Shown here: piece after piece, positions 1 through 64,000 of the stretch
How positions within the stretch are numbered: position 1 is the first letter of the stretch
Layout of the letters: each line of letters opens with the position of its first letter
DNA from: Dictyostelium discoideum
Lineage: Eukaryota
Length of the DNA stretch: 64,000 bases
Reading direction: 5' to 3'
Assembly: GCA_000004695.1 (NCBI GenBank)
Contig: CM000154.2
Coordinates: 4,096,001 to 4,160,000 of the forward strand
The notes under the pieces: generated by a model
Seen by the model: the letters and a program-made list of their open reading frames with translations, nothing else
The model's database searches: none
What the model was told of the DNA's origin: nothing
Position numbers and translations under genes: made by a program

Positions 1-227
1 TAAATAAAAAATATCCAGAATTCTCCCGCCAATTTTATTTTTTTTTTATTTTTTTATTTTTAAATAAAATTCTTTTTTGTTAATTTTTTTTTTTTTTTTT
101 AATTTCAATTATATGAAATTTCATTTCAGGTACGGTATTATATTTATTTTTTTTTTAATGGTTTTTTTATTAATATTTTTTTTTTTTTTTAATAATCAAA
201 ATATTTAATAAATTTAAAAACATGCAG

Positions 228-3036
228 GTGTATGGGAAGCATTAGAAGATAGTGGTATTGATCCGATTAGTTTACGTGGTACAAATACAAGTACATTTAT
301 TGGTAGCAGTACTACTGATTATGGTAGTCTTCAAAAATCACCATTTGAAACTCAAAATAATATCTTTGGTTCTTCAAATCATTCAGTTGCGAATAGAATC
401 GGTTATAACTTTGACTTTAGGTATGATTTATTACAATATTAATAGGATTAATTATAATTTTAAATATCGTCATCAATATTAATATTAAAATTTACTAACA
501 TTAACTTTTTTATATTTAAAAATAAAGAGGTGAGAATTTTACAATTGATTCAGCTTGCTCCAGTTCTTTAAATGCAATTAATTGTGGATACAATTCAATC
601 AAATCAAATAAATCAAATGTATCAGTTGTTGGTGGTGTTAATTTTATATTAGGTATGTAATGTTGTGATTAACAATATAATAATAATTATAAAAAAAAAA
701 AAGTAAATGAATTATATATATTAATCAATATATTATTTTTATATTTTCAGACCCACATGTTTCAAAATCATTCACACAATTGAATATGTTAAGTCCAACT
801 GGTAAATGTCATTCTTTTTCATCGGATGCTGATGGTTTTGTTCGTTCAGAAGGTGTTGGAATAGTCATATTAAAGAAACTAAAAGATGCAATTAAAGATT
901 CAAATAATATCTATTGTGTAATCAAAGGTTCAAGTTCAAATGTGGACGGAAACTATGATAAATTAAACTTTTATTCACCATCAAAATCATCTCAATATGA
1001 AAATATGAAATTAGCAATCAAATCAACCAATGGTCAAATCAATGAATCTGATATTGATTATTGTGAAGCTCATGGTACTGGTACTCCAACTGGTGATCCA
1101 ATTGAATTAGAAGGTATTTCAAGACTTTTCGATCAAAATAACAATAACAAGAAACAAGTTTTAGTTGGCTCAATCAAATCAAACATTGGACACACTGAAG
1201 GTAAATCAATTAATTAAATTTTCTTAATCATAATCAATAATCAATAATTAATTACTAACATTACTCATTTATTTTTAATTATAATATCATAATTAATCAG
1301 CATGTTCTGGAGTTGCATCATTAATTAAATGTTGTATAATGTTTAAGAATAAACTATTTCTTCAAAATATTAATTTCAAAGAATCAAATCCATTAATAAA
1401 TTTCAAAGAATGGGCATTAAAAGTCGTAACTGAACCAATTACCTTCAATGAAAATAAAACCACTGTCATGTTAATTAATAATTTTGGTGTTACTGGTAAA
1501 TATTGATTTATCACTTTATAATTTATGTGTATGATAAAAAAATTGAAATTAATTTTATTATTATTATTATCACTAGGTTCAAATGTTTGTTTAATATTAT
1601 CAGAATTTAAAGATAAACGTTATAGTAATGATGAAAGCAGTAGTGATAATTTTTGTGAGCAAATTGATATTGATAGTAAAGCAAATGAAAAAAAGAAATT
1701 TTTAATACCACTCTCAAGTAATTCATCAACATCATTAGATAATTATAAATCCATAATAGTCAATAATAATGATGATGATTCGAATTCATCAACAAGAAGT
1801 TTTCAAGAATTTGTTTATAATCAAATCAAATTCAAATCAACATCATTAATTCAAAAATCAGTTATAATTGCAAGTGATTGGAATGAATTTCAAGATGATG
1901 ATAATCAAATAAAGTTGAAAAATAGTGAAAGTTTAATTTCAAATATTACTGTTGAAAAAAAGAAATCACCACTCACAGTAATAGTATTTTGTGGCCAAGG
2001 TTCACAATATAATAGAATGGCATTATCACTATACGAGAATGAACCAATATTCAGAGAATCAGTGAATAGATTCGATAAAGAGTTATTCAAGTATTATGGT
2101 TATTCAGTTTTAGATAGATTAAGATCAGTCAGTGATAAAGATGAAATATCAATCCATCTACCAATTTTAGCACAACCAGCAAATATAATGATTCAAATAT
2201 CACTCTATGAACTATATAAACATTGGGGTGTTTCAGCAGATATCATCGTTGGTCATTCTCTTGGTGAATTATCATCATCCTATTCATCAGGTATGATCGA
2301 TTTTGAAACATTGTGTCACTTAATCTATCATAGATCATTGGCTCAAAACAAAACTACAGGTACAGGTAGAGCGCTTTCAGTCAATATTAGCTATGATGAA
2401 TTTATTGAGAGATATCAATCCAAAAACAATAAATACGAAACACTTGAAATTGCATGTTACAATTCACCAACATCAATCGTTATTGCAGGTAAAGAAGATC
2501 TATTAAATGAAATTTCAAAAGAATTTAAATCAAATGATATCTTTTGTGCAATGTTAGGATCATTATCATCATTTCACACATCAAGTCAACTTATGATAAA
2601 AGATGAAGTATGCTCATTGGTATTTAAATCAAAACTACCATCAGTACCAGTATTTTCAACAGTTACAACCAATTTATTCAATGATCAAACACCATATAAT
2701 GCCAATTATGTATGGGAGAATATTCGCCAACCAGTATCATTCACACAGACCATCAGCAATCTTTACAAACATATCGAGTCTAATGATATGGGTAATGAAA
2801 TTACATTCATTGAAGTTGCACCACATCCAACATTACAATTTTACTTGAATCAAATGAAATCAACTCAATCAAGTTACTTTAATAATGGCAAAAGCGTTAC
2901 AATCTATTCACCATTACATAAAAAGAAGAATGATTATAATGAATTTTTAAAGACAATCTCTTTATTATATGTTAATAATAATTTTAACATTAATTTTAAA
3001 TCACAATTAACTAACATCAATAATAATAATAATAAT

Positions 3037-3117
<81 letters not shown>

Positions 3118-6100
3118 ATAATCCAATTTAATATTAATAGCTTGCCACTTTATCAATGGGATGATAATGAATACTTTAAATTAAATCCATTTCATGAAAA
3201 GATTACAAATGAAGGCCCATCCATTCAAAACCTTGGTAATGGTATTGATTCAGCATGTCCAACATATCAAACATTTATTGATATCAAGAAACCACCATTT
3301 CAATGGTTAAAAGGTCATCAAGTCAGTGATAAATTTTACTATCCTGGAATGGGTTATGTTCAAAATCTATTATCAATTTATCCAAATCAAGATATAACAA
3401 TTAGCTCATTAGAATTTAAATCACCATTAGTATTAACAGAAGGTAATAATCAATGTTTAGAAACTACAGTTTCTCTCCTCTCAAAGAATGAATTCAACGT
3501 TAAAAGTCATTACAAAGATCAAAAAACAAATCAATGGATATTATCATCACTTGGTAATTTTAGTTTATTCAAACATAACAGTATCAATAGTGAAAAATTA
3601 ATTAACATTCAAGCATTAAAAGATAAATGTAATTTTACGACAATATCAAAACATGATTTTTATGAATCCATTAAAATCAAAACAAATTTAACATATAAAG
3701 GTTTATTTCAAGGTGTAAAAGAATGCTCAATTGGTAATAATTGTTCACTCGCTGTAGTATCATTAAATGAAATCAATAATCATACAATTAGTAATCATAG
3801 TACTATTGGTCGTTCATTATTTAATGCTGCAACTTTAGATTCTTGTTTACATGGTTCATTAATTGCAGTTGCACAACCAGTTGTACTCGATAGAATTGAA
3901 GGTTTCAAATTATACTCTTCAAATATTCCATTATCATCATCTTTGAGCAAAGATGACAATGATAATAGTAATAATAGTTTAATTAAAGAATTATATATTT
4001 TTACTGAAGAAAAAGCAAGAACTAATTATCAATCGTTTTCAGCATCAGTTAAAATCATTCTTCCAAATGGTAGATTATTAATGGAGATCTCAAGGGTGGT
4101 TTGTTCATCAGTTTCACTTGCAAATCCAAGCAATACTATAATTTGTAAACCACCTTCAAATGAAATTTATACACCATATCTTCAACCAAAAGATTCAATC
4201 ATCAACAAACCTCAACAATTCAAACATTTATATAGTGTAGATGAATTTATTGCCAAAGAAGAAGATAATCAAATCATTTCAACTGAATTGTTATTATCAT
4301 TATTTTATAAACATATCAACGTTAGATGTCCAACTATAAATTTAGAATCATTAACAACATTAGAATATAATCAATTTAAACAACTATATTATAACAACAA
4401 TGGTTTAGTAAATGAAAATCTTTTCAAATTCGTTTTTGAAATCTTAAAGAGTTATAGTAGTAGTAATCATTATATTCTTAATCATCATAACAACAGTGAA
4501 AACAAAAACAAAAACAACAACAACAACAACAACAGCAACAACAATGAAAATAGTAATAATGAATCACCAATACATTTTGAAAAATTATACAACTTGTATA
4601 CTAAAACAACTAAAATAATAGCAAAACAAATATTCCCATTAAAAGATGATTCATTTACAGATACACCACAATCATTATTCGAAAATGGATTTTTAGATGA
4701 TTTTTATAAGAATTCAAGAGTAGTTCAACCATTAAATAACTTATTAAGTGAAATTATAATTGAAGCACTCAAACCAATTTTAAATCAACCAATTGTATTT
4801 CGTATATTAGAAGCAGGTGGTGGTACTGGTAGTCTTAGTTTATTAATTTTAGAAAAGATTTGTAAACTTTTAAATGCAAATCCAAACTCAGTCATTGATA
4901 TCGAATTCACATGGAGTGATGTATCATCTTCATTTTCAGCAGAGATTAAAGAGAAGTTTTCACCATTTACAGCTCACAAAAATTTCAATATTATCCACCG
5001 TGTATTAGATTTAGAGAAACCATTATTTGATCAAGACTTTAAAACATCCTATTATGATCTCGTTGTAATGTCAAATGTAATGCATGTCGTTAAGAAACTT
5101 AAACCAACATTGGATGAAATTCATAATATATTGACACCAAATGGTCAACTGCTATTTGTTGAACCACCTTATAAATCAATTAATTATGATTCAGTTTTTT
5201 GTTGCTTTTCACAATGGTGGCCATCTTCTGATAGTGATACCGAGTTAAGACCTGATAGAAGTTGTATGAATCAAGATAAATGGATTAAAATTTTAAATGA
5301 AACAAACTATAGAGATACAATTATATCTGGTAATGACAATTTAATATTTTTAATTCAAACAAGAAAACCATCAATTAATGAAATCATTTCAAAGCAATCA
5401 TCAGATTCATCATTGGATCAATTTAATTCTTTCAATAATATCATTTTATTTGGTAATAATAATTATGGTTGTAGCCTTCAAAATTCAATATCATCAAATC
5501 AAGAATTAAAAAGTAAAACGATTAATATTAATAATTTTAATGAATTTCAAACATGGATTGCAAATAATTATGATAATAGTGATGATTTTGACAATAATAA
5601 AACATTAATAATATTTTTAAAGTCAATTGAACCAATTAATATTTCAAATTTCAAAGAAATAACCTATGAATATATTCAAATCAATCAATTAATATTAAAG
5701 TTAGAATTAACAAATAATTTCAAACATTTATTAATATCATTGGATTCAACAACTGATAATTATTTATCATCATCAATTATTGGTGCAGCACGTTATTTCG
5801 TTGAGTATCCACAATTAGATTTATATATTTTAAACTATGACATAATTTCTTTGAAAATTTTAAATAATAATAGCAGTAGCAGTTGTAATAGTAGTAATGG
5901 TAGTATTAGTAGTTGTAGTTGCAAGCAACAACAATTATCATTAATCAACTATTTAATCAATACAAATAATAATATTCAAAAAGAATTTACAATTAATAAT
6001 AATAAAGTATACTATGAAAGATATACTAGACATTCAAATAAAATTAAATGTAATTTACAATCAAAATCATTTGAAACAAATAAAGATAATTTATTGATTC

Positions 6101-8349
6101 AATTAGATTCAAATTTAGAATATCAATTATATAGTAAAAGAGTTGAACCAAACTCAAAAGAAGTAGAGATCGAAATTAAAGCAACAGGTATAAACTATAA
6201 AGATTATTTAATGCATATTGGTATGGTTAGCAGTGATTTAGATTTAAAGTATGGTAAAGAATATGAAGTTGAAAATTGTATTGGTATTGAAAATCCTATG
6301 ATTGGTAACGATTTTAGTGGTATTATTACAAGATTAGGTAGTGATGCAGAAAAAAAGAAATTTAAAGTGGGTGATCATGTTTGTGGTGTCGCATCAAAAA
6401 CAAGTGGTTCTCATGTGGTCATAGATTATAATTTTATTTATCATCAACCTTTAAATTATAATCATTCAATTTCAGCATCAATTCCATCGATATACGTTAC
6501 ATCATTACATAGTATCTATGGTGTTGGTAATTTAAAATCAAATGAATCCATTTTAATTCACTCAGCAGCAGGTGGTATTGGTATTTCATCTTTAGATTTA
6601 TTAAAATGCAAAAAACATCAAGGTCATATATTTTTAACAGTTGGTTCAAAAGATAAAGAAGATTATTTAAAAAAGAACTATGGATCATTTATTACTGCTA
6701 TCTATTCATCTCGTAATAAAGACTATGTCAATGAAATAAAGAATAAATTAATTGAATTAGGAGAAGTCAAACAACAAGGTGTAGATTTAATATTAAACAC
6801 ACTATCATCAGAATTTATGGATTCAAATTTCCAATGTTTAAATATGTCAGGACGTATCGTTGATTTAAGTGTTACTCATCTCACACCAAATGACTATATT
6901 GCCAATAATCATTTCAAATATAATATGGGTTACAATAATGTTGAAATGATTGATTTCAATGGTAAAATGGTCAGAAGTTATTTAAAGAAAATTATCAAAA
7001 TGATCAATTCAAACAAATTAGAGTTAAGTATACCAATCATTGAATATTCAAATAATCAGTTCAAAGATGCAATCGAATATATTAATCAAAGAAAACATAT
7101 CGGTAAAATTATCGTAAATCATAATCAAGATGAGTTTAATAGAGTTTATAATAATTATCAACAAAACAATAATAATAATAATCAAATTATAATGAAACAT
7201 TCATATGATATATCAAAATTAAATATGGGCAAAAATATTTTACTCACTGGTCAAACTGGTATCATTTTAGAAATAATGAAATACTTGATTAGATATTCAA
7301 ATCACTCAATTCAGAATATTATAATACTTTCAAAATCAAAATTAAAATGGGAATTAGAGTTATTAATTAATCAAACTAAATTTATCAAAGATAATATCAT
7401 TAAATTCCATTTTATTCAAATCGATATTGAAGATTCAAATAAAGTCAATCAAGTATTGAATCAATTAGAACTAAATGAGAATATTACGAATATCGATTCA
7501 ATCATTCATTTTGCATTTAATAATGATATTGGTGATGTTCAAGATGTTAATATGAATCGTTTAAATATTGCTCATGGTGCAAAAACAATTGGAGCCATTA
7601 ATCTTCACAATGAATCAATTAATCGTTCATGGAAAATTAAACAATTTATAATTGCATCTTCAGTGTCATCAATATTTGGTTCAGATCAACAATGTTGTTA
7701 TGTTAGTGCTTGTAGCGTTATAGATTCATTATCAAAGTATAGACATTCACTTGGATTACCATCTTTAGCAATTAATTTAGGTACTGTAGCTTCAACTGGA
7801 TTTATATCACGTAATAATGCAATTGAAACCATGTTTAAAAGTTCATTCTTAAAATTATTCTCACCACAACTCGTTATTAGTTCATTAGATTTATTCATTC
7901 AAAATCAACGTCAATATCCAAATTATAGTTTAGTAGATTTCAATTTTGAAGTTATGTTAACTTCACCAAATTACCATCTTTATAAACTTGATTATGAAAT
8001 TAATATTTTCAAAAAATCATATCAAATCAATACCAATTCCAGTAGTGGTAGTGGTAGTGATAATGAATTCATTCATTCAACAATTTTAAACAAAATCAGT
8101 GAATTACTATCAATTGACGAATCTAAAATTAATGAAGATTTACAACTTACACAATATGGTATGGACAGTTTAGTAATAGTACAATTAAAGAATTTTATCG
8201 ATAATCAATTAGGTCATAATCTCATTACAATTCATCAACTACAACATAATAAAATCAATCAATCAATTGATATTATTAAATTTGGTTATCTAATTAATAA
8301 AAACAAATTCAAATACAAAAATAATAATAAAAATAATAATAATGGATAA
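228..8349 (+). CDS. Type I iterative highly reducing polyketide synthase, 5'-partial (KS-AT-DH-cMT-ER-KR-ACP); exons 228..420, 528..652, 751..1200, 1301..1495, 1577..8349
   Basis: The KS frame carries no Met, so the ORF track misses exons 1-4. KS motifs seen: [20 protein letters not shown] (Cys codon 556-558), [16 protein letters not shown]. Introns have GTATGA/GTATGT/GTAAAT donors and AG acceptors that keep the frame continuous (phases 2, 1, 1, 1). Later domains: AT GHSLGE at 2251-2268; [16 protein letters not shown] near 3310; SAM methyltransferase [10 protein letters not shown] at 4807-4836; [12 protein letters not shown] near 6560; KR Rossmann [12 protein letters not shown] near 7240; [14 protein letters not shown] near 8155. 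A poly-Asn tract (3037-3117) is encoded in frame. The N-terminal part of KS lies upstream of the window or in an unresolved intron. Confidence 0.9.
3037..3117 (+). repeat. (AAT)n coding microsatellite (poly-Asn) inside the PKS AT-DH linker
   Basis: About 27 uninterrupted AAT codons. Confidence 0.95.
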
Positions 8350-8574
8350 TTATTTATTTTTAAAAACTAAAGTAATATAATAAATAGAAAAAATAAAAAA
8401 ATTCCTAAAATTTATTGTTTAATAAATCTACCAAAATCCATGTATCAATATGTATGCATATTTTTTGTTGTGTTGAATAAAAAAAAAGAAAAAAAAAAAT
8501 AAAAATAAATATTAGAAACACTAAAATTGAAAAAATAAATTAAAAAGATCTTAAAAAAAAATTTTTATCCACCT

Positions 8575-9012
8575 TATTAATCAGCATGTTCTGGAGTTGC
8601 ATCATTAATTAAATGTTGTTTAATGTTTAAGAATAAACTATTTCTTCAAAATATTAATTTCAAAGAACCAAATCCATTAATAAATTTCAAAGAATGGGCA
8701 TTAAAAGTCGTAACTGAACCAATTACCTTCAATGAAAATAAAACCACTGTCATGTTAATTAATAATTTTGGTGTTACTGGTAATTTTAATATATCATTTT
8801 ATTTTCTTTACAATACCATTTATTATCTATATATAAACTAATATATTTAATATTATCAATTAAAGTTCAAATGTTTGTTTAGTATTATCAGAATTTAAAG
8901 ATAAATGTTTTAAAAACGATGAAAGCAGTGATAATGCTTGTGATCAAATGGATATTGATAGTAAAACAAATGAAAAAAAGAAATTTTTAATACCGCTCTC
9001 ATGTAATTCCCT
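8575..9012 (+). pseudogene. Relic partial duplicate of the PKS (end-of-KS exon + intron + start of linker exon), truncated by a stop
   Basis: 8578-8786 nearly matches 1293-1496, including the acceptor 'ttaatcag' and the donor GT. 8861-9010 nearly matches 1577-1730. The intron between them has diverged. The copy reads ...[53 protein letters not shown]. There are no flanking KS or AT exons. Confidence 0.6.
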
Positions 9013-9827
9013 GCAACAAACATCGTAGAAAATTATAAATCATTAGTAATAATAATAATAATTATAATATTAATATTGTTATGTTACGTTAAAATATGGT
9101 TTATTAATATTAATTTAAGTATAGAATCATTAGTAAGAGTATGGAATAATTTGGAATATATTAATACTAATCAATCAAAGGCTTGTCAAATCGAATTCTT
9201 GGATATTTTAATTAATAGAAATATTTCAGTAAATGATTCAACTGATTTCTTTTTAAAAGTATTCAATTCAACATCTTTCAAATCAAATAACAACAACAAC
9301 AACAACAATAATAAAAACAATAATAATAGCAATATATATGAAATCAATGCTATATTAAAATTTTAATATGAATATAAAATTTCAAGTCATTTGAAAACTT
9401 CACCTACAAAAACTGATAATTATTCATTAACTCCTTATTTCAGATCTTGTTGTGAACATTGTGAAGAAATAAATAATTTTTTAGCGAATCCCTCGATTAT
9501 AAACTTTTACTGTGAGATTCAAGATTCAAATAAAAGAAGACATCTTTTAAGAGATTTAAAGATAGGTGAAAGTTCTGATATTATTTCTTATAAAACTAAA
9601 ATAAAAAATAATATAACATTATATTTCAAAAAGAATTGAACGCAAACATTCAGAAAATTATAAAAAAAATGTTGGAAAAATTAAATCACTCTATGATCTT
9701 ACAAAATCATTTCCAATATTCAATAATACAAAAGCAATTGAATATCTTAAAAAACAACTTATAAAATTAAATTAAAAAAATAAATAAGTACTCTCAATAC
9801 ATTTTAAAAATATTTATATTTATTTTT

Positions 9828-10882
9828 TTATTTACATTTATTTTTTAAAACTAAATTATCCCATGATTTTTTTGTTTGTGGTAAAAGATAAAATGATCTA
9901 ATTTGATTTAATGATATAATTACTTCTTCACAAGATGGTCTATTTAATGGTGATTGATCAACACATTGTTTATAAAGTTTTTCTAATGGTTCTGGACAAA
10001 TATTTGGTAATGATGGTCTTAACCCATTTTTAGAAGATAATAATAATTGAAAATCATTTTTTATATCTTTGAATTCACTGAATGGATGGGAATACTCTCC
10101 ATTTATAATTCTACTAATTAATTCAAACATTATAATACCAAATGAATAAATGTCAGATTTACTTGTAATTGATGATGATAAACTAGTATAGTCATCATCA
10201 ATATCTTGAAAATCACTTGATTCTGGTGAACAAAATGCAAATGATTTATTTTGATTATTACTATTGATATATTCAGTATTTAAACAATTGAATCTACTTG
10301 CACTAAAATTTGATATTTTACATTCCCAATCCTCATTTACCAATATATTCAAAGAGGTAACATCTCTATGAACAATTGGTTTGGGTTTTCTATTATGTAA
10401 TGATTGTAAACCCAATATGATTTGCATTGAAAATTGAAAGAAACGATTCCAACCTATCTCTATCAATCTATCAGTCATTATATGATATAAAGAATCACGA
10501 CTACAAAATTCAGTAATTATACAATAACATTGTTTTTGAGGTTCTTCAACTATTGATACGCCATAAAATGAAATTAAAAATGGTGATGATCTTAATGATT
10601 GCATCATTAAAAATTCAGTTTTAAATTCTTCGAATCTAATTGGTGAAAAAACTTTAATTGCAACTGGTTTACCATTTAATCTACCCTTATAAACTCTACA
10701 TAATGATCCAGATCCTAATCTACAAACATATTCAATTTGTTTATTATTAATATCCCATAATTTAAAATTTACAATTGATTCTTTAATCAAATTAAAATTA
10801 ATTTCATTTTCATCATTATTATTACTATTATTATTATTATTAAAACTATTATTTAAACCACTAATATTATTAATTACAATTT

Positions 10883-10886
<4 letters not shown>
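9828..10886 (-). CDS. Protein kinase (TKL/tyrosine-kinase-like family), single exon
   Basis: Gly-loop LGSGSLCRVYKG, VAIK lysine, catalytic loop HRDVTSLNILV, DIYSFGIIMFEL in the C-lobe. ATG at 10886 is preceded on the coding strand by a long poly(A) promoter tract. Confidence 0.85.
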
Positions 10887-10913
<27 letters not shown>

Positions 10914-11606
10914 CTAAAAATTGATTTATTATATATTTTTAAAAAATTAACTAACTGCAATATTATTGATTTTTTGATATTTTTATTTAATATTTTGGTT
11001 TTAAAAAAAAAAAATATTTTAAATAATCAAAAAAAAAAAAAATAAAAAAAAAAATAAAAAATTATTAAATAAAAAATTATTAAATAAAAATAGTGTGAAT
11101 GATTACCATTTTTTTAAATTGATTAATTAAATTATTGTAAAAATAGATAACCTAATTATATCACAATGACTGTTGTGATTAATTTAATATAATTAAATCA
11201 AAACATTATTTTTTTTTTCAAGTTTTACCACACAAACACACATTCGACATAAAAAAAAAAAAAAAAATAAAAATATAAAAATAAAAATTCAAAAAAAAAA
11301 AAATACCCACCACGACCAATCAAACCAAACACTTTTATTTTAATAACCCATCACGAAATAAATGTAATCACCAACTCTAACAACCACTCTACAAAAAAAT
11401 TGTTATTACTGTCCCTAAAACCCACTTAACTTTTATTATTATAAATAAAAATAAAAAATTCAAACAACAATAAAAAAAAAAAAAAAAAACAATTAAAAAA
11501 ATAAATAAATAAATAAATAAAAAAAAATAAAAAAATAAAATAAATAAAATAAAAAACATTTATTATTGTTTGAAAATAATTAAAACTGTTTTTATTATTG
11601 TTATTA

Positions 11607-13574
11607 TTATAAAATTTTAAACTGAATTGGTTTTAAAGTACCAAATTTTGTTTTTTGTAAATTTAAATCATTATCTAAATGAATTAAATCATCAAAAGAT
11701 TGACCATAAAGACCAGGTAATTCATTTTGAAGAAAAGTTAAAATATTTTCAAAAGAATCTAATAATGGGAAATCGATAGTTTGATATTCTAATAAATCTT
11801 TTCTTGTGATGATTGTTGGATCATTTAAAATTTGATTATGTTTTTCCAATGAGATTTGATTGATTTCTTTTGCATGTTTATAGAGTATTTCCTTTTGATC
11901 ACAACGAGGTATATGTTCGCAGAGTTGATAACAAATTGAATTGAAACCTCTTAATGAATACTTTAATAATCTACTATAGGAATGAGTTAACGTTTTAATT
12001 GATATTAAATTTGTACGAGTTTTCAAAGCCCTTAATGATCTTTCATGTAAATAAACATTATCACCATCGTAACATAATGATATACAATCAATATCATGAA
12101 ATAGAATTTGTTGTTCAATAGTTTTAGTTATAATAATAATCAATTGAATTATTCTTGTTCTTTTATTTTCATTATTATTACTATTATTATTTATTGAATA
12201 AACTATACTAATTGAATTTGGAGTTCTAACAAATCTATAATCACAATTATCATAACCATATGTTGAATGTAAATTTTCAATAATTTTTGAAGATACTTGT
12301 TTTAATTTTTTATTTGCATCTTCTAAAGAGTTTGAAATGATTGAGATATCAATATCAGACCTATAGTATGGTGAATCTAATGATTGTTGTTTATCATTGA
12401 TTGACCTTATGAATGAATAATCATCATGTACTAATCTTGTAATTCTCTTTAAAAGATATTTTGGTAATGGTAATTTAAAAATTAATCTTTCAATTCTTTT
12501 CATCTCTATATAATCTTTAACTAATTTTATACCATCACCTGGGAATGTTTCTAAACATGATAATATACAACCACCATAAACTACAACTTTTGTATAATTT
12601 TCATTATTATTATCATTATTATCATCATCACCACTATAACTACCCCAATCAATACCATCTAATAAATCAAAAGTAAACATTGAAAATGATTTTTTAAATA
12701 TTTCAATATTTGGTACTATTGAATTATAACCTATTCTATAATTTTCATACCATCTACTTTTAACACTATATATGAATGGATGTGAGAATGATTCATATTC
12801 ATCAATAACATCAAATTTAAAATTATAATCTTTTGATAGTTGACCATCTTTTTCATTATAAACTTTAATAATTCTACTATCTTCTTTATTAATATCAATA
12901 CCTAATAATTTAATTTCGTCATCTTCATTATTACTATTCTTCTTATTATTATTATTATTATTATAATAATTTGAAAGTTCTCTCCTTCTTAACATTTCAC
13001 AACCATTAAAAATTGAATTATCTATTGATTCTTTCAACCATTGCAATATTTCATATGAGTTATTATTAATATTACTATCATCATCATCATTATTATTATT
13101 ATTATTATCATTATTATTATTATTAATTATATCTAAAACTTCATTACTGTTTAATGATTTTATTATTTTTTTAATGAAATTTTCATTATTTAAATAAATT
13201 AAAAATAATTTAAAAGATTCTTTAACTTTTTGTTTTAAATTTTTTGTTGTTATTATTTCTTTATTTCCTTTTGTTGTTAATATTGGTGGTGTTGGTGTTG
13301 TTGTTGTTGTTGTTTTTGTTGGTGATGTTGTTGTTATATTAAAAAATATTAAATTAAAACAGTTTATTAAATTTATTATGAAATATAATGTGAAATTATA
13401 TGATTCTATTTCATTTTTATTGATAATTTTAGATTTAAAATCATCTGATAAAAATTTACAAAAATATTTATGGTCAATTGTATCTTGTTCACTATTATTA
13501 TCAATTTCGCATTGTTGAATATAAATTTGATATTTTATATCACTATCTAATTTTGAAATATTAATTATCATATT
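11607..13574 (-). CDS. Hypothetical protein with Asn-rich and poly-Thr low-complexity segments and a globular C-terminal half
   Basis: Long ORF on the minus strand. The first ATG of the track ORF (13655) reads through the poly-T promoter as poly-Phe. The likely start is the MIINISKLDSD methionine near 13574. I recognised no family. It contains YGGCILS...GDG and SDIDISI motifs. Confidence 0.55.
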   Translation of the reverse strand, partial: NMIINISKLDSDIKYQIYIQQCEIDNNSEQDTIDHKYFCKFLSDDFKSKIINKNEIESYNFTLYFIINLINCFNLIFFNITTTSPTKTTTTTTPTPPILTTKGNKEIITTKNLKQKVKESFKLFLIYLNNENFIKKIIKSLNSNEVLDIINNNNNDNNNNNNDDDDSNINNNSYEILQWLKESIDNSIFNGCEMLRRRELSNYYNNNNNNKKNSNNEDDEIKLLGIDINKEDSRIIKVYNEKDGQLSKDYNFKFDVIDEYESFSHPFIYSVKSRWYENYRIGYNSIVPNIEIFKKSFSMFTFDLLDGIDWGSYSGDDDNNDNNNENYTKVVVYGGCILSCLETFPGDGIKLVKDYIEMKRIERLIFKLPLPKYLLKRITRLVHDDYSFIRSINDKQQSLDSPYYRSDIDISIISNSLEDANKKLKQVSSKIIENLHSTYGYDNCDYRFVRTPNSISIVYSINNNSNNNENKRTRIIQLIIIITKTIEQQILFHDIDCISLCYDGDNVYLHERSLRALKTRTNLISIKTLTHSYSRLLKYSLRGFNSICYQLCEHIPRCDQKEILYKHAKEINQISLEKHNQILNDPTIITRKDLLEYQTIDFPLLDSFENILTFLQNELPGLYGQSFDDLIHLDNDLNLQKTKFGTLKPIQFKIL

Positions 13575-13821
13575 TGAAAAAAAAAAATAAAAAATAAAAA
13601 ATAAAAAAAAAAAATAAAAAATAAAAAATAAAAAAAAAAAAAAATTCCATGCCAAAAAAAAGATATTTTTTAACTATTTTATTTTTTATTTTTATTTTCC
13701 ATAAATACTAATAATTTATTTAACAAAACAATTTAAAATAATTATTAATTGTTTAATTATTAACTATTTGACCAACATATAATTTAGTTCAATAATAACA
13801 TAAATGGAGCAAACACAATAA

Positions 13822-13878
<57 letters not shown>

Positions 13879-15191
13879 CAAAAAAAAAAAAAAAGAACAA
13901 AAACAATTAAAATAACAATTTTAATGTGGACCATATAATTTATTTGAAAACAATTATTGATTCTTTGGGTGGTATACCGTTAGTGATTTTATATACAAAA
14001 CTATGTGAGATAAACCGACATTAAAAACTCCACCTTTGTGAAGGAAAAGTCTATGTTTAATTGATTCTAAAAATAGTATTATTATTATTATTATAATTAT
14101 TATATTATTATTATTTTGGTTGTGGTAATTGTGATTGAAATAATTGTTTAATGATTTTTGTGGGTTATAGTGAGTGTTTTTAAGTTGTCAGTGTTTAATA
14201 TTTGCAGGGCGGACGAACTTCTCAACCTCAATTTCTTTAAATACTATCATGATTTTAACTAATGATACCAAGTTGGAATAGATTCTTTGATGGTTTTTCC
14301 AAGATCAATGATATTAATCCAAATCATAATAATACATTTAAATGTTCAGCACTTTTGTTAAATGGTGTCATAAGCAGAGAACCCAGTTTCTATAATTTCT
14401 TTTGGAACCAAGCCAATTTCTTTAAGAAATGAAATAAACATCAAAACCAATCACCACTACTATTATTAAATTGTTTAAATTGTAAAAAGAAATGTAAACA
14501 TCAACTCATCGAGGTTGAAGGGGCTGTTAATATTACTATTAGTGTTAGTGTTGCAAGAAATGGTGATTCCAAAGGAATTGATTTTCAAAAGTTTTCATCA
14601 ATTTTGGGTCTAAGTTTTAAAGTTTCCACCATTATTTCAAATTGTAATAAAAATGCAAAAGATCAAACCAATTATTGTAACTTTATCAATTGGATAATAG
14701 AAATCCTTACCAATAATATTTAAAAACCTCCTTGTTTTAAATTAATTATACTAGTTTGATTGATGGTGATTTATAGATTATATTAAATGTTGATACTATA
14801 CTATTATCATTAATATTAAATAATAATTTACAAGCTTTATCATTTGGACCATTTAATTCAACTAAAATAAGATGCGATAGCAAGAGCAAGAATATTATTT
14901 ACAATTCTAGGCAATCAATATTATTCATATTTCAACATTTGGATGAACACATTGAGGTGTTGGTAAATTTGGGTTGCTCTCTTGATGATGAGTCAAAAAA
15001 AGTTTCCTTTGTAGAATCTGGTGAATGTCTAATATTTTTTTCCATGTTTTAAAAACAGTGCTTGAATTTAAATTGATTTCCTTTCTTTGAGCATCCAATA
15101 CCAATACAAAAAATTAAATAATTACTTTCTTGTATAAACTGTCCAGGTTTTAAAATAAAAAAAGTATTAAAAAATCAATTAGTATTTAAAT

Positions 15192-15237
<46 letters not shown>

Positions 15238-15373
15238 CTAGATACTTATTTAATGATGACAGATTTAAACAAAATTAAAAATACTAGGTTACATGTTATG
15301 TGTTTTATTATATTTTAAAAGTTTAAAAAAATAAAAAAATAAAAAAAAAAATTTTACCTCTGTTTTTGATTTA

Positions 15374-15419
<46 letters not shown>

Positions 15420-15633
15420 GTTCCAATGACTGGGAATAATAAAATTAAAATGTGTTTACAAATTGTTTTTTTTTTTCAAAAAAATCAAAATTAGGTAGAC
15501 ATTTTTTATAAGGATGTCACTCTTTTTTTTTTTAATAACAGGTTAATTACAAACACATATAAACCCTATTTTTTTTTTTTTTTAAACTTATAAAATATTA
15601 TAAATATTTTATTTTTATTATTTATTATTATTA

Positions 15634-16808
15634 TTAAAAGATTATTATTATCAAAAATGAAAATGAAATGAAAATACCAAATGAGTGTTTTAAATTTAAT
15701 GATGAATTACAGTATTTATCAATTTGATATTTAGCATAACTACAATCGGAACTATCAGTGGTAACATTATCAAAGATTACACTTGATTTATATTTACAAA
15801 GTTGAGATCTACACTTTTTATATACACAAGATTGTTTTGAAAACATGTTAATAAAATCACCATAAACACAATCGTTATCATATGAACACTTTTTTAAATC
15901 ATATTCAAGTGAATATTGAATTGGATATCCTTTTGTTTGAATACATTTATCATCACAACTACATGATTGATATTTTCCACATTGAGTTATTGAATTATTA
16001 TTACTATTATTATTATTTTCTATATAATTACAATCATCTATTGATTTTGGTTCAAATAATTTTTCACAAATTCCTAACTCTGAACACTTTATTTTTTTAT
16101 ATTTAATTTATTAATAAAAAGTTTAATAAATTTTTTTTTTTTTTATATAACTTACATATAAACCATTATTTATATCACAATTATAATCTGAATTACAATA
16201 TTGACCTAATTTATTTAGATTATTTTCTGTACAAATACCATTAACACATTTTAAACCTTGAAAACATACTCTACTTGAATAACAATAACCACCTTTTAAA
16301 TTCAATTTTACACATTTATAAATTGAAGTTTCAAAAGAACAAATTTGATTTGATAAACAATCAGCTGATGAAAAACATTGAGTATAATTTAATAATTGAC
16401 AATATCCATATACACATTTTTGATTATTACTTGTACAATCTGAATCAAGTTTACATTTTTCTAAATAACTTGAAAATCCATAATCTAAACATTTAAACTC
16501 TGAATTTTCACCTTTTAAACAATTTAATCCAATATCACATAGATTTATATTATCTATTATTGAACATTTTTCACCTTGTTTTAAGTATTTTTTACATTTA
16601 CCATTAAAACATTTTAATCCATTTTCACAATTTCCTAATAATAATTCATTATTTTTTGTATTATTTGAACACTTTTTTTTTTTTATTTTTTTTTTTTTTT
16701 TGTTTATTTTTTATTTATATGATTAATAATTATTAAAGAAAAAAAGGGTTTTAATTTTGAATGTAGAAAAGGTTTTTTTTTTTTTTTAAAAAACACCCAT
16801 CCTGGGTC

Positions 16809-16843
<35 letters not shown>

Positions 16844-16942
16844 ACTATTTCTCCATCTTTTAAACAATCAAAACAACTATTCCCATTAGTAATAGATAAC
16901 AAATTATAGAGAATAAAAAAAAAATAATATATAGTTTTTCAT
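15634..16942 (-). CDS. Cysteine-rich secreted/GPI-anchored-like protein with repeated approx. 40-aa Cys modules; three exons 16942..16846, 16668..16156, 16094..15634 (start uncertain)
   Basis: Minus-strand translation gives CxxxC-rich modules, for example GNCENGLKCFNGKCKKYLKQGEKC and GGYCYSSRVCFQGLKCVNGICTEN. Donors are GTAAGT at 16845 and 16155. Acceptors are AG at 16670-16669 and 16096-16095. All introns are phase 0. The C-terminus ends in the hydrophobic tail FGIFISFSFLIIIIF. The signal-peptide-like MKNYILFFF... ATG (16942) is 1 nt out of frame with the exon across a T10 homopolymer. Not in the ORF track because the exons are short or lack a Met. Confidence 0.5.
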
Positions 16943-17137
16943 TAATCGAGTAAATTTTTTAAAAAAAAAAAAAAAGAGAAAAATTAAAAAAAAAAAAAAA
17001 AAAAAAAACAAAATCTAGTTTTCAAGAAACTTTTTTTTTCCCCAAGAAATTTCAAAGGAGTTGCATAGAAAATAAAAAATAAAAGTGAAAAAAAGAAACA
17101 AAATTATTGTTTCCTACACGAAAAAATAAAATAAAAT

Positions 17138-18100
17138 TTATTCAAATTTTGGTGTGATTGGAATATTATTAATTAATTCAACTCTTTTAAAATTTCTGGA
17201 GATTGCGTCATGAAATTCTTGATAGTTTTCAATATTTACACTATGACCACTACCTTGAAAAACTACAAATTCTGTTGGAGATAATATTGAATTTAAATAA
17301 TGACTACCAGATGGACTAACCAAATCGTCGTGAGTACCTGTGATAATTGTAATTGGACCACCTATTTTCTCTTTAATTTCTAATAATCTTTTTTTTGACA
17401 CTTTGTGAGTATTGACAGTCCTAATATGGCCATAAAGTGCAGATATTGCTGGTGGTTTAGTAGTTTCCATATCTTTACAATACTTTTCGACAAACATTTC
17501 TAAATTTGTTTTTGTTGGATCCACTAAGGACTGTTTGATTAGGTATGGTTTAGAGTATAAAATAGCGGCCAACACTCTGCCTCTCTTTCTATGATCTCTA
17601 ATGAATATAGTTTGAGTTATACCCCATACACCTCTTGCTGGTGCTAAACTACCTGCATGTGTAACTACCAATGCTAATGATTTCATACGTTGTGGTGCTA
17701 AATGAGCCAATTCCAACGAGATCATACCACCCATGCTAACACCTACAACATGTGCTTTCTCCCATTGTAAATGATCCATTAACTCTAGTAAATCGGTTGC
17801 CATTGAGCTTGAACTATATGATGTCGTTGGATTACCACTTCTACCAACACCTCTATTATCAAATATTAAGTATTCATAATTTTCATCTTTTGTAAATTCC
17901 TCTAAATTCTTATACCATAAAATACCTTGTGTTAAAAATCCCATTACTAATACAACTTTATCTTTACCATTATCTTTATTATAATTTCTACTATCTGTTT
18001 CATTATTTATATGATTATTATTATTATTACCACCACTATGTATTTCATAATACATATCAAATTCACAACCCCTACTTTTTCCTATTTTACAAATTGGCAT
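17138..18100 (-). CDS. Alpha/beta-hydrolase fold protein (AB hydrolase-1 type)
   Basis: VVLVMGFL, FDNRGVGRS, and the nucleophile-elbow G-x-S-x-G context HVVGVSMGGMISLELA. A His-containing C-terminal region is present. Single exon with an A-rich upstream tract. Confidence 0.85.
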   Translation of the reverse strand: MPICKIGKSRGCEFDMYYEIHSGGNNNNNHINNETDSRNYNKDNGKDKVVLVMGFLTQGILWYKNLEEFTKDENYEYLIFDNRGVGRSGNPTTSYSSSSMATDLLELMDHLQWEKAHVVGVSMGGMISLELAHLAPQRMKSLALVVTHAGSLAPARGVWGITQTIFIRDHRKRGRVLAAILYSKPYLIKQSLVDPTKTNLEMFVEKYCKDMETTKPPAISALYGHIRTVNTHKVSKKRLLEIKEKIGGPITIITGTHDDLVSPSGSHYLNSILSPTEFVVFQGSGHSVNIENYQEFHDAISRNFKRVELINNIPITPKFE

Positions 18101-18279
18101 TCTTTTTTTTTTTTTCCTAAAAAATTACTATTTATTTTTACTTTTTTTTTATTTTTTTTTTTTTGTATTTTTTTTTTTAAAATATATATTTGTAATAATA
18201 CAACTATGAACTTTTAATTTTTTTTTGTTTTAAAATTAATTTTTTTTTTTTTTGAATTTTTTTTTATTTAAATTAATTT

Positions 18280-18310
<31 letters not shown>

Positions 18311-18322
18311 GTTTTTTTTGAA

Positions 18323-18353
<31 letters not shown>

Positions 18354-18541
18354 TTTTTTCAATTAACTCATCGTTATTTTTTTCCTTTTTGGTCCTAATC
18401 TCATTTATTTGAGATATTTTAATAATATTTTCAAATAATGACAAATGATATTATCTTATAAAACCTTATAATTTTATTTATTACTATTATTATTTTTATT
18501 ATTAATATTTATAGTATTACTAATTTTTATTTTATTTTTTT

Positions 18542-18572
<31 letters not shown>

Positions 18573-19085
18573 TTTTTTTTATTTTTAAATAATCAACACA
18601 AACCATATGGTTATAAAATTTCAAAGTTAAATATGGTTTGTTTTGATTATTAAAATTTTATATTTTATTATTTTTTTTTTTTTTTTTTTTTTTTTTGATT
18701 AAATTTAATGAAAAATGTTTTTTTTTTAATTTAATAAAGAAACATTTATGATTAACTGAAATTTAAAATCGTTGAAATTAATTATCATTTAAAGTGTTTA
18801 TTTATTTATTTTTATTTTTTTATTTTTTTAATATTTTCTAATAAATTATTTATTTAATTATTTATTTATTTATTTTTATATATATTTATTTATTTATTTA
18901 TTTTTATTATTTTTATTTTTATTTTTATTTTTATTATTTATTTGTTTATTATTTATTTATTTATTTATTTTATTTATTAATTATTTTTATTATTTTTTTT
19001 ATTGTTGTTAATTACCTATTTTGGTAAAACCAACAAATTATTTTTTAAAAAAACGGACCTTTCTTTTTTAGGGTCAAAGTAAAAT

Positions 19086-19122
<37 letters not shown>

Positions 19123-19284
19123 CTTTTTTTCTTTTTTCTTTTTTTTTTTTTAAAATCTCTAAATACAAATAATAAAATAAATAATTATTTTTCAAAATAT
19201 ATATTTTATATAATAATAATAAAAATATATATAAGGGAAAAATTAAGACCAAGAAAGTTTCAAAAACTTCCCTTTCCATTTTCT

Positions 19285-19860
19285 ATGAATTATAGTGATC
19301 CACATTATAATAATAACCATTATTTCACCCAATCTTCAACTCCTCCTCCTCCTCCTCCTCCTCCTTCACATCAGCCACTACCTCAACCACAACCACCACC
19401 TCCCCTTCCTCATATTCAACCACCACCTACATCACATTCATTTCCATTTTATCTAAATAATAATATGGGTAATAATAGTATCAGAACTATATATACATTC
19501 AGAGCATGTCACATTTTTGGTGAAAATATTACATTTGAATTGGAATTGGCAAATAATAAAATAAATTGGAGATATCAAAGTTGTAGAAGGATTGGATCAA
19601 AAGAAACCCAATTCTTTAAAAGAAATATTTCAATTCTAAACTTTAATGGATGCACATACAAAGTAGAATTTTTCTTTGATAATAGACTCGTTGATTTTGA
19701 AATTATGACAAATTATATCGGTCCAAATGATCAAGACGAAGAAATTACCTACCATACTCATAATCTTCAATCAGAGGGTGAAATATTTCATTTAGTAGGT
19801 TGGAGTGGCACAACTTTAACTTTTAGAAAAATGGATTTCAAACAATTAGTTGTTAATTAA
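19285..19860 (+). CDS. Hypothetical protein with Pro-rich N-terminus and a small globular C-terminal domain
   Basis: ORF with poly-Pro (PPPPPPPPSHQPLPQPQPPPPLP) followed by a non-repetitive 120 aa. No homolog recognised. Confidence 0.45.
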   Translation: MNYSDPHYNNNHYFTQSSTPPPPPPPPSHQPLPQPQPPPPLPHIQPPPTSHSFPFYLNNNMGNNSIRTIYTFRACHIFGENITFELELANNKINWRYQSCRRIGSKETQFFKRNISILNFNGCTYKVEFFFDNRLVDFEIMTNYIGPNDQDEEITYHTHNLQSEGEIFHLVGWSGTTLTFRKMDFKQLVVN

Positions 19861-20380
19861 TCAATAATATATAATTCTTTTATTTTTTTTTAGAAAAAAA
19901 AAAGAAAAAAAAAAAAAAAAAAATTAAAAATAATAATAATAAAAAGCAATCAAATAAACACTGTATAATAAATAAATATGGCTTATTTTTTAATTATTAT
20001 TTTTTATTTTTTAATTATTATTTTTAATTATTATTTTTTATTTTTCCTTTTTTTATCAATTCCTAAATTTGAAGTACCATTATTCTTTAATGAATCTTTA
20101 ATTTTTGAAAAAAAAAAGTTTATCGTTATGATTATTTTAATAATAAAACATTCAAACAAAAAAAAAAAAAAAAAACTGGAAAATTCCCAAGATTTTTTTG
20201 AAAATGTAACCTATTTTTTCACTTTTTTTTTTTTAATCATTAATTTTCTCAAAAAAAAAAAAAAAAAAAATCAAAAACAAATTTTTGTATGTGTTTCTCT
20301 TCTATAAATAAGTTAGTTTTTTTTTTTTTTTTTTTTCGTTGTTGTCTGTTGTTTTTTTTATACTAATATTAATAAAACCA

Positions 20381-21886
20381 ATGACTTCAACCAACAAATA
20401 TTTAAATAATAATAATAATAATTTTCAAATGACACTTCCTCAAAATTCAAATAACAATATTAATAATAATATAATAACATTAAATCATTTTATTTTTAAA
20501 GATTTATCATTATTTTTAGCAAATAAATCCACATTTAATGAAATTTTAGAATATGCATTATTATCAAAAAAATCATTTGAAATTTTTAGAAATATATTAT
20601 CATATAATGGTAATATTTGTAGTATAGTATTTCCATTTTCTTCATTAAAAGATTATGCATTTAATAATTTTTACGATTTACGGAAAAATAATCCAAGTAC
20701 ATACAAATTTAAATTAATACAAAATAAAGAAACTCAATATCTTTCATTATCAATTACAAATAAACAACAACAAAAAAAGCAAATGAATAAAATAAAATCA
20801 TATTTAAAATTAGTTTTTCCAAATTTAAAAAAAGTCAATATAGCCAATAAAGTTAAAACCCATTTCCATTTGAATAAATTTGATAACGATGATGATGATG
20901 ATGATGTTGTTGGTGGAGGTGCATTGTATCAAGAAAATGAATTTGAATTTTTCGATGATACATATAATGGTTTTTTTTCGTATGAAAGAGTTTCTATAGA
21001 TTGGGATATTTATAGACTACCATATTCAAATAACAATGAAATTAAGGAAGCCGTATCAGACCTTCGTGGAAATATGTTTTATCCATTTAGTTTTCAAGGA
21101 GTTGAAAAGTTAAGACCTAGAAAAGTCTATTTAAGTTCCTATCCAAAACATTGTATTCACTTATACAATGTTGATTCAATTTTAAATTATTCAACTATCA
21201 GATCAATTAAATTTCAAAATACACCATCAACACCATCATTCATAAAGAAGGCTTTATCTTTACCAAATGTTAAATCATTATCATTGAAATTAATGAGTCA
21301 AGATGGAAATGATCTTCAAGAAATTGATGGTGATTTCGTTTATAATGTTTTCAAAGATGCCGCTTTAGATGAAAATTCAACATTAAGAAGACTACTATTC
21401 AAATCAATTTATCAATCATCTGAAAAAGGAAACCATAATGACCTGGAAATAAATAAAAGAAATCTAATGTTATTTTTTACTTTATTAAAATCAAATTGCA
21501 CATTAGATACATTGGGTTTAGAATTTTTTAATATCAAATATTGTAAACAATTAGACCCATTATTAGAAATACCCAATATAACCACTTTATATATTCATCC
21601 TAATAATATCATACCAACATTAGTACATTGTTTAGATAATCAAAATATTCAACAATTAAAATTTCAAATTGACGATTTTGATTTAGATTTTGATTCAGAT
21701 TTACATAGTAATGAAGTATTGACAGGTTTCTTTAAAGTGAATAACACTTTAAATAAAATTGTAGTTACAAAATCATCATCATCATCATCTGTTAAATCAA
21801 AACAATTTTTAAAACTATTAAAAAAACTTATAAAAAATAGTAAAACATCTTGTAAATTAATTATTAAAAAAGTTGATTTAAAATAA
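20381..21886 (+). CDS. Hypothetical protein (Asn-rich N-terminus; possible F-box-like/LRR-like)
   Basis: The 515-aa ORF in the track starts inside the poly-T promoter. The probable start is the MTSTNKYLNNNN methionine at 20381. Non-repetitive from aa 50 to 500. Confidence 0.5.
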   Translation: MTSTNKYLNNNNNNFQMTLPQNSNNNINNNIITLNHFIFKDLSLFLANKSTFNEILEYALLSKKSFEIFRNILSYNGNICSIVFPFSSLKDYAFNNFYDLRKNNPSTYKFKLIQNKETQYLSLSITNKQQQKKQMNKIKSYLKLVFPNLKKVNIANKVKTHFHLNKFDNDDDDDDVVGGGALYQENEFEFFDDTYNGFFSYERVSIDWDIYRLPYSNNNEIKEAVSDLRGNMFYPFSFQGVEKLRPRKVYLSSYPKHCIHLYNVDSILNYSTIRSIKFQNTPSTPSFIKKALSLPNVKSLSLKLMSQDGNDLQEIDGDFVYNVFKDAALDENSTLRRLLFKSIYQSSEKGNHNDLEINKRNLMLFFTLLKSNCTLDTLGLEFFNIKYCKQLDPLLEIPNITTLYIHPNNIIPTLVHCLDNQNIQQLKFQIDDFDLDFDSDLHSNEVLTGFFKVNNTLNKIVVTKSSSSSSVKSKQFLKLLKKLIKNSKTSCKLIIKKVDLK

Positions 21887-22280
21887 AATTATAATTAAAT
21901 ATTTAAAATTAAATAAATATGTCTATTTTTTTTTTTTTTTTTTTTTTTTTTTTGTTTATAATAATAAATCCAATAATTGATAATAATTAATATTTTGAAA
22001 AATTATTATTAGTTGAGATAGGGTCAATTCCAGAAATTGTTTAAAAGAAATACAAAGTGGTTCTTATTGTTTTCAAATTCCAGAAAAGGTGTAATTTCAT
22101 CAACTGTTAAATACTTATATTTACCTAATTTAAAAACTAATTAGTAATAAAATGAAAAAATTAAAATAATAAATGGATAAAAGTTTTAAAAATATACACA
22201 TATATTTAATTTTTTTTTTTTTTTTTTATTTATATAATTTACTATTTTTTTTTATATTTTTTTTTTATTTTTATTATAAT

Positions 22281-25200
22281 TTAAAGTGGTAAAACTATTT
22301 CTTTTTCTTCTGGTTCAGTTTCAGTTAATGGTGAAATGGTTGGATCAGAACCAAATAATGAAGAGAAATCTTGTTTTTGTCTTGATGGAGTATTATTATT
22401 TGATTTTGCAACGCTGATTCCACCAAATAATGAATCTGAATCAAAGAGACCACCATTTGAAGTTGATGATGCTGTTGATGTTGATTCTTTGTTTGTTTTA
22501 ATTGAACCAAAAAGATCATCAGTTGAATCTGTATCGAATGGATCTTTCTTGGTGGTAGTTGAAGGTTTATCGAAAATGTCACTAGAGTTTCCAAATAAAC
22601 TATCGTCATCAGTACTAAAGAAATCTTTCTTTTTAGTTGAAGTTGGAGTTGATGAAGTTGTATCGGCAAATGGATCAGATGATGCAGCTGTTGATTTAGT
22701 TTCGGTTTCAGTTTCAGCTGAGAATGGACTATCATCAAAATCAAAGAATGATGTCTTCTTTGGTGTTTTCTTTGTGGTATCAGCTTCATCTGGTTTAACT
22801 GGTGTTGATGAAGTTGTAGTTGTGGAAGTGGTAGCGGCAGTAGTTGATGATTCTTCTTCTTCAGTAGTGGTTTGTCTTGGTGAATTATCAATTGATGGAA
22901 TTACTGGTGCAGTTGTTTCATCATCATCAATAGTTGGTGGTTCAACAACTTTTTCCTCTTCTTCTTCTACTTTTTCTTCTTCTTTCTCTTCTTCTTTTTC
23001 TTCAGTAGTTGTTGGTTCATCAACAGCAAATGGTGATGATTCAAATTTAGTTTCATTAATTTCTTCTTTAACTTGTTCAACAACTTTTTCTTCTTTTTCT
23101 TCTTCCTCTTCTACATCATCAATTGGTGGTGGAGTTGATGGTGTTTCTTCAGAATCTGATGCAACATCTTTTTCATTATCTTCATCATCATCTTTATTTA
23201 AAACTGGAACTTCAACTTTAGTTTCCTCTTCTTCTTCTGGAGCTGGTTCTTCAACAACTTTTTCATCTTGTTCATCATCTCCTAAAACTGGTACTTCAAC
23301 TTTTTCAAAATCGTCTTCATCTAAAGTTGGTGGTTCAACAATTTTCTCTTCAACGTCTGATTCAACTTTATCTTCTTGTTCATCTTCTAAAACTGGAACT
23401 TCAACTTTGGTTTCTTCTTCTTCTTTTTCTTCTTCTAAAACTGGTACTTCAACTTTAGTTTCCTCTTCTTCTTCTTCTTCAGATTCTTCTTTAGTAGATG
23501 AGAGTGGATCAACAACTTCTGATTTAGTAACAACTGGAGCTGTTTCTTTTTCTTTTTCTTCTTCTTCGTCATCATCGTCTTCAAGTTCATCACCCATTTC
23601 TTGTTGCATCTTTTCAATTTCGGCATCAATATTTTTAAGATCTTCTTCATTGATATCATCATAATCGTCTTCATCGTCGTCATCATCTTCATCATCTTTA
23701 GTAGAGAGTGGATCAACGACAGTTTGTGATTTAGCGACAACTGGTTCTTCAATTGCTGGTGTTGGTTTTTCTTCTTTAACTTCTTCAACAACAGTGACTG
23801 GTTCTTCAACAACAACTTCTTCTTCTTTAACTTCTTCAGCAATAGTAACTATTTCTTCAACAACAACTTCTTTTTCTTCTTCTTCTTCTTCTTGTTCTTT
23901 TTCTTCTTCTTTTTCTTCTTCTTTTTCTTCTTCTTCTTTTTCTTCTTCTTCTTTTTCTTCTTCTTCTTTTTCTTCTTCTTCTACAACTTCTTCTTCTTCT
24001 TTTTCTTGTTGTTGTTGTTGTTTTTCTTTTTGTTCTTGAATGTATTCAACAGTAACTCTTTTAATTACATCTTTAAATGTTGACATGATAGAATCAGTTG
24101 AATATTCTTCATCTTCATCAAATGATTCAGATACTTGAACAAATACTTTTTGCATACAAACTTTAACTTCTTTAGCGACATCAACATTGTTTGAAGATGC
24201 AACAGCAACAGTGGTACCATCGGATGGAACTTTAACAATAACTTCTTTAACGATAGTTTTTGGTGGTTGTGATTCTAAAGTTGATAATTTCTCTTTAGTT
24301 TCAATTAAAGATTTCTTTGTATCATCATATTGAGTTGTTAATTGTTGAATTTGTTGTTGAAGGGTGGTGATTAAATCATTCTCTTGTTTAGTTGATTCAA
24401 TACCTTCGGCGAAACCTTTTTTGTATGATTTAATGACTTCCTCTTTCTCATGATCCAATTTCTTTTTAGCATCATCGATTAATTTTTGTAATTGATCGAT
24501 TTGTTGGTTATTTGATTGTACGAGTTTATTATATTTCGATTGTTCCTCACTAAGTGATAATTCAGCAGCAGCGATAGCTTCCTCCTTTTTGATTAATAAA
24601 AGATTGAATTTGGATTCAGTCTCTAAACGAGTATTTTCAACCAAAGTTTGAACAGAGGATAAAGCTGAACGTTCAGTTTCCAAGGTATCTTTGAGTGTTG
24701 TAATCTCCAAAGTTAATTGAGAGACCTTATCATCGTTTCTCTTTTTAATTCTAACCATATCCAATTTAAGTCTCTTTAAGGACTCTTCATTGCTTTTCTC
24801 TGCTTGAGTCAAACTATCTTGAGCATCCTTTAACTCGTCCTCCAAAGAGTTGATTTTTTCAATATCAGATTTTCTGGCGTTCTTTTCATCGAGTAAACTC
24901 TTTTTGAAAGCACGGATTTTAAGGGCATAATCTTTTTCAGCTTGTTTGAGTGCCTCTTGATCTTGAATACTCTTTTGGTTCTCTTCTTTGGCAGAGTTGA
25001 GTTCCTCTTGAAGGGTGTTGTAGTCTCTCTTTAATTGATTGATAACTGATTGTGATTTAGTGTGTAACATTTGTTTATCGGCGAGATCATCCTCAACCAA
25101 TGTTTTTTGTTTTTGAAGGTCAATGATTTGTCTTCTCATTTGAGCGACATTATCAGTGATTGCTTCATTACGTGATTCCATCATTTTAGTGTTCTCTTCG

Positions 25201-27371
25201 AGGAATTGTTCATTCTTTTTATGAAGGGTAGCAATGTTTTCCTTTAGTGTAACCATACGATTCTCTTTTTCAACGTTCTCTTTGATCAATTTTTCATTGT
25301 CTTCAACTAATCTATGAAGTGTTTGAACTAATAGCACACCAGAGATTGGTACATCGCCTTTAACGATTGGTTGTGCCAATGAGTCAAATTTACTACTAAC
25401 TTGATCTAATTTACTATTGAATTGATCGATAGAATGTTTAATCTCCTTTTTGAATTGTTTCTCTTCAACCAAGATTTGAATGGTTTCAGTGGTTGATTGT
25501 ACTGGTGCTGGTGGTGCTTGAACAATCACTGGAGTTGGTGGTGGTGGAGCTGGTGCTGGTGTTGGTGGTGGTGCTTGTTGAACTGGTGGTGGTGGTGATG
25601 CAACAATAATTGATGGTTGTTGATGTTGTGGCATAATTGGTACCAATGCACCTGATCCAATCAATGCTTGTTGTTGATTATAAGCTGATCCAAATGTGCC
25701 CATTGGATTGAATTGTGGTGATTGTGATGATGTATACATATTACCATTCATACCAAATCCACCATTCATACCATTATTCATACCATTCATACCATTATTA
25801 AATCCATTATTCATACCATTCATACTATTATTACCAAATCCATTATTCATACCATTATTAAATCCATTATTATTATTCATATTATTATTATAATTATTGT
25901 TATTATTATAACCATTATTATTATTGTTATTATTATAACCATTGTTATTATTATTATTGTTATTATAATTGTTGTTATTGTTATTATTTTGGTTGTTATT
26001 TTGGTTGTTATTGTTATTATTATTATTTTGGTTATTATTATTATTGTTGTTATTGCTATTGCTATTGCTATTGTTATTGCTATTGCTATTGTTATTATTA
26101 TTGTTATTGTGACTATTATTGCTATGTGAATTTCTTGAGTTTGATTCATTCTCACTATCAGATGGTGGTGGAGAAGTGAAACCAGTGGCTCTACCTAATT
26201 TAGCAACTCTTTGAAGTAAATTAGCTTTATCATCCTAATAAAATAAAAAATAAAAAAATTAATAAATCTAAATTTAAATAATAATAATAATAATGAAAAT
26301 AATAGAAAGAAAAGACATACTTGTGGTACTGGAGAATTATCAAATAATTGAGTTGGTAAGGATTGTTGTGGAGCATTTGATGGTTGACCATTTAAAGATG
26401 GAAGTGAAGGTTCAGAACCTTCTTTTTTCTTTGAACCAGTGACTTCAAGGTCAAAGATTAAATTTGTATTTGGTGGAATGGTTGAATGACCTTTCTTACC
26501 ATATGCTAATTCTGAAGGAATGACCAAGATTCTTTTAGCGGATTTTCTCATACCAATGACACCTAAATCCCAACCTTTGATGACTTTACCTTCACCAACT
26601 ACAAAACGGAATGGTGTTTCCGATTGGAGATTAGAGTCGAATAAACTACCAACTCTTTGATTGTTCTCTAACCAACCTGCATACTTTATTGAAACACGAT
26701 CACCATTTGCAACTGGTTTGGTTTTCGATTGATTGTTGATATCGACAAATGTAATCTGTTGATAACCACCACTCGCACACTTGGCAATTGCAACATGAGT
26801 GGCATATTTAGTTGATTCCTCTGCTGAGTTGAATGTCATTGACCAGTTTTGGCCATTACCATCTGTGAAACTACCATAGATTGTTGTCACTGAATAATTG
26901 AATTGTGCTGTAATATTCACTGTGACAATATAATTCTTATTATTGTCATATGCTAATAATTGATATTTACCACTTGATTTATATCCTACAATTGCTGTTG
27001 CAATACTACCTGATGATACATATTCATTTTTATTATTATCACTATTGACAGAGAGAGAGGAGAGAGAAAGAAATTAAAAGAAAAAGAAAAGAGAGATTTT
27101 AAATTTAAAATATAAAATTAATAAATTTTTTTTTTTTTTTTTTTATTGTTATTATTTTTTTTTAAAAAAAAACTTACAATTTATATAAATGAATTGGGAA
27201 AGAAATTAAAACATCTGGTGAATTTGAATTTGCTGAGGATTGTGTTTTATTATTTGTATATTGTAATGATTGGTTACCTGACATTGCGTTATTATCTTTA
27301 AATAGTGATCCAAGTTTTTGTGAACTAGCTGCGTTTCTATTACTGTATTCTTCTTCTTCAGAAAAATTCAT
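22281..27371 (-). CDS. FKBP15/WAFL-like protein: N-terminal domain + FKBP-type PPIase domain + Q/N-rich linker + approx. 600-aa coiled coil + acidic E/K-rich and S/T-rich tail; three exons 27371..27178, 27041..26321, 26234..22281 (approx. 1620 aa)
   Basis: Exon 1 (ATG 27371, MNFSEEEEY...) ends in a phase-2 GTAAGT donor at 27177. Exon 2 follows the acceptor AG at 27043-27042. It encodes ...NWSMTFNSAEESTKYATHVAIAKC plus the FKBP core DRVSIKYAGWL...FRFVVGEGKVIKGWDLGVIGMRKSAKRILVIPSELAYG...LIFDLEV. A phase-0 GTATGT donor lies at 26320. The acceptor AG at 26236-26235 joins in frame to the 1199-aa track ORF, with no stops between 26234 and 25880. The track split this gene into three ORFs and began the FKBP exon at a GTG. 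The N-terminal segment resembles human FKBP15 (WAFL) as I recall it (from memory, unchecked). Confidence 0.8.
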
Positions 27372-27793
27372 AACTTTTAAGATTTAGTTTTGTGTGTTTT
27401 TATTATTTTATTTTGTTTTTTTTATTTTATTTTATTTTATTTATAAAATTATATATTACAACAATGTTATCAATAATATCTTTGTTTTTTTTTTTTGTTT
27501 TTATTAATTTTATTTTTATTATTATTATTATTATTATTTTAAAAATAAATTAAAAAAAAGAAAAAAAAATCACACACACAAAATTTAGATATTATAATTA
27601 GGGCGTGTATTTTAGTTATAAAAAAAACTAAAAAAAAAAAAAAAAAAATTTAAAAAAAAAAAAATTTAAAAATTAAAAAATTAAAAAAAAAAAATTAAAA
27701 ATAAAAAAAAAATTAAATAAAAAATCTTATTGCAGTTTGGAAAATTCTTTTTAAAATTTTTTTTTTTTTTTTTTTTTGATTATTCTAGTTGGA

Positions 27794-27827
<34 letters not shown>

Positions 27828-28231
27828 CTCCTTTCGGGTTAAGCATAAATAAAAAAATAAAAAATATAAAAAATAAAAAATAAAAATAAAAATAAAAATA
27901 TTAAAATAAATTAAAAAAAGGATAAATCCAATTTTTGGACATTTTTCCAAATTTGTTATTATTATTATTATTATATTGTCCTCCTTTTGTTTTTTTTAAA
28001 AATTTTTTTTTTTTTTTTTTTCCAAATTTGACATTTAAATTTCATTTTTTTTTTTTTTTTTCATTTTATTTTTCATTTTTTTTTTTAAGTAATGATTTAA
28101 TTTTATTTATTTTTAATTTATAAAAATAGAGCACCCAAAAATAAACAAAATGATATAATTTTATATAAAAAATTTAAAAAAAAAAAAAAAATCAATAGAA
28201 TCATTTTTGTATTTTTTTTTCTTTTTTTTTT

Positions 28232-28264
<33 letters not shown>

Positions 28265-28290
28265 CTAAATCCCAATTTTAAATCCAAAGA

Positions 28291-29405
28291 TGACTTTATT
28301 ACCAAATTATTTATATAAAAATATTTTAATAGATTTAATAACATATATCTATAAACACAAAGTAATCAAATTTTTATGTGAAAAATCAATTGATTTTTTG
28401 TTGTTTATAAAAATAATGAAATAATTTTATATTCCACAGTTTCAAAAGATTGGTTTAATATAATTTCATCAAATTTACCACATTTAATTAATCATTATAG
28501 TTTTATTTTTTTTCACTTTCAAAAGTTATAAAAATTCTTCGAATCAAATTAATATAAATTATTTATTTCCTAAATTAAAATTAAATTATAATAATAATAA
28601 TGAAAAAAATAAAAAACTATTTTTAAATAGAATTAGTATAAATGACATGTTGAATATATATATGAATAATTCTGGTGAGGTTATTAAAGATGAGGATTTA
28701 AATTTAATTTTTGAAAAAATATCAAGTGATAAAACATTAAAAGAAATTCAGCTTAATCATGTTTGCGATTGTAGATGTAGTTGTTTTAAAGAAATTGGAT
28801 TAGATGTGGAATCATTTGGTAAAGCTATTGAAAAGTTACTGTCAGATTCAACTTTACTAAAATCAATTCGTTTGCTTCAGTTTACAACAGATTTAGATGA
28901 CTATATTATTAGAGGTTTAGTAAAATGTAAATCATTAAAAACACTATACATAAATGGTTATGATTATGATTCATTTAGTTTCCCATCAATAATTAATAAT
29001 ATACTATATTCAAATTCATCAATTAAACATATTATATTAGATTCTTATTCAAATGATGAGCTTGAAACTAATACAACCAATATTATAAATGGTTTGGATC
29101 AATTAATTGTCAAATCAGAGCTTGATATTACCACCAACATCAACAACAACATCAGCAATTTATTGGGTTACAGTGAAAGTTTTAATAATAATTTTGAATT
29201 TTATTCAATAACAATTACATTAAATTTTAATTTTTATAATTCTATTTTGAATTATTTAAAAAATTATAGTTTTAGAGTTAACGAATTCTTTTTAATATTT
29301 TCAAATCCTGAGAAATATCCAAAACATCACAAATTTACTCAATTTAAATTAAATAATTCTGTTATTAATAACAGAATTATGTTTTCTCATTTTAAATTTT
29401 TTTTT
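28291..29405 (+). pseudogene. Degenerate/truncated paralog of the downstream F-box-like gene (two frameshifts, about 600 aa internal deletion, no clean stop)
   Basis: 28291-28425 encodes MTLLPNYLYKNILIDLITYIYK..., nearly identical to the start of the 29686 gene, but hits a stop. Homology continues in a second frame (NNEIILYSTVSKDWFNII...) and then a third (FTFKSYKNSSNQININYLFP...MLNIYMNNSGEVIKDEDLNLIFEKISSDKTLKEIQLNHVCDCRCSCFKEIGLDVESFG...). The C-terminal 290 aa are still an intact ORF (28647..) but run into poly-T instead of the paralog's stop. Confidence 0.45.
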
Positions 29406-29685
29406 TTTTATTTTTTATTTTTTTTTTTCTGTTTTGTCTTGCAAGCCCGATTTTTTTTTTTTTTTTTTGAAAAGTTTAAAAAATCAAGTAAAAAAGCTTG
29501 GTTTTTTTTTTTTTTATAGAGATGACGTGGAGAAATTTCTTTATTTTCTTAAAAAACTTTTTTTTTATTTTATTTTATTTTATTTTATTTTTTTTATAAT
29601 AGATTTAACAAAATTTCATAAAAAAAAAAACACTATAATAGTTTTATTTTTTTCTTTTTTTTTTTTTTTCTTTTTCATTATCCAA

Positions 29686-30909
29686 ATGACTTTATTACCC
29701 AATTATTTATATAAAAATATATTAATAAATGTTATAACCTATCTATATAAAAATGAAACAATAAAAAAATTGTATAATCTTGGTATCAATAAATATAATA
29801 ATAATGAAATAATATTATATGCCACAGTTTCAAAAGATTGGTTTGATATTATCACATCAACATTACCACACTTTATTAATAAATATAATTTTGATATATT
29901 AAAGCCTTTAATTAATTTTAATGCTAATGAAAATGAACAAAATAATAATCAAAAATTAATTAAAACTCAAGATTTAAAATTCGCTAAAAAAACTTTATTT
30001 TTTTCTAAATATTTGGATTTATTAAATCCTACAACTCAACAAGAAAATGAAGTTGTAATTCAAGTTAATGCTGAAAATGAAGTTGTGAATCAAGCTAATG
30101 CTGAAAATGAAGTTAATAATGCAAATGATGTAATTGAAGTAAATTTAAAAGAAATTGAAGAAAAAAAACAAGAAAAAGAAAGTTTAGATTATTTTAAAAA
30201 TCTAGTACTTAGAGAATTTGATGTTGAAGAATCATGTAGAATCATTAATTCATTAAATCAATATACAGACAATTTTCGATTTTTTTTAAGTTTGGATAGA
30301 GAACATTTTGTTTATAATAAAATCCATACGATTACTGATAAAGAAACCTTAAAGAAAATTTTTTTCCTAAATTTAAATTGTGATTTTTTGGATGAATTAT
30401 CATTAAATAAATTTTTCAATTTAAATATTAGAAAGAAATCCTTTCAACATTTACCTGAAGAAGAATATAAATTTGAAAATTTCACTTTTAATTTCGTTTT
30501 TAAAAGCTTTAAAAATTCTTCAAATCAAATTAATTTAAATTATTTATTTCCAAATTTAAATTTTAATAATAATAATAATAATAATAATAATAGCAATAAT
30601 GATATCCAAAGTCCACAAACAAATAAAAAAGTTATTTTAAATAATATCAGTATAAATGATATGTTAAATATATATAATAACCCAAATGATAATAATAATA
30701 ATAATAATAATAATACTAACAATAACAATAACAATAACAATAACAACAATATTAATGTTGATAATGATAATAATAATAATGAAAACAATAATAATAATAA
30801 TAATGAAAATGATAATAATAATAATGATAATAATAATAATAACAATAATAATGTTGATCATGATAATAATAATATTAATATTATTAATCAAAATGATAAT
30901 AATAATGAA

Positions 30910-30987
<78 letters not shown>

Positions 30988-31567
30988 GAAAATGAAAATG
31001 AAAATGAAAATGAAAATGAAAATGAAAATGAAAATGAAAATGAAAATGAAAATGAAAATGATAATAATGAAAACAATAATATTATAAAAGACGAAGATTT
31101 AAATTTTATTTTTAATAAATTATCAAATGATCATACATTAAGAAAAATTGATATTAATCATATTTGTGATAAAGGTAGTTGTCGTTGCTTTGAAAAAAAT
31201 GGTTTAACATTAGAATCATTTGGTGACAAGATTGAAAAATTACTTTCAAGTTTAAAATCAGTTAAAACAACTAAATTATATTCATATTCGTCAAGATTAG
31301 ATGATTATATTATTAGAGGTTTATCAAATTGTAAATCATTAAAAACACTTTATTTAAGTGGTTATAATTTTGATTCTTTTGATTTTTCATCAATAATCGA
31401 TAGATTAATACTTTCAAATTCATCAATTAGTCATATTTTAATAGATTCTTATTTGGATGAGGAATTTGATCATTTAATGGAAATAACTAATATTACAAAT
31501 GCTTTACTTCGATTGGCAACAGATAGAGAAGAAAATACCAACAACTCTTCAGATTATAGTCAAAGTT

Positions 31568-31654
<87 letters not shown>

Positions 31655-31869
31655 TTAATAATTTTGAATTATATTCAATTACAATTCAATTAAATTTTAA
31701 ATATTATGATATTATTATTGATAATCTAAAAAACTATAATTATAGAGTTAAGGAATTCTTTTTAATATTTCAAACTTCTGGCAGAGAAAGAGAATCAGAA
31801 TATCGCCAAATTAAAGCAAATAACTCTGTTATCAATGTTTTCATTTTCACTGTTTTAACTGACGGATGA
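29686..31869 (+). CDS. F-box-like protein with a huge Asn-rich / (Glu-Asn)n low-complexity insert and an LRR-like C-terminal domain
   Basis: The true start is MTLLPNYLYKNILINVITYLYKNETIKKLYNLGINKYNNNEIILYATVSKDWFDII, matching the F-box pattern LPxxLxxxILxxL...VSKxW. The track ORF begins 250 nt earlier in poly-T. Includes (GAAAAT)n encoding (EN)14 and poly-N tracts. The C-terminus (...CRCFEKNGLTLESFG...LKTLYLSGYNFDSF...) is homologous to the 28647 ORF. Confidence 0.7.
30962..31066 (+). repeat. (GATAAT)n to (GAAAAT)n hexanucleotide repeat encoding DNDNDN(EN)14
   Basis: Read directly: gataat x4, then gaaaat x14. Confidence 0.95.
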
Positions 31870-32025
31870 AAATTAAATAAATAAGAATTATCTAAAAAAC
31901 ATTTTATTATTTTTTTTTTTTATTTTTTATTTTGCTTTTTTCTTTTTTTTTTTTTTTTTTTTTTTTTTATTTCATCCTGTTTTATCGAAACGAATGAAAT
32001 TTGAATGTTTTTTTTATTTTTATTT

Positions 32026-32057
<32 letters not shown>

Positions 32058-32168
32058 ATTTTCACTTTTTTTTATTTTTTTTTTTTTTTATTTTTATTTT
32101 TGAAATTTTTTTTTTTCGTTTTTTTGATCATTTTCTTTACAATTTTGGAATAATTAAAAATCATAAAA

Positions 32169-32598
32169 ATGAACAGAGGATTTGTAACTGGTGTTAGAAT
32201 TGCAACCAAATGTGCAAATAAATCATCCAACTGTGGATTCAAAGCAGCATCATCAAATAATATATATAATAGTTTTAAAGCAACCTGTACATTAAATAAT
32301 AATAATAACAATTCTAATATACCATCCTCATCATCATCATCACCATCATTTGCTTCATTTTTTTCTTCTACATCCACATCAGCAACTTTAAATGGTTCAT
32401 CAAATAATAAAACAGTAGTTCCAAAAAGGTAAATTCTTCCATTTTTTTTTCATTTTTTGAGAAATTATAATTAAATCACGATTTTTAACACTCCCTTTTT
32501 TTTTATTTTTTTTATATTAATTTTTAGTTTAGAAAATATTTCAAGTGCATCCCAATTCAATTTTAGCACTTTCTTTATCATTTCAGATGGTATTTATT
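32169..32598 (+). CDS. Possible small two-exon gene (exon 1 32169..32430; exon 2 approx. 32536..32598), hypothetical protein
   Basis: ORF MNRGFVTGVRIATKCANKSS... ends exactly at a GTAAAT donor (AAA AG|gtaaat at 32431). One candidate acceptor (tttttag at 32535) gives a short in-frame extension to a stop. Weak; could be non-coding. Confidence 0.25.
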
Positions 32599-33371
32599 AA
32601 TAACTACTATAAATATTCATTAACTTTACTTTGAGAATATTTAACTAACTTTTTTTTTTTTTTTATTTTATTTTTAATTTTAAAATAATTTTAATTATAT
32701 ATTTTATTTTTATTTTTTAAAAATCAGATGACGATGGTATGTGATTAGGCTTTACAAAATATTTTAATTGTAATAATCAATTTTATTATAATTTGTTTTT
32801 TTTTTTAATTTTTATTATTTTTGTTGTAAATAAAAAAAAATAAAAAAAATAAAAATTTTTATCTCTGTGTTTATGTTCTAAAATAATATTTATATTGATA
32901 AGGCTCTTAATTAATAAAGTTTGATAATAATAATATAGGATCATAAAAATCAAAAAAAAAAAAAAAGAAATAAACAAAGAAGAAGAAAACAAGTAAGAAA
33001 ATGGAAAACAAAAAAAAAAATAAAAAAAAAAAAATAAAAAAAATATATTTAAACAATTAATTGTTTACCTACAGTTTCAATTATTTATTAAAAAAAAAAA
33101 AAAGTTTAAATTACTGGTTACACTTTTCAATATTGTGCACCAAGGTAAGAAACTGGTTGATTTTTTAAATATTTGTTTAAAAAAAAAAGGTTGGAAATAA
33201 AAAATTAAATTCTTTTTTTTTTTTTGGAAAAAAAAAAAATTAAAATATTAGGATATTAAAAAGTTGGATTATTTATTATTTAATACAGTTTTTTTTTTTT
33301 TTTTTGTTGATTACTTTTTTTTTTTTTTTTGATCGGTTTTATTTTTTATTATTTTTGATTAATTATTAATT

Positions 33372-36300
33372 TTATAAACTTGGACCTGAAGAATCACTAT
33401 TTGAATCTAAATCATCTTGGAATAAAGAAGAAACTGTTCTAGATTCATTTGTCCAAGCACGAGGTAAAACAGGTGAATAGGAAACACGATTAACTCTACT
33501 AAATCTTTTACTTCTTAAAGTTGATTTACCATCACCAATATAAGACATACTTGGTGAATCTGGTGGTGTTGGAATTGGACTTGGATTACTTGAACTTTTA
33601 CCAGATGAAGAATTTGAAGAGTTTGAAGTAGTATTATTATTACTATTGTTGTTGTTTAATTGACCACTTGAAGAATGATTAGATAATGGAATACCAGCAA
33701 AATTTGATAATGATCCACCCATTGATGGTGGTCTTTTAATTGGTGAAGCTGATGGTCTAGATGGCATAGTATTATGATGTGGTGTAACATTATTTGGTAG
33801 TGGTGGAGTATTAGAACTGACACCATTATTATTTGAAATTGGTCTCTTTGAAGTCATTGGACCAACGGTGTGAGCTCTTTCATGATTTGGTGATCTTGAA
33901 ACTTCAACAGTAGTATGTAAAACATTATCAATTGATTTGGTGGGAGTGGTAGATGGTGAAATTGGTGAACTTAGAGAAGTGGCTACTAAATTATTGTTGT
34001 TGGTTGTGCAAGTTGATTGAGTTGAATCGGTATCAGCATCACCACTATTATCACTTGAAATTGGTTTATTCTCTGGGTCAAATATATCGAAATAATTTAC
34101 AATCATAAAGGAATTAATTGGTAATAGTTCAGAGGCGAATGATCTGAAAAAGGTAGGAGCCCAACAAATTGCGATATTCTCTGGTGACATCATATTTACA
34201 TCCTTTTCCAAAGAGATTAAATGTAAGAGATGGAAAAGCTTCTTTATCATTTTACATTCTAAAGGTGAGAGTTGATCTATAATATCTTTGAGTGATTGTA
34301 TTATCTCTTCATTGGATGACTGTCTCATTGCTTGGAAGAAATATTCATGTAGATTTTCAGGGAAAATTGGATTTGGTAATTCACGGAAATAACTCTTTAA
34401 TACACCTGCCACTGTATCGACATCAACATTTTCTGCTTTTAGGTCAATATCTTCACCTGCTTCAAATCTAGTTTTAATTTTCTTCAATGCGGTTGCAGAT
34501 GCACAAGTTCTGAAAATACCAACAGATGAAATACCTTGTTCCATTAATAGATCGATCGAACGAGATACAAGTGGTGGTAACTCAATGGTGGAAGCATTGA
34601 TTTGAGCTTTATCAGTTAGGGTTACAGCACCACCAGTAGCACGACCAGGATATAATGGTCCCCTTGTTGGTCTTTTTGGTAAAGTTTGAAAGCCAGGATT
34701 TGAACTTTTAGTTGGTGTTGATGGTGGTCCAATTGGTGGTTTTTTAATAACACCAGCCAACGAACCGATTGAAGGTTGTTTTGTTGGAGTTAAACCACCA
34801 GAACTTGTATCGATTGGATGAATATTATTTGGATAATTGATTACGATTGAAGTTTGAATATCTTGAATTGTTTTTAAAATCTTTTCATGAGAACTACCAT
34901 TACTATCATTCTTTAAGATGGTTGAAATATCACTTAATGGTAATTGTAAGATGGTGAGTGATTTCTCGTTACGTCTAATTGAGCATTTAATCATTTTCAA
35001 AGCGGTATAAGAGAAATCATTACCATCGCATTTCAATGATTTCAAAGTTTGATTCTTCCAAAGGATTTTCGAGACAGCCAAAGCACCACTATCACCAACA
35101 CCATTTCCAGAGATATCAAGTTTGACCAATGATTGATTCTTTAGCAATGATAATAACAATGGCATTAAATCGCCCTTCAATTGATATTTACCACTACCAC
35201 TTGCCAATGAAAGTGATTCGATGGATGTATTATCATCGATCAAGTTTATCAATGCCTCTATTGCACGTGCTCTAAGTTTTGATTTTGTTTTAAAGTTACC
35301 ATCGATTGAAAGATGATGAAGATTTGAATTTGGATACATAATTTCACAAAGTTTAATGATACCACCATCACCAAGATCATTCTCTGATAAATCTACACTT
35401 GAACATTTCAATAATGATGTTGCAGGACTAAACAATAGTTTCAAATCATCTGGAGTGGTTTGAATTCTTGATAAATTTACAGTTTGTAAGTGTGACATTT
35501 GTTTGAAAAATGATAAGATATCAATTACACTCTCTTTGGTTGTAGTTGATTTATTACCACTAAAATCCAAAGTTTGAATCGATGATGATGATGTCTTTAA
35601 AAAACTATAAACTGGACTTGTATTACTCATTAATAATTGTTGTAATGCCGTTGCTTTCGATAAGAATTTACATAAACCATTTGTACCATAACTTTCTAAT
35701 TTATTGTTTGAAATATTCAAATGAGTCATTGATCCACATACTACATTATTCGCTGTTAAACATCCAAACATTGCCTCTAATCCTTTACCAGAACATGATG
35801 TATTTTCAATATTTAAATATGTTAATCCATTTGAAAATGTTTGAATACTTGATCCTAATGTTAAAATACCTTTATTCTTTTTTCATCATAATCATCATAA
35901 TCATCATTATTTATTATTATATTTTTTTATTATTGAAAGTTAATAAATTTATAAATTATAAAAACAATTTGTTTAATAAACAAAATTAACTTACTTCTAA
36001 TGAATTATTATTTAAATTAATATGTGATAAATGAAGAGCTTTATTTTCAGCAACATTTTGAAGTAAAGTTATTATTGGTTCTTTTGAAGCTTGACTATTT
36101 GTAATTGTTAATTGTTGTAGTGAGGAATTCTCTTTGAATACTTCTGCTAATAGGTTTAGATCTTCGTTTGATAATTTACCATTGGATTGAAATGATTGAA
36201 AGTATGTATTATAGGAGAGTGATAAAAGTATTGCTTTTAGATCTGTGAATGAGTATTGATAGATTTCCGCTAAATTAAATTCTCTAACTTGATTGAATGG

Positions 36301-36916
36301 ATATAGATTTTCGATATCCCAAAGTATTGATGATAATGGTTGTACACCTAAATGATCACAAACTGATCGATATGTAAGATTGAATGATCCACAACCTTGA
36401 ATATCTTTAAATGAGGTGGCTTGAAATATCGATGGTATTCTACTAGCTGGTGTAATGTTAAAAATAATGGTTTTACCAATTTTAATACCAGGAAATGTTG
36501 ACATTAATGTACCATACAATGTCTTCAATACCTCTGATGCATCTAAATTCATCTTCATAACATTTTGATTCTTAAATTTTATTGTAACATCATTCTCTGA
36601 TTGACTTGCTATCTCTGTAATTTCTAAATAATGATGTTCTGCTGATAACTAGTTATATAAATATATAAAAAAAAATAAAATAAAAAAACTATTATTATTA
36701 TCTATTGTTTTGAAAAAGTAAATGAATATGAATAACTGAGTGTACACTTACTTTTCCTTTTGAATCTGTAAATAAAAATATTCTATTACTTGATAAAATT
36801 AACGTTTTAATCTCTAACTTCTTTTTTTTTTCATTTAATATTGTAACTTTTGTAATTAATTTACCCTCTTCTTTTTTATTTGTTAAAATTGATTCAATAG
36901 TTTCTAAAGAAAACAA
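33372..36916 (-). CDS. RhoGAP-domain protein with CARMIL-like N-terminus (PH-like segment + RNI-type leucine-rich repeats); exons 36916..36752, 36648..35995, 35876..33372
   Basis: RhoGAP core GIFRTCASATALKKIKTRFEAGEDIDLKAENVDVDTVAGVLKSYFRELPNPIF carries the Arg finger. RNI-like LRRs: LDISGNGVGDSGALAVSKILWKNQTLKSLKCDGNDF, VDLSENDLGDGGIIKLCEIM. Splice junctions are all phase 0. GTAAGT donor at 36751 joins the acceptor ctAG at 36650-36649. GTAAGT donor at 35994 joins the acceptor AG at 35878-35877. Exon 1 (KLITKVTILNEKKKKLEIKTLILSSNRIFLFTDSKGK) plus the start of exon 2 looks PH-like. The track split this gene into three ORFs. Confidence 0.75.
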
Positions 36917-37802
36917 AAAAAAAAAACAAATTAATAAAAGAAGATAATTTAAAAATTTTTTAAAAAATTTTTAAAAAATAATTGTTCAGAATGTTTTTGT
37001 TTTTTTTTATTATTGTATTTTATTTATTTTTTATAATTACTTTTTTCAACTTGTGATAGGGAAACAGGTGTTGTCATTGTTTTATTTGCACTTTTTTCTT
37101 TTTGTTTTTTTTTTTTGTTTTTGTTTTTTTTTGTAATAATAAATAAATAATAAATAAATAAATAAATAAATAAATAATGAATAAATAAAATACAATATTA
37201 ATAAATACAAGATTAATAAATAAATATTATGTTACAGGTTTTTTTTTTTTTTTTATTTTTTTTTTTTTTTTATTTTTTCAAATGGTTATTGATAATTATT
37301 TGAATTAATTTTTTTTTTTAAAATCAATTTTTTTTTTTTTTATTTTTTTTTAATTTTATTTTTTTTTTTTATTTTATTTTATTTTTTTAAATTAATTTTC
37401 AAAAAAAAAAATTTTTTTTGGGGGAGCGCTTCTTGATTATTATCATAAAAATGGTTTAAAAAATATTTCTTTATTTTGAAAAATGTTTTTTGACCTTATA
37501 TTAATTGTGTTTTTTTTGAAAATTGTGTGAATATTTTTGGTGTTGTGTAAACTTTTTTAATTAATTTTTTATTTTTTATTTTATTTTTATTTTTTTTTTT
37601 TTGTCAAAGCATTTTTATTTTTGGGGGGTTTAAGATTATATCTTTTTTTATATCGAAAAAAAAAAAAAAAAATTGTGATCATAAAATCAATGGTTTGAAA
37701 AAATTTAATTATTTTTTTATTTTTTTTTATTTTTAAATTATAAAGTTGCTTTTACCAATGTTGATTGAAGAAATTATCATTGTAATTATTTTATTTTTTT
37801 TA

Positions 37803-37875
37803 AATGATGAATATATGAATTTAAATCAGTTAACCAAAAAGGGTATTTTTTTTTTTTATTTTCACGACGAAATTT
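37803..37875 (+). repeat. Conserved approx. 70-bp intergenic element, copy 1 (second copy 43752..43825)
   Basis: aaatgatgaatatatgaatttaaatcagttaaccaaaaagggtatttttttttttattttcacgacgaaatttt aligns with atcgatgaaaatatgaattatgaattttaattagtttaccaaaaagggaatttttttttttt. The shared core is GATGAA-ATATGAATT...TTACCAAAAAGGG-ATTTTTTTTTT. Confidence 0.5.
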
Positions 37876-38019
37876 TAACAAAAAATAAAAATTCAGGTCG
37901 GAAAATTTATTGAATATTTGGGATTTTTTTTTTGTTTTATCGTATTTTTTTTTTATTTTTTTTTATTTTTTTTTTGTTTTTCTACCCAAAATACGAGAAA
38001 TTTTTACCAAAAAAAAAAA

Positions 38020-39372
<1,353 letters not shown>

Positions 39373-39497
39373 TAGTTAAATAAAGTTAAAAAGTTATATA
39401 AAACTAAATTCAAAAATTTCTTTTTTTTATTTAATAAATGTGTGTATTTATTTGAAGCACAACATTTTTTATTAAAGTTTATAAATTTTTTTTTTTT

Positions 39498-42443
39498 TTA
39501 CTCATCATTTCCACCATTTTCTTCTTGGTTAGTGTTTTCATCACCACCTTGATTATTTTCATCACCACCTTGGTCATTTTCATTTCCTTGATTATTTTCA
39601 TCACCACCTTGATTATTTTCATCATTGCCTTGATTATTTTCACCACCATCTTGATCTTGGTTATTTTCATCACCACCTTGATTATTTTCATTATTGCCTT
39701 GATTATTTTCACTACCATCTTGATCTTGGTTATTTTCGCCACCATCTTGATTATTTTCACCACCATCTTGGTTATTTTCATCACCTTGATTATTTTCACC
39801 ATCACCATCTTGGTTATTTTCATCACCCCCTTGGTTATTTTGGTCACCATCTTGGTTATTTTCATCATTACCTTGATTATTTTCATCACCGTCTTGGTTA
39901 TTTTCATCACCGTCTTGGTTATTTTCATCACCATCTTGGTTATTATTTTCATCACCGTCTTGGTTATTATTTTCATCGTCACCTTGGTTATTATTTTCAT
40001 CACCCTCTTGGTTATTTTCATCACCGTCTTGGTTTTGTTCACCATCTTGGTTATTATTTTCATCACCATCTTGATTGTTTTCACCATCTTGATTATTTTC
40101 ACCACCATCTTGATTATTATTTTCATCACCATCTTGATTGTTTTCACCACCATCTTGATTATTTTCACCACCATCTTGATTATTATTTTCATCACCATCT
40201 TGATTATTATTTTCATCACCATCTTGATTGTTTTCACCACCATCTTGGTTATTTTCATCACCGTCTTGGTTTTGTTCACCATCTTGGTTATTATTTTCAT
40301 CACCATCTTGATTGTTTTCACCATCTTGATTATTTTCTCCATCTTGATTGTTTTCATCACCATCTTGGTTATTTTCACCATCTTGATTGTTTTCATCAAC
40401 ATCTTGGTTATTTTCATCACCTTGGTTATTTTCACCACCATCTTGGTTATCTTCACCACCATCTTGGTTATCTTCACCACCATCTTGGTTATCTTCACCA
40501 CCTTCTTGATTATTTTCACCACCATCTTGGTTATCTTCACCACCATCTTGGTTATTTTCACCACCATCTTGGTTATTTTCACCACCATCTTGGTTATTTT
40601 CACCATCTTGATTGTTTTCACCATCTTGATTATTTTCACCACCATCTTGGTTATTTTCGCCATTTTGATTATTTTCACCATCTTGATTGTTTTCACCACC
40701 ATCTTGGTTATTTTCATCACCATCTTGGTTGTTTTCACCACCATCTTGATTATTTTCACCACTATCTTGATTATTTTCACCACTATCTTGGTTGTTTTCA
40801 TCACCATCTTGATTGTTTTCACCACCATCTTGGTTATTTTCACCATCTTGGTTATTTTCACCATCATCTTGATTATTTTCACCACCATCTTGATTATTTT
40901 CACCACCATCTTGTTTATTTTCACCATCATCTTGATTGTTTTCACCACCATCTTGGTTATTTTCGCCATCTTGATTATTTTCACCACCATCTTGATTATT
41001 TTCACCACCATCTTGATTATTTTCACCATCTCGATTGTTTTCNNNNNNNNNNNNNNNNNNNNNNNNNNNNNNNNNNNNNNNNNNNNNNNNNNNNNNNNNN
41101 NNNNNNNNNNNNNNNNNNNNNNNNNNNNNNNNNNNNNNNNNNTCTTGGTTGTTTTCTCCATCTTGGTTGTTTTCTCCATCTTGATTATTTTCACCACCAT
41201 CTTGGTTATTTTCACCACCATCTTGGTTGTTTTCACCACCATCTTGATTATTTTCACCACCATCTTGGTTATTTTCACCACCATCTTGATTATTTTCACC
41301 ACCATCTTGATTATTTTCACCACTATCTTGGTTGTTTTCACCACCATCTTGGTTGTTTTCACCGTCTTGGTTATTTCCATGACCATCTTGGTTGTTTTCA
41401 CCACCATCTTGGTTGTTTTCACCACCATCTTGATTATTTTGATCACCTTGATTATTTTCACCACCTTGATTGTTTTCATCACCTTGATTATTTTCACCAC
41501 CTTGATTGTTTTCATCACCATTTTGATTGTTTTCACCATCTTGGTTATTTTCACCACCTTGATTATTTTCACCACCTTGATTGTTTTCATCCCTATTTTG
41601 ATTTTTGTTTTGGTCATCACCAGCTTGATTATTATTATTATTATTATTACTTTGATTATTATTTTCATCTTTTTTTGGTTCTTGTTTTTTAGGAATAATA
41701 CCAACTGATTGTGCAAAATTACTAATACCTGATCCGACAGCTTCAACACCCTCGTCAGCCAATTTACCACTTCCACCTCCAATTTTTTCCATTGTATCTG
41801 AGAAAATGGCACCTCCTGTAACAATCCTAATAGGGTTAAGAGCATCTGCAACTTTTCCACTTCCACCTCCCACTGTTTCAAAAATACCTGGTTTATCATT
41901 GGTATTGGTTGATGTTTTGGTTGGTGTTGTTGTGGAAGTGGTGGTAGTAGTAGTTGTTGGTTTTGGTGTTGTAGTTGTAGTTGTAGTTGTAGTTGGTGTT
42001 GGTGTTGGTGTTGGTGTTGGTGTTGGTGTTGGTGTTGGTGTTGGTGTTGCTTGAGGATCACCTGGGTTTGAACCAAATTGCTTTCTCTCATCATCAGTTA
42101 CTATAAATTTTTTATAATTATTATTTTTATTATTATTATTAGTAAATCTGATATATTTTGGATTATAATTATTATTTTTTAAAATATATTATAAAAATAC
42201 AAACATTTATAGGTATTATAAAACTTATCATCATTTGAAATTTTATCTTCAGTTTGTTTAATTTCTTTTTGAATATTTTCCAATTCGGCATTTCTCAAAT
42301 TTTCTTTTACACTTGGAACAATAGCGTTAAATACCGAACCAACCAAACCTCCAGAATTACTATGCCCATGATTTTTAACATCATCATATTTTTTCTTTAA
42401 TTCTGCAATTTTTTTATTATCCTCATCATCTAATATTATTAAA

Positions 42444-42510
<67 letters not shown>

Positions 42511-42566
42511 TTATTATTATTTTTTTATTTTTTTATTTTTTATTTTTTTTTAAAAAAAAAAAAAAA

Positions 42567-42601
<35 letters not shown>

Positions 42602-43131
42602 ATATACGTACGATTTGGTGGCAAACCTCCATTTGCAGCAGTTTTAGTAAAACCAAGAACTTCTTTAATATCTTCCATTTTTTTTTTATTCTCTTCTATT
42701 GTGTCTTCATCAACATGTTTAGGATTATGAATTATATCATTTTCCTCGAAGGGTTTCATAACTTCTTTGAATTCTTTAACATTTTTTTCCAAATTTTTAT
42801 TTTCTTCAACAAGTCTTTTATATTCAGAGATATCACCACTTTGTCTTTTTTCAATATCAGTTATTCTTGAATTTGTTTTATCCAATAAATTTTGAAATAT
42901 TTTTTTTTCATTGTCAGTTTTTGCATTTTTGACTGAATTTGAATAAGTTTGTTTTTCATTGGTCAATCCAATCATTTCTTTTCTATCCTTTTGATTTTGA
43001 ACCATTCTATCATTTCTATCTTTAGTTTCTTTTTGTCTTTTTTCTTGTATTTCTCTATTTTTATTATTTTCTTCTATGGCATGTGTAACTGAAGGAACAA
43101 TTGCTTTTGCAACTGCATCAAATATTGTCAT
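39498..43131 (-). CDS. Giant acidic repeat protein: non-repetitive N-terminus, (TP)n/poly-Thr linker, then >120 copies of hexa/heptapeptide E-N-N-Q-D-G(G); probable exons 43131..approx. 42639, approx. 42440..approx. 42232, approx. 42098..39498; contains an assembly gap
   Basis: Exon 1 (MTIFDAVAKAIVPSVTHAIEE...) ends at a GTACGT donor. The middle exon repeats the AIVPSV motif (SVFNAIVPSVKENLRNAELENIQKEIK), which ties it to the same gene. The last exon reads TDDERKQFGSNPGDPQATPTPTP...TTTTT...GGGSGKVADAL...GGGSGKLADEG and then the ENNQDGG array to GNDE* at 39498. The coding frame is chosen because it connects in frame to the non-repetitive N-terminus. The 871-aa (MVKTIK...) and plus-strand 727-aa (ILVIFITT...) track ORFs are the same repeats in other frames or strands. 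Exact intron borders for exons 2 and 3 are uncertain. Confidence 0.6.
39530..41620 (-). repeat. Tandem 18/21-nt coding minisatellite (GGTGAAAATAACCAAGAT[GGT] family) encoding ENNQDG(G)
   Basis: Direct reading shows more than 100 near-identical units with GGT/GAT/GAC and AAT/AAC wobble variants. No stop codons in most frames on both strands. Confidence 0.95.
41043..41142. other. Assembly gap (100 N) inside the ENNQDGG repeat array
   Basis: A run of exactly 100 n characters, flanked on both sides by the same 18/21-nt repeat units. Confidence 0.99.
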
Positions 43132-43229
43132 TTTTTAATAAAATAATAAAATAATAAGAATAGATTATTTATTAAAGTAATACAATTATTAACTTTAAAA
43201 TAACTTTTTTTTTTTTTATTTTATTTTAT

Positions 43230-43266
<37 letters not shown>

Positions 43267-43310
43267 ATAATAATAATAATAATTTAAAATTAAAACTAAA
43301 TAAATTTTAT

Positions 43311-43450
43311 ATACTCTTTAATAATTAATATTGGAAGGTTTAATTTAAAAATAAATAAACCTTTCATATCTCCTCAGTTTTTTATAAAAATAACAACAAT
43401 AAAAATTGAGATAGCACAACCCAAAATTTATCTGTTTTGAAACTTTTTTT
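43311..43450 (+). repeat. 140-bp segment duplicated at 44405..44545 (upstream flank of the repeat gene and of its relic copy)
   Basis: ctttaataattaatattggaaggtttaatttaaaaataaataaacctttcatatctcctcagttttttataaaaataacaacaataaa aligns with ctttaacattcttcaacaattaatatttgaaggtttaaaataataaacctctcaaatcttctcatttctttataaaaataacaacaataaa, with further similarity through ...aatttatctgttttgaaacttt. Confidence 0.7.
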
Positions 43451-44127
43451 TAAAAAAAAAAAATAATATCATCATAATTGTTATCAAACTGTTTTTTTAT
43501 TTTATAATCTGTTGTTTTTTTTTTATATTAAAAATAAGAAATAAAAAATAAAAATAAAAAAAATATAAAAAAAAAATATATGGTGATATGATATAATTTT
43601 ATATACAAGTATAAACTATAAAAGGAAAAAGTAGAGGCTAAACTATTTAGTTGAAACTATTTAATAAATGCCATACAAATATTTGTGTTTTTTTTTATTT
43701 TTTATTTTTTTTATTTTTTATTTTTTTTATTTTTTATTTTTTTTATTTTTTTTTTCTTTTATCGATGAAAATATGAATTATGAATTTTAATTAGTTTACC
43801 AAAAAGGGAATTTTTTTTTTTTATTTTTTTTATATTTTAATGAAGAAAAAATTGGTATTTGTTTAAATAAACCATTGAATAAATAGGTTGTAGAAAAAAA
43901 TAAAAAAATATGAAAAAAAAAAAATCAACAACCAATAATTATAACCACAACCAATAACAACCAACAAACACAACAGCCGCCAATTGGGAAGAATAGTAAT
44001 GGTAATAGAAGTAATAGAAATAGCGTTAATTAGTAACAACAACTAATAATAACTACATCCAATAACAGCCAACAAACACAATAGCCGCCACTAATTCTAT
44101 TTACAATATAATCAAATCGAACAAACA

Positions 44128-44320
44128 ATGGAAATGTGTTGTTTTCACCACCATCTTGATTGTTCTCATCATCTTGGTTATTGTTTTCACCATCTTGATT
44201 GTTCTCATCATCTTGGTTATTTCTTCATCTTTATTATCTTCTTCATCTTGATTATTTTCATCACCATCTTGATTATCTTCACCACCATCTTGGTTATTTT
44301 CACAAAAAAAAAAAAATAAA
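44128..44320 (-). pseudogene. Relic mini-array of the ENNQDGG repeat (frame-broken), part of a partial tandem duplication of the upstream region of the repeat gene
   Basis: The reverse complement reads CENNQDGGEDNQDGDENNQDEEDNKDEE... and then loses frame. A 140-bp segment at 44405-44545 is a near copy of 43311-43450, which sits just upstream of the intact gene's ATG. Confidence 0.4.
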
Positions 44321-44855
44321 TAAAAAAAAATTAAAAAAATTAAAAAAAATAATAATAATTATTATAATTAAAGGTTAATAAAAAATGACAACAAATTAAA
44401 CTTTAACATTCTTCAACAATTAATATTTGAAGGTTTAAAATAATAAACCTCTCAAATCTTCTCATTTCTTTATAAAAATAACAACAATAAATTTGTTGGC
44501 ATTAATTTTATAAAACCCCAAATTAATCTGTTTTGGAACTTTATTTTTTTTTTTTTATTTTTTATTTTTTTAATAATAATATAATTGTTATATGTGAAAA
44601 GTAAAAAATTGTGTTGAAAAAATAAAAAAACAATGCTACCCATACAAATCCAAAACACCTTTTTTTCAACACAATGTTTTTTGATTATGCCATTATTCCA
44701 ACAAATCTGTTTGTTTTTTTTTTTTTTTTTTTTTTTCTTAAAAATAGAAATAAAAAAAAAAAGAATTAAAGAAAATATAGAAAAATGAAATAATTTAATA
44801 TAAACCAAAGATCACAATTGAAAATTAAAATTTGCACGGCATTTATTTCTAACCG

Positions 44856-44900
<45 letters not shown>

Positions 44901-44983
44901 TTATTTTTTAATTTTTATTTTTTTTTATTTTTTTTTTTATTTTTTTTATTTTTTGGTAATTTTGATTCCTGGGTCAAAAAAAG

Positions 44984-47263
<2,280 letters not shown>

Positions 47264-47281
47264 TAAATAGATTTAGGATTT

Positions 47282-47330
<49 letters not shown>

Positions 47331-47536
47331 GATTAATTTCTTTGTACAGTGTTAAAATATATAAAGAAATAATAGTTTATTGTATGTTTCTTTTTTTTTT
47401 TTTTTTTTTTTTTTTTCCCAAAAGCACCAGTTTTTTTTTTTTTTTTTTTTTTATTTACAAAAGATTATTTCGATGTTTTTTGGAAAAAATAAATAAAAAT
47501 AAAAAAAGAGGATGCAATACAATTGTTGAAAGGATT

Positions 47537-47760
47537 TTATCTCCATAATCCAAATCCTCTCCAACCACCACGACCACCAGATTGTGGAACATCATCAAAT
47601 GTACCACTACCACCAAAATTGGATCCACGTGAGTTCACTAATTCTGATTAAAAAAAAAAAAGAAAATAAGTAAATATAAATTTTTTTTTCTTTTTGTAGA
47701 TTTTATGAAATTACCATTGATTTGACAGTGCATAGCTTAATTATTACTATTATTATATTT
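47537..47760 (-). other. Possible short exon or small ORF in a GC-rich island (minus-strand reading Gly/Arg-rich ...LVNSRGSNFGGSGTFDDVPQSGGRGGWRGFGLWR*)
   Basis: 47520-47640 is conspicuously less AT-rich. The minus-strand reading uses Dictyostelium-preferred GGT and CGT codons and is preceded by the acceptor ttaatcAG. A possible exon 1 is ATGCACTGTCAAATCAATG|gtaatt at about 47730. The plus strand gives an alternative Pro-rich reading ending in a stop. Strand and reality are unresolved. Confidence 0.2.
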
Positions 47761-47762
47761 AC

Positions 47763-47807
<45 letters not shown>

Positions 47808-48191
47808 AAAAATAAAAAAAAATGAAAAAATGAAAAAATGAAAAAAAAATAATGAAAAAGATTTGTGATCAAAAGATATTTATTTTTATTAGTAATTTTT
47901 TTATTTTTTTCACCTAAAATTTTTTTTTTTTTTTTTTTTGACACAAAAAATCACTTTGTTTCGTTGAAATAATTTTTTCAAAATCACAAATAATTCTGCA
48001 AAGATAAACGTTAATTTTTTTAAAATAAAAAAAACAATGGTCACCACAACAAAACAACTCTAAAAAAAGATAATATGGGGTTTTTTTTTTTGGTTTTAAT
48101 TTTTTTTTTAAATTTTAATTGTAAGGTTTTTTAATTTTTTTTTTTAATTTTAATTTTAATTTTAATTTTAATTTTTACCCTTTTGAAACCG

Positions 48192-48230
<39 letters not shown>

Positions 48231-48313
48231 CAATAATAATTACAAAAAGATATAATTAATTTAAATATTTTTTATTTTAATTATTATTATTTTTATTTTT
48301 TTTTTTTTTTAAT

Positions 48314-49798
48314 ATGAAAAATATAATTATTTTTATTTTTTATTTTTATCTTTTATTTTTTAAAAATAAAGAATGTTATGGTCTTGAAATGACAATTTTT
48401 ATTGAATTTGATAGTGTTCAAATATATAACAATTTTGAATGTGGTGGGTCACTTGAAATTGAATTGAAAAATGGTACATTTTGGCAAAATAAAACAGATC
48501 AATATCCACCATGTAAATCATTTTATGATGCATCACAAAGAATTTCGCAGTATAATAATTATTTAAAAAAATATAGAAATGTGAAAACAATAGTTTTATT
48601 AAATTATGATTGGAAAAATGTAATTTTAAAACCATCTGCAGGATTTTATATTCAAAATAATTGTTTCTTTCAAATTAAACTTTTAAATGATACAAATTCA
48701 AATACAATTTCAATTGATGGTCAAAATTTAAATTATTATATTGCGTTTATTACAATTGATTTTAATGTAAATAATGAATTATATTGTGATGATGGTGAAC
48801 AACCACCACAACAAACACAACCACCACAACAAGAACAACAAGAACAAATAATTATACCAGTAAGATTTAAATTAGAAAATTTTAAATTAATAAATTTTGA
48901 TAGTGAATTCATATTGGTTCAAAAAAGTTATAAAGAATTTAAATTTAAAAATAAATATCAGTTTGTTTCATTTCAATTAAATTCAATAATTACAAGTAAA
49001 TCAAGTTTTTTATATGAAAGTACTTTACATGATGATGATTTTCAAATTCAATATTTAATAAATGATTGTCATTTTTCAAATAAATCTAGTGAAAATGGTT
49101 TTATAATATTAGGACATGACCCATTCATTATTAATAATTGTACATTTAATAATATAAAATCAGGATTACCAATTATATATATTGATAATTTATCAATTAC
49201 CAATTGTTCATTCAATAATATAATAGTTATTGGTAATAATAAATCTATCATTGAAGTTGCTAATTTTGGATCATTTAATAATATAAAATTTAATAATTTT
49301 ACAAGCCAAACATTATTATTACAATCATTAGATTCAATTACATATAATGAAAGTTCATTAAAATTATCAAATATTCAAATAAATAATAATAATAATAATA
49401 ATTTATTTAATATTAATTTTAAAAATGATAATAATTATTTTAATAGTTTTGTAGAATTAAACCAAATTTTTATAAATAATTCATTAAATAATTTAATTTT
49501 AATTTTAAATACATCAAAATCATTTATTATTGTTGATAATGATTCATTAAATACCTTTTTATTAAATTCAAAATTATTATTTAATGGTACAAATAATATT
49601 ATACTTTTAAATAATAAAAATTATTCAACTATTAAAGAACAATTAGAATTTATAAATAATTTAAATAACTGTACTAATTGTTTATTTTCAATAAATGGTC
49701 ATAATATTAGTACAACTATAATTAAAAAAGATTCTTCGGAGTTTAAATTAGATGGTGATTCATATAAAGAAAACAAAGGTTTTAATAAGATGTTTTAA
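48314..49798 (+). CDS. Secreted protein with signal peptide and repeated N-x-[ST]/NN-I motifs (possible parallel beta-helix repeats)
   Basis: N-terminus MKNIIIFIFYFYLLFFKNKECYG is signal-like. Repeated segments: NCTFNNIKSGLPIIYIDNLSITNCSFNNIIVIGNNKSIIEVANFGSFNNIKFNNF. Many N-glycosylation sequons. Single exon. Confidence 0.65.
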   Translation: MKNIIIFIFYFYLLFFKNKECYGLEMTIFIEFDSVQIYNNFECGGSLEIELKNGTFWQNKTDQYPPCKSFYDASQRISQYNNYLKKYRNVKTIVLLNYDWKNVILKPSAGFYIQNNCFFQIKLLNDTNSNTISIDGQNLNYYIAFITIDFNVNNELYCDDGEQPPQQTQPPQQEQQEQIIIPVRFKLENFKLINFDSEFILVQKSYKEFKFKNKYQFVSFQLNSIITSKSSFLYESTLHDDDFQIQYLINDCHFSNKSSENGFIILGHDPFIINNCTFNNIKSGLPIIYIDNLSITNCSFNNIIVIGNNKSIIEVANFGSFNNIKFNNFTSQTLLLQSLDSITYNESSLKLSNIQINNNNNNNLFNINFKNDNNYFNSFVELNQIFINNSLNNLILILNTSKSFIIVDNDSLNTFLLNSKLLFNGTNNIILLNNKNYSTIKEQLEFINNLNNCTNCLFSINGHNISTTIIKKDSSEFKLDGDSYKENKGFNKMF

Positions 49799-50072
49799 CA
49801 AAGTTAGGTCTGTTTTGTTTTGTTTTGTTTTTTGTTGATTTTTTTTTTTTTTTTAATTAAAAAAGGCAGGAGTGGTGAGGGAAAAAAAAAAAAAAAAAGG
49901 GATGGGGGAGAAGAAGAAGAGGAGGAGGAGAGGTAGAGGTTGGGGTGGAGTGTAAAAAAAAAAAAAAAATTTTAATTATTTAGTTAAGTTTTTTTTTTTT
50001 TTGTCCTTTGCTTCTGTTGTTTTTTTTTTTTCACCCTTTTTTCTTTTTTTTTTTTTTTCCCAACTTTTGATT

Positions 50073-50271
50073 TTAAATATCGGAACCAAATGTATTTTCA
50101 CCGCTATAGCAAATATATAAAAAGCCATCTTCATCTTTATGAGCGTCATATATTGAGGATAAAAGTTGACTTGATGGTGGTAAGTTATTCTTATTTACAA
50201 ATAAAAAAATTGCCTTTTGTTCATTATGATCGGAATCATCTAAATGTTTTCTAATTTCCATTATAAAATTC

Positions 50272-50317
<46 letters not shown>

Positions 50318-50775
50318 TAATTGGTTAGTATCCTACTTTTTTTTTTTTTTTTTTCCTATTGTACATACAGTTATGACCATATTTGATGGTGCAAGGAATT
50401 TCTTTTTATTAATATCTGGTACATCACTATTTGCAGCTCTTTCGACAATAATCTAAAAAAAAAAAAAAATAATAAAAAAAAAAATAAATAATAAAAAACA
50501 ATTAGACTATTTTGAAATTTAAAATTTAAAAATAATTTATAAATAATAATAATAATACACATACTGGTAATCTATCCTTATATCTATTTCTAATTTTTGA
50601 TGATATTAATTTTCTTTTTTCTGTTACAATAAAAAAAAAAAAAAAAAAAATGTATTAGTGTGTGGGAAATTTTTTTGGGTGGATAATAATAATAATAATA
50701 AAAAAAAAAATAGAAAAAAAAAAAATACATACCAAGAGAGTACTCTTGTTTGAATGATTTTGAAAGTAAGGCCAT
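50073..50775 (-). CDS. atg8: Atg8/GABARAP-family ubiquitin-like protein; exons 50775..50733, 50620..50564, 50452..50369, 50270..50073; apparent 1-nt frame disruption in exon 2
   Basis: Spliced translation: [14 protein letters not shown]|[13 protein letters not shown](frameshift)YKDRLP|[28 protein letters not shown]|[65 protein letters not shown]. This lines up residue for residue with yeast Atg8 as I recall it (unchecked): [78 protein letters not shown]. Donors are GTATGT at 50732, 50563 and 50368. Acceptors are AG at 50622-21, 50454-53 and 50272-71. Exon 2 as printed is 57 nt where 56 are needed (GATAATAAGG versus the expected GATATAAGG). Confidence 0.7.
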
Positions 50776-51057
50776 ATTTATATAGTTTTTTTTTTTTTTT
50801 TTTATATTTACAAATTTTTTTTTCTTCTCTTTTCTTTCTTTTTTCTTTTTTCTTTTTCCTTTTTTTTAGTTTTTTTTTTTTTTTTTTTTAATTTTTAAAT
50901 TTCAAAAAAAAAAAAAAAATAAAAAAATATATTTATATATCCTAAATTATTGTTTTATTATTGTTGAATTTTTTATTTAATGGTTTCTAAATTTTATTTA
51001 AAATATATATTACTATTATTTTTAATATGACAAGAAGACAATAACAAAAAATATAAG

Positions 51058-51090
<33 letters not shown>

Positions 51091-52103
51091 TTTTAAAAAC
51101 CCCCAAAAAAAAAAAAAATAAAAATAAAAATAAAAATAAAAATAAAAATTAAAAAAAATTAAAATTAAAATTAAAAAAATTAAATTTAAGAAACACCCAA
51201 ATTTTTAAAAAACAAAATATCACCTATTTTTTTGAAATGAGAGGATGTTATCAGATAAATTCAATTTTTTTTTTTTTTTTTAAAATATAAACTAATAATA
51301 ACAATGTGGAATAATACACACTATGACACCAAAATAATAAAACCCAGGGTTAAAAACAACATTTATTAAATATAATAATAATGTTTTTTTTTTTCTTTTT
51401 ATAGTTTTTTTTTTTTTTCTTTTTATAGTTTTTTTTTTTTTTTTCGATCAATCAAAAAAATAACAATAGAAATAAAATTTTTTTTTTTTTTTTGGTAAAA
51501 CGAGGAAATTATTCAAAATTTATTATAATTATTTTATTCAGAGAAAAAAAAGATTTTTTTTTTTTTTTTTGAATCATTTCTAAAACATATAATCTTTTTT
51601 TTTATTTTTTTATTTTCAAATTATTATTATCCTAAAAATAACTAATTTTATTATTATTGTTTTATATTTTATTTGTTTTTTTTATCTGTTTTTGGATTTT
51701 TTTTTTTTTTTTTTTTTTTAAACTGATAAAATTTAAATTGGTTAGATTTTTTTTTTTTATTTTTTTTTTTTAATAGTTATTTTTATTATAATTTTTTATT
51801 TTTATTTTTTTTTTTTTTTATTTGTTATTTTTACTATAATTTTTAATTTCAAAAAAAGTCTTTTTTCAAAAAAAAAAAAAAAAATTTCAAAAAAAAAAAA
51901 AAAAATAAAACTTTTTTAATAAAGATTAACTACCCCCTCCCCACAGCACCACAACAAACGAATAAGAAATTAAAATAGAAACAAACACACAGAAAATAAG
52001 CTAAAAATAAAAATAAAAACAAAAAACAATAAATACATATAAAATAAAATAAAATAAAATAGAGATAAAAAAAGGATACTTTATGTAATTGTAAATTTAC
52101 ATA

Positions 52104-54968
<2,865 letters not shown>

Positions 54969-55098
54969 TAATAATCAATAATAATATATTTTTAATAAAA
55001 TCTTTTTTATTTATTTAACAAATTATTTATTTACTTGGTTTTTAGAATATTCGGACATCTATTATTTTTTTTATTATTTTTTATCTTTTTATAACTTT

Positions 55099-55800
55099 TT
55101 ATAACTTTTTACCTGCTCTTGATAAATAACGAGCTAATAATGGTACAGTGATTAAAGTGAGTGGAGTACGAACTACTGTTGAAATTTTTGTACAAGCAAA
55201 TGCAACAGCAAATGCACCTAAACTTGGGTTAACAGCATTACGTGGAATATGTAAAAAGTCAAGTGCATTGTTGATATCAACACCTGATGAGAATAATACA
55301 TAGAAACTACCCATTGTTGCGAAATAAATACCAAAATGAACTATTAATGCCAATTTACCATATTTGCTAAACATATATTTAATTTTTTCACCTGTACTTA
55401 ATTTTTTTAATTTCTCTTTTTCATCAATACCATCATCATCATCGTCGTTGTCTTTTTTATTCTCTTTTTCATTTTTTTTTTCATTATCTTTTTCATTATC
55501 TTTTTCTTGTTTTGGTGAATTTGGTAAATTTGATGATGATGAGAATTTTCTAATATTTGATACTATTGGTAAAATTGAATTATTTGAAAATAATGATATA
55601 TTATTATTATTTAATTTATTATTTTTATTAATACCAATACTTGTATTAAATAAAGATTTGTTATTATTATTTTCATAGCACAATGGTGTAATAATTTTAT
55701 TACTATTATTATTATTATAATTTAATGGTTTATTTGAAAAATTTCTATATAAATAATTTGTTTTAACAAAAGTGTTAAATGTTCTAATTGATTTTAACAT
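55099..55800 (-). CDS. FAM210/DUF1279-like protein (probable mitochondrial), Asn-rich N-terminus
   Basis: C-terminal KYMFSKYGKLALIVHFGIYFATMGSFYVLFSSGVD...LLARYLSRAGK resembles the DUF1279 core. The N-terminus MLKSIRTFNTFVKTNYLYRNFS is presequence-like. An acidic KE-rich linker is present. Confidence 0.55.
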   Translation of the reverse strand: MLKSIRTFNTFVKTNYLYRNFSNKPLNYNNNNSNKIITPLCYENNNNKSLFNTSIGINKNNKLNNNNISLFSNNSILPIVSNIRKFSSSSNLPNSPKQEKDNEKDNEKKNEKENKKDNDDDDDGIDEKEKLKKLSTGEKIKYMFSKYGKLALIVHFGIYFATMGSFYVLFSSGVDINNALDFLHIPRNAVNPSLGAFAVAFACTKISTVVRTPLTLITVPLLARYLSRAGKKL

Positions 55801-56367
55801 TTTTTTTTATTTTTATTTTTTTATTTTTCAAAATGAATAACAACAAACGGGTTAATAATAAAAATAATAAAAAGATATGAAAAAAATGAAAAAAAAAAAA
55901 ATTTTTATTTTAAAAAAAATAAAAAAAAAAAAATTAAAAATAAAAAAAAATTAAAGTAAAATAAAAAATCTCAATTTCGGAATGATTGCGTTTTGAAATT
56001 CAATTAAAAAAAAAAAAAAGAAATTAGGTCATTAAAATTCTCTTAACCAAATTTTAATTATTATTAATATTTTTATTATTATTGTTATAAAAAAATTATG
56101 AATTTTTTCCAAAAATAAAATAAATAAAAAATAAAATACATATCTTTAATTTACAATTATTTAAACATTTTTTATTTTTTTGTTTATTATTTATTTTTTT
56201 ATTTTTATTGTTGTAATTAAAATTATTTTAAAAATAATTCAAATTTGCCCACTTTTTGTAATTTAGTATATTTTTTATTGGAATTCATATAAAATTAATA
56301 TGAACGATTTTTGCAATAATTAAAATATTTAATTTTTTTTTTATTTATTTAAATTTATTTTTATTTA

Positions 56368-58173
56368 TTATTTTTTAAATATATAATATTTTAACTTTAT
56401 ATAGTTATAATAAATTGAAAAATTATTTTTTAAAAAGTAAGGACATAATGTTGTACAATTTGTTTCAATTACAATTTTATAAAGTGAAGGATGATCTTGA
56501 ATGGTTAAAAGTAGGGATTGAATATGATCTTGAGTTATATCATTTGAAGTTAAAAGTGTTAATGTTTTCAAAGTTGTATTTGTTGAAAGGGAATTTAAAA
56601 TTTGAGAAAATTCTTGTTTACCAATTGAAGCCTTTAAATTTTCAATTGAACCATTTCTATCATTTGTTAAGAGTCTAGAGATAAAAGTATTTACAAACAA
56701 TCTATTATCATTCAACAATACCAATTTCTTTAAATTTCTTGATTTACCAGAGATATTATTAATTAAATTGTCGATCTCTAAAAGTTGACAACATTTTAAA
56801 TGAGCTTGATAATCCAAAGTCAATGAGGTTAATCGATTATTTTCACTTATAAAACTTGTGAAAACTGGTGTATTAATTCTCAACTTTTTTAAATTTACTT
56901 TCTCTTGAAATAAAAACTCTATAAACTCCCTATTGAATACCCTTGACATATCATCCGATATGAAATCAATTGACAAAGTTTCCAAGGTTTTCTCTTCTTG
57001 TAAATACTTTTGAAATGAACCAATATTAAATTTCTCTTGATCAACTACATTAAAGAAAACTATTGATAATGATAAATAAAGTGATCTTAATTTTGGTAAC
57101 CTTGATAAACCTGAAAAAAATGCTTCACTTGAAATACTACTAAATAAATTTGAATCATCAAATATAATAATTAAATCCTTTAAATTATTTAATCTATTAT
57201 GATGTAATGAACAAACTAATTCTTGTAACATAAAAATTGATACTGATTCTAAATGTAATGATTTTAAATTTGAAACATTTTTTGATGAAATATATGATCT
57301 AATACATGTTGTAGTTGGAGTTGTTGATGGTGATGGTGATGGTGCTGATGATGGTGTTGTTATTACTCCCGATCCCAATGATGACGATGACGATGAGGAT
57401 GATAATGTACATTTTTGAAATGTTGATGATAATAATTGTGGAATTGTAGTTGTTGACATTACAACAGGTAATTTAATTTGAATTTTATCAGATCTACCAC
57501 CATCTTCTTCTAAAAATAATAAAGAGAATGATTCTAATCTTAAATTATTTAAACATTTATTTAATTGAGATAATGCCTTAAAACAACATTTTCCATTAAA
57601 TTGCACTGAAACATTTTTAATGGTATCAACACTTGAAAATAATAATGCTAAATCATTCTCTTCCATACTGTATCCATTATATTCTAATTCAATTGATTCT
57701 AATGCTGAAAATAAACATCTAATAGCTGATACTATATTAAAAGATGAATTGGTGGATGTAGTAGTAGTACTTGCAACAGCAGTAGTAGTAGTAGAATTAT
57801 TATTATCATATGATTGTTGTGATAATAAAGGTATTCTAAATAATCTTTTAAAATCATTTGTTGAGATTTGAATTTTCTTTGGTGAAAATCTAAACAATGT
57901 GAATTTATTTAATTTATAGTGATAAAATATATTTATATCTTTTTCTAAAGTCATTGTTTCTTCTGATCTTGTTAAATCTAAATTTTCACTACAATACATT
58001 GATATGAAATAATGGAATCTCCAAGACACTAATGATAATGAAATTTTCCATCTTCTACAACTATATGTATCTCTCCAACAAAATCCAACTATTATCTTTT
58101 GTATTAAACAATTGTTTAATATATTTTTTATATTTAAATTATGTAATTCTTTTGATGATAATTGACATTTAAA

Positions 58174-58208
<35 letters not shown>

Positions 58209-58242
58209 TGTTATTATTATTATTTTGTATATTAAAATCCAT
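56368..58242 (-). CDS. Hypothetical protein (poly-Asn N-terminus, Ser/Thr/Pro-rich linker; possibly F-box/LRR-like)
   Basis: Single 624-aa ORF, non-repetitive over most of its length. No family recognised with confidence. Confidence 0.5.
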
Positions 58243-59255
58243 ACTACTGCTGTCGCCTACATTGTTACAAATATTTAGAGATTGAATTTTTGGTTGATTT
58301 AATTTGATATTTAAAATATATATATATAATTAAAAAAACAATAATAATAATAATAATAAAAAGAATTTATTATTATTTTTTATTGTTTTTTTGTTTTTAT
58401 TTTATTTTATTTTATTTTATTTTGTTTATTATTTATTATTTCTTTTTTTGTAAATTTTTTTTTTTTGACAGAATTATTATTATTATTAATATTATTATTG
58501 TTCTTGAGAAAATGGGAAAATGGGAAATTTTAATTTTTTTTTATTTTTTATTTTTTATTTAATAACTAAAAATATATTAAAAAAAAAAATAATAATAATA
58601 AAATAATAATAATTTATTATTATTATTATAATTATTAAAATATGACAGTATTGTATTACAAATATATGTGAAAATAAGAAAGGAAAAAAAAAAAAAAAAA
58701 AAAAAACAAAAAAAAAAAAAATTTATAAAATAAAAAATTCGAAACCCCTTCTGGAACCTGTTTAAAAACCAATTTTTATTTTTATTTTTTTAAATTTTAA
58801 TTTTTTTTTTTTAAGATTTTTTCGAGACTATAAAAAACCAATTGTTTTTGTTTTAAATCACCAATCCCATTTATTTATGGGAATAATTTTTAATTTTTAT
58901 TTCCAGAATTAAAAATAATAATATTAAATTTACATTTCGTATTTGAAAAATGCAAATTAACTCATTATTATTATTATTTTTCTATTTTATTTTTATTTTT
59001 TTGCAAATTGTTTAAGATCAATTTGGATTTTCTTTCTCGAATATTCATTTTCTCAAATATAAAACAATAAAAAAAAAAAAATAATAAAAATTAAAAAAAA
59101 AAATAAAAAAAAAAATAAAAAATAATGTGATGATTTTAAATCAAACCAGATTTTTTTTTTTTTACTTCAGAAGAAAGTTCTGAATTTAAAACCTAATTTT
59201 AGTATTTTCCCTAAAAAGAAAATTTAATATTATTTTAATTTAACAAACCACCTTC

Positions 59256-59290
<35 letters not shown>

Positions 59291-59505
59291 AAAAAACCTT
59301 CAAATTCTGAATTGTTCTGGCACTGTTTTGGAACCAATTGATTATTTCCTTTTTTTTATTTTATTTATAAATTAAAATCATTTTTATATATTTTAATATT
59401 TCCTTATTATACAACACTACTTTTTATTTTAAATATTTTTTTTTTTTTAATATTTCCCAAATTTTGATAGCCTTTTTTTTTTTTTTTTTTTTTTTGATTG
59501 TTTTG

Positions 59506-59543
<38 letters not shown>

Positions 59544-60062
59544 TTCCCCTTTTATGTGCCTTGTGTTTTTCTTTTAACCTGATTGGGATAACGCCTTTTT
59601 TTTTTTTTTTTTTTTTAATTTAAAATTAAATTAATATTTTTAATTTTTTAATTTTTTTCTAAGTTTTTCTTCCCACACGCAATTACAATTGTGTTTTTTT
59701 TTTTATTTTTTTTTTAATTTTTTTTTAATTTTTTTTTTTTTTTTTTATTTTTTTTTTATTTTTTTTTTATTTTTTTTTTATTTTTTAATTTTTTTTTTTT
59801 TTTTTTGGTTTTTTTTTTTATATTTTTTTTATATTAATAAAAAACTTAAATGTTTATTTAATAAATAAGATATTTCTTTTTATGCATTCAACACTAATAT
59901 CATAGTGCTCAAAATCAAAACCAATAAAACTTAAATAAATATAATTTTAAAAAATAAAATAAAATAAATAAAAAAAATAATCATCACGATACCCTTTTAT
60001 AATATTACGTAAAATTTTCACATATAAAATTACAAATCTTTAAAAATAAAAAATAAAACAAA

Positions 60063-61022
<960 letters not shown>

Positions 61023-61354
61023 CCCTTTTTTTTTTTTCTTTAAACCTATTTATAAAATAAAAAAAAAAAAAAAAAAAAAAATATTTAAAAAAAAAAAAAA
61101 AATCAAAAAAAAAAATTATAATTTATTGTTTATTTTATTTTTTATTATTGTTTTTTTTTTTTTTGATCTTCATTTTTACCAAAATCATAAGATTTTTACA
61201 TTATTACTATTACCCACTCCCCCTTTTTTTTTTTTAATTTTAATTTTAATTTTATTTTTATTTTTAATTTTTATTTTTCAATTAATATTTCCAAATTTTT
61301 TTTTTTTATTAATTTTTATTTTTTATATTTTTTGTTTTATTTTTTTTTTTTTTA

Positions 61355-61723
61355 ATGCAAAGAGTTTTAAATAAAATTATTTCAAAAGATACAATTAATA
61401 CTATGGGTAAAGTAGCAATTTCTAAAAAAGTTGAAAAACTTAGAACCTTTATGAAGGATCAATCATTATCAGCCTATATTGTACCAAGTGAAGATGCACA
61501 TCAAAGTGAATATATTTGTGTTAAAGATAAAAGAAGAGAATATATTAGTGGATTCAGTGGTAGTGCTGGTTGTGTTGTAATCACATTAGATAATCAATTA
61601 TTATGGACTGATGGTCGTTATTGGTTACAAGCTGAAAAAGAATTAGAATCAAATTGGAAAATAATGAAAGATCGTGTTGTTGGTGAACCAACAATTCAAG
61701 ATTGGTTATTATCTGTAAATAAT

Positions 61724-61763
<40 letters not shown>

Positions 61764-63334
61764 TTAATAATAATTAATAATAATACTAATATTATAAATT
61801 TTTATTTTAGAATTTAAATAAAGAAAATAAAGTTGGTATTGATAGTAGATTAATTTCAAAAGGTTATTATGATAGTATGAAATTAGTATTAAAAGAGAAA
61901 TCAATTGATATTAAATTTGATGAAGATGGTGAAAATTTAATTGATAAAGTTAGAGAAAGTTTTAAAGATGAAGAGGAAATACCAGAGTATCCAAAGAATT
62001 CAATTTTCTTTTTAGAGGATAAATTCACAGGTAAACAATCCAATGAGAAATTAAAAGAGATTAGAGAAGAGATGAAGAAACAATCAGCTGATTTAATGGT
62101 GGTTTCAGCATTGGATGAAATCGCTTGGTTATTAAATTTAAGAGGTTCAGATATCTCTTTTAATCCAGTGTTTTTATCATATGTTGTAGTTGAACATGAA
62201 AAAGTTACACTTTTCGTTGACGAGAGTAAATTAAATGATAAAACTAAATCACAATTACCAAGTGGTATTGCAATTTCACCATATAGTTCAGTTTTTGAAT
62301 ATTTAAGAAACTCTGATAAACAAGGTAAAAAGATTTGGATTGATCCACGTTCAAGTGTAGCTTTGTATAATTGTGTATCAATTTCAAATTTACTCGAAAA
62401 GATTAACCCAATTCTATTGTCAAAAGCAATTAAAAATGAAACTGAAATTCAAGGTATGAAGAATGCACATATTCGTGATGCCGTTGCATTGATTCAATTC
62501 TTGGCATGGATGGAAGAGGAGATCGTAGAGAAATCTGATGAAACTTCTCATACTGAATATAGTGTATGTGAGAAATTGGAAGGTTTCCGTCGTCAACAAA
62601 CTGATTTCGTTAGTCTTTCATTCGATACAATTTCATCAATAAATGCAAATGGTGCAATCATTCACTATAAACCAGATGAAACTACATCGGCTACAATTGT
62701 GAAAGGAATGTATTTGGTCGATAGTGGTGCACAATATTTGGATGGTACCACTGATGTAACTCGTACACTTCACTATGGTAAACCAACTCAACATGAAATC
62801 GATTGTTATACTCGTGTATTACGTGGTCATGTTGGTTTAAGTCTTTTGAAATTTCCAAATCGTGTAAATGGTCGTGATATCGATTGTGTTGCTAGAACTC
62901 ATCTTTGGTCGGTTGGTTTGGATTATGCTCATGGAACTGGTCATGGTGTTGGTTCCTTCTTAAATGTTCACGAAGGTCCACAAGGTATCTCTTATCGTGC
63001 AATCGCCAACCCAACCAATCTTCAAGCTGGTATGACATTAACCAATGAACCAGGTTATTATGAATCTGGTAATTTTGGTATCCGTATTGAAAATGTTATG
63101 ATTGTTGCACCAGTTACAACTCAATTCAATAATGGTAAATTCATTGGTTTTGATAATATCACTTTAGTACCATATGAACGTAAATTAATTAATTTAGAAA
63201 TGTTAACAAAAGATGAAATTAACTTTATCAATGATTATTATAAAGAAATTGGTGAAAAAATTTTACCATTAATTGAAAAAACAAATAATCAAAAATCAAT
63301 TAATTGGTTAAAGAATCAAATTAAACCATTATAA
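61355..63334 (+). CDS. xpnpep1: Xaa-Pro aminopeptidase (aminopeptidase P, M24B family), exons 61355..61714 and 61811..63334
   Basis: Collinear with human XPNPEP1 as I recall it (unchecked): YIVPSEDAHQSEYI, WTDGRYWLQAEKELESNWKIMK, DEIAWLLNLRGSDISFNPVFLSYVVV, HIRDAVALIQFLAWMEEE, GAIIHYKP, DGTTDVTRTLHYGKPT, HGTGHGVGSFLNVHEGPQGIS, NEPGYYESGNFGIRIEN. Donor TCT|GTAAAT at 61715 and acceptor ttttAG at 61809-10. Both exons are phase 0. The track split this into two ORFs. Confidence 0.9.
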
Positions 63335-63417
63335 AAAAAAAAAAAGTAAAATAATAAATAATAAATAAATAAATTTTCTTATTAATTAATTCTTTATTGT
63401 TTTTTTTATTTATTTAT

Positions 63418-64000
63418 TTATTTTTCTAATTGATTTGAAATCCAAATTGGCCATTCATCAAAATTAATATTTAAAGATTTAATTTCATCAAACATATCAA
63501 AAATTGAACGACTCATTGACCAACCCATTTGAGCACCTTGTAATTTAAGAGAACGAGCAATGGCAAAGAAATATTTCTCTCTAATTGTATCGATTTCCAA
63601 TTGAATTGATTGTAATTTTTCAGAAGATTCATTTGTTTTTTGATTAATATCAATGTGATATTGTTTATTCATTTCTTCAACTTGATATTCTAAATTATCG
63701 ATTTTACCAGATTTATCTTGTAATTCTTTTTCCAATTGTTTAATATTCAATTCTTGATTTGAGATAATATCCAATTGTTGTTGTAACTCTGAAGAGTCTG
63801 GTGATGTATTTAATGATTGAGTCTTTAATCTTTGATTCAATGTATCAATTTCATTCTTCCAACCATCATTCTCTTCTTCCAATTGTTGACATTTCAATTC
63901 ATTCTCTTGTTTATTCTTATTAAATTGTTGACATAAATCTTGTAATTGTTGTTCTAATTGTTGATTCTTTTCTTTTAATTCATTAATAATTTCTTCTTTT
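63418..64000 (-). CDS. Coiled-coil protein, C-terminal portion (5'-partial; continues beyond the window end)
   Basis: The minus-strand frame stays open from the window edge to a stop at 63418. Heptad-like, Q/E/L-rich sequence (QQLEEENDGWKNEIDTLNQRLKTQS...LEKELQDKSGKIDNLEYQVEEMNKQY...) followed by a short non-coiled tail. Confidence 0.6.
   Translation of the reverse strand, partial: KEEIINELKEKNQQLEQQLQDLCQQFNKNKQENELKCQQLEEENDGWKNEIDTLNQRLKTQSLNTSPDSSELQQQLDIISNQELNIKQLEKELQDKSGKIDNLEYQVEEMNKQYHIDINQKTNESSEKLQSIQLEIDTIREKYFFAIARSLKLQGAQMGWSMSRSIFDMFDEIKSLNINFDEWPIWISNQLEK

Follow-up and report, generated by a model that had tools for sequence, protein, structure and literature searches.

Immediately downstream of a polyketide synthase (PKS) gene on chromosome 5 of Dictyostelium discoideum AX4 lies a short stretch of DNA that repeats part of that gene. 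What is this stretch, and how did it come to lie there? We addressed these questions in a window of 64,000 nucleotides (contig CM000154.2, positions 4,096,001 to 4,160,000 of the forward strand), to whose first letter all coordinates refer unless another locus is named. The gene that was copied, the part of it that recurs and the nearest conserved neighbor are as follows.

228–8349, plus strand: type I PKS gene, intact-looking by its splice sites and translation, with KS-AT-DH-MT-ER-KR-ACP
228–420, 528–652, 751–1200, 1301–1495 and 1577–8349, plus strand: exons of this PKS in the window, from splice sites and translation
1292–1779, plus strand: parent segment, made up of the last 9 nt of an intron, exon 1301–1495, the 81-nt intron 1496–1576 and the first ~200 nt of the large exon
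9828–10886, minus strand: TKL-group protein kinase DDB_G0290471, a conserved neighbor that serves as the anchor for orthologous loci

The parent PKS ends with a TAA stop codon at 8347–8349 and begins outside the window. Its preceding exon (…IDPQQRLLLKC/gtaaga), read in the assembly GCA_054883475.1 (locus L002), ends 29 nt ahead of the window start; with this exon found and the splice sites in place, the PKS looks intact. Furthermore, a dN/dS of ~0.23 against other strains indicates purifying selection. The intron that spans the window start (−28 to 227) is ~256 nt long, exceeds the other four PKS introns (81–107 nt) two- to threefold and contains long poly-T runs. The parent segment encodes the end of the KS and the start of the KS-AT linker, and it was also picked up in the repeat search, as families D8, D12 and D13.

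A blastn search of 8400–9400 against the whole window aligned 8576–9068 with 1292–1779 on the same strand, with 432 of 503 columns identical (86%) and an E value of 1e-161. This bears out the original prediction, made from the letters of this DNA, that a relic copy of a PKS exon, intron and exon sits just past the PKS stop. No other non-trivial match to 8400–9400 was found within the 64-kb window, the remaining hits being poly-A or AAT low complexity. The copy begins 226 nt beyond the PKS stop and 7.3 kb downstream of the parent segment. It had been placed at 8575–9012; the match starts at 8576, and the end was set too early, since homology runs to ~9050–9068. The parts of the copy and its flanks are given below.

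8350–8575, no strand assigned: A/T-rich spacer, of which 8350–8401 aligns to other strains and 8402–8575 has no detectable homolog
8576–8783, plus strand: high-identity block, with a 9-nt intron tail, acceptor cag at 8582–8584, pseudo-exon D′ at 8585–8779 and donor gtaa
8784–8864, plus strand: strongly diverged pseudo-intron, in which the copy has 13 substitutions of its own and 15 gap columns, the parent one private change
8865–9050, plus strand: pseudo-exon E′, corresponding to the start of the large PKS exon; 12 substitutions are private to the copy over 148 nt, 3 nt are deleted, 5 nt are inserted near 9011, and TAG stands at 9026–9028
9040–9076, no strand assigned: right junction between PKS-derived and geneX-derived DNA (see below), within a tract of A/T only, (AAT)n/AATATTA, that contains a short palindrome (9061–9082)

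The two exonic blocks of the copy have fared differently. The first, which pairs 1292–1499 with 8576–8783, is identical at 206 of 208 positions and matches the expectation of a copy that is almost base for base. The second, which pairs 1577–1724 with 8865–9009, does not, being only ~88–91% identical with a 3-nt deletion; its codon changes comprise nine nonsynonymous and three synonymous substitutions. The splice signals were also thought to have been kept. Those of D′ are intact (acceptor cag/CA at 8582–8585, donor G/gtaa at 8779/8780), but frame analysis shows that the in-frame acceptor of E′ has mutated from AG to AA at 8863–8864. The intervening intron has diverged as described, with 81 nt in the parent and 85 nt in the copy (8780–8864) and an alignment that holds at its ends only. 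Finally, the copy does not end in a stop codon. The TAG at 9026–9028 comes into frame through the 5-nt insertion near 9011, and homology to the parent continues beyond it.

The copy spans ~120 of the more than 2,600 codons of the PKS, and with these lesions it cannot encode the parental product. It starts after …SNIGHTE, downstream of all the KS catalytic residues (Cys-His-His). Over window positions 1–11000, which include the copy, the independent chromosome-scale assembly GCA_054883475.1 is 100% identical. Judged from its sequence, the copy belongs among the non-processed pseudogenes that duplicate part of a gene; it is joined to what is left of another gene and is non-functional as a PKS.

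A relic would be an incorrect description if the region belonged to an expressed, spliced downstream gene. The AX4 annotation does place 8623–9024 in a three-exon gene; the model itself, however, is built on non-parental splice sites around the lesions.

8623–8753, 8866–9024 and 9120–9366, plus strand: exons of AX4 gene model B0G171 (XP_001733034.1), ‘beta-ketoacyl synthase family protein’, 178 aa, placed by mapping the protein back

B0G171, which a protein search with the translated copy had returned, starts at an internal Met of D′ and quits D′ 26 nt early at the non-parental donor at/gttaat, which allows the use of a shifted AG at 8864–8865. It then skips the TAG through a second non-consensus donor, tc/gtagaa, and draws its final exon from downstream non-PKS sequence. 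Its protein has no Pfam domain at cut-off; the best match, KAsynt_C_assoc, scores 15.2 bits where 33 are required, and neither PF00109 nor PF02801 is found. With no gathering-score domain and no catalytic residue, B0G171 does not qualify as a ketoacyl-synthase family member. In GCA_054883475.1, the annotated PKS model (2,902 aa, L002 11248–21059) instead runs through the copy to window position 9639. Because the region is a separate model in AX4 and an extension of the PKS elsewhere, the gene call over it is unstable. The annotation of ACTFIZ, one of the genomes compared below, likewise extends the PKS model (2,844 aa, L005 11162–21068) through the downstream pseudogene region, and an 82-aa protein entry (P0140) matches the ORF at 9391–9639. 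A literature search by the identifiers B0G171, DDB_G0290471 and XP_001733034 found no paper. From its composition, B0G171 is almost certainly a chimeric pseudogene in which the PKS fragment is joined to the 3′ part of a decaying orphan gene.

We compared the orthologous loci of six further genomes, with the kinase as the anchor: D. discoideum ACTFIR and ACTFIW, ‘D. cf. discoideum’ ACTFIY and ACTFIZ, D. citrinum and D. dimigraforme. These six assemblies appear to be those of PMC12745789. The PKS is present at the locus in five of the six and is missing in D. dimigraforme; it was therefore acquired in the discoideum/citrinum clade, or else D. dimigraforme lost it. In the interval from the PKS stop to the kinase, the five PKS-carrying genomes hold no trace of a second PKS copy and D. 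dimigraforme holds nothing of the kind, the copy matching the parental PKS position only. Among the seven genomes compared, the copy is found in the AX4 lineage only.

Several of these loci show peculiarities of their own. In D. dimigraforme (L007 11336–15406), there is neither PKS nor geneX, and the kinase is separated by a zf-TRAF gene from a 695-aa gene, which in ACTFIY borders the PKS on the side away from the kinase. The PKS of ACTFIY has an internal deletion of ~970 bp (equivalent to window 4083–5050) and is annotated as two genes (1,291 and 946 aa); from this lesion, it is probably inactivated. Large triplet expansions are specific to single strains: in ACTFIZ, the PKS intron equivalent to window 1496–1576 contains an (ATT)n run that exceeds 100 nt, and in ACTFIW, the PKS C-terminus (L008 reverse complement 7956–8216) contains ~70 Asn codons in a run, where AX4 has only a few.

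The DNA that adjoins the copy on its right belongs to a different gene, here called geneX.

9077–9772, plus strand: 3′ remnant of geneX, codons ~245–468, by blastn (86–92% to ACTFIW and ACTFIR) and by tblastn of the 468-aa ORF of ACTFIW

Only one of the seven genomes, ACTFIW, carries geneX as an uninterrupted ORF, of 468 codons (L008:11099–12505, minus strand), to which AX4 9077–9772 has 82–89% amino-acid identity. The gene has no Pfam hit and only three hits among 1.84 billion representative proteins, and is therefore a lineage-restricted orphan; no homolog was found at the D. dimigraforme locus, in the rest of the window or in the paralogous PKS cluster L001 described below. In AX4, 675 bp (8402–9076) correspond to 1,005 bp in ACTFIR, 1,219 bp in ACTFIW and 774 bp in ACTFIZ that hold the 5′ region of geneX. 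Homology to AX4 restarts at 9077 in ACTFIR and ACTFIW and at 9074 in ACTFIZ. Given the intact ORF of ACTFIW and the presence of the 5′ part in three genomes, intact geneX is the ancestral state. In the AX4 lineage, the PKS fragment occupies the exact place of the geneX promoter and 5′ half (first ~240 codons). What remains in AX4 has an extra in-frame TAA (9364–9366) and a frameshift near 9618–9623, and ends 56 nt from the end of the convergent kinase gene. The gene has been damaged independently at least five times: by the replacement of its 5′ half in AX4, by a 5′ truncation of its own in ACTFIR, by frameshifts in ACTFIZ and by complete loss in ACTFIY and in D. citrinum.

The Dictyostelium PKS family is known for rapid, lineage-specific turnover (PMC3188802), and the expectation that its genes occur in arrays with decaying copies was confirmed on the same chromosome. 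Locus L001 (GCA_054883475.1 CM142511.1, ~4.58 Mb) contains a truncated PKS pseudogene (9693–13847) between two full-length PKS genes. This pseudogene is without its first exons, has an internal deletion of ~3.3 kb (window equivalent 3934–7257) and is annotated as three separate small genes, which encode 168, 718 and 229 aa. Positions 9941–10002 of L001 hold an inverted KS fragment of 62 nt.

How, then, was the copy made? Since it retains both the intron and the tail of the upstream intron, it was copied from DNA and not through an RNA intermediate. A retrocopy (processed pseudogene) is ruled out on these grounds and by the lack of flanking direct repeats. Transposon capture is ruled out as well. 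There are no TIR and no TSD at the copy, its flanks match nothing in the window but poly-A, and no tRNA gene lies nearby; TRE elements target tRNA genes. The source of the copy can also be named. Its E′ carries a linker block that is found only in the AX4, ACTFIR and ACTFIW alleles of this same PKS, so the adjacent PKS, and not a distant paralog, was its source; the copy is 86% identical to the adjacent gene and 80–83% to the one paralogous cluster compared (L001).

The reading that we favor, with moderate confidence, is that a partial DNA copy replaced the 5′ half of geneX in the AX4 lineage, then decayed and had its D′ block converted. In this lineage, that of the NC4-derived laboratory strains, ~0.49 kb of the adjacent PKS, from 9 nt ahead of the exon to ~200 nt into the large exon, would have been copied as DNA in direct orientation to a point 226 nt past the PKS stop, where the fragment would supplant the geneX promoter together with the first ~240 codons. 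The partial copying and the replacement would have taken place where the rearrangement-prone, A/T-rich spacer had broken, either as a templated insertion or as a short duplication plus deletion. The resulting chimera of PKS fragment and geneX tail would then have decayed through point mutations, indels, loss of the acceptor and premature stops. Later still, the D′ block would have been homogenized with its parent by gene conversion, which would account for its lack of private changes and for the AX4-specific AAA to ACC change that the two share; the conversion tract would have been bounded by the non-homologous left flank and by the already diverged intron.

Two routes fit the structure of the locus: one break-repair event that combines deletion with templated copying, or a tandem duplication of 7.3 kb and then a deletion of ~8 kb. 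The junctions do not separate them because both lie in A/T-only sequence. At the right, the tract at 9040–9076 prevents exact placement of the breakpoint. At the left, the 174 bp at 8402–8575 have no homolog in the other strains, in the window or in L001, poly-A aside, and the spacer between PKS and copy is not alignable between any two strains compared; the breakpoint can therefore be placed only to 8402–8576. We prefer the shorter route because no intermediate is found in any genome compared, while the longer one keeps substantial probability because the cluster 360 kb away holds a half-eroded tandem PKS.

The longer route leads to the interpretation of the original prediction, a tandem PKS duplication, collapse or unequal crossover. 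In its fuller form, the whole PKS, or 7.3 kb between 1292 and the 3′ spacer, would have been duplicated before geneX, and one or two deletions would have left 0.49 kb and removed the 5′ half of geneX. The left junction (8575/8576), which joins the 3′ spacer to the intron tail, does look like a tandem-duplication junction, and L001 9693–13847 is such a decaying tandem copy. The conserved exon, diverged intron and variable linker also mimic divergence under selection in a once-functional copy. However, two or three events are needed where a single complex event could suffice, and no intermediate is seen in any other genome compared. A duplicate starting at 1292 would have been without a promoter and without the KS active-site exons and thus never under selection, whereas a full-length one would require two separate recent deletions. 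The changes in the second block look neutral (nine nonsynonymous to three synonymous, with the acceptor lost and a frameshift). Nor does the copy qualify as the remnant of a complete tandem PKS: the 64-kb window contains one extra PKS-like segment and the locus none in the six other genomes. The notion of a full second PKS is thus unsupported, with no trace of it in the five PKS-carrying genomes and with the copy abutting an unrelated truncated gene. It had been proposed to look for such a gene upstream. In AX4, the 173 nt that were read beyond the window start hold no second PKS, only the upstream exon of the PKS itself, and in ACTFIY the gene upstream of the PKS is the 695-aa gene, which is not a PKS and is orthologous to the D. 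dimigraforme gene. Taken together, we consider an eroded tandem duplicate unlikely, though its probability is not negligible.

The divergence between copy and parent is not uniform. We polarized the differences between the two by the alleles of the other strains.

D′ block, 204 columns: none private to the copy, 2 private to the parent, 2 shared and derived (adjacent CC, AAA to ACC, Lys to Thr)
Intron, 81 columns (15 with gaps): 13 private to the copy, 1 private to the parent, none shared and derived
E′, 148 columns: 12 plus a 3-nt deletion private to the copy, 3 private to the parent, none shared and derived

D′ is thus a tract of lower divergence, as gene conversion produces, with private substitutions at 0 of 204 columns compared to 12 of 148 in E′ (Fisher p = 2.3e-5). 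Both parent-private changes in the D′ block are nonsynonymous and derived in the parent, the copy keeping the ancestral base. Codon 1441–1443 of the AX4 PKS is Thr (ACC), whereas Lys (AAA) is found at this place in each of the eight other orthologs and paralogs examined, and the double substitution (CC at 1442–1443) is common only to the AX4 PKS and the copy (8725–8727).

This mosaic bears directly on the age of the copy. It had been argued that near-identical exons next to a diverged intron date the duplication, but only D′ is near-identical (0/204), and E′ has 12 changes in 148 columns plus indels. With two apparent ages in one copy, no simple date can be read from it. The PKS dS between AX4 and ACTFIR/ACTFIW is 0.12, or ~0.06 per lineage, and the private divergence of E′ is 8%, compared to a neutral per-lineage value of ~6%. 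From this similarity, we infer that the copy arose at about the time AX4 split from these other D. discoideum isolates, which fits its absence there. The D′ block looks much younger, and its likeliest history is a later gene conversion with the parent exon, in either direction. The case for conversion is drawn entirely from the mosaic pattern, as seen in one carrier haplotype (AX4 and the identical second assembly).

The identical block ends sharply where exon meets intron, a pattern that also resembles the outcome of purifying selection on a functional copy. Had the copy been under selection for most of its history, the probability of zero synonymous changes would be about 0.03–0.07, which is only mildly low. 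Exon D, the parent of D′, is unusually conserved even between strains (97–99%). Selection on D′ as part of B0G171 was nevertheless judged unlikely, since even with all nonsynonymous sites constrained the synonymous changes would also need to be removed (P about 0.03–0.07). A further candidate, error-prone repair synthesis that would have loaded the right half with mutations, was rejected because a divergence of 8–20% is too high; to our knowledge, it far exceeds any known polymerase error rate.

The mosaic might instead reflect pre-existing allelic divergence. The copy would then stem from a divergent allele, through an unequal or illegitimate exchange between misaligned homologs in a heterozygous zygote. 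The PKS alleles of other strains differ from that of AX4 in much the same manner (exon D 97–99% identical, intron largely unalignable, linker 70–94% identical), most D. discoideum-clade strains compared are 7–9% diverged in the region, and mating between such diverged strains has been reported (PMC12745789). However, the first block carries the AX4-specific AAA to ACC change, seen in no other allele or paralog examined, so that its source was AX4-like. The second block carries clear pseudogene lesions, and no sampled allele is closer to the intron and second block of the copy than the AX4, ACTFIR and ACTFIW parents are. An origin from a divergent allele therefore appears improbable to us. Alternatively, an unsampled, very recent AX4 paralog of the PKS may have been the donor of the intron and second block.

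If the D′ block was indeed converted, as our preferred reading of partial copy, replacement and decay would have it, a more speculative scenario comes into view, to which we give little weight: the dead copy could be an active exchange partner of the PKS. Recurrent conversion would then keep the 204-nt block identical, and at least one unusual KS change (Lys to Thr) would have been born in the pseudogene and pasted into the gene. If true, this would amount to pseudogene-templated diversification of a natural-product enzyme.

It is harder still to see the region as a genuine young chimeric gene, in which B0G171 is transcribed and spliced as annotated to yield a 178-aa protein or a regulatory RNA. 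In the RNA form, it could act as antisense or siRNA against the PKS via the 204-nt identical block. The AX4 annotation does contain an ORF-preserving three-exon model, the first block shows no decay, and with the convergent kinase 56 nt from the geneX remnant, antisense read-through is conceivable. On the other hand, the model requires two non-parental, non-consensus donors, it is merged into the PKS in the annotation of the second assembly, and none of its domains passes the cut-off. Furthermore, four other lineages are losing its partner geneX independently of one another, and no literature or expression record was found for its identifiers. We regard a functional gene here as very unlikely. 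An assembly artefact or collapsed repeat, suggested only by the general difficulty of assembling A/T-rich Dictyostelium DNA, can be dismissed with near certainty, since the same structure is present in the AX4 reference and in the independent assembly GCA_054883475.1, and the copy has its own private substitutions.

The copy resembles several known systems and departs from each. Like other non-processed partial pseudogenes, it is a DNA-level copy in cis of part of a gene that retains the parental intron and splice signals and carries disabling lesions; unlike them, it is fused to an unrelated truncated gene, is annotated as protein-coding and diverges from its parent as a mosaic and not uniformly. 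With the decaying tandem PKS copy in L001, it shares the gene family, the orientation and a truncated state downstream of an intact PKS. That copy, however, spans KS to ACP (~4 kb in three pieces), whereas the one described here measures 0.49 kb, has no other PKS remnant around it and is absent from the other genomes compared. Human CYP21A2 and CYP21A1P are an example of gene conversion between a gene and its pseudogene. A short near-identical tract inside a diverged cis pair, and a nonsynonymous double change common only to gene and pseudogene, are features that our locus has in common with that type; here, conversion is read from one haplotype and no recurrent events are documented. Templated insertion by replicative template switching (FoSTeS/MMBIR-type) would similarly fill a target deletion with a direct-orientation copy from 7.3 kb away, with low-complexity junctions and an extra 174-bp stretch. 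In contrast to that class, no microhomology is demonstrable in A/T-only junctions, and the event is old (~8% decay), so its original junctions are blurred.

The main value of these results lies in the annotation and the correct reading of the locus; they reveal no new element or mechanism. B0G171 should not be counted among the Dictyostelium PKS or KS proteins, and the extension of the PKS through the copy region in the second assembly is a wrong annotation. More generally, mosaic divergence within a gene-pseudogene pair can mislead simple duplication dating. For the PKS family itself, the locus is a small, well-resolved example of the fast turnover around Dictyostelium PKS genes, in which one orphan gene has suffered five independent lesions.

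Follow-up and report, generated by a model that had tools for sequence, protein, structure and literature searches.

Do the three open reading frames (ORFs) listed on the minus strand between positions 22281 and 27371 of the window (the whole analysed stretch of 64,000 nucleotides) belong to one gene and, if so, what does it encode? The frames lie at 27174..27371 (65 aa), 26195..26920 (241 aa), and 22281..25880 (1199 aa). An earlier note on this DNA had taken them for parts of a single FKBP15/WAFL-like gene, and this reading was borne out by a single 4869-nt frame, by consensus splice sites, and by homology for each of the pieces. It is highly probable that one three-exon minus-strand gene in this Dictyostelium-like genome, which is very AT-rich, encodes an orthologue of animal FKBP15 (WAFL, FKBP133), with the following structure:

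27178..27371, minus strand: exon 1, with the ATG at 27371; residues 1–64 and 2 nt of codon 65
27042..27177, minus strand: intron 1, 136 bp, 85% A+T, phase 2, GTAAGT donor, CT-rich tract, and AG acceptor
26321..27041, minus strand: exon 2, residues 65 (from its third base) to 305; complete FKBP domain and the greater part of the EVH1/WH1-like domain
26235..26320, minus strand: intron 2, 86 bp, 91% A+T, phase 0, GTATGT...TTAG
22281..26234, minus strand: exon 3, residues 306–1622 and the TAA stop (22283–22281)

Joining the exons (27371–27178, 27041–26321, and 26234–22281) gave a coding sequence of 4869 nt without internal stops and a protein of 1622 aa, in agreement with the approx. 1620 aa estimated before. 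The predicted splice junctions are supported by consensus signals and homology, and in an alignment with relatives conserved family motifs flank each junction on both sides. The 65-aa ORF runs, as had been claimed, into a phase-2 GTAAGT donor (GT at 27177–27176), which is overlapped by the stop codon of this ORF, so that two codon bases stay in exon 1. The acceptor AG (27043–27042), preceded by the CT-rich tract, is the first AG downstream of the donor, and the exon behind it holds a full FKBP domain, again as claimed (PF00254, residues 173–265). Removal of intron 1 creates TT|T, encoding Phe, followed by ...LYKF DNNKNEY..., and restores the LYKF strand that reads TYKF or IYKF in the aligned relatives. 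The phase-0 end of exon 2 (26321) precedes a GTATGT donor, as the note had it, but the AT-rich intron given there as 85 bp measures 86 bp. The sole internal AG of intron 2 (~26269) was considered as an alternative acceptor and rejected, since it leads immediately to an in-frame TAA. From 26234, the frame is open to the ATG at 25880, confirming the 354 nt said to be free of stops but omitted by ORF calling, and continues to the TAA at 22283–22281. A plus-strand ORF of 442 aa (22336..23664) was discarded as a gene candidate; its Ser-rich product results from reading the GAA/GAT-rich acidic coding region on the opposite strand. The mis-segmentation, correctly diagnosed before, is expected when a spliced eukaryotic gene passes through a prokaryote-style ORF listing. 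Exact look-ups returned no entry for the joined 1622-aa protein in protein collections or for the 1199-aa ORF in contig collections, and no dictyostelid relative was among the results of any search.

Two features lie in the first part of exon 3:

26184..26231, minus strand: post-FKBP motif DKANLLQRVAKLGRAT, residues 307–322, right at the beginning of exon 3
25500..26147, minus strand: low-complexity linker, poly-Asn and N/G/M/F-rich (residues 335–470), then Pro/Gln-rich (~500–550)

A further intron could lie within exon 3, for example in the poly-Asn tract, in which case the gene model would otherwise be right and the protein shorter than 1622 aa. We regard this as very unlikely: the tract at 25740–26147 is AT-rich, repetitive, and not conserved, as an intron might be, but it is in frame throughout, no consensus GTAAGT donor was noticed, and relatives carry a variable linker of similar length (150–250 aa) at the same site, after the LxxRxAKxG motif and before the coiled coil. 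Poly-Asn tracts are, moreover, common in Dictyostelium coding sequence. It is highly improbable that the locus instead holds two or three separate genes, i.e., a short FKBP protein (from exons 1–2 or the 241-aa ORF) that stops at 26195 with intron 2 retained, and a coiled-coil/acidic protein that starts at the ATG at 25880. The ORF listing does show three distinct ORFs, and this ATG is the first start codon of its frame; however, the 354 nt before it open with DKANLLQRVAKLGRAT, a post-FKBP motif of animal and amoebozoan FKBP15, and because this motif starts exon 3, the FKBP exon is tied to the 1199-aa ORF. DKANLLQRVAKLGRAT aligns with the FKBP15 motif KAKLISRMAKMG (animal form (S)DKAKLISRMAKMGQPMLP, Protostelium form ALLSRMAKLGRATGP), and of 13 relatives aligned, 12 show this KLISRMAKMG-type motif behind the FKBP domain. 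Retention of intron 2 would also append a Phe/Leu/Ile-rich read-through tail of 42 residues without a counterpart in relatives, in which the N-domain, the FKBP domain, the coiled-coil segment, and the post-coiled-coil block are joined in one polypeptide.

The single spliced gene thus encodes two folded domains in its N-terminal part:

26756..27209 (intron 1 inside), minus strand: EVH1/WH1-like PH-fold domain, residues 55–160
26441..26719, minus strand: FKBP-type peptidyl-prolyl isomerase domain, residues 173–265 (PF00254/FKBP_C, E 2.7e-26)

Exon 1 contributes the acidic N-terminus, a KLGSLF motif (27300–27317), and the strand with which the EVH1-like domain begins, and its sequence MNFSEEEEY..KLGSLF..LQYTNNK aligns with M.F..DDDD.DF...KLASLFG...LKYTAPKQPK of the FKBP15 family. 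The FKBP15/WAFL-like character of the N-terminus, set as a test in the earlier note, was confirmed by searches with the N-domain alone. The query (residues 66–168, containing no FKBP sequence) found 104 matches at E<1e-3 among 1.84 billion proteins (phmmer), mostly proteins of 900–1500 aa aligned at about residues 75–175. Those looked up were FKBP15 or FKBP15-like in Lingula, Argopecten, Branchiostoma, gecko, and several insects, with E-values down to 9e-10 for named animal FKBP15 proteins, and one protist transcript was labelled K17478 FKBP15/WAFL. The search also reached Luapelamoeba, Protostelium, Pigoraptor, and Apiculatamorpha; an amoebozoan gave the best match (Luapelamoeba, E 2e-13, 41% identity), and another amoebozoan was among the hits. 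Residues 19–265 are collinear with residues 20–286 of gecko FKBP15 (E 4e-44, 33% identity over 269 aligned positions). The N-domain is therefore homologous to the N-terminal EVH1/WH1-like domain of FKBP15, and the FKBP domain follows directly. With 18.7 bits, the match to Pfam WH1 (PF00568) stays below the gathering cut-off of 22.4, as it does in animal FKBP15 (18–20 bits); the N-domain is a fold related to the WASP-family WH1 and not a curated PF00568 member. The structure prediction and the exhaustive searches covered the exon 2 sequence, which lacks the first beta-strand of the N-domain, and the AlphaFold2 model of exon 2 reached a pLDDT of 83.3 and a pTM of 0.76. A PDB sequence search revealed no solved structure of an FKBP15 N-domain, all matches being confined to the FKBP domain. 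Within the latter, the FK506/proline pocket appears largely intact: 11 of 14 FKBP12 residues (Y26, F36, D37, R42, F46, E54, V55, I56, W59, Y82, H87, I90, I91, and F99) are identical. As the other three are changed (R42S, E54K, and I90T), catalytic competence is uncertain.

The remainder of exon 3 comprises the following features:

24267..25478, minus strand: heptad-like region, residues 558–961, with prolines at 594 and 601 only (crude heptad score)
24687..25334, minus strand: FKBP15-type coiled-coil segment, residues 606–821, inside the heptad-like region
24030..24197, minus strand: conserved post-coiled-coil block VAKEVKVCMQKVFVQVSESFDEDEEYSTDSIMSTFKDVIKRVTVEYIQ, residues 985–1040
22890..24029, minus strand: acidic E/K/V/D-rich region, residues 1041–1420, presumably disordered
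22284..22889, minus strand: S/T-rich tail, residues 1421–1622, with a cluster of short motifs at 22350–22751

The domain order proposed earlier held, whereas the coiled coil placed at residues 480–1050 was narrowed to the heptad-like, proline-poor region. A custom HMM, built from the PF23649 regions of four animal proteins, matched residues 606–821 with 62.4 bits (E 2.6e-21), gap-free over 216 residues; 1000 composition- or heptad-preserving shuffles did not exceed −7 bits, and reversing the sequence gave −24 bits. The region is also collinear in BLASTP with SEG on (E 7e-23 against Lingula and 4e-12 against gecko). Pfam's own PF23649 model found no match in the coiled-coil region even at E ≤ 10; Luapelamoeba P0007 and the metagenome protein P0021 gave no PF23649 hit either. 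We read the FKBP15 domain as probably present, outside the reach of the curated model. Residues 985–1040 match the family block EVKKIMNxVFxxLRxEFxxExxYxGxxVLxxIxxTIKxVTLQL, which more than 30 relatives carry in the corresponding place. It is scarcely credible that an FKBP domain was fused in this lineage to generic coiled-coil and low-complexity sequence and that the likeness to FKBP15 arose by convergence, from a similar composition and coiled-coil bias: coiled coils and acidic tracts do give rise to spurious similarity, PF23649 and WH1 fell short as described, and a word-indexed, profile-free search with residues 1–336 returned bacterial FKBP domains only, but the non-repetitive N-domain alone finds named animal FKBP15, the ungapped coiled-coil match lies 69 bits above the best shuffle, and KLxSLF, LxxRxAKxG, and the post-coiled-coil block, none of them coiled coil, are kept in the same order.

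Towards the C-terminus of this FKBP15 orthologue, the acidic region contains the KVEVPVL-type repeats noticed before, with four exact copies (residues 1232, 1248, 1283, and 1311; 23199–23456); TRF reported a 48-nt repeat unit with 2.3 copies and 90% match at 23371–23480. The tail harbours four LFG motifs (residues 1518, 1546, 1574, and 1598), and when the last 170 residues were shuffled 100,000 times with their composition preserved, four were never reached. It further contains three LF-acidic-LF-like motifs, i.e., FFSTDDDSLF (1510), PFDTDSTDDLF (1537), and LFDSDSLF (1568), as well as two DPF motifs (1492 and 1536), and no strict FxDxF adaptor motif. The animal terminal LFG-(D/E)n-LDWL ending is absent, and the protein ends in ...EEKEIVLPL. 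The acidic end is not WASP-like: Trp does not occur beyond residue 222, and the animal DLDWL is lacking. Relatives have LFG-acidic motifs at the same place, and several animal proteins end in PPPLFGDDDDDDDLDWL. Of 33 long family members, only 10 have a terminal DLDW, and both amoebozoans checked lack it; it is therefore the mark of an animal subgroup rather than of the family as a whole.

FKBP15 is a WASH/FAM21-associated endosomal protein with ties to retromer and to Parkinson's-disease biology, and its role is still poorly defined, mammals included. Human FKBP15 is reported to favour the recruitment of WASH to endosomes. The WASH subunits KIAA0196 and KIAA1033 co-precipitate with WAFL (PMC2850539), WAFL/FKBP15 is pulled down by FAM21 tail fragments (PMC3374753), and depletion of FKBP15 leaves less WASH on endosomes (bioRxiv 10.64898/2026.09.08.749775). 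Association with early endosomes, the WASH complex, and the FAM21 tail is known for mammalian FKBP15 only (PMC2850539, PMC3374753, bioRxiv 10.64898/2026.09.08.749775), and we found no study of the Dictyostelium counterpart in the literature. By orthology only, from the mammalian work, we infer a possible role as an endosomal WASH/FAM21-associated scaffold. The coiled coil would dimerise the protein and keep it on endosomes, while the EVH1-like domain and the tail motifs may serve as peptide-recognition and peptide-offering modules and could link it to the WASH complex (via the LFa repeats of the FAM21 tail) and to endocytic adaptors. The FKBP domain may isomerise, or just bind, proline-containing segments of partners. 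It is conceivable, if doubtful, that the several LF(G)-acidic and DPF motifs of the amoebozoan tail function as FAM21-like LFa or adaptor-ear-binding motifs for direct multivalent docking to retromer or endocytic adaptors, and that the single LFGD7LDWL ending of animals is a reduced remnant of this ancestral mode. If so, FKBP15 would be of ancient origin and able to recruit WASH-related machinery to endosomes by itself, and its function could be studied with simple genetics in Dictyostelium.

The result is a routine annotation of an ordinary spliced gene, with no new kind of system behind it; its sole annotation lesson is that spliced genes come out in fragments in prokaryote-style ORF tracks. 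As we believe the gene to be already modelled in the public Dictyostelium annotation, specialists are unlikely to be surprised. A haploid amoeba that is genetically tractable and has a well-studied WASH/retromer system nevertheless offers, with this orthologue, an easy model for knockout and tagging, and the full module set (EVH1-like domain, FKBP domain, coiled coil, and LF-acidic tail) is older than the animal–amoebozoan split.

Among known systems, the EVH1/WH1 domains of Homer, Ena/VASP, SPRED, and WASP and the Ran-binding domains share just 9–18% sequence identity with the N-domain. With the LFa repeat of FAM21 (WASHC2), L-F-[D/E]3-10-L-F, three tail motifs share the paired hydrophobic dipeptides flanking an acidic/Ser stretch, and the repeat tolerates Ser in the stretch and other hydrophobics for Leu (PMC3374753). 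They fit this relaxed pattern, and any binding to retromer VPS35 is putative; in contrast to the 21 LFa copies of FAM21, there are 3–4 here, with short, Ser/Thr-rich acidic runs and no FAM21 head domain. The transcriptome-derived FKBP15-like proteins of Luapelamoeba hula (P0007, 1577 aa) and Protostelium nocturnum (P0076, 1471 aa) are of similar length and 35–39% identical over the N-terminal 250 residues; both lack the poly-Asn tract and the KVEVPVL repeats and, where animal proteins have the DLDWL ending, carry several [ST]LFG motifs in their tail. Animal FKBP15 is ~400 residues shorter; the extra length of the Dictyostelium protein comes from its poly-Asn/Pro linkers and from an E/K/V-rich acidic region that is much larger and contains the KVEVPVL repeats. 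PF23649 detection, the terminal PPPLFGD7LDWL, and the tail Trp are missing here, with the LFG, LF-acidic-LF, and DPF motifs in place of the animal ending. The module order is nevertheless that of FKBP15/WAFL/FKBP133 (KIAA0674; K17478), for which WH1 at 69–171, FKBP at 178–290, a coiled coil at ~500–950, and an acidic C-end were published (PMC2850539), as compared to 55–160, 173–265, and 558–961, followed by the acidic region, in our protein. Aligned with FKBP15, the predicted protein is collinear in eight successive features: the acidic N-terminus with KLxSLF, the EVH1/WH1-like PH-fold domain, the FKBP domain, LxxRxAKxG, the variable low-complexity linker (here poly-Asn and poly-Pro), the ~400-residue coiled coil with its FKBP15-type segment, the small conserved helical block, and the long acidic disordered region with terminal LF(G)-acidic motifs.

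The window has a G+C content of 22% and contains long poly-Asn and poly-A/T tracts, as is typical of a dictyostelid genome. Based on splice signals and protein homology at the junctions, three ORFs from the ORF listing are predicted to form one spliced gene and to belong to one protein:

27174..27371, minus strand, ORF of 65 aa
26195..26920, minus strand, ORF of 241 aa
22281..25880, minus strand, ORF of 1199 aa

For the gene model, the minus strand was read and the pieces were joined by script. Exon 1 ends in phase 2 at 27178, where a GTAAGT donor shares bases with the stop codon terminating the 65-aa ORF, and the first downstream AG (27043-27042), preceded by a CT-rich tract, provides the acceptor of intron 1 (136 bp, A+T 85%). 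Exon 2 (27041..26321, minus strand) ends in phase 0 ahead of GTATGT. It is followed by intron 2 (26320..26235, minus strand; 86 bp, A+T 91%), in which a second AG was rejected as acceptor because of an immediate in-frame TAA; no further AG lies inside. Exon 3 (26234..22281, minus strand) is open for 354 nt upstream of the ATG at 25880 and runs on to a TAA. The joined CDS of 4869 nt is free of internal stops and specifies a 1622-aa protein. The earlier note had placed the ORFs at exactly the listed coordinates and strand, and its phase-2 GTAAGT donor, CT-rich tract with AG, phase-0 GTATGT donor, stop-free lead of 354 nt into the 1199-aa ORF, and protein of approx. 1620 aa were all confirmed; only its 85-bp intron 2 was one short. 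An additional intron inside the poly-Asn tract is improbable; nothing suggests one, and relatives carry a linker of comparable length.

An alignment with 13 relatives was examined for conserved protein features flanking each splice on both sides. Exon 1 encodes the acidic N-terminus of the family, with KLGSLF and LQYTNNK corresponding to KLASLFG and LKYTAPKQPK of the relatives. The exon 1/2 splice restores ...HLYKF|DNN.., the counterpart of ..TYKF.NN.. within the opening strand of the N-domain, the EVH1/WH1-like domain ahead of the FKBP domain. Exon 3 starts with DKANLLQRVAKLGRAT, which aligns with SDKAKLISRMAKMGQPMLP in animal proteins and ALLSRMAKLGRATGP in Protostelium, and sits within the 354 nt omitted by ORF calling. 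Animal and amoebozoan relatives alike have a motif of this type downstream of their FKBP domain, which assigns the 1199-aa ORF and the FKBP exon to one protein. Separate genes with a retained intron 2 are contradicted by this conserved opening of exon 3, and by the fact that all relatives carry the architecture in a single polypeptide.

Pfam FKBP_C matched residues 173-265 (E 2.7e-26). Of the 14 pocket residues of FKBP12, 11 are kept in this domain, and R42S, E54K, and I90T are changed. A Pfam WH1 match at residues 55-149 (18.7 bits) was below the 22.4 cut-off, and animal FKBP15 proteins are likewise sub-threshold (18-20 bits); neither the N-domain nor the animal proteins belong to the curated Pfam WH1 family. 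A phmmer search of 1.84 billion representative proteins with the N-domain on its own (residues 66-168, exon 2 only, FKBP sequence excluded) revealed 104 matches at E<1e-3, mostly proteins of 900-1500 aa aligned at about residues 75-175. Among the 20 matches for which names were retrieved were FKBP15 or FKBP15-like proteins of Lingula, Argopecten, Branchiostoma, the gecko Euleptes, Cephus, Polistes, Thrips, and Bacillus rossius, a protist transcript (Apiculatamorpha) labelled K17478 FKBP15/WAFL, and a protein of the holozoan Pigoraptor. The top match was the amoebozoan Luapelamoeba hula (E 2e-13, 1577 aa), and a second amoebozoan match came from Protostelium nocturnum (1471 aa). Gecko FKBP15 residues 20-286 are collinear with residues 19-265 of the present protein (33% identity, E 4e-44). 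The N-domain-only search and the gecko alignment bear out the similarity of the N-terminal region to FKBP15; together with the coiled-coil segment, the named matches and the collinearity also support the FKBP15/WAFL identity proposed in the earlier note.

In AF2 models of exon 2 (pLDDT 83.3, pTM 0.76) and of the N-domain only (pLDDT 78.8), six strands lead into a long C-terminal helix; exon 1, outside the modelled sequence, encodes the seventh strand.

Leading matches in the fold comparison
Homer3 EVH1, 11.3
RanBP2 Ran-binding domain, 10.6
RanBP3 Ran-binding domain, 10.3
ENAH EVH1, 10.2
SPRED1 WH1, 9.9
VASP EVH1, 9.8

Generic PH, PTB, and FERM-F3 domains came next. Because EVH1, Ran-binding, and WH1 domains lead the comparison, the N-domain is predicted to be of the EVH1/WH1/RanBD type, in agreement with published WAFL. 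A PDB sequence search yielded no solved structure covering the FKBP15 N-domain.

Regarding the coiled coil, which the earlier note had expected over residues 480-1050, the region is present, but a crude heptad score narrows it to residues 558-961, with prolines at 594 and 601 only. In animal FKBP15 proteins, Pfam PF23649 ('FKBP15 domain') lies at about 545-785; a scan with this model gave no match in the present protein, the Luapelamoeba relative, or a metagenome protein. A custom HMM built from four animal PF23649 regions matched residues 606-821 with 62.4 bits and zero gaps, whereas no score exceeded −7 bits in 1000 shuffles that kept composition or heptad register, and the reversed sequence gave −24. 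BLASTP with SEG of residues 559-833 gave E 7e-23 against Lingula and 4e-12 against gecko. Convergence through coiled-coil bias is contradicted by these shuffle controls, the N-domain-only search, and three motifs outside the coiled coil in conserved order. The custom HMM also detects the Luapelamoeba and Protostelium relatives (56-59 bits), the former of which PF23649 misses, and PF23649 itself scores 322 bits in vertebrate proteins versus 134-194 in invertebrate ones. The true breadth of the family appears to exceed what the curated model captures. Furthermore, residues 985-1040 (24030-24197, minus strand) match a family block of ~50 residues, EVKKIMNxVFxxLRxEFxxExxYxGxxVLxxIxxTIKxVTLQL, found at the same relative position in >30 FKBP15-family members. 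This block is outside the Pfam domains reported for family members.

The gene is flanked by the following features:

17138-18100, minus strand, alpha/beta-hydrolase (PF00561, E 1e-28)
33372-35771, minus strand, RhoGAP protein with leucine-rich repeats (PF00620, E 1e-37)

A functional tie of either to the FKBP15-like gene is not evident. Just upstream, the plus-strand ORFs 28647-29519 (290 aa) and 29434-31869 (811 aa) are adjacent paralogues: the former shares 46% identity (E 5e-60) with the C-terminal roughly 250 residues of the latter, which contains long poly-Asn and (Asn-Glu)n/(Asp-Asn)n tracts. Both lacked matches in a Pfam scan, and they may form a family restricted to this lineage, in which one tandem copy is truncated. 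A convergent 515-aa ORF (20339-21886, plus strand), whose 3' end and the stop codon of the FKBP15-like gene lie about 400 bp apart, was also without a match in the Pfam scan; by eye, it is Leu/Asn-rich and repeat-like, and it may be grouped with the two ORFs at 28.6-31.9 kb.

The Dictyostelium protein is clearly a member of the known FKBP15 family. We found no paper on a Dictyostelium FKBP15, and the joined 1622-aa protein and any dictyostelid relative were absent from the protein and contig collections searched. The public D. discoideum annotation probably includes an 'FK506-binding protein 5' of roughly 1622 aa; should the two be identical, this gene model is already known. The complete set of FKBP15 modules is ancient, and Dictyostelium offers a tractable model for a poorly understood WASH accessory factor. 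In human WAFL, WH1 (69-171) and FKBP (178-290) precede a coiled coil at about 500-950, and the C-end is acidic; the WASH subunits KIAA0196 and KIAA1033 co-precipitate with mammalian FKBP15, which appears endosome-associated via its coiled coil (PMC2850539). It is also pulled down by FAM21 tail fragments (PMC3374753), and its depletion reduces endosomal WASH (bioRxiv 10.64898/2026.09.08.749775). By orthology, the amoeba protein would most likely act on endosomes or macropinosome-derived compartments as a dimeric coiled-coil scaffold, whose EVH1-like domain, FKBP pocket, and tail motifs would link to WASH/FAM21 and possibly also to retromer or adaptor ears.

Residues 1041-1420 are rich in E/K/V/D and contain four exact copies of KVEVPVL, part of the near-perfect repeats described in the earlier note, plus a 48-nt tandem unit. 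A plus-strand Ser-rich ORF of 442 aa (22336-23664) is not a gene but the antisense shadow of the GAA/GAT-rich acidic coding region. In the S/T-rich tail, LFG occurs at residues 1518, 1546, 1574, and 1598; when the last 170 residues were shuffled 100,000 times, four LFG were never reached. Three LF-acidic-LF-like and two DPF motifs are also present in the tail. In sequence only, these tail motifs are similar to the LFa repeat of FAM21 (L-F-[D/E]3-10-L-F), a retromer VPS35-binding element (PMC3374753). Several animal FKBP15 proteins have a C-terminal PPPLFGDDDDDDDLDWL, often plus an upstream LFG-acidic-LF, whereas amoebozoan relatives carry several [ST]LFG motifs and lack DLDWL. The present protein has no Trp beyond residue 222 and shows the amoebozoan pattern, in which the tail motifs are multiplied.

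Follow-up and report, generated by a model that had tools for sequence, protein, structure and literature searches.

The minus-strand locus examined here lies in a window of 64,000 nucleotides of Dictyostelium discoideum DNA and raises the question of whether a CARMIL-type PH-LRR scaffold and a RhoGAP domain are joined in one protein, and whether such a protein is new. The sequence-only reading of this DNA described an unusual LRR-RhoGAP fusion on a CARMIL scaffold that merited comparison with the annotated Dictyostelium gac genes. The architecture is correct, and the comparison identifies the gene: the locus at 33372..37077 (minus strand) is almost certainly D. discoideum AX4 gacW (DDB_G0290439), whose product is CARMIL-GAP, an actin-regulating scaffold that contains a domain inactivating Rac. 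In an exact-sequence look-up, the spliced translation of 1115 aa corresponds letter for letter to XP_635754.1 / EAL62235.1 / UniRef100_Q54G18, and UniProt lists Q54G18 as "Rho GTPase-activating protein gacW". Evidence contradicting this identification was not encountered.

CARMIL-GAP has been characterised by Jung et al. (2022, J Cell Sci 135:jcs258704; PMC9270954). The supplement of that paper equates CARMIL-GAP with gacW, DDB_G0290439 and Q54G18, and its Fig. S1 prints the 1115-aa sequence from MTTPVSLSQVEKK at the start to SSGPSL at the end. In a whole-word literature search for "gacW", this paper was the sole relevant item. The fusion of CARMIL with RhoGAP, the GAP activity toward Rac1a, the binding of capping protein (CP) and the null phenotype are thus already known and have been in print since 2022; as a discovery, the gacW result adds nothing to that publication and the annotation. 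The view that CARMIL proteins are not GAPs, stated in the sequence-only reading, has been outdated for Dictyostelium since the same year (PMC9270954). For specialists the locus offers small leads: the capping-protein-interaction (CPI) motif is narrowly conserved, the C-terminal tail is conserved, the HD domain is probably missing, and other amoebae have related fusions.

The gene model comprises the following features:

33372..37077, minus strand: complete coding region of gacW, four exons, 1115 aa, TAA stop at 33374..33372
37041..37077, minus strand: exon 1, 37 nt, ATG at 37077, encoding MTTPVSLSQVEK and the first base of K13
36904..37040, minus strand: intron 1, 137 nt, GTAATT...TTTAG, phase 1, 9% GC
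36752..36903, minus strand: exon 2, 152 nt
36649..36751, minus strand: intron 2, 103 nt, GTAAGT...CTAG, phase 0, 16% GC, acceptor AG within an in-frame TAG
35995..36648, minus strand: exon 3, 654 nt
35877..35994, minus strand: intron 3, 118 nt, GTAAGT...AAAAG, phase 0, 12% GC
33372..35876, minus strand: exon 4, 2505 nt, stop codon included

Three phase-0 exons had been reconstructed before, starting at 36916. The two introns named then, 36751..36649 with its acceptor AG taken from an in-frame TAG and 35994..35877 with its GTAAGT...AAAG ends, are exact and in phase 0, but the gene has four exons, of which the first had been missed. At the supposed start, 36916, there is a TTG that falls in the pyrimidine tract at the 3' end of intron 1 (37040..36904), and it is rejected; the deposited protein starts at ATG 37077, and the N-terminus MTTPVSLSQVEKK agrees with both the deposited protein and Fig. 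S1 of PMC9270954. The domain reading made from the raw sequence was accurate, and the gene model is now corrected at its 5' end. All three introns are of the GT...AG type, with 9-16% GC against 18-35% in the exons; for introns 2 and 3 the values are 16% and 12%, and the exons flanking them have 28-33%. The residues at the three junctions (VEK/KTIES, SKGK/LSAE and NSLE/NKGIL) show gap-free conservation in the four closest orthologues, and more distant orthologues show variation or short indels at the first two. On sequence grounds the four-exon model is settled, because the spliced product is identical to the curated AX4 protein; conservation among the orthologues adds to this. Moving the acceptor of intron 3 by 1 or 7 nt disrupts the frame. 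Plus-strand ORFs within gacW (e.g. 35582..35989) are AT-rich, of low complexity and overlap intron 3, and a Pfam scan of four ORFs neighbouring gacW gave zero matches.

On the minus strand, the locus contains separate ORFs of 799 aa (33372..35771) and 190 aa (35986..36558), which could be read as two genes, with the 36558 ORF as a PH/LRR gene upstream and the 35771 ORF as an LRR-RhoGAP gene downstream. Prokaryote-style ORF calls on Logan contigs do return a 190-aa and a 798-aa piece separately, but these pieces are single-exon ORFs. The LRR horseshoe runs unbroken over intron 3, and the joined protein aligns to CARMIL1 without interruption and is identical to the curated AX4 entry. The intron 3 junction is kept in all orthologues, a Trinity transcript from Clastostelium carries PH-LRR-GAP as a single ORF, and null cells are rescued by full-length GFP-CARMIL-GAP (PMC9270954). 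Division into two genes has, on this evidence, practically no chance of being correct, and the locus is treated below as the single gene gacW.

The region upstream of the RhoGAP domain contains three features:

36496..37053, minus strand: N-terminal helix and CARMIL-type PH domain (aa 9-114), split by introns 1 and 2
34836..36282, minus strand: RNI-type LRR horseshoe with capping helices (aa 186-628), split by intron 3
34587..34829, minus strand: Pro/Thr/Ser-rich linker (aa 631-711), predicted to be disordered, at the site of the helical dimerisation domain in other CARMILs

Pfam Carm_PH (PF17888) matches aa 34-107 with 31.8 bits, above the gathering cut-off of 26.4, which bears out the PH-like N-terminus proposed earlier. 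The AlphaFold2 (AF2) model, built from an alignment of 11 sequences only, predicts a PH beta-sandwich, with a helix at 9-21, seven strands over 26-97 and a second helix at 100-114; the alignment of this region to CARMIL1 4k17 begins at residue 12. Beyond it, 15 LRR beta-strands are modelled at regular intervals from 186 to 592 with helices between them, in a horseshoe estimated at about 15-16 repeats, and Pfam LRR_6 matches in the same region. In a phmmer search against the PDB, aa 8-616 match CARMIL1 (mouse, human; 4k17/9ec0) with E = 2.2e-54, compared with ~1e-8 for NLRP5 and about 1e-7 to 1e-8 for ribonuclease inhibitor among generic LRR proteins. Foldseek with the predicted structure likewise places CARMIL1 (4k17) at the top (1.9e-30), with ribonuclease inhibitor at 3e-11. 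Rather than a generic LRR protein without a PH-like N-terminus, an outcome that the sequence-only reading had itself considered, CARMIL1 is the best match in both sequence and fold, and the N-terminal architecture, as judged from sequence comparison and the predicted structure, is specifically CARMIL-type, including its RNI-type repeats. The peptides quoted earlier (LDISGNGVGDSGALAVSKILWKNQTL, GIFR and VAGVLKSYFRELPNP) are all found in the translation.

The linker described previously as Pro/Thr-rich is present before the RhoGAP domain, and AF2 assigns it pLDDT values below 50. After the last LRR strand, the AF2 model from the 11-sequence alignment shows only the helices 595-604 and 608-628 and no helical homodimerisation (HD) domain. 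Past about aa 612-616, phmmer finds no further match to CARMIL1 chain 9ec0, which is 1062 aa long. The authors of the CARMIL-GAP study also consider the HD domain doubtful (PMC9270954 supplement), and sequence comparison and modelling together indicate that it is probably absent.

The catalytic region is represented by two features:

34140..34577, minus strand: RhoGAP domain (Pfam aa 715-860), with helices running on to aa 879, at 34083
34509..34511, minus strand: codon for R737, the arginine finger (GIFR), position checked in the translation

The RhoGAP domain with its GIFR arginine finger had been recognised correctly: PF00620 matches aa 715-860 with 128.9 bits, covering positions 1-146 of its 148-position profile, solved RhoGAP domains in the PDB match at 1e-20 over aa 713-864 (phmmer), and the domain is helical in the AF2 model. 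The published protein and the gene at 33372..37077 are the same, and the GAP boundaries agree (Pfam 715-860 versus the construct 715-858 in the paper). The arginine finger is residue 737 in both the published and the deposited sequence, and the only discrepancy concerns some residue numbers: 780, 841, 849 and 989 in PMC9270954 equal the deposited sequence plus 1, which originates in the row numbering of Fig. S1. In published pulldowns the GAP domain retains Rac1a and RacE (PMC9270954). The domain might in principle be a catalytically dead pseudo-GAP that serves as a Rac-binding module only. However, R737 and the Lys/Arg/Asn residues that stabilise the switch regions, K775, R779 and N848, are invariant in 11/11 dictyostelid orthologues, the Pfam profile is matched over its full length, and the GAP domain (construct 715-858) speeds the Rac1a GTPase 5.8-fold, compared with 1.7-fold for R737A, a measured R737-dependent stimulation that refutes loss of catalysis (PMC9270954). 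The probability of a dead domain is accordingly negligible, and the domain is regarded as an active Rac GAP. Points in favour of the pseudo-GAP reading were not found.

Beyond the GAP domain, the protein continues into a long disordered tail rich in Pro, Ser and Asn, in which lie a CPI motif and, at the C-terminus, a basic segment that is conserved:

33726..33779, minus strand: CPI core (aa 981-998, HHNTMPSRPSASPIKRPP), with the key Arg R988 (R989 in the paper) encoded at 33756..33758
33420..33533, minus strand: conserved basic C-terminal tail (aa 1063-1100, DGKSTLRSKRFSRVNRVSYSPVLPRAWTNESRTVSSLF), with (nearly) invariant columns in 11/11 dictyostelid orthologues

A GST-CPI fragment (963-1005) pulls down CP, and an R-to-E change abolishes the pulldown (PMC9270954). 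Because a CPI motif that binds CP experimentally follows the GAP domain (PMC9270954), CARMIL-GAP is a CARMIL isoform carrying a GAP insert and not merely a CARMIL-like N-terminus on a GAP. A second TxxRP, MTSKRP at aa 955-960, was rejected as an alternative CPI, as it lies outside the CP-binding fragment and is without an upstream LxH. The segment at aa 1063-1100 is the sole basic-hydrophobic peak of the disordered tail and is absent from CARMIL (PMC9270954). It may be a membrane-binding or phospho-regulated site.

[quoted passage not shown] The CPI motif would bind capping protein via Arg 988 (model numbering), and both activities would serve phagocytosis and chemotactic streaming, with the larger share falling to GAP. 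By analogy with other CARMILs, PH and LRR would form a targeting or regulatory scaffold.

The failure of the GAP-dead protein and the partial success of the CPI mutant are also compatible with a protein that is in practice a Rac GAP, whose PH-LRR region only targets or regulates it and whose regulation of CP is minor and limited to few species. The CPI core in PHHNTMPSRPSASPIKRPP also deviates from the consensus LxHxTxxRPKxxxxxxP: it aligns at R, P and the distal P, has neither the L nor the K, and accommodates H and T only if an additional residue is allowed between T and R. A strict CPI regular expression finds no match in gacW, whereas the fish CARMIL1 controls are matched. Among the dictyostelid orthologues compared, the core with its Arg occurs only in D. 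discoideum, D. citrinum, D. dimigraforme and D. firmibasis; the Arg is missing in D. purpureum and the tails of remoter dictyostelids are without an RP motif, although alignment of this low-complexity tail is unreliable and could hide divergent CPI motifs elsewhere. Regular expressions for the CPI consensus also found no such motif in the other GAP-containing amoebozoan relatives, including the RhoGAP and PH-LRR proteins of Clastostelium and Tubulinea. In D. discoideum itself, however, the GST-CPI pulldown of CP depends on the Arg, and the incomplete rescue by the CPI mutant implies that CP binding contributes (PMC9270954). A reduction of CARMIL-GAP to its Rac GAP activity is therefore rather unlikely, and a dual role for the GAP domain and the CPI motif is preferred.

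CARMIL-GAP can be compared with several known systems. Conventional RhoGAPs (ARHGAP35/p190, 3fk2 and 5irc; ARHGAP5; chimaerins; ARHGAP1/p50RhoGAP) share its fold and arginine finger, with matches from 1e-20 to 1e-9 over aa 713-869; unlike CARMIL-GAP, none of those listed is joined to a CARMIL PH-LRR scaffold or a CPI motif. Canonical CARMILs (Dictyostelium/Acanthamoeba CARMIL p116; vertebrate CARMIL1-3/LRRC16A, 4K17 and 9EC0) have a non-canonical PH domain packed against an RNI-type LRR horseshoe, as does CARMIL-GAP, which is 26-27% identical to the CARMIL1 structures over ~670 aligned columns. In both, the Pro-rich tail is disordered and includes a CP-binding motif centred on an essential Arg. 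In contrast to canonical CARMILs, the LRR of CARMIL-GAP is followed by an inserted RhoGAP domain, an HD domain is not detectable, the CPI is degenerate and there is an additional conserved C-terminal tail. PMC9270954 describes no CARMIL-specific interaction (CSI) motif, which follows the CPI in CARMILs, for CARMIL-GAP. Pfam CARMIL_C (PF16000), present in the fish CARMIL1 matches, does not occur in gacW. A precomputed Pfam accession, PF27087, is common to the gacW protein and the fish CARMIL1 matches and is not among the matches of the Pfam scan.

A RhoGAP domain combined with a CARMIL-type PH-LRR is also found in Clastostelium recurvatum (P0022), in Rhizamoeba, Pyxidicula and Nolandella (P0032/P0047/P0052) and in a "gacW-like" protein filed under Schistocerca gregaria (XP_049850598.1), with 27-36% identity to gacW. 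Neither a CPI-like motif nor the C-terminal tail motif of dictyostelids has a counterpart in the Clastostelium, Tubulinea or XP_049850598.1 proteins. The Clastostelium protein has the PH-LRR-GAP order of CARMIL-GAP, but ~170 residues separate its LRR and GAP; in the Tubulinea proteins the order is reversed, with an N-terminal GAP preceding PH-LRR. These comparisons tentatively suggest, at somewhat less than even probability, that the coupling of RhoGAP and PH-LRR is of early origin and broadly distributed in Amoebozoa (in the order PH-LRR-GAP in Dictyostelia and Clastostelium, and GAP-PH-LRR in Tubulinea), that the CPI is late and was gained or retained in the D. discoideum clade only, and that aa 1063-1100 represent the conserved tail element of dictyostelids.

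CARMIL-GAP/gacW lies on the minus strand at 33372-37077, where long ORFs of 799, 190 and 72 aa are separated by short intervals of 9-16% GC in a window of 22% GC. The 1115-aa translation of its four exons has an exact-sequence match in public collections, namely EAL62235.1 / XP_635754.1, named 'leucine-rich repeat-containing protein [Dictyostelium discoideum AX4]', and UniRef100_Q54G18, named 'Rho GTPase-activating protein gacW', which fixes the four-exon gene model. The supplement of PMC9270954 equates CARMIL-GAP with gacW (DDB_G0290439, Q54G18) and gives a sequence of 1115 aa that starts with MTTPVSLSQVEKK and ends with SSGPSL. The joining of PH-LRR to RhoGAP, described in the sequence-only reading as an unusual fusion, is therefore already known and of low interest as a discovery. 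Cluster members of 190 and 798 aa were rejected as evidence of separate genes, both being single-exon ORF calls from Logan contigs.

Exons and introns of gacW (minus strand)
37077..37041, exon 1, 37 nt, opening with the ATG at 37077
37040..36904, intron 1, GTAATT...TCTTTAG, 137 nt, 9% GC, phase 1
36903..36752, exon 2
36751..36649, intron 2, GTAAGT...AACTAG, phase 0, acceptor AG within an in-frame TAG
36648..35995, exon 3
35994..35877, intron 3, GTAAGT...AAAAAG, phase 0
35876..33372, exon 4

Introns 2 and 3, both previously proposed, are seen in the minus-strand sequence with the expected phase, as is the in-frame TAG at the acceptor of intron 2. The gene is thus real as first read, but not its three-exon structure, since a further intron and a 37-nt first exon upstream bring the total to four. 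The codon at 36916, earlier taken as the 5' end, is a TTG that falls within the pyrimidine-rich 3' part of intron 1, and the real ATG is that of exon 1.

In Pfam, Carm_PH is detected at aa 34-107 with 31.8 bits, above its gathering score of 26.4; LRR_6 is also detected, and RhoGAP reaches 128.9 bits at aa 715-860, where positions 1-146 of the 148 in the profile are covered. In a sequence search of the PDB, aa 8-616 align with mouse CARMIL1 1-668 (4k17) and human CARMIL1 (9ec0) at E = 2.2e-54; generic LRR proteins of the RNI type, namely NLRP5 and ribonuclease inhibitor, give no better than 1e-8 to 1e-5, and the GAP region matches the domains of p190, ARHGAP5, chimaerin and p50RhoGAP at 1e-20 to 1e-9. 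An AlphaFold2 model built from 11 orthologues (mean pLDDT 61, with 70-90 across most of PH and LRR) opens with an N-terminal helix, followed by a PH sandwich of seven strands and its C-terminal helix, and then by 15 regularly spaced LRR strands (186-592) capped by two helices (595-628). In this model residues 631-711 are disordered (pLDDT < 50), the GAP domain at 716-879 consists wholly of helices, and the tail (888-1115) is again disordered. The top Foldseek match to this model in the PDB is CARMIL1 4k17 (E = 1.9e-30, 26-27% identity over ~670 columns), with ribonuclease inhibitor far behind at 3e-11. On these results the alternative of a generic LRR with no PH-like N-terminus fails; the N-terminus is specifically CARMIL-type, and the PH-LRR module is CARMIL-like in sequence and predicted fold. 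The original domain interpretation of CARMIL-like PH, RNI-type LRR and RhoGAP was correct.

The function of the protein has been studied in PMC9270954. Both Rac1a and RacE are recovered in pulldowns with the GAP domain (residues 715-858), which stimulates GTP hydrolysis by Rac1a 5.8-fold, compared with 1.7-fold for R737A, while CPI residues 963-1005 pull down capping protein (CP) in a manner dependent on one arginine. CARMIL-GAP localizes to phagocytic cups and leading edges, and its knockouts are impaired in phagocytosis and chemotactic streaming, which a GAP-dead version does not rescue and a CPI-dead version rescues partially; full function needs both RacGAP activity via R737 and CP binding via the CPI arginine (PMC9270954). 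The GIFR arginine is residue 737 in our gene model as in the paper, and the paper's 780, 841, 849 and 989 correspond to R779, D840, N848 and R988 of the deposited sequence, being one too high as a result of row numbering that is mostly off by one in its Fig. S1. A protein entry in the supplement most likely corresponds to XP_003289087.1, the orthologue from D. purpureum (homologue P0005), since the accessions differ by two transposed digits and the same defect is described; if so, it would not represent a second D. discoideum gene or paralogue.

Segments of the gacW protein (minus strand)
34587..34829, aa 631-711, Pro/Thr-rich linker, predicted disordered, at the position of the helical dimerisation domain (HD) in other CARMILs
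33726..33779, aa 981-998, CPI core HHNTMPSRPSASPIKRPP, from the orthologue alignment A1
33420..33533, aa 1063-1100, C-terminal segment DGKSTLRSKRFSRVNRVSYSPVLPRAW..SRTVSSLFQ, conserved in orthologues, predicted disordered

The same PH-LRR-GAP order occurs in D. citrinum, D. dimigraforme, D. firmibasis, D. purpureum, Polysphondylium violaceum, Acytostelium subglobosum and others. Across dictyostelid orthologues the GAP domain is nearly invariant, with R737, K775, R779 and N848 retained in 11 of 11, unlike the narrowly spread, experimentally validated CPI core, which with its essential Arg is found in A1 only in D. discoideum, D. citrinum, D. dimigraforme and D. firmibasis. The D. purpureum sequence at this site is HNTMPSS..TKPP, without the Arg, and the tails of more distant dictyostelid orthologues in A1 contain no RP dipeptide.

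RhoGAP is also combined with a CARMIL-type PH-LRR outside Dictyostelia, in other Amoebozoa, as revealed by an exhaustive HMMER search over 1.84 billion representatives followed by domain mapping and name look-up.

Homologous proteins combining RhoGAP with a CARMIL-type PH-LRR
P0022, P0024, P0025, P0031, P0032, P0046, P0047
P0049, P0052, P0056, P0058, P0064, P0067, P0081

A Trinity transcript of Clastostelium recurvatum has the PH-LRR-GAP order. In at least 13 representatives the GAP domain is N-terminal to PH-LRR, including transcripts of the Tubulinea Rhizamoeba, Pyxidicula and Nolandella and several metagenome proteins. One RefSeq protein, the 'gacW-like' XP_049850598.1, is assigned to the locust Schistocerca gregaria and may derive from the contig of a contaminant or symbiont. 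Regular expressions found no CPI-like motif in these proteins outside Dictyostelia.

A Pfam scan of four ORFs around gacW found no matches, and no function is assigned to its neighbours. Upstream lies a divergent ORF of ~450 aa from its first ATG (37918..39372, plus strand), in which several segments are hydrophobic and membrane-like and the tail is poly-Asn; the Pfam scan gives no match for it. The long ORF at 39498..41873 (minus strand) carries dozens of GGENNQD-like repeats and a 100-base N-run (41043..41142), presumably an assembly gap within the repeat array. The adjoining ORFs 28647..29519 and 29434..31869 (both plus strand) look like a tandem duplication, their C-terminal regions being 46% identical over ~250 aa (E = 1e-66). 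The latter ORF also contains long tracts of poly-Asn and (NE)n, and neither has a match in the Pfam scan.

The C-terminal segment at aa 1063-1100 (DGxxTLRSKRFSRVxRxSYSPVLPR...SRTVSSLFQ) is invariant or nearly so in 11 of 11 dictyostelid orthologues. It forms the sole basic-hydrophobic peak of the disordered tail, by an approximate score on the scale of Brzeska et al. 2010; the peak is repeated in all five dictyostelid orthologues checked. Left uncharacterised by the 2022 paper (PMC9270954), this segment may bind membrane, as its likeness to the MB/BH domain found in vertebrate CARMILs suggests, or it may be phospho-regulated.

A regular expression for the consensus LxHxTxxRPK(x)6P matches the fish CARMIL1 controls, and the gacW CPI deviates from this consensus. 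Other CARMILs carry an HD of ~190 aa after the LRR, whereas the gacW protein has a Pro/Thr-rich, predicted-disordered stretch. Between the LRR and GAP domain, the PDB sequence search and AlphaFold2 model yield no more than a single helix of 20 residues and a linker that is disordered, so HD appears to be missing; the authors themselves call it uncertain (PMC9270954 supplement). As in other CARMILs, the PH-LRR module would be the scaffold for targeting and autoregulation.

Follow-up and report, generated by a model that had tools for sequence, protein, structure and literature searches.

The locus studied here raises two questions: which, if any, of the overlapping open reading frames in a long tandem repeat is translated, and whether the repeat itself is functional. 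The locus is on the minus strand of chromosome 5 in Dictyostelium discoideum AX4, within the 64,000-nucleotide stretch of DNA that was analysed (hereafter the window), and is adjoined by the genes DDB_G0290471, DDB_G0290427, DDB_G0290495 and DDB_G0290497.

Gene model and repeat array

The original prediction had placed a gene between 39498 and 43131, and this span proved exact, with a stop codon at one end and an ATG at the other. The ENNQDG frame and two upstream exons were joined, as had been suggested, by canonical GT-AG introns with matching phases, and exon 3 runs to the stop at 39498. The splice junctions put the repeat in the ENNQDG frame and not in the MVKTIK frame (named, like the other frames, after its translated product), since the phases tie only the former to exons 1 and 2. 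The gene and its parts are as follows:

43330..43455, minus strand: conserved upstream element (promoter or 5'UTR), about 200-330 nt before the ATG
42612..43131, minus strand: exon 1, with the ATG at 43131 and a final C followed by the donor GTACGT; amino acids 1-173 plus 1 nt
42430..42611, minus strand: intron 1, 182 nt, GT..AG, with (TTTA)n, poly-A and (AAT)n
42205..42429, minus strand: exon 2, amino acids 174-249, splice phase consistent
42101..42204, minus strand: intron 2, 104 nt, GT..AG
39498..42100, minus strand: exon 3, including the stop codon at 39498-39500
41916..42047, minus strand: Thr/Pro-rich linker, (TP)9, T9, PKP, T7 and so on
41661..41915, minus strand: glycine-rich middle segment, amino acids 311-395, with two mildly hydrophobic stretches
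39501..41591, minus strand: tandem array of 18/21-nt units encoding D-G-(G)-E-N-N-Q, from TRF and a unit census
41043..41142, no strand: assembly gap, 100 N standing for 460 bp, about 22 units

The 100-N gap is present at 41043-41142, and the copy number, earlier held to be unknown, can now be given, as a public gapless assembly sizes the gap at 460 bp. The gap was filled from this AX4-identical assembly (locus L002), where the flanks are identical on both gap sides. The fill leaves the ENNQDG frame open, and owing to the gap the true exon 3 is 360 nt longer than the window displays. The gap-filled AX4 model encodes 1,235 amino acids (about 133 kDa, pI about 4), which equals the product length called independently on the gapless assembly. 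The gene model also reproduces the independently called product of a divergent strain, which carries an intact ortholog (1,332 amino acids) and a decayed tandem paralog; introns 1 and 2 are kept in this ortholog with lengths of 127 and 101 nt, respectively.

The 18/21-nt repeat was borne out by TRF, which detected period-21 (and 18) repeats at 39535-41028 and 41143-41589. The proposed number of more than 120 units was too high: the window shows 96 (23 + 73), and the gapless sequence contains about 118, with the array spanning 817 amino acids there. Analysis of the AX4 array for higher-order structure showed that higher-order blocks are present, with stretches of 60-95 nt recurring exactly at offsets of 183-471 nt; the gap covers the most homogeneous part, and it is in the fill and next to it that the longest of the exact repeats (60-90 nt) are concentrated. 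That the product is very long, acidic and glycine-rich was also correct: the net charge of the array is -257 (-0.315 per residue), its composition is 30% N, 22% G, 17% D, 15% E and 15% Q, and among its 817 residues there are one hydrophobic residue, two K/R and no Cys or Trp. The GRAVY values are -2.78 (array) and -2.24 (whole protein), and glycine constitutes 21.7% and 16.5%, respectively.

Upstream of the ATG, the conserved element is kept in all four promoter copies (two paralogs, two strains), and the window contains two occurrences of its core, where 0.02 would be expected by chance. A conserved inverted repeat upstream gave weak predicted RNA folding (z -1.7), and an Rfam scan of the window returned no match.

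The coding frame

The array had been described as open in all six frames, three of them on the minus strand. In the gapless array the sense frames have 0, 0 and 244 stops and the antisense frames 0, 1 and 60; hence not all six frames are open, and those on the minus strand number two. Among the unit variants, the synonymous share in the ENNQDG frame was 57% in AX4 and 51% in the ortholog (30% expected); the variants are non-independent (blocks are copied), which inflates the excess, and with each distinct variant counted once 45-49% were still synonymous. The corresponding share was 7-10% in the two other stop-free frames (24-36% expected) and 27-36% in the nearly open antisense frame, which is near its 30% expectation. 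The synonymous excess in the ENNQDG frame and the 7-10% in both fully open alternatives identify ENNQDG as the coding frame.

Moreover, in two diverged strains no stop interrupts this frame across 2.45-2.7 kb. The CAA codon is one transition from a stop codon and C/T variation is plentiful at Asn third positions in the array, but TAA was found at none of the 120 (AX4) and none of the 133 (ortholog) CAA positions; the CAA to TAA change does occur in the decayed paralog.

A product of another frame or strand would be either the MVKTIK ORF (871 amino acids, ATG at 42094) or the plus-strand ILVIFITT ORF (727 amino acids), both of which are long and uninterrupted in the window. We regard this as barely conceivable given the low synonymous shares above; in addition, neither ORF joins the conserved upstream exons, stops break the MVKTIK frame between linker and array in the ortholog, and the gene callers on two assemblies picked the ENNQDG model. 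The hydrophobic plus-strand ORF is thus a by-product, as originally proposed, and so is the MVKTIK ORF. Taken together, the locus is very probably a real D. discoideum protein-coding gene read in the ENNQDG frame; it is from conservation that we infer its transcription and translation.

Domain organisation and relationship to known proteins

From its N- to its C-terminus the protein consists of an N-terminal motif and helical hairpin, a second motif copy and the Thr/Pro linker, the glycine-rich segment, and the 817-residue array. Exon 1 begins with the motif FDAVAKAIVPSV, which is followed by the charged hairpin domain, for which AlphaFold predicted helices at residues 3-69, 73-130 and 142-159 (pLDDT 81); on this model the domain appears to be a charged antiparallel helical hairpin of a generic type, with a net charge of zero. 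Exon 2 holds the second motif copy (GSVFNAIVPSV...ENIQKEIKQ). AIVPSV is thus shared between the two exons as claimed earlier, and it has been kept at the protein level and does not reflect a recent DNA copy, since its Ser is encoded by TCA in the exon 1 copy but by AGT in that of exon 2. Exon 1 is 75% identical to the ortholog overall with a dN/dS of 1.24, the differences being concentrated in a hypervariable loop at approximately residues 115-146 (alignment judged by eye), while dN/dS is 0.26-0.38 across exon 2 (0.26), the linker and the glycine-rich segment. The latter (dN/dS 0.26) is the most conserved region, with about 90% identity to the ortholog, and is retained in the decayed paralog too; its AlphaFold model is of low confidence (pLDDT 58). 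It contains the two GGGSGK[VL]AD copies that had been noted, whereas the linker differs from the earlier description of (TP)8 and poly-T12, with (TP)9 followed by T9. A single weak NLS-like motif (KRQK, amino acid 31) is present in the protein.

The original prediction recognised no described family, and this still stands. No Pfam family matched amino acids 1-567 at E <= 1 and nothing relevant matched the separate domains at E <= 10, which includes LEA and dehydrin profiles as well as thioredoxin-like domains. For the glycine-rich segment, an exhaustive phmmer search against 1.84 billion representative proteins and a word-indexed homology search gave no match, in libraries that do not contain the gene's own full-length products. 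With exons 1-2 the sole word-indexed match was P0012, the split N-terminal product of the decayed paralog; word-indexed matches to amino acids 1-398 were rejected as spurious, being only Thr/Pro low-complexity. Relatives beyond the D. discoideum group were not found in protein libraries that also failed to return the gene's own repeat-bearing products, and exact look-ups of the 1,235-aa product, the gap-split fragments and the exon-1 ORF gave no match. A PDB sequence search returned nothing meaningful, and the repeat string was found in 0 papers in a full-text literature search. Regular-expression scans for the EF-hand loop (PROSITE PS00018) and the RTX nonapeptide (GGxGxDxUx) gave 0 matches; in the array both motifs are impossible because of the single hydrophobic residue.

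Foldseek with the exon-1 model returned generic helical-hairpin matches only, all with E-values of 0.3 or higher. Several ESCRT-III, Vipp1 and PspA chains were among the top structural matches, the hydrophobic-faced N-terminal motif precedes the hairpin, and the C-terminal half of ESCRT-III proteins is acidic, which together could suggest a membrane remodeller of the ESCRT-III/PspA type having an N-terminal amphipathic helix, a hairpin and an outsized acidic autoinhibitory tail. However, in addition to the E-values, neither Snf7 nor PspA_IM30 matched exon 1 of AX4, the ortholog or the paralog at E <= 10, and ESCRT-III hairpins are basic whereas this hairpin is uncharged overall. The assignment was rejected, and we consider it highly improbable.

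O-glycosylated spacers occur in Dictyostelium surface and spore-coat proteins, and the (TP)9/poly-T linker resembles these. Together with the extreme carboxylate density this would fit a secreted, O-glycosylated (mucin-like) extracellular or spore-coat protein, or a calsequestrin-like lumenal calcium store, in which the acidic array would bind Ca2+ or matrix components. This is improbable as well. In agreement with the earlier observation, no signal-peptide-like or transmembrane segment was detected (Kyte-Doolittle 19-residue windows reach at most 1.24, and the N-terminus lies within a predicted 67-residue helix), and no EF-hand or RTX motif was found. A calsequestrin-type store would have lumenal targeting and thioredoxin-like domains, but neither these nor other Pfam domains were detected. 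Likewise, the protein has zero cysteines, unlike the Cys-rich Dictyostelium matrix and spore-coat proteins.

The roles put forward originally, as a hydrophilin-like, calcium-binding or phase-separating protein, are speculative. Comparison with other classes of hydrophilic proteins gives partial likeness in each case. In composition the protein corresponds to the operational definition of hydrophilins (16.5% Gly, threshold >6%; hydrophilicity index above 1), and like hydrophilins and LEA-type proteins it is repetitive, very hydrophilic and predicted to be disordered. It differs from LEA proteins in having neither an LEA/dehydrin Pfam domain nor the 11-mer amphipathic repeat, and while LEA proteins carry mixed charge the array is far more acidic with almost no K or R. 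The array has 30-46 Q/N per 80-residue window throughout (Q+N is 45% of the array) and in this resembles Q/N-rich prion-like domains, which are abundant in Dictyostelium and have at least 30 Q/N per 80 residues; but its acidic load (19-31 D/E per 80 residues) is incompatible with the typical aggregation-prone type, and it is expected to resist aggregation rather than nucleate it.

Dense Asp/Glu with almost no basic or hydrophobic residues is shared with prothymosin-alpha, the acidic tracts of nucleoplasmin/nucleolin, the DEED domain of Dictyostelium nucleomorphin and the calsequestrin tail, and the array, like these, would be expected to behave as an expanded polyelectrolyte with affinity for cations or basic proteins. 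Unlike them, the array shows no sequence homology, its charge is diluted by N, Q and G in a strict 6/7-residue period, it is five to ten times longer, and no folded chaperone or thioredoxin domains accompany it. The closest parallel in organisation is to Dictyostelium N/Q/T-rich proteins and to Pf11-1 or the S-antigen of Plasmodium falciparum, where a short minisatellite-encoded unit is present in tens to hundreds of copies, with strain-variable array length, a hydrophilic disordered composition and several frames open as a by-product. In contrast to these repeat proteins of AT-rich protists, the D-G-(G)-E-N-N-Q unit matches no described repeat and, unlike most Plasmodium antigens, the protein has no signal peptide; with its approximately 118 units and net charge of -257 it represents the extreme end among Dictyostelium repeat proteins. 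The gene is therefore an uncharacterised, lineage-restricted case of a kind common in the D. discoideum genome and does not constitute a new kind of system.

Array turnover and the role of the tail

Comparison of the strains showed that the array is 911 amino acids in the ortholog and 817 in AX4 and that the ratio of 6- to 7-residue units differs; the composition is equal. In the unit census, nonsynonymous changes mostly stay among D, E, N, G and S. Next to the gene, AX4 has one further feature:

44139..44556, minus strand: remnant of a tandem paralog ("copy A") that has been lost, a promoter-like element joined to a fragment of the array repeat

The promoter-like element (44333-44556) is 87% identical to the copy A promoter of the divergent strain, and the repeat fragment (165 bp, 44139-44306) is frameshifted. 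From these sequences the tandem paralog appears to be decaying in one strain and is almost deleted in AX4. In the decayed copy a switch from the ENNQDG to the MVKTIK frame is seen; its apparent frameshift and stop are near positions 12800 and 13105 of locus L001 in GCA_054859355.1.

For the tail we favour, with a probability of about 0.55, that it functions as a tethered polyanionic disordered region, of which length and composition, and not the exact sequence, would be under selection. The array would grow and shrink by unequal recombination or replication slippage, with selection acting on frame, charge and polarity. The resulting tail would be a permanently disordered, expanded and highly soluble polyanion, i.e., an "entropic bristle" or counter-ion sink, which may be anchored in the cytosol or nucleus by the helical and glycine-rich parts, either because these oligomerise or because they bind a partner. 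The ligands of the tail in that compartment might be cations or basic partners (Ca2+/Mg2+, polyamines, basic proteins); alternatively, the tail might keep its surroundings hydrated and non-aggregating. Such a specific tethered cation-binding or solubilising role is tentative, and we would not bet on it. Some observations count against the favoured reading: the family is partly dispensable, as the paralog is decayed or deleted, exon 1 overall evolves fast, the protein libraries searched gave no relatives beyond the D. discoideum group, and there is no known cation-binding motif. Thr/Pro linkers are, furthermore, more typical of secreted Dictyostelium proteins, which counts against a cytosolic or nuclear tail.

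Alternatively, the array could be a tolerated minisatellite without function of its own in a young and dispensable, yet real, gene. Slippage or unequal crossing-over would then have expanded a soluble, non-aggregating and stop-poor, and hence nearly harmless, unit in a repeat-prone AT-rich genome. The apparent lineage restriction, the fate of the paralog, the strain difference in array length, and the hypervariable loop of exon 1 with its overall dN/dS above 1 are in keeping with this, as is the wide occurrence of tandem repeats, reported in up to half of the D. discoideum proteins (PMC12871928). Yet such an array would not be expected to show the synonymous excess in the coding frame of two arrays, an absence of stops in more than 250 CAA codons of two strains where the decayed copy has one, nonsynonymous changes restricted mostly to five residues, and the same composition in both strains. 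We therefore consider a functionless array possible but unlikely.

A further-reaching version of the favoured polyanionic tail, which on the sequence evidence we think quite unlikely, is that the gene founds an undescribed family specific to the D. discoideum group, whose tethered polyanionic brush (contour approximately 300 nm) would have a dedicated cellular role. The conserved glycine-rich anchor and the helical hairpin would tether the brush and array length would be a tunable trait; examples of such a role would be a high-capacity cytosolic or nuclear buffer of cations or polyamines, or an "anti-aggregation" partner that would keep the Dictyostelium proteome, which is exceptionally N/Q-rich, in solution. 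Indels could, moreover, convert the polyanionic tail (ENNQDG) into a basic-hydrophobic repeat (MVKTIK), the +1 sense frame being open as well.

The importance of the gene overall is modest. A locus interrupted by a gap in the AX4 reference has been resolved, with 460 bp of in-frame repeat giving the 1,235-aa product, and the coding frame among four open frames was picked out from sequence evidence alone. The locus represents a birth-and-death pair of giant repeat genes inside the D. discoideum species group. With its two K/R the tail is invisible to trypsin-based proteomics, and such proteins may for this reason go unnoticed. Should the tail prove to be functional, it would provide a clean natural model of selection on charge, frame and length, as opposed to sequence, in a very long disordered polyanion, and would be a candidate for a part in buffering cations or in the unusual resistance of Dictyostelium to aggregation.

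Gene model and gapless array

The repeat gene lies in DNA with ~20% GC in which the intergenic parts consist of (AAT)n and homopolymers, and neighbouring ORFs correspond to the D. discoideum AX4 proteins DDB_G0290471, DDB_G0290427, DDB_G0290495 and DDB_G0290497 (exact look-ups), which places it on AX4 chromosome 5. The intron phases of the three-exon model agree and its CDS has no internal stop.

Features of the repeat gene, its relatives and the upstream element (window coordinates; L001 is the locus of the divergent isolate)
43131 (ATG) to 42612, minus: exon 1, donor C/GTACGT
between 42612 and 42429, minus: intron 1, 182 nt
42429-42205, minus: exon 2, donor T/GTTTGT
between 42205 and 42100, minus: intron 2, 104 nt
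42100-39498, minus: exon 3, array, then stop at 39498
44139-44556, minus: paralog stump, promoter-like element fused to an array fragment
L001 16183-20409: copy B (ortholog), three exons as in AX4, intron lengths 127 and 101 nt
L001 10001-13816: copy A (decayed paralog), called as two genes
43330-43455, 44380-44520, L001 ~9700-9800 and ~15900-16000: upstream element copies

The period-21/18 array (39535-41028 and 41143-41589; TRF) is interrupted by exactly 100 N (41043-41142), and its minus-strand translation consists of D-G-(G)-E-N-N-Q units up to the stop. A gapless locus was found through the downstream neighbour (38020-39372), which is present verbatim on a 5.29-Mb chromosome of GCA_054883475.1; this locus shows no mismatch to the window across 3,023 nt on the left flank of the gap and 6,175 nt on the right flank, and it fills the gap with 460 bp of in-frame repeat. 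Applying the exon boundaries to it gave 3,708 nt encoding 1,235 aa, and the gene called on that assembly (11479-15472, minus) has the same coordinates and product length, 1,235 aa. The full array comprises 817 aa in ~118 units, most often DGGENNQ (39), DGENNQ (17), DGDENNQ (8) and DSGENNQ (7). The giant repeat gene with an assembly gap was largely as originally described; the figure of more than 120 units was wrong or imprecise, given 96 countable in the window and ~118 in the gapless sequence, and the copy number, then given as unknown, is settled by the public assembly. Among exact repeats internal to the array, the longest (60-95 nt, offset by 183-471 nt) are concentrated in or near the gap fill, which is why the original assembly broke there.

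The stop of the convergent neighbour (38020-39372, plus) is ~126 bp away from that of the repeat gene, and an (AAT)44 tract (39190-39322) gives it ~45 residues of poly-Asn near the C-terminus.

Coding frame of the array

Frames are named by their translation of the array. In the gapless array the sense frames ENNQDG, MVKTIK and the third frame have 0, 0 and 244 stops, and the antisense frames ILVIFITT, DYFHHH and the remaining one 0, 1 and 60; hence not all six frames are open, as had been supposed, and the ORF list holds two long minus-strand ORFs, not three, together with one on the plus strand. Each 18- or 21-nt unit was scored against its consensus, giving 169 differences in AX4, including 148 transitions. 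In the ENNQDG frame 57% of these are synonymous vs 30% expected; the corresponding values are 7% vs 24% for MVKTIK, 10% vs 36% for ILVIFITT and 27% vs 30% for the other antisense frame. With each distinct AX4 unit variant counted once the synonymous share was still 45% vs 10%, and in the ortholog array 51% and 49% vs 7-10%. CAA to TAA changes were seen in none of 120 CAA codons in AX4 and none of 133 in the ortholog, despite plentiful AAT/AAC variation, and protein-altering substitutions fall mainly within D, E, N, G and S (unit census). We show that this is a real, conserved coding gene read in the ENNQDG frame, the reading first proposed, which the synonymous excess and matching splice phases support.

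Within the array (39501-41591) AAC accounts for 36% of the Asn codons vs 10% in 12 other window genes and 9% in the gene's non-repeat part, 90% of the Gly codons are GGT, and the mRNA strand is 72% purine. Elsewhere in the window, a 442-aa S/V-rich ORF (22336-23664, plus) overlaps, on the opposite strand, a large E/K/T-rich gene (22281-25880, minus) and looks like a low-complexity antisense-ORF by-product similar to those of the repeat array.

Orthologous and decayed copies

An exon 1 query returned one protein, P0012, from the 'D. discoideum' isolate GCA_054859355.1, where two tandem paralogs are present. Copy B has a stop-free exon-3 ORF of 1,106 codons, and its model of 1,332 aa equals the annotated length. 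Amino acid identity and dN/dS were computed between AX4 and copy B, region by region.

AX4 compared with copy B outside the array
Exon 1: identity 75%, dN/dS 1.24
Exon 2: identity 88%, dN/dS 0.26
Linker (Thr/Pro-rich): identity 89%, dN/dS 0.38
Glycine-rich segment: identity 90%, dN/dS 0.26

The exon 1 differences are grouped at ~aa 115-146 with well conserved flanks (alignment inspected by eye). The Ser codon of the AIVPSV motif is TCA in exon 1 and AGT in exon 2, and the motif is therefore maintained at the protein level.

Copy A has an exon 1 without AIVPSV, and it is called as two genes because intron 1 and half of exon 2 are missing. In its array the frame shifts near 12800 and CAA becomes TAA at 13105, lesions that may be real or long-read errors. 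The shift would carry the array from the ENNQDG frame into the equally open MVKITK frame; if translated, the product would be a chimera in which acidic repeats are followed by basic/hydrophobic ones. Synteny links AX4 47300-44660 to L001 6965-9636 (89.5% identity), AX4 44556-44333 matches the copy A promoter (87% identity) and 44306-44139 is a 165-bp frameshifted array fragment. AX4 has therefore lost nearly all of copy A, and these data show that the repeat gene is one of two members of a birth-and-death family.

The ~110-bp upstream element is kept in 4/4 promoter copies, while the surrounding AT-rich intergenic DNA is poorly conserved. Its core GAGATNTGARAGGTTTATT occurs twice in the window vs 0.02 expected; an inverted repeat inside it, AAGGTTTA...TAAACCTT, swaps A-T, G-C and G-T between copies, and RNA folding predicts a weak hairpin (z -1.7). 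The element could act in the promoter or 5'UTR.

Protein properties and possible role

The protein (~133 kDa, pI ~4) has no Cys or Trp. Its array (N 30%, G 22%, D 17%, E 15%, Q 15%) contains 259 acidic, 2 basic and 1 hydrophobic residues (GRAVY -2.78), and each non-repeat segment is electrically neutral. No transmembrane- or signal-like segment was found in the protein (top KD-19 window 1.24), nor any Pfam match, PDB relative, or EF-hand or RTX motif. In the AlphaFold model of exon 1 (pLDDT 81) helices span residues 3-69, 73-130 and 142-159, and the glycine-rich segment has no confident fold (pLDDT 58). The glycine-rich segment had no relatives among 1.84 billion representatives, a set lacking the gene's own products, and because the libraries were searched without these, homolog absence is established weakly. 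The repeat string did not occur in the searched literature. In composition the protein fits the operational definition of a hydrophilin; the tests applied do not place it in the LEA, calsequestrin, EF-hand, RTX or ESCRT-III families. The tail (aa 419-1235, window 39501-41591) has two K/R in 817 aa; trypsin would therefore leave it as three giant peptides, and it would escape standard shotgun proteomics.

We show that in this giant polyanionic low-complexity tail frame and composition are maintained, and that exact sequence and length are not; unequal recombination or slippage probably drives the turnover of the array. The main alternative is that the array represents a tolerated, functionless expansion within a young gene. 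As a maintained polyanionic tail, it would form an expanded soluble polyelectrolyte, tethered through the helical and glycine-rich parts, that may bind cations or basic partners or serve as a hydrating, anti-aggregation bristle.

The adjacent plus-strand ORFs 28647-29519 and 29434-31869 share similar leucine-rich C-terminal regions (e.g. IKDEDLNLIFEKISSDKTLKEI vs IKDEDLNFIFNKLSNDHTLRKI) and appear to be tandem paralogs; the latter contains long (NE)n/(ND)n tracts.

Tandem repeats are reported in up to half of D. discoideum proteins (PMC12871928). With tandem-repeat proteins so common in this genome, the repeat gene is therefore an extreme yet ordinary tandem-repeat protein gene, the role of its tail being putative.
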